Assembly (NCBI GenBank): GCA_964578935.1
Contig: CAZOEW010000018.1
Location: 6,340-30,339 of the forward strand
Origin: an uncultured Desulfobacterales bacterium
Lineage (GTDB): Bacteria > Desulfobacterota > Desulfobacteria > Desulfobacterales > SURF-7
Reading direction: 5' to 3'
Length of the DNA: 24,000 bases
Below, piece by piece: positions 1 to 24,000 of this stretch; position 1 is the stretch's first letter; each line of letters starts with the position of its first letter. A program made the position numbers and the translations under genes. The notes beneath the pieces are model-generated. The model saw only the letters and a list, made by a program, of their open reading frames with translations, had not been told where the DNA came from and did not search any database.

Positions 1-1349
1 GGATACTTACTTTACTGACGATTTTTATTGTCTGCCCGATCTTTTTGGGAACATTTTCTGCCGCGGCAGAAGAGTATGAACTCTCCCGGTTTATTTCGCC
101 TGAAACATGCGGAGACTGTCACAGTGAGATCTTCAGTCAGTGGAGCAATTCAATGCACAGCCTCTCTCAAAAAGATCCGGTTTATCTGAGTGTTTCAGAA
201 TTTATGCGCAAAGGACTTGTGGACCTGGATGAAATCGCGGAAGCGGAATCCTGCGTCAAGTGTCATGTGCCTGTTGGCGTAGTCACCGGATATCCAAAGA
301 AAACATCGGATGATAAAAGCAAGATTCCGGATATTGCCAACCAGGGAATCCAATGCGATTACTGTCATTCCGCAGTTAGCGCTGAGAAAATGTACAATAA
401 CGGTATAAAGCTGAATCCAGGTCATGGAGAGGATGATCCGGGTATCAAAAATGGACCCCGCAAGGATGCAGAGTCTGATTTTCATGAAACAAAATATTCG
501 GAATTCCACACCCGGTCTGAAATTTGCGGTACCTGCCATAATGTAAAGCATGTTGTGTTTAATACAGACCTTGAAACAACCTATGATGAATGGAAAAAGG
601 GGCCGTATAATTCGCCTGACCCTGAAAAGAGGATCACCTGTCAGGGCTGTCACATGTTTCAGCGGCCGGGTTTACCGGCAACCGGCTCTGTAAAAAGAAG
701 TAAAAACAAGGGGCAGGCAGCAGATGACGGCCCGGTAAGGGAACATGTTTTTACACACTACTTTGTTGGCGCCAATCGTTTTATCCCGGAAACTTTCGGT
801 GACATGGAAAAAGGAAAGATGGCTGAAGCACGGCTGATGAATTCCGCAACACTGGCGATTGAAACCGGAGAGATAGAAAAGGGAAAGCTGGGAATACGAA
901 TCACCAACACAGGAGCTGGACATTACCTTCCGACAGGGCTTACCGATATCCGGCAGATGTGGCTGGAAATAACCATACAGGACACGGACAGCGGAGTAAC
1001 CGTTTACGAATCCGGAAAGCTGGATCAGGATTCGTATATAACGGATAACACCATTATTTTTAATACCGTATTCGGGGATGGGAAGGGGAATCCGGTAGTA
1101 AACATCGCAAAAGCTAAGGAAATTTTGAAAGATAAAAGGATACCACCTCTTGAATCCATAACCGAAACCATACAGCTGCCCTCTTCCAAATGGAAACAGT
1201 TATCCGTTCAGGTGAAGCTGTTATATCGATCAGCGCCACAGAAAATTCTGGATATGGTTTCCGGAAAAGGAACCATACAACTGCCGGTGGTGACCATGGC
1301 TTCCGTGGACCGGAAGATTGCAAAACCAAGTTCAGATGAAAAACAGTAG
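1..1349 (+). CDS. Multiheme c-type cytochrome with five CXXCH motifs; the 5' end lies outside the window
   Basis: The ORF track starts at a TTG at 45. The same frame (codons from position 3) stays open to the window edge and reads ILTLLTIFIVCPIFLGTFSA/AAEE, a signal-peptide-like hydrophobic stretch, so the true start is upstream. Five haem-binding motifs are present: CGDCH (108-122), CVKCH, CDYCH, CGTCH and CQGCH. The C-terminal ~200 aa have no CXXCH and contain TNTGAGHYLPTG. Confidence 0.85.
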   Translation, partial: ILTLLTIFIVCPIFLGTFSAAAEEYELSRFISPETCGDCHSEIFSQWSNSMHSLSQKDPVYLSVSEFMRKGLVDLDEIAEAESCVKCHVPVGVVTGYPKKTSDDKSKIPDIANQGIQCDYCHSAVSAEKMYNNGIKLNPGHGEDDPGIKNGPRKDAESDFHETKYSEFHTRSEICGTCHNVKHVVFNTDLETTYDEWKKGPYNSPDPEKRITCQGCHMFQRPGLPATGSVKRSKNKGQAADDGPVREHVFTHYFVGANRFIPETFGDMEKGKMAEARLMNSATLAIETGEIEKGKLGIRITNTGAGHYLPTGLTDIRQMWLEITIQDTDSGVTVYESGKLDQDSYITDNTIIFNTVFGDGKGNPVVNIAKAKEILKDKRIPPLESITETIQLPSSKWKQLSVQVKLLYRSAPQKILDMVSGKGTIQLPVVTMASVDRKIAKPSSDEKQ

Positions 1350-1382
1350 ACTTCACGAAACCGGTAAAATGGATGAGAGCCG

Positions 1383-1856
1383 TTAAAATATGGGATCCTG
1401 ATCAAAAGAAAATTCAACTGTAAATCTCCCCTGTGTGGAGAAGAAAGGGATGGCAATTTTGGGTCCGTCTGTATAGTGAGAAACCCGGTGTTTTTTTCCA
1501 TGGACAACCGTAGGAACGGAAAGCATTAAATCGAATCCATTTTTTGCCAGTTTTTCAATCGCGCGACCGGTAATCATATTGGTCAATTCGCCTGCCGTGT
1601 CAATCACCATACTATCAATCCGTGTAAAATTCTCATGTAATATTTTCGAAACAATATATAAAATGGTATTCTCGTCAAAAGTGACAGCCACGGTTCCTTT
1701 AACTGAACCGCTCAAACCGATAATGCCGGTAATATCACCACATCCGTATTGATCCTTTTTGATATAAAACGGTTCGTTCTCAAAACCGATACCTGCCAGA
1801 TCATTTATGATTTCCAATGTGGCATCCAGAAAGGGACTGATCGTTTTTAAATTCAT
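1383..1856 (-). CDS. cheX: CheX-like chemotaxis phosphatase (CheC/CheX/FliY family)
   Basis: The 157-aa protein has family-typical length and blocks by eye: INPFLDAT-like N-terminus (ISPFLDATLEIINDL), GIIGLSGSVKGTVAVTF and DTAGELTNMITGRA. There is no competing ORF. Confidence 0.75.
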   Translation of the reverse strand: MNLKTISPFLDATLEIINDLAGIGFENEPFYIKKDQYGCGDITGIIGLSGSVKGTVAVTFDENTILYIVSKILHENFTRIDSMVIDTAGELTNMITGRAIEKLAKNGFDLMLSVPTVVHGKKHRVSHYTDGPKIAIPFFSTQGRFTVEFSFDQDPIF

Positions 1857-2232
1857 ACTGGAACCTCTCTTTAAGGGAAACGGTTATTAAGGTTTCGCAA
1901 CATTTCCATGTGAGCACAGAGTTTTCAGTTTGTGTCCCGGAAGGACACGCCTTTTGTCCGAAGATGTTTCGGTATTGCAAAATCAATACAATCAGGGTGC
2001 TTGATTCAATGGCGGGTCATGTTTGGATTGTATCGTATCATGTTTGCAAAATATTTTCGAGAAAAGAATGGGTGTCGCGGTGTTTTTCTGGTGCAGGTTC
2101 AAATCCACTTAAAAATCTTTACTCTATTGATTTTTCTTGTTATCTTTACGATTATGGCTGGAAAAACGAACTCTGGCCACGATTGGAAGGCATGGCTCAA
2201 TGACAACCTGAATTGAAGGATGAAGCCTGTTC

Positions 2233-3906
2233 ATGTCAAAATTCCGGGAAGAACTTATCCGAATCCAAAAAAAGAATTACCAGGAAAACGTCCAGCTTGT
2301 TCGAAACAGCCTGGAACACAACCCGGATGTGGAAGCCTATGAAAAAGAATATTTTCGTTATTTGAAGAAATTTCAATATATTTCTAACAAAGCGGAGCTG
2401 TTGAAAAAAGTGTCTTCAGCGGATCTGGTGTTTCACGGAGATTATCACACGCTGCGGCAATCTCAGCGCTGTGTATTGCGCATCCTGAGAGAGATTCAGG
2501 GAAAACGGGAGATCATTCTCTGCCTGGAAATGTTCCACGGGGCAGACCAGAAATATATCAACGGCTTTATGTCCGGAGAATTGTCCGAGGGAACCTTCAT
2601 CCATAAAACAAACTACAGCAAAAAATGGCCTTTCAGCTGGAGAAACTGGAGTCCGATAATTTACTTTTGTCAGGATCGCAAGATACCCATTCTGGGGATC
2701 AATTCTCAGGCAGGAGAAGGGATCAAGGGATTGCGGGACCGGGATCGATATTCAGCACGCATTATTGCCAAAACAGTTCTGCAAAATCCCGGCAAATTGA
2801 TTTACGTGGTGGATGGTGACTTTCATATCGCTCCGGATCATCTGCCGAAAATGGTGGATCAACTACTGGAGCTGCTGGATGTTCAGATCAGGACGGTAAC
2901 CATTTATCAGAATGCGGAAAATCTTTACTGGAAATTGTGCCAGGAGGGCAAGGAAGAAGCCGATGTGCTCCGAATCAATGAAAACAGTTTTTGTGTAATG
3001 AACACAATGCCTGCGAATAAGGTTCAATCCTATTTGAACTGGCTGGAGTTTTCCGAAGATGCGTATTATCCGGTCCACCGGGAATGGGAGGAGAATGATG
3101 GTTACGGAGGGCAGGGAGTGGCTGTGGAGGAGATCGTTTTTGAGATCAGCGGCATCTTGAAAATAGAGTTGCCGCCTAACTGTCTTGAAAAGTTGATGAT
3201 TTATTATGCGAACGATCTTGATTTTATGGATTTGATTTATAATATTTCTGAATTAAAAGGGAAAGTACGGTTAGTCAAAGATAAAATCCGGAATGAGGAA
3301 GGATTTCTGCTTGAATACAGCCAGGCCGGAGATGACGCGTATCTGATCTATCTGCCGAACTCGAACATCAACATGGCTGCGGAGGAAGCAAGCCATTTTG
3401 TGAATGCGGTTTCAAGGGGGCGGATTCACGTGCGTCTCAGCCCATTTGATCGGTTTTACTGGAATGTTCTGACGGAATGCCTGGGATTTTTTGGCAGCAA
3501 GTTTATTAATGAAAAAAGGAAGGCCCAGTCGGAAAATTCGTTAAGAAGATTGCTGGGCCAGATCAAGAATAAGGAATACCGAAAAGTCGATTCCATGGTT
3601 TCCCAGGTTGCACGATATATTTTGCAGCATTATGCGCTTCAGAGAAGAACCGGTGAAGCAAAAACGTTTGAAAAAAAATTTGATGCGCTGTATCGAAACC
3701 GAACCTCCCTGCCGATCATGTTCAGTACGCAGCTCGGCTACATGCTCGGGAACAGGCTTTACTACGCCGTTAAAAAAGGACGATTCCCACTTTCGAAAAT
3801 AAGGGACTATTTCCGGGACCCTTTCGACTCTCCTGGAAAGGCGTTTGAATGTTATCTGGAAGTCAGTAACCGTCTCAAAGCGGTTGAGCACGTAAGCCAG
3901 TTTTAG
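2233..3906 (+). CDS. Hypothetical protein with an N-terminal ChaN/Tiki-superfamily (haem-binding uptake-like) domain and an uncharacterised C-terminal half
   Basis: This is a long clean ORF of 557 aa. The N-terminal ~230 aa resemble the ChaN (PF04187-type) pattern: ADLVFHGDYHTLRQSQ...ILCLEMFHGADQKYINGFMSGELSEGTF...KKWPFSWRNWSPIIYFCQDRKIPILGINS. I do not recognise any family in residues ~260-557. Confidence 0.7.
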   Translation: MSKFREELIRIQKKNYQENVQLVRNSLEHNPDVEAYEKEYFRYLKKFQYISNKAELLKKVSSADLVFHGDYHTLRQSQRCVLRILREIQGKREIILCLEMFHGADQKYINGFMSGELSEGTFIHKTNYSKKWPFSWRNWSPIIYFCQDRKIPILGINSQAGEGIKGLRDRDRYSARIIAKTVLQNPGKLIYVVDGDFHIAPDHLPKMVDQLLELLDVQIRTVTIYQNAENLYWKLCQEGKEEADVLRINENSFCVMNTMPANKVQSYLNWLEFSEDAYYPVHREWEENDGYGGQGVAVEEIVFEISGILKIELPPNCLEKLMIYYANDLDFMDLIYNISELKGKVRLVKDKIRNEEGFLLEYSQAGDDAYLIYLPNSNINMAAEEASHFVNAVSRGRIHVRLSPFDRFYWNVLTECLGFFGSKFINEKRKAQSENSLRRLLGQIKNKEYRKVDSMVSQVARYILQHYALQRRTGEAKTFEKKFDALYRNRTSLPIMFSTQLGYMLGNRLYYAVKKGRFPLSKIRDYFRDPFDSPGKAFECYLEVSNRLKAVEHVSQF

Positions 3907-4091
3907 ACTGTCTGGTCACCGTATAACCGGAATATATTGTTTGTCCCATCTTTCCGGCAGCACCCAGACCCCATCCCAATCCAAAGGCGGGGGGGATCCA
4001 AGGAAGTAGTTGCATCGATCGAGAAAAACCCGACAAAGAGGATCTACGTTTACACCCTTCTAAAAACCTCAGCGCCGCCCTGTATCATGAT

Positions 4092-4451
4092 TTAGTATGA
4101 ATCTCCCCGCTGATCCTGGGTGATGAACACCTCCCCCTGATCCAGGCTGACTTCGGACACCCACTCCCCGATGGTTATTAATTCATGGACAGGGAGGTTT
4201 GAAAAAATATCACAATTCTTCAGGCGATCCAGACGCTGCTTCAGGACAGCCATACTGAGCGCTTCCGGTTTGATTGCACCTTCTTGAAGCAGCATCTCGC
4301 ACAGTCGATGTATTTTTCCGGACAGCCTTTCCCTTTTTTCGGCACCGCGATCGTACTCAATCTGGAAAATGATGCAGTGTGGAAAATAAAGATTGGCGAG
4401 ATCCGAAATGAATTCAAAAGAATGATGAAAAGTCAACTCAAGGTGTGACAA
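4092..4451 (-). CDS. Hypothetical protein that ends inside the first strand of a cyclic-nucleotide-binding domain; probable pseudogene fragment
   Basis: The ORF has a TTG start and 119 aa. Its C-terminus, CDIFSNLPVHELITIGEWVSEVSLDQGEVFITQDQRGDSY, is the canonical beginning of a cNMP-binding (CAP/Crp-type) beta-barrel, and it is cut by TAA at 4092-4094. Domain-like sequence continues after the stop (see findings). Confidence 0.4.
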   Translation of the reverse strand: MSHLELTFHHSFEFISDLANLYFPHCIIFQIEYDRGAEKRERLSGKIHRLCEMLLQEGAIKPEALSMAVLKQRLDRLKNCDIFSNLPVHELITIGEWVSEVSLDQGEVFITQDQRGDSY

Positions 4452-4515
4452 AAAAAACGATTCGCAAACCGAATGGAAGCACAGCGGCGTTTATTTTGTG
4501 TAAATCCATAGAAGA

Positions 4516-4899
4516 TCAGGTTCTGCCGGCAGCTCTGTTTTTTATCCTCTTCTTCAACCAGAAACTCTGGTGATAAGATAATTCGTTGAACTGCAAGCGG
4601 CAGCATTTCATGGTTGCAGAATCATCTATGAGGTTATCCGCGATCTCCGTATCGGTAACAATGGTTGCGCTGAAGCGAAATGGTCCGTCTTCTGTTGTCC
4701 TTGTGCCGCCAAGAACAATTGAAACTTCACATGGGTCGCTGATGGTTTCTTCGTTTTTTTTACAAAGAAAAGAGAGCCCTCCAAGACCGATATCAACAAT
4801 TTTTCCGATTTTTGCGGAAGTGGATTCAAGTATAATTAAAAATCCGTCCTGGATAACATACCTTTCATGTCTCCTTCTTTCTTCCATTCCTGTCATCAT
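4516..4899 (-). CDS. PilZ domain protein (putative c-di-GMP receptor)
   Basis: The 127-aa protein has the RxxxR motif (EERRRHERY) near the N-terminus, followed ~25 aa later by DIGLGGLSF, a variant of (D/N)xSxxG. A strong SD (AGGAGG, reverse complement of 4902-4909) sits upstream of the tandem ATG ATG start. Confidence 0.8.
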   Translation of the reverse strand: MMTGMEERRRHERYVIQDGFLIILESTSAKIGKIVDIGLGGLSFLCKKNEETISDPCEVSIVLGGTRTTEDGPFRFSATIVTDTEIADNLIDDSATMKCCRLQFNELSYHQSFWLKKRIKNRAAGRT

Positions 4900-5389
4900 T
4901 TTCCTCCTGGTATCTTTAGGCGTTTTTTGTTTATTCTACAAATGCAGGTCGTTATCGGGATTTTTTCTCAAGACAGATCGCTTTTCACGGCGCAACTTCG
5001 CCGGTTCATCAGAGTTGATATGGTTTGCTCCCGGACTGCTTATGAAAAAAATAAACGGTTTTTTTATGTGGAGGGCAATTTTGATGGCAGCTGATATATA
5101 GCATAATCTATGAAAAGAGTAAATGCTGTAAATATTCGTACAAAACACCTATACGAATTAAGTGTTATCGAAAGAATATCGTTTGAAATCTATAGGTTGC
5201 GACTTTACCCTTGATTCCGGTTTTTTTCTGTAAGATCTATCTGTTTTTTCGCACACCGGTTTCCGCTGGGGGACACATTCTCGTGCGAAGTGCTTGAATG
5301 AGTTGAGCATAAGAGGAAAATTGATGGATATCTCAAGGATGAGCGAGGTTTTTATAGACAAAAAAGCAATAAAAATCAAAATTTTATTG

Positions 5390-5418
5390 TTGACACACCC
5401 ATATCTTTTGTTCATATT
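5390..5418 (+). promoter_or_regulatory. Candidate sigma70 promoter for the TRAP binding-protein gene
   Basis: TTGACA (5390-5395), a 17-nt spacer, then CATATT (5413-5418). An A/T-rich UP-like tract lies just upstream (5351-5389). The site is ~130 nt upstream of the ATG at 5551. Confidence 0.4.
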
Positions 5419-5550
5419 TCTTGCCTGGCGCAGCACGGTCTTTCCTTTTGTCGGGCCTTCTATTTCAATAGAGGAGAGAGCCGGCGACATTTCCGAATAT
5501 CAATGAACCGCTTTTTCGAAAGCCGGATTGAAAGGAGACGTTGGTAAAAA

Positions 5551-6606
5551 ATGAAAGTGAACCTGAAAAAAAGAGTTTTCATTCTGGTGCTTGTTTTGTT
5601 GTTACCATCCGGTTTTGCAACCTTTTCTCACGCAAAGGAGAAGGCAAAAATTACAATCAAGTTTGCCACACTGCTTCCAAAAGGCTCCGCAGATCTCTAT
5701 GAAAAGTTTAAAGAGGAAGTCAGGTCCCAGACCAATAATGAAGTTGAGTTTAAGATTTATTACGGCGGTGTTCAGGGAGATGAGCTGGATGTGCTGCGCA
5801 AGATTCGCTTGAAACAACTGCATGGTGGTTCGTTCACCGGGTATGGGCTGGGAACCATCGTTCCCCCGGTGAGAGTTACGGAATTGCCTTATATGTTTAA
5901 AAACTATGAAGAAATTTCATATGTTCGCGAGCGCCTTGAAGATAAAATGAATAAAATTTTTGAGAGTAACGGCTATATACCTCTGGGCTGGTACGAAACA
6001 GGCTTTGCCTATACCTTTTCCAAGGTTCCCATAACATCCATTGAAGTTGCACGGCAGCAGAAATGGTGGATGTGGGGAAGTGATCCGCTGCAGCAGGCGG
6101 TTTTTGACGCTATGGAAATTTCGCCGGTTCAGCTTTCTGTTACCGATGTCTTGACCTCCCTGTCCACAAAAATGATTGATGCCGCTCCGACAACACCCTT
6201 TGGTGCAGTGGCTTTTCGCTGGTATACGAAGTTCAAATATATGCAGGAATATCCACTCGCAAACTTCAATGTCGGCGTTATTGTGACAAAAGAGATCTGG
6301 GATCAGATAACTCCTGAAAGTCAGAAAAAGATAAAGGCTCTCACAAAGACGCTGGCATCTGAGATGATTCAGTCCCGGAGGCAATCCATTGCAGACAGTA
6401 TTAAGGTTCTGAAGGATTCCGGTATTGAGATTGTCCATGTGGACATGGAAAATGAAGCGATGCGATTTGTGCTGCAGTCGGCAGAAAAAGCGAGAGATTC
6501 TCTTGCGGGAAAACTCTATTCCAGAGAACTGCTGGATGAGACCCTGGGGCTGCTTCAGGAATATCGAGAAAAAAATCCGAACAGTACGGTTGCTCGAATT
6601 GAGTAA
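5551..6606 (+). CDS. TRAP transporter solute-binding protein, DctP family (orphan, atypical)
   Basis: The 351-aa protein has a signal peptide (KKRVFILVLVLLLPSGFATFSHA). DctP-family blocks are visible: IKFATLLPKGS, FKIYYGGVQGDELDVLRKIRLKQLHGG, TELPYMF, LGWYETGF. An SD (AAGGAGA) lies upstream of the ATG. No dctQ or dctM is adjacent. Confidence 0.85.
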   Translation: MKVNLKKRVFILVLVLLLPSGFATFSHAKEKAKITIKFATLLPKGSADLYEKFKEEVRSQTNNEVEFKIYYGGVQGDELDVLRKIRLKQLHGGSFTGYGLGTIVPPVRVTELPYMFKNYEEISYVRERLEDKMNKIFESNGYIPLGWYETGFAYTFSKVPITSIEVARQQKWWMWGSDPLQQAVFDAMEISPVQLSVTDVLTSLSTKMIDAAPTTPFGAVAFRWYTKFKYMQEYPLANFNVGVIVTKEIWDQITPESQKKIKALTKTLASEMIQSRRQSIADSIKVLKDSGIEIVHVDMENEAMRFVLQSAEKARDSLAGKLYSRELLDETLGLLQEYREKNPNSTVARIE

Positions 6607-6700
6607 CTCGAGGCCAAACCGGATACGGGTGAGCTGAAAATGTTCAACAGGCGGCAGGGGGATCTGAAAGGATTTAGATGTAACAGAACCAGTTTCATCG

Positions 6701-7552
6701 TCATCTCTTTGGAGTACTCAACGCGAGCAACGTAATCCAGCGCTGTATTTCATGATTGAGAATCTGATAATATGCTTCTGATCCTCCAAGTCCTTTTCTC
6801 CCAAAAAAATAGTTTATTTCCAGGAAAAAGGGAAGGGGTTCTTTTTCATTTTCTGGAAAAAGAAAATCAAAGCCGGCCAGGTTGATTCCGGTGATTGCGC
6901 AGAACTCCCGGGCAGAATGGATTGCTTTTTGCTGTAACTCAGGATCTTGTTGAAAATCGATCAATGAGCCTTTTGAAACACTGGATGCAAAATGGTTTTC
7001 ATTTTTCCGGATTCGCCAGTAAGATCGAACTGTCTTTCCGATTACTGCCACCCGGAGCGACCGGTTTCCACAGGCAATGTTTTCCTGGATCAGAAACCCT
7101 TTTAAACCGTTTTTTTCAAACTTTTCTGCTTGCTGGAGCTGTTTTTCCATATCCGAAATCGTGCGGATCAAAAAAACAGTGTCGCCTTCTCCACCCCAGC
7201 TAAATTTGAAAACACAGGGATAGGAAAGGTCTGCAAGATCTTTCCGGCTTCTGGATTTAAGGGAATAGTCATCCAGATTCAGAAATGACAGTGTCTTTGG
7301 ATAAAGGACCCCTGTTTGTTTGAAAAGATCGATCTGGCCGATTTTCCCCGGGAATTGAAATCGTGCATCGTAATTGGGGAAAACATGGGGGCAATGATTT
7401 CGAGCCATTTCAAAAAGCTCTTTTCTGCAACCCTGAGGCAGGATCACCGCATCGGCCTGCTGGATTGCCAAAAGGTCTGAAGCAGTTGGATTGCGTCCCG
7501 CACAGATGATGTTTTTGTCGGATTCAAAGCATGGATGAAAAGAAAGAATCAT
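6701..7552 (-). CDS. ATP-grasp domain protein (RimK/glutathione-synthetase-like fold)
   Basis: The 283-aa protein has an ATP-grasp-like layout: YPCVFKFSWGGEGDTVFLI (P-loop-like Gly-rich strand), FLIQENI, RVAVIG and a C-terminal GFDFLF...FFLEINYFFG (Mg-ATP binding E-x-N region). Its start overlaps the era stop by 4 nt (7549-7552). Confidence 0.75.
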   Translation of the reverse strand: MILSFHPCFESDKNIICAGRNPTASDLLAIQQADAVILPQGCRKELFEMARNHCPHVFPNYDARFQFPGKIGQIDLFKQTGVLYPKTLSFLNLDDYSLKSRSRKDLADLSYPCVFKFSWGGEGDTVFLIRTISDMEKQLQQAEKFEKNGLKGFLIQENIACGNRSLRVAVIGKTVRSYWRIRKNENHFASSVSKGSLIDFQQDPELQQKAIHSAREFCAITGINLAGFDFLFPENEKEPLPFFLEINYFFGRKGLGGSEAYYQILNHEIQRWITLLALSTPKR

Positions 7553-8475
7553 GAATAACCAAATTTCCGCAACGCTTTTGTATCTTTGCTCCAGTTTTTC
7601 TGGATCCGGACAAACAGTTTTAAAAAAACGTGGGTTCCAACCAGTCTCTCAATATCTTTCCGGGCATCTTCACCGATTTTTTTAAGCTTGCTTCCTTTTT
7701 TTCCAATAATGATGCCCTTCTGGGAGTCATGCTCCAGGTGAATGGTAGCGTCAATTCGGATCAGCTCCCCATTCTTTTCCTCTGAAAAACGATCAATGGT
7801 TACGGCGGTGGAATAGGGTATTTCCTGGCCTGTCAGCCGAAACACCTTTTCACGAATCATCTCGGCGGCTATAAACCGTTCCGATATGTCGGTAAGGGTT
7901 TCTTCCGGAAAGTAGGGAGGTCCCTGCGGCAGCAGGGCTTCCATTGAATTCAGAAGTGCTTCAACCTGGGTGCCCTGTTTGGCCGAAATGGGAATAACCG
8001 CTTTAAAGGGATATGCTTTTGACCAGTTGTCTATGAATTCAAGCAACCGGTTTTTCTGAATCAGATCGATCTTATTCAAAGCCAGAATTACAGGCTTTTT
8101 TTGTTTTTTCAGCTGTTGTACCAAAAAGGCCTCAGAATCCGGAAGCGGTTTTGAGACATCTGCAATGGCGAGAATGATATCGCCGTCGCTGATTGCGGTA
8201 ATGGCCTCATCCACCATTTTCATATTTAAAGGATCTCTTGGTTTGTGTAAACCGGGCGTGTCCAGAAAAACAAGCTGTGACGATTGCCTGTGAACCACCC
8301 CCAGAATCCGGTTTCTCGTGGTCTGGGGTTTTTGGGATGTGATGGAAATTTTTTCGCCAAGAAGGTGGTTCAGAAGCGTTGACTTTCCCACATTTGGCGC
8401 TCCGGCAATGGTAATGAAGCCGGATCTGAAATTGCCTGCTGACTGTTTGTGATCGGTCATTGTTTGTTCCTGCAT
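7549..8475 (-). CDS. era: GTPase Era
   Basis: G1 motif GAPNVGKST, G2 TTRNRI, G3 DTPG and G4 NKID are present, plus a C-terminal KH domain (IIIGKKGSKLKKIG). An alternative start is the ATG at 8460. Confidence 0.95.
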   Translation of the reverse strand: MQEQTMTDHKQSAGNFRSGFITIAGAPNVGKSTLLNHLLGEKISITSQKPQTTRNRILGVVHRQSSQLVFLDTPGLHKPRDPLNMKMVDEAITAISDGDIILAIADVSKPLPDSEAFLVQQLKKQKKPVILALNKIDLIQKNRLLEFIDNWSKAYPFKAVIPISAKQGTQVEALLNSMEALLPQGPPYFPEETLTDISERFIAAEMIREKVFRLTGQEIPYSTAVTIDRFSEEKNGELIRIDATIHLEHDSQKGIIIGKKGSKLKKIGEDARKDIERLVGTHVFLKLFVRIQKNWSKDTKALRKFGYS

Positions 8476-8496
8476 GGTTCTCGTATGGTTCGACTT

Positions 8497-9096
8497 TTAG
8501 TGATCGGGTGTTTCGTCCTGGACCAGCCTTGAAATTTCATCCCAGACCCGCTCTTTCCCCTGTCTGGATTTTGCGGAAAACAGGAGGAGGTCTTCCGGGT
8601 CGATTTGAAGTGCTTCTGCAGCCTGCTTTTGCTGTAATGCCTGTTGGCTTTTTTTCAATTTATCCGTTTTTGTCATAACCGGGAGGCAGGGAATGCCATA
8701 ATGATATAACCAGTTGATGAGATCCGACTCCTGTCGGCCCGGGGTGCGCCGAAGATCCATGATGAGAACAACCCCTTTTAACGTGCTTCGGGTCGACAGA
8801 TAGGTTTCAATCATGGGACCCCATTCTTTTTGTATTTTTTCCGGCACACGGGCATAGCCGAATCCAGGGAGGTCCACAAACATTAACGACTGGTTGATAT
8901 TGAAAAAATTGATAAGCTGCGTCCGTCCCGGAGTTGAGCTTGTCTTGACAAGTTTTTTACGGTTGACAAGTGTATTGATCAGCGAGGATTTTCCCACATT
9001 GGAGCGTCCTGCAAAAGCGATTTCAGGCAGTTGGGCCGGCGGGTAGTGGGATTGTCTGACTGCACTTGTAACAAATTCAGCGGATGTGATGATCAT
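8497..9096 (-). CDS. engB: Ribosome-biogenesis GTP-binding protein EngB/YihA/YsxC
   Basis: The protein has EIAFAGRSNVGKSSLINTL (G1), PGRTQ, DLPGFGYA (G3) and TKTDK (G4). Its length of 199 aa is typical. Confidence 0.95.
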   Translation of the reverse strand: MIITSAEFVTSAVRQSHYPPAQLPEIAFAGRSNVGKSSLINTLVNRKKLVKTSSTPGRTQLINFFNINQSLMFVDLPGFGYARVPEKIQKEWGPMIETYLSTRSTLKGVVLIMDLRRTPGRQESDLINWLYHYGIPCLPVMTKTDKLKKSQQALQQKQAAEALQIDPEDLLLFSAKSRQGKERVWDEISRLVQDETPDH

Positions 9097-9105
9097 TTTT
9101 TTGTA

Positions 9106-10248
9106 TTACCTTGCGAGATAATGTTCAATTCGATTCATTCCTTCAACAATGTTGTCCATGGAGTTTGCATAGGAAAACCGGATATAGCCTTCTCCATTTT
9201 TTCCAAAATCAATCCCCGGGGTGACGCCGACATGAGCGGTCTCCAGAATATCAAAGGCCAGTTTGTAGGAATTTTCCGAGAACTGTCCTGCATTGGCAAA
9301 AATATAAAAAGCACCGGTAGGCGGAACCGTAATGCCGAAACCCATTTCCCGGAGGCGCTCGATCATATAAAGCCGGCGTTCGTTGTAAATTTTCTTCATA
9401 TGCCTTACGTCATCATCCGCCTTTTCAAGGGCGGTGATTCCAGCCTTCTGGACAATGGAATTTGCAGATATAAAAAAGTTCTGCTGCAGTTTTTGAATGG
9501 GCCTTATGAAAGGCCTGGGAGCGATCAGATACCCGAGTCTGAGGCCGGTCATGGCGTACAGTTTTGAAAATCCGTTTAGCACAAAGCAGTTATCCGTAAA
9601 TTCCAGGATGGAATGTGCCTGGTCTTCATATACGAGGCCGTGGTATATTTCATCGGACACAATAAATGGGGCGAATTCGGAAATCGCTTTCATCCGGTTC
9701 TCTGAGAGCAGGTTCCCGGTTGGATTGGAGGGGGAATTGATAAATATGGCCTTGGTGTTTCGGGAAATTTTTTCCCGGATCGCTTCAGGCCGGTACTGAA
9801 AGCCATCCTCTTCATAAACTGGGACCAATACAGGTCTGCCCTGCATGAATCGAATGAAATTGGGATAACAGGCATAGTGGGGATCTGAGATAATCACCTC
9901 GTCCCCCTTCTCAAGCAGGGCGGAGAAAAGAAGCAGCATGGCAGGGGATGTCCCGGATGTGATTATAATCTGTTCCGGATCGATGTCTACATGATAGGTT
10001 TTTTTATAATACCTGCAAATCGCCTCCCGAAGATCCATGCTCCCCAAGCTGTGGGTGTAATGCGTATGTCCTTGTTCGAGAGCCTGGATCGCACTTTCCC
10101 GGATGCACCGGGGAGTGTCGAAATCAGGTTCTCCCACCTCCAGGTGGACAACATGAATACCTTGCCGCTCCATGGCTTTGGCGCGTTCGAGTACATCCAT
10201 GACAATAAAGGGGGGCATTTCTCTTGCCCTCCTGGCTACGGTTTTCAT
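9106..10248 (-). CDS. Pyridoxal-phosphate-dependent aminotransferase, class I (aspartate/aromatic aminotransferase-like)
   Basis: Family blocks are present: HLEVGEPDFDTP, SPSNPTG and FSKLYAMTGLRLGY (PLP-lysine block). The ORF track begins at 10266, but the second ATG at 10248 is preceded by GGAGACAGGA and is my preferred start. Confidence 0.9.
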   Translation of the reverse strand: MKTVARRAREMPPFIVMDVLERAKAMERQGIHVVHLEVGEPDFDTPRCIRESAIQALEQGHTHYTHSLGSMDLREAICRYYKKTYHVDIDPEQIIITSGTSPAMLLLFSALLEKGDEVIISDPHYACYPNFIRFMQGRPVLVPVYEEDGFQYRPEAIREKISRNTKAIFINSPSNPTGNLLSENRMKAISEFAPFIVSDEIYHGLVYEDQAHSILEFTDNCFVLNGFSKLYAMTGLRLGYLIAPRPFIRPIQKLQQNFFISANSIVQKAGITALEKADDDVRHMKKIYNERRLYMIERLREMGFGITVPPTGAFYIFANAGQFSENSYKLAFDILETAHVGVTPGIDFGKNGEGYIRFSYANSMDNIVEGMNRIEHYLAR

Positions 10249-10413
10249 TCCTGTCTCCACATACATCTACCTTGCGAATACCGAACATGACAAGCGGTTT
10301 CAAACCCGGTTTAAAAAATTATCCTGATAGCTTTGAATCAAGTCTTTGCGAGCGGGACGAAAAAATTATTCAACGTGGCGAACAGCGTGAATAACAGGTT
10401 TTAAAATCAGCTT

Positions 10414-11289
10414 CTATACAACTTTATTCAGGGGATATTCAATAATGCCTTCCGCGCCTCCCTTTAACAGCTTTGGAATCAGCCTACGTACTTCTTCCGA
10501 ATCAACTACGGTTTCCACCGAAAACCAGTCAGACTGATAAAGATGAGCCACGGTCGGAGCATGGAGGCTTGGAAGCAGAGCGACAATCTTCTGGATTGAC
10601 GTCTCCGGAACATTCATTTTAAGGCCGACAAGCTTTTCACCCAGCAGCGCACCTTTTAAAAGCAGCGCCATCTGTTCGATTTTTTCTCTTTTGCATGGAT
10701 CTTTCCAGGATTCATGGTTGGCAATCAACTGAGTATTGGTCTGCATGAGTTCATGGATGACCCGAAGCCCATGCGCTTTGATGGTGCTTTCGGTTTCCGT
10801 GATTTCAACAATGGCATCGGCAAGACCGGACACAACCTTTGCTTCTGTAGCGCCCCAGGAAAATTCGACTTTTACGTTGATTCCATGTGACCTGAAAAAT
10901 CGTTTTGTAAACCCCACAAGTTCGGTTGATATTTTTTTGCCTTCAAGATCCTTGAGGGTTTTTATGGGAGAATCATATGCAACCGCCAGAACCCAGCGCG
11001 CCGGCCGGGTGCTCACTTTTGAGTATACAAGATCGGTGACCACATGGATATCGGATTTGTTTTCGGCTATCCAGTCTTTGCCGGTAAGTCCGGCATCCAG
11101 TGCTCCGTTTTCAATATTGATTGACATCTCCTGAGCGCGGCAGAGGGCGCACTCTATTGAATCGTCATTAATTTCGGGAAAATAGCTCCTTCCGCTTACC
11201 GTGATTTTCCATCCGGAACGGCGAAACAGGGAAATCGTAGCCTCCTGAAGGCTGCCCTTGGGGATTCCGAGCTTTAGGGTTTTTTTCAT
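10414..11289 (-). CDS. hisG: ATP phosphoribosyltransferase, long form
   Basis: [18 protein letters not shown] at the N-terminus is the HisG signature. The 291-aa length matches the long, HisZ-independent form with a C-terminal regulatory domain. Confidence 0.93.
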
Positions 11290-11666
11290 TTTTTATATAC
11301 CTCCTCAGGGTCGAACAGGGGCTTTCCTGTAATTGTGACAGATCCGTTTTCAATTTTTTTATGGAAGCAGGATTTATGGCCGGTATGGCAGGCGGCGCTT
11401 CCAACCTGTTTTATTTTCAGCAGAACACTGTCATTATCACAATCTACCCGGATCTCTTTTACGATCTGAACGTTGCCGGATGTTTCTCCTTTGATCCAGA
11501 GTTTTTGACGACTTCGGCTGAAATATGAAGCCCTTCCGGTTGCAAGCGTTGACTCCCAGGCTTCTTTGTTCATAAATGCGAGCATCAATACTTCTCCTGT
11601 TTCAAAATCCTGTACGATTGCAGGAACCAGTCCATTCAATTTGCTGAAATCAAGCGCTATCTCCAT
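11286..11666 (-). CDS. hisI: Phosphoribosyl-AMP cyclohydrolase (monofunctional HisI)
   Basis: GLVPAIVQD...MLAFMNKEA...[18 protein letters not shown]...[27 protein letters not shown] is the classical HisI pattern. The gene overlaps the hisG start by 4 nt. Confidence 0.95.
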
Positions 11667-11884
11667 TAAAATTCCCTTTACGGTCCAGAAAGTTGAGGCC
11701 CTTATTTTTAAAAAATTTTTCTGTTTAGGCCCTTTTTACACCAAAGTCAATCGGTTTTCAATGCGGAACTCAAAATTCAGCAGTTGCCGATTTTGAATCC
11801 TGACTTGCTTAATCGAATGATATCTGATAGCAAAAAGCCCTAATGAATTTAGTGGATTTGTTTATATGAAGGCGTTTACAGGAC

Positions 11885-14290
11885 ATGATAAAAAGAAAAA
11901 GTAATTCACGGATACTGGAAAAAAGGGCGCGAAGGGAACAACGCGGGGTAGGATCCAAAATCGGTTGGTTTATGATCCTGCTGTTCATTATTCTGGCAAG
12001 CATCGGGAGTCTGACGATTACCGGGTATTATTATTATCTTCAGGAGAATTTGCCTAAAATAACCTCACTGAAAGATTATCTCCCTCCGATCATTACAATG
12101 GTATATTCTGATGATGGACGGAAGATTGCAGAATTTTATAAGGAACGCCGAGAGATTGTTCCCCTTTCGGAAACACCTCAGATTTTGATTGATGCATTTG
12201 TCTCGGCAGAGGATGCAAGATTTTTCAAGCATGAAGGAATTGATTTTTTAAGTGTTGTCCGTGCGATGTTTAAAAACATTGAAGCCGGCACAATTGTACA
12301 GGGTGGCAGCACGATCACCCAGCAGGTAACCAAATCCTTTTTCCTTACACCTGAAAGAAGCTATACGCGTAAGATCAAGGAGGCGATTCTTTCCTACAGA
12401 ATCGATAAAAAGTTTACCAAGGAAGAGATTCTTTTCTTGTATTTGAATCAGATCTATCTCGGGCATGGCGCATACGGCATTGGAGCGGCGGCTCAGAATT
12501 ATTTCGGGAAGCAGGTTCAGGATTTGAATCTGGCTGAATGCGCTGTGCTCGCGGGACTGCCCCAGGCACCAAGCAAGTATTCACCGTTCAGATTTCCTGA
12601 AAGAGCCAGAAAGCGGCAGATATATGTTTTAAACAGGATGCTGGCGGAAGAATATATTACCAATATTCAGGCTACGGAAGCGATCAATACAAAGCTCGAT
12701 ATCAAGCCTAAAAAAAATTGGTACATCGAGGAGGCGCCCTGGTATACCGAGCATGTTCGGCGCTATATTGAAAAGAAATATGGAACGGAAGCGCTATATA
12801 AGGATGGGCTGAAAATATATACAGCGGTTAATGTCGAAATGCAGAAGATCGCGGAAGAAGAGATTGACAAGGGGCTGAGACAACTGGATAAACGTATGGG
12901 CTATCGAGGTCCTCTCCTGCAGCTTTCCCCTGAAAAAATTGAAGGTTTCGCGGCAGAATTGCAGGCAGACCCGGAAGAATCAGCTCTTGAAGCCGGGGAT
13001 ATAACCAGGGCAATTGTCATCGCGGTGGACAATACGAACAATCTGGTAACAATCCGGTTTGGGAACGGGCTTGGCAGAATTCAGATCGAGGATATGTCCT
13101 GGGCCAGAAAACCAAATCAGGATGTGGATTATCGGAGTGCAGCAATCAAACAACCAGGCGAGGCGCTTCAAGTCGGAGATGTGATTCATGTCCTGTTGAA
13201 GGGGAAGTCGGAAGAAGAAGATATATGGGAATGCGCTTTGGAACAGCTTCCTGTTGCGCAGTCTGCACTCTTGTGTATTGAAGGGGAAACCGGGCATGTC
13301 AAAGCGATGATCGGCGGAAGGAGTTTCAGGAAAAGTCAGTTCAACCGGGCGATTCAGTCAAGGCGACAGCCGGGATCAGCATTTAAACCGATTATCTATT
13401 CAGCAGCGCTTGACAAAAATTATACCGCTGCAACAGAGATTCTGGATACCCCGATTGTTTTCAAAGACATAGAGCGTGACTTTACCTGGAAGCCGAAGAA
13501 TTATGAAGAAAAATTTTTCGGCCCCACCTTGTTCCGGGAGGCTCTTGAAAAATCACATAATATCGTAACCATCAAAATTTTGAAAGATATCGGTGTTGAT
13601 TATGTAATCGATTATGCCAGAAGGCTGGGAATCGAATCCAACTTAAACAGGGACCTTTCCATTGCACTCGGATCCTCGGGAGTATCACTTCTTGAAATTG
13701 TCAGTGCGTATTCAGTTTTTTCAAATCTTGGCAACCGGGTGGAGCCGATATTTATAACAAAAATCGTAGACAGAGACGGAGTTGTTCTGGAAGAAAACCT
13801 GCCGAAAAGAGAGCAGGTGATCGATAAGAGCACCGCATATATCATGACCAATCTTCTGGAAGGAGTGGTTAAACATGGTACAGGAAAAAAGATACGAGCA
13901 CTGAAAAGGCCGGTGGCCGGCAAGACCGGGACGACAAACAATCTTTTCGATGCCTGGTTTGTTGGATATACTCCCGGATATGTTACCGGAACATGGGTGG
14001 GGTTTGACGAAGAGCAATCTCTTGGAAAAGGAGAAACCGGCTCAAGGGCGGCAAGCCCGATCTGGCTCGGATTCATGGAAAGAATCCTGAAAGATAAGCC
14101 TGTTCGGGTATTTCAGGTCCCGGAGGGAGTTGTCTTTTCAAAGATAGATGCCGAAACCGGAAAATTGCCTATTCCGGAGTCGAAAAAAACAATATTCGAG
14201 TGTTTTAAAGAGGGAACCGTTCCTACGGAGTATACTAAAAAACCCGGTTCCGTGACAGAGGCGGAGCAGTTCTTTAAAAACGGTATTTAG
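11885..14290 (+). CDS. mrcA: Penicillin-binding protein 1A (class A bifunctional transglycosylase/transpeptidase)
   Basis: The protein has an N-terminal TM anchor. GT51 motifs are EDARFFKHEGID, GGSTITQQ and RKIKE. Transpeptidase motifs are SAFKP (SxxK), SHN (the SxN motif) and KTGTTN. Confidence 0.95.
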   Translation: MIKRKSNSRILEKRARREQRGVGSKIGWFMILLFIILASIGSLTITGYYYYLQENLPKITSLKDYLPPIITMVYSDDGRKIAEFYKERREIVPLSETPQILIDAFVSAEDARFFKHEGIDFLSVVRAMFKNIEAGTIVQGGSTITQQVTKSFFLTPERSYTRKIKEAILSYRIDKKFTKEEILFLYLNQIYLGHGAYGIGAAAQNYFGKQVQDLNLAECAVLAGLPQAPSKYSPFRFPERARKRQIYVLNRMLAEEYITNIQATEAINTKLDIKPKKNWYIEEAPWYTEHVRRYIEKKYGTEALYKDGLKIYTAVNVEMQKIAEEEIDKGLRQLDKRMGYRGPLLQLSPEKIEGFAAELQADPEESALEAGDITRAIVIAVDNTNNLVTIRFGNGLGRIQIEDMSWARKPNQDVDYRSAAIKQPGEALQVGDVIHVLLKGKSEEEDIWECALEQLPVAQSALLCIEGETGHVKAMIGGRSFRKSQFNRAIQSRRQPGSAFKPIIYSAALDKNYTAATEILDTPIVFKDIERDFTWKPKNYEEKFFGPTLFREALEKSHNIVTIKILKDIGVDYVIDYARRLGIESNLNRDLSIALGSSGVSLLEIVSAYSVFSNLGNRVEPIFITKIVDRDGVVLEENLPKREQVIDKSTAYIMTNLLEGVVKHGTGKKIRALKRPVAGKTGTTNNLFDAWFVGYTPGYVTGTWVGFDEEQSLGKGETGSRAASPIWLGFMERILKDKPVRVFQVPEGVVFSKIDAETGKLPIPESKKTIFECFKEGTVPTEYTKKPGSVTEAEQFFKNGI

Positions 14291-14341
14291 AACCATTGCC
14301 CGTAATCTGGATTCTTTACCTGCGGGATGATACCGGCGATG

Positions 14342-15247
14342 TTATCTGAAACGGAGGTCGGACAGGTGTCGTTTGAAGAAATCGGTCTGATCGGCAACAC
14401 TTTGTTTAAAATCATCATTTTGGTAAATGTCGAAATGGCCGATTGGGTAACGCTTTACTTCCGCAAGAGGGCCGATGGCTGAAGCTGTTTTTTCAGCGAC
14501 CTCGATTGGCGCCACGCTGTCTTTTTCGCAGATCTGGATCAGGGCGGGGCACCGGACCTTCCGGGCGTGTTTAATGGGCCGATAGCTCCCCACCTGAAGG
14601 CCGATACGGGCGCAGACTTCGTTTAGAAAGTCTTCCGGAACAAGGGCTTTGTACCCTTCATAGGCGTCCGGCGTTGTCATGGCTGCAATGCTTCCGGGCG
14701 GACCGACAATGCTCATCATATGGGGTTTCAGGCCGATCCAGGCTCCAATCTGATCTCGAAGCCCGTGGCCGATCATTCGCAATGAGTTGGATACTCCGCC
14801 TGTTCGAAGGGCGCTGCTGGTAGCGGCCAGGCCATCCATCATGGGGCATTGGGCCGATATGCAGGCAATGTCTTTGTCCTGAGCGGCAATCACAACGACA
14901 TGACCTCCGCTGAAAGAGGTTCCCCATAGCGCAATCCGGTTTGAGTCGATTTCAGGAATCATGCGCACAAAGGAAACAGCTGCACGCCAGTCCTCCAATT
15001 GACGGTGAATCGACAAGAGCTGACGGGGCTCTCCCTGGCTGTCTCCGAAATGACGATAGTCAAACACCAGAACGGCAAACCCGGCCTGTTGAAAGTGTTC
15101 CGCATAGGGCTCAAGGCCGGCTGTTTTGGTTCCTCCAAATCCGTGTGCCATAACGATGCAAGGAGCAGGAGTTCCTTCCTCTTCCGGAAGAAAAAACCAT
15201 GCTTTCAGTGTTTCACCGGCACAGGTAAAGGTGATCTCTTGTTTCAT
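14342..15247 (-). CDS. Alpha/beta-fold hydrolase
   Basis: The 301-aa protein has VMAHGFGG (oxyanion region), the nucleophile elbow GTSFSGG (GxSxG) and a C-terminal IGHFD, a candidate catalytic His. Confidence 0.8.
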   Translation of the reverse strand: MKQEITFTCAGETLKAWFFLPEEEGTPAPCIVMAHGFGGTKTAGLEPYAEHFQQAGFAVLVFDYRHFGDSQGEPRQLLSIHRQLEDWRAAVSFVRMIPEIDSNRIALWGTSFSGGHVVVIAAQDKDIACISAQCPMMDGLAATSSALRTGGVSNSLRMIGHGLRDQIGAWIGLKPHMMSIVGPPGSIAAMTTPDAYEGYKALVPEDFLNEVCARIGLQVGSYRPIKHARKVRCPALIQICEKDSVAPIEVAEKTASAIGPLAEVKRYPIGHFDIYQNDDFKQSVADQTDFFKRHLSDLRFR

Positions 15248-15551
15248 GGAAGGGCGCTCCTTGTCCGTATAAAGTTTTCTTTATTTTTAGCAAAAAAACA
15301 TAGTTAGAGCGTGTCTGTCAACCGGAAAATTGAAATTTCGTTGATTTTGTTACAGCGCTGTTTGAAGTCGTTTCCTTTCCTGCTGAGAGATGGACGCCTT
15401 ACCAAAGAGATGGATTTTCAGATTTTATTCAACTCCAGTCAAAAGCGAATGTTTTAAAACGGGTGGTTGATATTTATCGTTTTTTAGCAGATTCCTATTG
15501 AAGCGAAGCGTCAAAGTTGATACTTCAAAACATTTGGTGGCGATTTACGGT

Positions 15552-15560
15552 TGATATAAT
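15552..15560 (+). promoter_or_regulatory. Candidate extended -10 promoter element (TGaTATAAT) upstream of usp
   Basis: TG at 15552-15553 and a perfect TATAAT at 15555-15560, ~90 nt upstream of the preferred usp start. No convincing -35 is present, which is compatible with the extended -10 class. Confidence 0.35.
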
Positions 15561-15566
15561 GCCAAC

Positions 15567-15609
15567 CCGGCAGAGGGAATATCTGGGAAAAAAGGACCAC
15601 GTCTGCCGG
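15567..15609 (+). promoter_or_regulatory. Stem-loop in the putative usp leader
   Basis: CCGGCAGA (15567-15574) is the exact reverse complement of TCTGCCGG (15602-15609), with a 27-nt A/G-rich loop. It lies between the candidate -10 and the usp SD. Confidence 0.3.
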
Positions 15610-15648
15610 CAATTGTGATTTACGTTTATGATAAGCAGGAGAGAAAGC

Positions 15649-16185
15649 ATGACGCTACGTAAAGTAGAAATAGACAGAATCCTTTTCGCCACAGATCTTT
15701 CCGATCATTCGCGCTATGCATTTGCATATGCAGTGAGTCTTGCCAATTTATACGAAGCACAGCTTATTATTCTGCATGTACAATCCGATGAACCCTGGCT
15801 GGATGAGAAACTTACCGGTGATGAAGGTGAAAAAAAATGGGAAGAGGTTAAAAATCAGAATTTGATTGACGCACGCGAGGCCCTGATCGGTAAAAAAAAG
15901 CAGAGCGAGACGATACGGCGGGTGTTAAATCATTTTTGTGATGGAGAATCTGCATGTTTCGGAGAGAATGGATTTATAAAAGATGAGATTCTGATCAAAT
16001 CCGGAAATCCCGCGGACGAAATCCTTGCGCAGGTGGCTGAAAAGCAATGCGGTTTGATTGTCATCGGCGGGTATGGCCAGGAAAGCAACAGGGAAAAAGG
16101 CATCGGTGCGACAGTTGAGCAGGTACTTAAAAGATCCAATATTCCGGTGATGATGGTGAGGCTTCCCGAAGGCAAGAAGGAATAG
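15649..16185 (+). CDS. Universal stress protein (UspA family)
   Basis: ILFATDLSDHSRYAFAYAVSLA...LIILHV at the N-terminus and GLIVIGGYG...GATVEQVLKRSNIPVMMV at the C-terminus form the Usp ATP-binding G-x2-G-x9-G(S/T)-like region. The ORF track starts at 15628, but the ATG at 15649 follows AGGAGAGAAAGC (SD) and is preferred. Confidence 0.85.
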   Translation: MTLRKVEIDRILFATDLSDHSRYAFAYAVSLANLYEAQLIILHVQSDEPWLDEKLTGDEGEKKWEEVKNQNLIDAREALIGKKKQSETIRRVLNHFCDGESACFGENGFIKDEILIKSGNPADEILAQVAEKQCGLIVIGGYGQESNREKGIGATVEQVLKRSNIPVMMVRLPEGKKE

Positions 16186-16187
16186 TC

Positions 16188-17228
16188 TTATTCAGCAGGT
16201 ATTTCTACTTCCAGCTGATCTTCCCCGAATCTCTCATTTGAACGAACAGCTATGTTTTTCAGCTCGAAATCATTTTTCAAAATTTTAATGTTTTGATTTT
16301 TTAGTCCCCTCATTTTGGAGATACTCCGCGGATGAACGTGGATCACGATGTTTTTTCCTTTTATGTCCTTTTGATTCTTTAAAATATTTTCAACCTGTTC
16401 CAGAAAAATTTCAGAAAATACCATGTGGCCAAAAGCCGGGTGGTAAGGACCTGCTATAATATTTTCACCATGATCTAAATCAGAAGAGGCCTGAAGACCA
16501 ATCCGGATGACCGGGATACCTCTCTGGTTAAAAAGTTTGTAGATTTTTTTAACAAGGGATACGCTTTCATGCAGCGACATGGGTGAATAACTGCCGCTTC
16601 TGTAGGATTCTGCAAGCGGACTGCCTGCAAGCACGATGGTGGGATAGATTCGAATGAAATCCGGTAAAAGATCGGCGAGTTGATGTGCCGTCGCAAGAGA
16701 TCGTTTTTCGCTGTCATCGGGAAGTCCCGTCATCATCTGCAAGCCCAGTTTGAAGCCTCGTTCTTTGACCAGGCTGGCTGCTTTTGCTGTATCTCCTGCG
16801 GTATGCCCCCGGTTTGATTTGAGAAGCACATGGTCATCCATTGACTGGGCACCAAGTTCGATTGTGGAGACTGTAAATTGTTGAATCGCATCAAGTCGTT
16901 GTTCATCTATTGTATCCGGGCGGGTTGAGAATCTGATGCTTTCCACCTTTCCGGAATCAATGAACTTTTCCGCTTCGGTAAGCAACGCGTGGATCGTTTT
17001 GCGTTGAAGCCCCAGGAAATTTCCACCGTAAAATGCAATCTGAACCGGTTTTTTCCTGTCTTTTTTATAGGAGAGATAGGTATTTATTTTTTGGATCAGC
17101 GTTTCTTTTGATGAAAAAAAAGAGGTAGTTCCTGTAATGGTAACCTGATTGCAGAATGCGCATTGATGGGAGCACCCCTGATGGGGAATAAATATCGGAA
17201 TGATAAACGGAGCGTTGGAGAAATTCAT
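16188..17228 (-). CDS. Radical SAM protein (Elp3/HemN-like core, function unknown)
   Basis: CSHQCAFCNQ (CX3CX2C) lies near the N-terminus, with a downstream GGNF-type block (FYGGNFLG). The start abuts the rnc stop with no gap (17228/17229). Confidence 0.85.
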   Translation of the reverse strand: MNFSNAPFIIPIFIPHQGCSHQCAFCNQVTITGTTSFFSSKETLIQKINTYLSYKKDRKKPVQIAFYGGNFLGLQRKTIHALLTEAEKFIDSGKVESIRFSTRPDTIDEQRLDAIQQFTVSTIELGAQSMDDHVLLKSNRGHTAGDTAKAASLVKERGFKLGLQMMTGLPDDSEKRSLATAHQLADLLPDFIRIYPTIVLAGSPLAESYRSGSYSPMSLHESVSLVKKIYKLFNQRGIPVIRIGLQASSDLDHGENIIAGPYHPAFGHMVFSEIFLEQVENILKNQKDIKGKNIVIHVHPRSISKMRGLKNQNIKILKNDFELKNIAVRSNERFGEDQLEVEIPAE

Positions 17229-17921
17229 TCAGTTCTGATTCGTTTCAAAAATTTCAAGGGCTTTTTTTGCGGCTACCTGTTCCGCTAATTTTTTGCTTTT
17301 TCCGGTTCCTTCGGTGATAATGTTCTGAATTTTCAGTTGAGCCTTGAATGTTTTATCGTGATCCGGACCGGTTTCATCGATTATGGTATAGGATGGAACA
17401 GATCCCTCGCGGGTTTGGACCAGTTCCTGCAGCCTGCTTTTATAATCGAGATTGGCGGTCGGCTTGGAGATGGCGTTTAAAAAAGGTGAAAAATGAAGTT
17501 TTATGATGCGGAAGGAGGCATCAAAGCCGCCATCCAGATATACGGCGGCGATAACCGCCTCAAACGCATCGGCAAGAATGGACTTTTTTTCCCGGCCATT
17601 TGTCTGAAGTTCTCCTTTGCCGAGTTTAAGGTATTCTCCAAGATCGATTGTTTTTGCAACGGATGCCAGTTTTGACTCATTCACAAGACCGGCCCTCATC
17701 CTGGAAAGATCCCCTTCTTTCAAGTCCGGAAAAAAATCCATGAGGATATGGCCGGCTGTCAGATTCAGAACCGCGTCTCCAAGAAATTCAAGCCGCTCGT
17801 TATCACCGAGCGTCGTGTCGGATTGTTCATTGATATACGAGCGGTGACAAAGAGCCAGTTGAATCAGTTTTTTGTCTTTGAAGGTATGACCGAGTTGTTT
17901 TTCCAGATTTGAAATATCCAT
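17229..17921 (-). CDS. rnc: Ribonuclease III
   Basis: The RNase III signature ERLEFLGDAVL is present, as are catalytic-region LADAFEAVIAAVYLD and a C-terminal dsRBD (GPDHDKTF...GKSKKLAEQVAAKKAL). Confidence 0.95.
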   Translation of the reverse strand: MDISNLEKQLGHTFKDKKLIQLALCHRSYINEQSDTTLGDNERLEFLGDAVLNLTAGHILMDFFPDLKEGDLSRMRAGLVNESKLASVAKTIDLGEYLKLGKGELQTNGREKKSILADAFEAVIAAVYLDGGFDASFRIIKLHFSPFLNAISKPTANLDYKSRLQELVQTREGSVPSYTIIDETGPDHDKTFKAQLKIQNIITEGTGKSKKLAEQVAAKKALEIFETNQN

Positions 17922-17939
17922 ATCGTGTATATTCTGTCA

Positions 17940-17962
17940 CGGCAGCAGATTCTGTGCTGCCG
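17940..17962 (-). promoter_or_regulatory. GC-rich hairpin in the putative rnc 5' leader
   Basis: CGGCAGCA (17940-17947) and TGCTGCCG (17955-17962) are exact reverse complements with a 7-nt loop. The element is 19 nt upstream of the rnc ATG (17921) and downstream of the candidate promoter. Confidence 0.4.
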
Positions 17963-18000
17963 GTATGCGTTGGAATGGTTTACCAGCAGAGACAAAACCG

Positions 18001-18029
18001 ATTATATACAGTCAGGCAAAAAAAGGCAA
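18001..18029 (-). promoter_or_regulatory. Candidate sigma70 promoter for rnc
   Basis: On the minus strand: TTGCCT (reverse complement of 18024-18029), a 17-nt spacer, then a perfect TATAAT (reverse complement of 18001-18006). It lies in the 110-nt gap between the PHP gene stop and the rnc start. Confidence 0.45.
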
Positions 18030-18031
18030 AA

Positions 18032-18967
18032 TCATTTTGTGTGGTCATGATGCCGGGAAAGCCGAGACATCAGGTTTTCATATATTTCATAGGGAATGAT
18101 CATGTCTCCCCTGCCGCTCCCCATTTGAATGTCCGGGAGCATGTCACCGTGAAAATCCGTACCGCCTGTTATGAGAAGATCGTGATGAAGAGCGATCTGT
18201 TGAAATTCAACGGATTGATTCTGCGAATGATCCGTATAAAAGACCTCAATGCCCATTAACCCCATCTCTTTCAATACGGAAACCAGATACTTCAGTTCTT
18301 TCGGGTCTCCTGTCTGGATCAAACCGGGATGGGCGAGGACGGGAATGCCTCCGGCATTCCGAATCAGTTCAATCGCTTTTTCACACTCAATACGGTACTT
18401 GTCAATGTAGGCGGGACCGTTTTTCCCAAGGTATCTTTCAAAGGCCTCGTTCATGGTTTTTACAACTCCCCTGGCAAGCATCGCCTGGGCGATATGAGGC
18501 CTTCCGATCTGACCGGTCCCGGCCTTTTTTTGTATTTCATCCATAGAAATATTAATCCCAAGGTTTTCAAGTCGTCTCAGAATTTCAGGATTTCGATTTT
18601 TTCTTGCATTCCGGAGAACGGATAAAGCCAGATTTAATTCCGGATTGTCCGTTTCGATTCCGTAGCCCAGGATATGAAGGCTTCCGGAAGAGGGTAGTGG
18701 AATTGGTGGATTTGAACTGATTTCAACTCCGGTCAAAAACCGGAGACAAGCAGGTATGCCTTTTTCAAGCACTTCCACGGAACCTGCAATCGTATCATGG
18801 TCTGTAATCGCAATGGCTCCAAGATTCAGCTTTTCTGCAAGGGAAAGGATTTCAGATGGTGTGCGGCTGCCATCAGAAGCGGTTGAATGGATATGAAGAT
18901 CGATCCTCAGTGGTGCATCACAACCCAAGTGCCTTCTCGAGCGCCTCCTCTTTACTTTTGCAGTCAA
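18032..18967 (-). CDS. PHP-domain phosphoesterase, TrpH/YciV (RNase AM-like) family
   Basis: DLHIHSTASDGS, AIAITDHDT and later H/D metal ligands (LAHPG, GGTDFHG) are present. The ORF-track start is a TTG at 18967, which overlaps dksA by 50 nt. An in-frame TTG at 18928 would reduce the overlap to 11 nt and is at least as likely. Confidence 0.85.
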   Translation of the reverse strand: MTAKVKRRRSRRHLGCDAPLRIDLHIHSTASDGSRTPSEILSLAEKLNLGAIAITDHDTIAGSVEVLEKGIPACLRFLTGVEISSNPPIPLPSSGSLHILGYGIETDNPELNLALSVLRNARKNRNPEILRRLENLGINISMDEIQKKAGTGQIGRPHIAQAMLARGVVKTMNEAFERYLGKNGPAYIDKYRIECEKAIELIRNAGGIPVLAHPGLIQTGDPKELKYLVSVLKEMGLMGIEVFYTDHSQNQSVEFQQIALHHDLLITGGTDFHGDMLPDIQMGSGRGDMIIPYEIYENLMSRLSRHHDHTK

Positions 18968-19280
18968 AGCACTGTGTGGTTACAGGCCTGGCCTTCAGGC
19001 GCTTGATCGAAATTTCTTCTTCACATGTTTCGCAGATGCCGAAGGTGCCGTTTTCGATACGTTCAAGTGCTTTTTTAATCTTTTTAATCAGTTTATGCTC
19101 TCTATCCCGTATGCGCAGCATAAAATTGCGATCTGATTCATGGGATGCTCTATCCGTCGGATCCGGGAAATTTTCCTTTGGAGTCGTCATTCCGGAAACC
19201 GTATCATCAGCCTGATTCAGAAGATCTTCCAGTCGTTTCGCCAAGAGCTCTTTAAAAAAATCAAGATCCTTTTGTTTCAT
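18918..19280 (-). CDS. dksA: DksA/TraR-family C4 zinc-finger transcription factor
   Basis: The 120-aa protein has a coiled-coil N-terminal region and CETCEEEISIKRLKARPVTTQCFDCK (CxxC-N17-CxxC). Confidence 0.9.
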   Translation of the reverse strand: MKQKDLDFFKELLAKRLEDLLNQADDTVSGMTTPKENFPDPTDRASHESDRNFMLRIRDREHKLIKKIKKALERIENGTFGICETCEEEISIKRLKARPVTTQCFDCKSKEEALEKALGL

Positions 19281-19473
19281 AACCCAAGCCTTTTGAGAGT
19301 AATTGTATTCGCTGAAATAATTAGAAAAATAAAAAATAACAACTTAAACTGTTTTTGTAAAGGGTAAAATGGTTCCAAGGCCGAATCCGGCAGGCTCAGG
19401 TTATTCCTTATGCTTAATATCATGAAAGAATCTGTCAAATTGTTTATTCTTCCTAAATATGTTGCGTTTCATT

Positions 19474-20133
19474 CTAATCCTTTAAAAGATCTTCACACGC
19501 ATAACCGTTTCCAAGTGTCTTCGATAACAGGTTGTTGATCGTTGCCGTTTTATTTTCTTTTATCATATCCAGAACCCCTTGTTGAATCAGTGTTTCAAAG
19601 AGAGGCTTGTGTGCCTCCGGGTCATGGTTCTCGGCGAGAAGCCGTTTGCGAATAGCACCCATGAGTTTGAGAAATACGGCATATTCCCGGCCAAACTGCT
19701 TTTCAAGGTCCTTGCGCAACTTTTTCGCAAAGGCAGGACTGGTGCCGGATGTGGAAATGGCGATGATTAAATCTCCCCTTTTTACAATCGCAGGCAGAAT
19801 AAAATTGCAGGCTTCCGGAACATCCGCAACATTGCACAACATGTTCCGTTTTTCTGCGTCTGAATTGATTCTGAGGTTAAGCTCCTTATCACTAGTGGCG
19901 CAGATGACGAGAAACATGCTTTCAAGATCGGATGACTGGTAGGGGCGCTTTTTTAACCGTAACGTCGTTTTTGCCGAGAGTGTTTTCAGCTCCTCAGACA
20001 TTTTTTTACTTACAACGGTTACGGCTGCGCCACATTCGAGAAGTGTTTGAACCTTTCGTGTTCCAACGGATCCGCCGCCCACAACAAGGCATCTACGGTT
20101 TTGCACGTCCAGATTAACAGGATAGTATTTCAT
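19474..20133 (-). CDS. Precorrin-2 dehydrogenase / sirohydrochlorin ferrochelatase (CysG N-terminal domain, Met8/SirC-like)
   Basis: YPVNLDVQNRRCLVVGGGSVGTRKVQTLLECGAAVTVVS is the Rossmann GxGxxG of the siroheme synthase N-domain. ISTSGTSPAFAKKLR is the conserved family block. The protein is 219 aa. Confidence 0.85.
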   Translation of the reverse strand: MKYYPVNLDVQNRRCLVVGGGSVGTRKVQTLLECGAAVTVVSKKMSEELKTLSAKTTLRLKKRPYQSSDLESMFLVICATSDKELNLRINSDAEKRNMLCNVADVPEACNFILPAIVKRGDLIIAISTSGTSPAFAKKLRKDLEKQFGREYAVFLKLMGAIRKRLLAENHDPEAHKPLFETLIQQGVLDMIKENKTATINNLLSKTLGNGYACEDLLKD

Positions 20134-20157
20134 TTTCGCACAGATGGTTATGGATTA

Positions 20158-20955
20158 TCAGGTGCCGATTCTGATTTTCATCAGATCCTCTGCCAGAACA
20201 AGCTCGCCATCATATGATCTGCGGCATTCATTTGCAATGTCTACTGTGTCGCATTCCGGATAGAAATGTGTAAGCAAGAGTTTTTTTACGCCGGACCGAG
20301 CAGCAATCTCTCCTGCAAGAGAGGGCGTGAGGTGACCGGGTATTTTTATATGATCCGGCATGGATGATTCACAGATCAAGAGATCCGCGTTTGTCGAAAG
20401 TTCGATCAGGTTTTCGCTGAAGTCGGTGTCTCCGGAGTAAACAACAGCTCTTCCCCTGTTATCTTCTATCCGGAATGCAATGCTCTCTTCATTGTGTGCC
20501 ACCGGGATAGAATGAACCGTAAAATGATCGAAACGCATCCGATCCCGGTTTGTATTGTTCAGCTCGACGATATTCATCAAGCCGTTTTCAAGATGGATCC
20601 ATTTTCCGTAAACATTCTCAAGTCCTTTGAAAAATTTAGAAAATCCGCGTCCGGCAAGGAACATGAGTACGGTTTTGCGCAGATTTTGATCCGGGTATTT
20701 TGTCGCAAACAGCAACGGAACCAGTTCACTGGTATGATCCGGATGCAGATGGCTGTAAAAGACAAAGGAAATATCAAAAATGGTGACGCCTGTTTCAAGA
20801 AGGCGCCTCATGGTTCCCGGTCCTGAATCAAAAAGCAGTTTATCCGGGCCAATTTCCATGAGGACGGAGCAGGGACCGCGTTTCAGAGATGGAACACAGG
20901 TCCCTGATCCCAGTATGGTTATGGTAAATTCGTTTTCAGCAGTTGAGTCCGGCAT
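20158..20955 (-). CDS. MBL-fold metallo-hydrolase (RNase Z/ElaC-like)
   Basis: TILGSGTCVPS near the N-terminus, the HxHxDH motif (YSHLHPDHTSE), and later SGDT and LTHF are present. The ORF track extends to a TTG at 21042. The ATG at 20955 (MPDST...) is preceded by GGAGAAAT and gives a family-typical ~265 aa. Confidence 0.8.
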   Translation of the reverse strand: MPDSTAENEFTITILGSGTCVPSLKRGPCSVLMEIGPDKLLFDSGPGTMRRLLETGVTIFDISFVFYSHLHPDHTSELVPLLFATKYPDQNLRKTVLMFLAGRGFSKFFKGLENVYGKWIHLENGLMNIVELNNTNRDRMRFDHFTVHSIPVAHNEESIAFRIEDNRGRAVVYSGDTDFSENLIELSTNADLLICESSMPDHIKIPGHLTPSLAGEIAARSGVKKLLLTHFYPECDTVDIANECRRSYDGELVLAEDLMKIRIGT

Positions 20956-21293
20956 GGCTGCTATTTCTCCGGGGAGGTGTTTTCTGTTTTCAATAACCAT
21001 CCATTGTTGCGGATCATACGACGCAGCAGATTGGTTTTTCAATACTATTTTGTTGAATGAATCAGACCGGCAGGCACATCATGGATTGCAAAAGGTGTAA
21101 CAGCATAAATTAATGACAGTTATAAAATCTTGTTCCGCGGGAATGTGTTTTTAAAATTTGTTTGACGGGTACGGCATGGAATTGTACTATCCCATCGTGA
21201 TGAAAGCCTGTAAAATTTTTTCCACGTTTTTCGGTATAACCATTTGATGTTTTTTGTTTAAAAGTTTTACAGCGCTGGCTGATTTTTTATTTC

Positions 21294-21323
21294 TTGACGT
21301 TTTACGAAAATGTTTGTTATAAA
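21294..21323 (+). promoter_or_regulatory. Candidate sigma70 promoter of the Fo (atpZ-atpI-atpB-c) cluster
   Basis: TTGACG (21294-21299), an 18-nt spacer, then TATAAA (21318-21323), with a T-rich tract upstream. A weaker second candidate is TTGACG (21162-21167), 17 nt, TACTAT (21185-21190). Confidence 0.45.
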
Positions 21324-21409
21324 ACGCCTTTGTGTGAATTGCCGGACAGGGTTTTATAAAAATTATCTTTTTTATCAAATGGTTATTTTGACGATTGCGG
21401 GCGTGTCCC

Positions 21410-21673
21410 ATGTTTTTCAATTTTAAAAAAAACCAGGTCTGGGCAGAGAGTTCCCACATCATCATGCAGATCGGTTTGACAATGGCCGGATGCATTGTTT
21501 TTTGTTTTTTCATTGGCCGGTTTCTGGACAACTGGCTTGGCACAAAGGGAATCTTTGTTACAATTTTTACCCTGCTGGGCGTGGTGGGCGGCGGGAATGT
21601 GGTTTACCGCCAGATTATTGCGGTGACGGAAAAGAAAGACAAGGATAACGGGTCGGCAGATGGAAGCGATTAG
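21410..21673 (+). CDS. atpZ: AtpZ-like small membrane protein (ATPase_gene1 family)
   Basis: The protein has two predicted TM helices with the family-like core IGLTMAGCIVFCFFIGRFLDNWLGTKGIFVTIFTLLGVVGG. It is first in the atp cluster. The start is ambiguous among TTG 21395, ATG 21410 and ATG 21464. Confidence 0.65.
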   Translation: MFFNFKKNQVWAESSHIIMQIGLTMAGCIVFCFFIGRFLDNWLGTKGIFVTIFTLLGVVGGGNVVYRQIIAVTEKKDKDNGSADGSD

Positions 21674-22043
21674 GCAGACGCAGAAGCGGTATTGCTCCAG
21701 CGCGTTAAGCTTTGCAGTTATGGCGGGCTTTATTTTTTACCTGATCGGAATGATTCCAGTCTGCAAAGGGCTGGTACTCGGAACTCTTTTCAGTATTTTA
21801 AATTTTATTCTGATGGGAGAGACCCTTCCCATGAGAATTGATCGAACAAAGGGCAGAACATTTTTTATTGTCCTTGGGTCTATTTTTTTCAGATATATAC
21901 TGTTAGCCATACCGATTTATATGGCAATCAAAAATGAACAGTTTGACTTTTTTTCCGTGATTGTCGGAATTTTTATGGTTCAGATAATGCTGTTAGGGGA
22001 TCATGTTTCGGCTATTATCTTTTCCCGTTTTAAAAAAAAATAG
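21660..22043 (+). CDS. atpI: ATP synthase protein I (AtpI)
   Basis: The 127-aa protein has four hydrophobic segments and sits directly upstream of atpB, as in canonical atpIBE operons. It overlaps the atpZ end by 14 nt. Confidence 0.7.
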   Translation: MEAIRQTQKRYCSSALSFAVMAGFIFYLIGMIPVCKGLVLGTLFSILNFILMGETLPMRIDRTKGRTFFIVLGSIFFRYILLAIPIYMAIKNEQFDFFSVIVGIFMVQIMLLGDHVSAIIFSRFKKK

Positions 22044-22055
22044 GAAATGTAAATC

Positions 22056-22730
22056 ATGCAGGAATTGGGTAAAATACACCAACTGATTGTACCATTTTTC
22101 GGTCATACATTAACATTCAACCTTGAAGTCATTCTGTTTACCTGGATTGTAATCGGCCTGTTGCTTCTGTTCGGTATTTTTGCAACCCGCAGAAAGAGCA
22201 TGGCGCCAGGTCCGATGCAGGTTGTCGGTGAACTTTTTGTTGAAAATCTTTTCAATCTTGCCGAAGAGACCCTGGGCAAGGAGATGGCCAAAAAATATGG
22301 ACCCCTGGTATGCGCGCTGTTCATGTTTCTAGTGCTGTCCAACTGGCTTGGAATCATTCCCCATCTTGAGGAACCGACAAAAGACCTGAACACACCGCTG
22401 AGCTTAGGCATTATGGGGTTTTTTATTGCCCACTATGCCGGTATCCGAACCCGGGGAATTAAAAACTATCTAAAAGGATACGTGGAGCCTTTTTTTTTCA
22501 TGCTTCCCCTTAACATTATCGGGGAACTGGCGAATGTGGTTTCCATTTCGTTTCGTCTTTTTGGAAATATCATGGGCGGTTCCATTATTATTCTGGTGGT
22601 ATCGTATCTGACGTACAGTGTGATTCTGCCGCCTTTTTTAAATGCTTTTTTTGGACTTTTTGTCGGTACGATTCAGGCGTTTGTTTTTACGATGCTTACT
22701 ACGGTTTATATATCACTGCAGGTAAAATAA
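22056..22730 (+). CDS. atpB: F-type ATP synthase Fo subunit a
   Basis: The essential-Arg block ISFRLFGNIMGG is present, along with LSNWLGIIP and the C-terminal QAFVFTMLTTVYI. An SD (AGGAAA) lies upstream. Confidence 0.92.
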   Translation: MQELGKIHQLIVPFFGHTLTFNLEVILFTWIVIGLLLLFGIFATRRKSMAPGPMQVVGELFVENLFNLAEETLGKEMAKKYGPLVCALFMFLVLSNWLGIIPHLEEPTKDLNTPLSLGIMGFFIAHYAGIRTRGIKNYLKGYVEPFFFMLPLNIIGELANVVSISFRLFGNIMGGSIIILVVSYLTYSVILPPFLNAFFGLFVGTIQAFVFTMLTTVYISLQVK

Positions 22731-23708
22731 ATGATAGAATTCAATATTCAAAACTGGATTTCGATGGCCTCTTTTATGGGTGCCGGTATTGCCATGGGCT
22801 TCAGCGCCATCGGATCCGCAATCGGTGAAGGGTATACAGCTGCAGAGGCAACTACAGCAATCTCACGGAATCCGAAGTTATCGGATGAAATTTTAAAGAT
22901 GATGTTAATGGGCCAGGCCATAGCGGAATCTGCAGCGATTTTTGGTCTGGTTATCGCGATGATGCTTCTTTTTACCAAATTTCCCCATATCTCCTGGCTT
23001 ACAGTAAGCGTTTTAATCGCTGCAGGATTTTCCATGGGTCTCGGGGCTATCGGATCGGGAGTGGGATCCGGTTTGGCTTCGGCTTTAGCCTGTAAAGGAC
23101 TGGCAAGACAGCCTGGAGCAAAAAGTACTCTTCAGGCAAACATGTTGATCGGTTCCAGCATTGCTCAAACACCGGCAATTTTTTCTCTGGTAACCGCACT
23201 TATTTTGATTTTTACGGATTTTTCAGCCCGTCCGATCTCGCCTACATGGGCGGCGATTCTAGGAGCCGGATTTGCTTCGGGTTTTGGAGCTATCGGTTCC
23301 GGACTTGGAGACGGTCTTGTTGCCGGAGCATGCTGTGAAGGCACGGCGCGTCAGCCCATGGCCGCAAAAGCGGTATTAAGTGTCATGTTTTTGGGAATGG
23401 CGGTTACCGAGACAACAGCCATTTACGGTCTGCTGGTCAGTTTCATTCTGATATTCAGAGAGTCTGCTGCAACAGAAGCCCTTGCACCGGCCATGGCGCT
23501 CCTTGGGGCGGGTCTTTGCATGGGTATTGGTGCCATCGGACCCGGTATTGGAGAGGGATTTACCGCCCGCAGCGCGGTAGGCGGGATTGCAAAAAATTCA
23601 GAAGCGAGAACGGAACTCACACGTGTAATGCTTGTGGGTCAGGCGGTTTCGGAGTCAACCGGTATCTATTCACTGGTTATCGCGCTGGTTTTGATTTTTG
23701 TTGTCTAA
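22731..23708 (+). CDS. Fused F-type ATP synthase c subunit with four tandem hairpin modules in one polypeptide (about 8 TM helices)
   Basis: The ATG directly follows the atpB TAA (22728-22730). The 325 aa are uninterrupted and contain four ~70-aa units, each with a G-rich helix 1 (GAG..MG.GAIG.G.G.G), a polar loop and helix 2 (G.A..E/Q....(F/Y).L.......F). The units begin at aa 12, 92, 173 and 254 and are joined by 10-11-aa linkers. Confidence 0.85.
   Translation: [325 protein letters not shown]
22764..22973 (+). repeat. c-subunit hairpin module 1 (aa 12-81)
   Basis: Sequence: [70 protein letters not shown]. The helix-1 residue is E33 (22827-22829) and the helix-2 carboxylate is E66 (22926-22928). 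Confidence 0.8.
23004..23213 (+). repeat. c-subunit hairpin module 2 (aa 92-161); the carboxylate is replaced by Gln
   Basis: Sequence: [70 protein letters not shown]. The helix-1 residue is S113 (23067-23069). The position aligned with the ion-binding Glu is Q146 (CAA, 23166-23168). Confidence 0.8.
23247..23456 (+). repeat. c-subunit hairpin module 3 (aa 173-242)
   Basis: Sequence: [70 protein letters not shown]. The helix-1 residue is D194 (23310-23312) and the helix-2 carboxylate is E227 (23409-23411). Confidence 0.8.
23490..23699 (+). repeat. c-subunit hairpin module 4 (aa 254-323)
   Basis: Sequence: [70 protein letters not shown]. The helix-1 residue is E275 (23553-23555) and the helix-2 carboxylate is E308 (23652-23654). 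By my hand alignment, 32 of 70 positions are identical to module 1. Confidence 0.8.
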
Positions 23709-23823
23709 GAAAGGAGATGGCAGTGTTACCGTTTTTCCGGATTATCCGGTATGGCAATAAGACAAGATCGTTTTGAAACGGTTTCGAAGGAAATACAATT
23801 AAACAGGTTAGGAGGATTAGGGT

Positions 23824-24000
23824 ATGGCTATCGAAGGTGCAGATATTGTAAAAGCAGCGGCATTTTTAGGTGCGGGAATTGCCATGGGGCTCGGTGCAAT
23901 CGGACCTGGTGTAGGTGAAGGAATGGCAGCCGCAAAGGCTTGCGAAGCCATCGGCAGAAATGCAAAAGAGGCGGGTCTTTTAACCAGGACCATGCTTGTG
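23824..24000 (+). CDS. atpE: F-type ATP synthase Fo subunit c, conventional single hairpin; the 3' end lies outside the window
   Basis: An SD (AGGAGGA, 23810-23816) precedes the ATG at 23824. The translation is MAIEGADIVKAAAFLGAGIAMGLGAIGPGVGEGMAAAKACEAIGRNAKEAGLLTRTMLV..., open to the window edge. This covers helix 1 and the loop of a c subunit, and helix 2 is cut off. Confidence 0.9.
   Translation, partial: MAIEGADIVKAAAFLGAGIAMGLGAIGPGVGEGMAAAKACEAIGRNAKEAGLLTRTMLV

What the first reader, a model, noticed from the sequence alone, without database searches (positions are those of the whole stretch)
23709..24000. A conventional single-hairpin c gene follows the fused c gene after a 115-nt spacer, suggesting a hybrid rotor
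After the c4 stop (23706-23708) there is a 115-nt untranslated spacer. A strong SD (AGGAGGA, 23810-23816) and an ATG (23824) then open a normal c subunit, with helix 1 and the loop visible to the window edge. This contrasts with the zero-gap coupling of c4 to atpB. The separate, stronger ribosome-binding site would allow the monomer to be made in excess over c4. This mirrors the A. woodii atpE1/E2/E3 arrangement, where one c1 joins nine c2/c3 copies in an F/V-hybrid ring. The monomer is most similar to module 4 (25 of 45 aligned positions identical in my hand alignment of helix 1 plus loop). It is not visible from this window whether the ring is c4-only, monomer-only under some conditions, or mixed.
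Basis: partly seen in the sequence, partly recalled or inferred. Interest (0 to 1): 0.6.

Follow-up and report, generated by a model that had tools for sequence, protein, structure and literature searches.

The report
Monomer rotor gene beside fused c4
A normal single-hairpin ATP synthase rotor gene really does follow the four-hairpin fused one, and because hundreds of sulfate-reducer genomes keep the same pair, the two most likely build one mixed sodium-driven rotor ring, a larger form of the known Acetobacterium woodii hybrid.

Summary
The c4 stop is at 23706-23708, followed by a 115-nt spacer, AGGAGGA at 23810-23816 and ATG at 23824. The ORF is a c subunit (Pfam PF00137) and stops at 59 codons only because contig and window end there.

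A same-genus genome has a syntenic gene identical at 58 of 59 residues. It is 82 aa, with helix 2 and the full two-carboxylate Na+ site (E32, V63, E65, S66, T67, Y70). b' and b follow it, then unrelated genes, and no F1 genes.

Across 74 Desulfobacterales loci the order is atpZ-I-B, fused c, one monomer, b', b. In 301 sampled genomes of the order:
- 173 carry a fused c, and 172 of these also carry the monomer; the exception is a contig end.
- 8 have the monomer without a fused c passing the cut-off. One of two inspected truly lacks it.

The monomer is about 90% conserved (c4 about 72%). Its Shine-Dalgarno site is stronger than c4's in 65 of 67 loci.

The closest solved structures are the A. 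woodii c1 and c2 subunits of the F/V-hybrid ring. A mixed ring is therefore well supported but unproven. I found no paper describing this pair.

The scan had already noted the fused c4 on this window. This is a new variant of a known kind.

The parts
21395..21673 (+). atpZ-like small membrane protein gene, first gene of the Fo-only operon
   Evidence: PF09527 at 58.1 bits. Same position in nearly all of the 80 related loci.
21660..22043 (+). atpI
   Evidence: PF03899 at 32.8 bits. Conserved position.
22056..22730 (+). atpB, the Fo a subunit (224 aa). Its stop abuts the c4 start.
   Evidence: PF00119 at 173.5 bits. TAA at 22728-22730 is followed directly by ATG at 22731.
22731..23708 (+). Fused four-hairpin c subunit (c4, 325 aa). 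Modules 1, 3 and 4 carry the helix-2 Glu. Module 2 has Gln instead.
   Evidence: Four PF00137 stretches. Site pattern EE SQ DE EE. Weak Shine-Dalgarno site CAGGU, -3.9 kcal/mol.
23709..23823 (+). 115-nt untranslated spacer between c4 and the monomer gene
   Evidence: No significant fold (z -0.99). No promoter-like or terminator-like site inside it. Spacer length varies among relatives, commonly 30-200 nt with a median of 59.
23810..23816 (+). Strong Shine-Dalgarno sequence AGGAGGA, 7 nt before the ATG
   Evidence: Duplex with the anti-SD is -10.2 kcal/mol. AGGAGG-type sites are conserved in relatives (mean -10.1).
23824..24000 (+). First 59 codons of the single-hairpin c subunit (monomer, here called c1): helix 1 with GxGxGxG and Glu32, the loop, and the start of helix 2. 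Cut by the contig end.
   Evidence: PF00137 at 37.7 bits. 58/59 identical to the 82-aa orthologue of the same-genus genome G001. The contig ends here.

Best explanation
The ORF at 23824 is the 5' part of the monomeric c subunit (c1, 82 aa when complete). It belongs to a second, Fo-only, Na+-type atp operon: atpZ-atpI-atpB-c4-c1-b'-b.

Shown:
- The gene is a bona fide c subunit.
- Its orthologues carry the complete two-carboxylate Na+ site of the Fusobacterium nucleatum type.
- It is far more conserved than c4.
- It has its own strong ribosome-binding site, whereas c4 is start-stop coupled to the single-copy a subunit gene.
- Fused c genes are essentially never found without it.

Inferred:
- c1 is translated in excess and forms most of the rotor ring.
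- One or a few c4 molecules are built into the same ring, with the c1-like last helix of module 4 packing against a c1 neighbour.
- The dead hairpin(s) of c4 lower the number of Na+ carried per turn, and so per ATP, as in the A. woodii F/V-hybrid ring.
- Because related genomes hold only one F-type F1 set, this Fo sector probably shares the cell's single F1 with the housekeeping Fo.
For: - Gene identity.
- Full-length orthologue with helix 2 in a syntenic same-genus locus.
- In one search, 72 of the 74 monomer ORFs are intact. All carry G-E-G in helix 1 and Q-A-V-x-E-S-T-G-I-Y in helix 2. These are the Na+ ligands E32, V63, E65, S66, T67 and Y70 described for F. nucleatum.
- Gene order Z-I-a-cN-c1-b'-b in nearly all of 80 loci, with one monomer gene.
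- Co-occurrence in the same 301 genomes of the order: fused c in 173, c1-type in 180, both in 172. The one fused-only case ends 91 nt after the fused gene at a contig end.
- The pair stays together even when c4 has moved within or beside the operon (L111, L112, L114; G007).
- Shine-Dalgarno strength: c1 -10.1 against c4 -4.6 kcal/mol, c1 stronger in 65 of 67 loci.
- Conservation: c1 89.8% against c4 71.5% mean pairwise identity.
- Helix 2 of module 4 is 83% identical to the cognate c1 helix 2, against 46-61% for modules 1-3.
- Five-hairpin forms keep only one live site yet are always followed by c1, so they are unlikely to work alone.
- Best solved matches are A. woodii c1 (113.5 bits) and c2 (75.4 bits) of the hybrid ring 4BEM, deposited as 9 c2 chains plus 1 c1 chain.
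- Only one F-type gamma in most relatives. Only one F-type alpha/beta pair in Desulfosarcina variabilis and Desulfatibacillum alkenivorans, which both carry the operon.
Against: - No protein-level evidence exists for co-assembly or for the c1:c4 ratio. Shine-Dalgarno strength is only a proxy for output.
- The gene in this genome cannot be read past codon 59.
- A c1-only version of the operon exists (G046: a, 20-nt gap, c1, b', b). So c1 probably can form a ring alone and c4 is not essential.
- Most c4 forms have two adjacent dead hairpins and c5 forms have four. How a ring would turn past such a stretch is unknown and has no precedent.
- F1 sharing rests on not finding a second F1 in mostly draft genomes. 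This assembly does hold a second gamma/beta contig (C304), though its G+C content (53% against 46%) and 37% gamma identity suggest contamination.
Confidence: 0.65

Rival explanations
1. The operon makes two separate homomeric rings, a c1-only ring and a c4-only ring (for example three c4 giving 12 hairpins). They are used with the same a subunit under different conditions.
For: A c1-only operon exists (G046), so c1 can probably form a ring alone. The window's c4 keeps 3 of 4 sites, so a c4-only ring is conceivable here.
Against: - Both genes lie in one operon with no promoter-like or terminator-like site or stable fold between them.
- A fused c was found without c1 in only 1 of 173 genomes, and that case is a contig end.
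- Five-hairpin forms with 1 live site of 5 and some c4 with 1 of 4 would make very poor homomeric rings.
- c4 is coupled to the single-copy a gene with a weak ribosome-binding site.
Confidence: 0.15
2. Only c1 forms the rotor. The fused c4 is an accessory or drifting paralogue (for example an assembly aid or a membrane protein with another role) and is not part of the turning ring.
For: c4 evolves faster than c1. It loses ion sites. It can be unlinked or moved. It is absent in G046. It has been swapped between two close relatives.
Against: - c4 is an intact ORF of constant length in over half of the sampled genomes of the order.
- Each of its four modules is a well-supported clade, with many invariant residues including the glycine packing motif.
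- Modules 1 and 4 almost always keep both carboxylates.
- Its closest solved relative is a proven ring subunit.
Confidence: 0.12
3. The monomer gene in this particular genome is a truncated or broken copy, and the contig end hides the defect.
For: Only 59 codons can be read. The rest was not found anywhere in the assembly.
Against: It is 58/59 identical in protein and 95-99% identical in DNA to an intact syntenic same-genus gene. The assembly is a 304-contig draft, 95% complete, so loss at a contig end is the simpler reading.
Confidence: 0.03

Closest known systems
Acetobacterium woodii Na+ F1Fo ATP synthase: atpE1 (two-hairpin c1) plus atpE2/atpE3 (monomers), forming the F/V-hybrid c-ring (PDB 4BEM)
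   Same: - Gene order: a, fused c, monomer c, b.
- The fused subunit has a hairpin with Gln in place of the ion-binding Glu.
- The monomer has a Na+ motif.
- These are the best solved sequence matches to the monomer here.
- The ring holds nine monomers and one fused subunit.
   Different: - Here the fused subunit has four hairpins (three to six in relatives), with one to three live sites.
- There is one monomer gene rather than two.
- Helix 1 carries Glu32, not Gln32.
- The operon stops after b' and b and has no F1 genes.
- Ring composition is untested.
Clostridium aceticum Na+ F1Fo ATP synthase, atpE1 plus a single atpE2 (PMC7911925)
   Same: One fused c gene is followed by exactly one monomer gene. 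The second hairpin lacks the carboxylate.
   Different: It has a two-hairpin fused subunit, a complete F1Fo operon, and a Q...ET motif rather than E...ES.
Fusobacterium nucleatum c11 ring with the two-carboxylate Na+ site (PDB 3ZK1, PMC3692424)
   Same: The ligand set is identical and in the same numbering: E32, V63, E65, S66, T67, Y70. Helix 2 is nearly identical.
   Different: The F. nucleatum ring is homomeric and its operon has no fused c gene.
Ilyobacter tartaricus / Propionigenium modestum c11 Na+ rings (PDB 1YCE)
   Same: Close sequence relatives (70.1 bits) with the same helix-2 motif.
   Different: They have Gln32 instead of Glu32 and form homomeric rings.
Archaeal A1Ao multi-hairpin c subunits (for example Methanopyrus kandleri with 13 hairpins; two-hairpin forms in many archaea)
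   Same: Several c hairpins are fused in one polypeptide, sometimes with lost ion sites.
   Different: They are A-type enzymes. The fused subunit forms the ring by itself, with no partner monomer gene. They are not closely related in sequence.
Split atp operons of Alphaproteobacteria (Fo operon atpI-B-E-X-F apart from the F1 operon); from general knowledge, not tested here
   Same: An Fo-only operon with I, a, c, b' and b.
   Different: There it is the cell's only Fo. Here it is an extra Fo beside a housekeeping I-a-c cluster (contig C45) and an F1 operon that has its own b and b'.

Membership tests
F-type ATP synthase subunit c (Pfam PF00137) | Sequence match above the curated cut-off | tested here: met
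   37.7 bits against a cut-off of 24 on the 59-aa fragment, covering profile positions 1-41 of 60.
F-type ATP synthase subunit c (Pfam PF00137) | Hairpin of two membrane helices joined by a short polar loop | tested here: inconclusive
   Helix 1, the loop (GRNAKE) and the first residues of helix 2 are present. The rest lies beyond the contig end. The 82-aa same-genus orthologue, 58/59 identical, has the complete hairpin.
F-type ATP synthase subunit c (Pfam PF00137) | Ion-binding carboxylate in the middle of helix 2 | not testable with these tools
   The residue is not in the assembly for this genome. Glu65 is present in every orthologue listed.
Na+-binding c subunit, two-carboxylate type (F. 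nucleatum) | Glu at position 32 of helix 1 | tested here: met
   G-V-G-E-G with Glu at residue 32 of the window ORF. It aligns with Glu32 of 3ZK1.
Na+-binding c subunit, two-carboxylate type (F. nucleatum) | V63, E65, S66, T67 and Y70 in helix 2 | tested here: inconclusive
   These cannot be seen in this genome. All are present in the same-genus orthologue and in the orthologues. Ligand list taken from PMC3692424.
Na+-binding c subunit, two-carboxylate type (F. nucleatum) | Na+-dependent activity | not testable with these tools
   Needs biochemistry.
F/V-hybrid c-ring system (A. woodii type) | F-type atp operon with a multi-hairpin c gene next to a single-hairpin c gene | tested here: met
   c4 at 22731-23708 and the monomer at 23824. 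The pair is conserved in 74 loci.
F/V-hybrid c-ring system (A. woodii type) | At least one hairpin of the fused subunit lacks the carboxylate | tested here: met
   Module 2 has Gln146, invariant in 67 loci.
F/V-hybrid c-ring system (A. woodii type) | Both proteins present in one ring | not testable with these tools
   Only genomic co-occurrence is available: 172 of 173 genomes.
F/V-hybrid c-ring system (A. woodii type) | Fused subunit of two hairpins (V-type-like, 16-18 kDa) within a complete F1Fo operon | tested here: not met
   There are four hairpins here. In relatives the operon ends after b' and b with no F1 genes. This is therefore a variant, not a plain member.

The most novel reading that the evidence does not exclude
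Desulfobacterales carry a second, exchangeable Na+-coupled Fo sector: a, a hybrid ring of a constant monomer c1 plus a variable fused c3 to c6, b' and b. It competes with the housekeeping Fo for the cell's single F1. The fused subunit acts as a swappable cassette, with one to three live sites and up to four dead hairpins in a row. It sets the Na+/ATP ratio and has been exchanged even between members of one genus.
Probability: 0.35. Interest if true: 0.8.

Novelty: new variant of a known kind. Interest (0 to 1): 0.6.

Why it matters
The number of ions per ATP is set by the rotor ring, and it decides whether organisms living near the thermodynamic limit can make ATP at all. The only well-studied F-type ring with mixed subunits is that of A. 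woodii, which has one two-hairpin subunit.

Here the same principle appears in a larger and graded form. Fused subunits of three to six hairpins are always partnered with one highly conserved Na+ monomer. More than half of the sampled genomes of a globally important order of marine sulfate reducers carry the pair, including cultivable species. That makes several questions directly testable:
- How a ring passes runs of dead hairpins.
- How ring composition is controlled.
- Whether one F1 can serve two different Fo sectors.

Tried and rejected
- **Extending the gene in its own genome.** The contig ends at the window end. No contig shares its last 15-127 bases. No contig end encodes a helix-2 motif. 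A protein search with the 59-aa fragment found no 100% match; the best was 95%.
- **A regulatory RNA, promoter or terminator in the spacer.** The fold is not better than shuffles (z -0.99). No promoter-like or terminator-like site lies in it. Spacer length is not conserved. Rejected.
- **High DNA conservation of c1 among co-occurring species as the cause of the contig break.** Mean pairwise DNA identity is only 76.8%. Shared exact words of 21 bases or more occur in 13% of pairs, no more than for c4. Not supported.
- **Contig C304 (second gamma and beta) as the missing F1 of this operon.** Its G+C is 53% against 46% for the genome. Its gamma is 37% identical to the resident one. Relatives have one gamma. 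It is more likely contamination.
- **Context of six-hairpin forms through the look-up of encoding contigs.** Five-hairpin forms were checked through the genome search instead. Six-hairpin contexts were not inspected.
- **Literature.** Six full-text searches found no description of fused three- to six-hairpin F-type c subunits with a partner monomer in Desulfobacterales. The review by Brandt and Mueller (2015) on hybrid rotors and the 4BEM paper are not held, so prior mention there cannot be excluded.
- **Structure prediction.** Not used, because only single chains can be folded and ring composition cannot be tested that way.

Full report
**What is in the window.** The end of the window holds atpZ-like (21395-21673), atpI (21660-22043), atpB (22056-22730), a 325-aa ORF with four c-subunit domains (22731-23708), and an open frame from ATG 23824 to the window end.

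- The atpB stop TAA is followed directly by the c4 ATG.
- The c4 stop is at 23706-23708.
- The spacer is 115 nt.
- AGGAGGA lies at 23810-23816, 7 nt before the ATG.

The 59-aa fragment matches Pfam PF00137 above the curated cut-off (37.7 against 24 bits). It shows helix 1 with the glycine motif, Glu at residue 32, the loop, and the first residues of helix 2.

**Why the gene stops.** The window is the last 24 kb of contig C18 of a 304-contig draft genome, and the contig ends at base 24000 of the window. No other contig overlaps the end. None begins with a helix-2 motif. A search of the large protein collection gave no exact match to the fragment. So the rest of the gene cannot be read for this organism. 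I could not find why the assembly breaks here (see the passing notes).

**What the complete gene looks like.** A genome of the same genus (G001, a Desulfobacterales MAG) is syntenic. Its order is atpZ, atpI, atpB (224 aa), c4 (325 aa), a 107-nt gap, an 82-aa c subunit, b' (151 aa) and b (193 aa), followed by unrelated genes.
- Its monomer is identical to the window fragment at 58 of 59 residues.
- The DNA over the monomer is 95-99% identical.
- It has helix 2 with Q-A-V-S-E-S-T-G-I-Y.

These are the ligands V63, E65, S66, T67 and Y70. Together with E32 they form the two-carboxylate Na+ site solved in Fusobacterium nucleatum.

**How general the arrangement is.** A scan of one genome per species found at least 557 stretches encoding relatives of c4. 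Almost all are Desulfobacterales, including Desulfosarcina variabilis and Desulfatibacillum alkenivorans.

In the 80 best loci the order is nearly always Z, I, a, fused c, one monomer, b', b:
- The a-to-c4 gap is typically 0-4 nt.
- The c4-to-monomer gap is variable, mostly 30-200 nt with a median of 59.
- Loci that lack the monomer are those where the contig ends.
- In three loci c4 has moved, either before atpZ or after b, but both genes are still there.
- In G007, a and c1 are adjacent and c4 sits on another contig.

I then searched the same 301 genomes of the order with a fused c and with the monomer.

| Class | Genomes |
|---|---|
| Fused c present | 173 |
| Monomer type present | 180 |
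| Both present | 172 |
| Fused c only | 1 |
| Monomer only (no fused c passing the cut-off) | 8 |

- The single fused-only genome has its contig end 91 nt after the fused gene.
- I inspected two of the eight monomer-only genomes. G046 has a and c1 adjacent with no fused gene. G164 has a three-hairpin fused gene that missed the cut-off.

So the fused gene essentially never occurs without the monomer, while the monomer can occur alone. These genomes are related, so the counts are descriptive. They do span about 100 genera.

**Properties of the monomer against the fused subunit.**
- Across 67 loci the monomer has 89.8% mean pairwise identity and c4 has 71.5%.
- In a tree of hairpins, each of the four c4 modules is a clade. 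The fusion is therefore old. The monomers group with module 4 at 97/92 support and have very short branches.
- Helix 2 of module 4 is 83% identical to the cognate monomer helix 2, against 46-61% for the other modules.
- The monomer has an AGGAGG-type Shine-Dalgarno site in nearly every locus (mean -10.1 kcal/mol). c4 has a weak CAGGU inside the end of atpB (mean -4.6). The monomer site is stronger in 65 of 67 loci.
- The spacer in the window shows no significant fold, promoter-like site or terminator-like site. The two genes are therefore most likely co-transcribed and differ in translation.

**Ion sites of the fused subunit.** Module 2 always has Gln in place of the carboxylate. Module 3 has Gln in 57 of 67 loci.
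- The commonest c4 therefore has two live sites, in modules 1 and 4, flanking two dead hairpins.
- The window's c4 belongs to a minority with Asp/Glu restored in module 3, giving three live sites.
- Five-hairpin forms keep only the first site. Some c4 and the three-hairpin forms keep only one.
- All of these are followed by the same monomer.

Subunits with one live site in three to five hairpins are unlikely to run a ring alone. This is a further argument for co-assembly with the monomer.

**Comparison with known systems.** The best solved matches to the monomer are A. woodii c1 (both hairpins, 113.5 bits) and c2 (75.4 bits) from the F/V-hybrid ring 4BEM. Next come the F. nucleatum and I. tartaricus Na+ c11 rings.
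- In 4BEM the deposit holds nine c2 chains and one c1 chain. This agrees with the published nine-plus-one ring.
- The dead hairpin of A. woodii c1 shows the same Glu-to-Gln change.
- Clostridium aceticum has the same order with a single monomer gene. That is the closer parallel to the usual Desulfobacterales layout.
- One genome (G239) has two tandem monomer genes encoding identical proteins, as in A. woodii.

**Surroundings: an Fo without its own F1.** In relatives the operon ends after b.
- This genome has a separate I-a-c cluster (C45). It also has an F1 operon with its own b and b' (C100, C185), nearly identical to that of G001.
- Most relatives, with or without c4, have a single F-type gamma.
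- D. variabilis and D. alkenivorans have a single F-type alpha/beta pair.
- The second gamma/beta contig in this assembly (C304) has deviant G+C and is probably contamination.

The simplest reading is that this Fo sector uses the same F1 as the housekeeping Fo. This is inferred from absence and needs biochemical proof.

**Verdict.** The interpretation, a monomer made in excess that joins the fused subunit in a hybrid ring, is the best-supported reading (about 0.65). No protein data exist.

The main rivals are separate homomeric rings (0.15) and a ring of c1 alone with c4 as an accessory (0.12).

I found no paper describing this pair. Two key papers on hybrid rotors could not be read. The scan had already noted the fused c4 and its dead site on this same window. 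The present report adds:
- the completed monomer;
- the co-occurrence test;
- the translation signals;
- the series of fused forms;
- the missing F1.

It is a new variant of a known kind.

Noticed in passing
window 22731-23708, compared with L038 (G001): Between this genome and a same-genus genome the flanks (atpZ, atpI, atpB and the monomer) are 92-100% identical in DNA. The c4 gene is only 54-84% identical, with sharp borders at the atpB stop and in the spacer. The two c4 versions also differ in live sites (three here, two in G001). c4 looks like an exchanged cassette.
   Followed up: partly
L126-L130, L117, L121, L133: A graded series of fused c subunits exists. There are three-hairpin forms (240-243 aa), five-hairpin forms (403-416 aa, only the first site live) and six-hairpin forms (about 485 aa, context not inspected). 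The three- and five-hairpin forms are each followed by the same 82-aa monomer. In two more distant uncultured bacteria, c3 plus c1 sit in a complete F1Fo operon that continues with delta and alpha.
   Followed up: partly
L122 (G046:C2): The same operon occurs without any fused c gene: atpB, a 20-nt gap, the monomer, b', b. No fused c was found elsewhere in that 97%-complete genome.
   Followed up: partly
L132 (G239:C701): Two tandem monomer genes follow c4. They encode identical proteins (236/246 bases identical), the A. woodii atpE2/atpE3 pattern. The contig ends after the second copy.
   Followed up: yes
window 24000 (contig end); also L058, L079, L103, L119, L134, and G007 C290/C238: Draft assemblies often break right after the fused c gene or inside the monomer gene. 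DNA conservation of the monomer between species does not explain it. A tandem monomer repeat or strain variation at the c4 cassette are untested possibilities.
   Followed up: partly
G000 contig C304 (outside the window): A 2.5-kb contig holds a second gamma and beta. Its G+C is 53% against 46% for the genome. Its gamma is 37% and its beta 67% identical to the resident copies. It is probably contamination rather than a second F1.
   Followed up: partly
G000 contig C257 (outside the window): A 3.8-kb contig with 63% G+C holds an N-ATPase-type gene order (epsilon, two small membrane proteins, a, c, b, start of alpha). It is either contamination or a transferred island.
   Followed up: no
window 23950-23967: The monomer loop reads G-R-N-A-K-E here and in the same-genus genome. 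Almost all other orthologues have N-P at this place. The loop faces the central stalk in known F-type rings.
   Followed up: no
L111, L114, L112, L051: The position of the fused gene is not fixed. It lies before atpZ in two Desulfosudaceae loci and after b in one locus. In one MAG contig it stands alone next to an unrelated gene.
   Followed up: no
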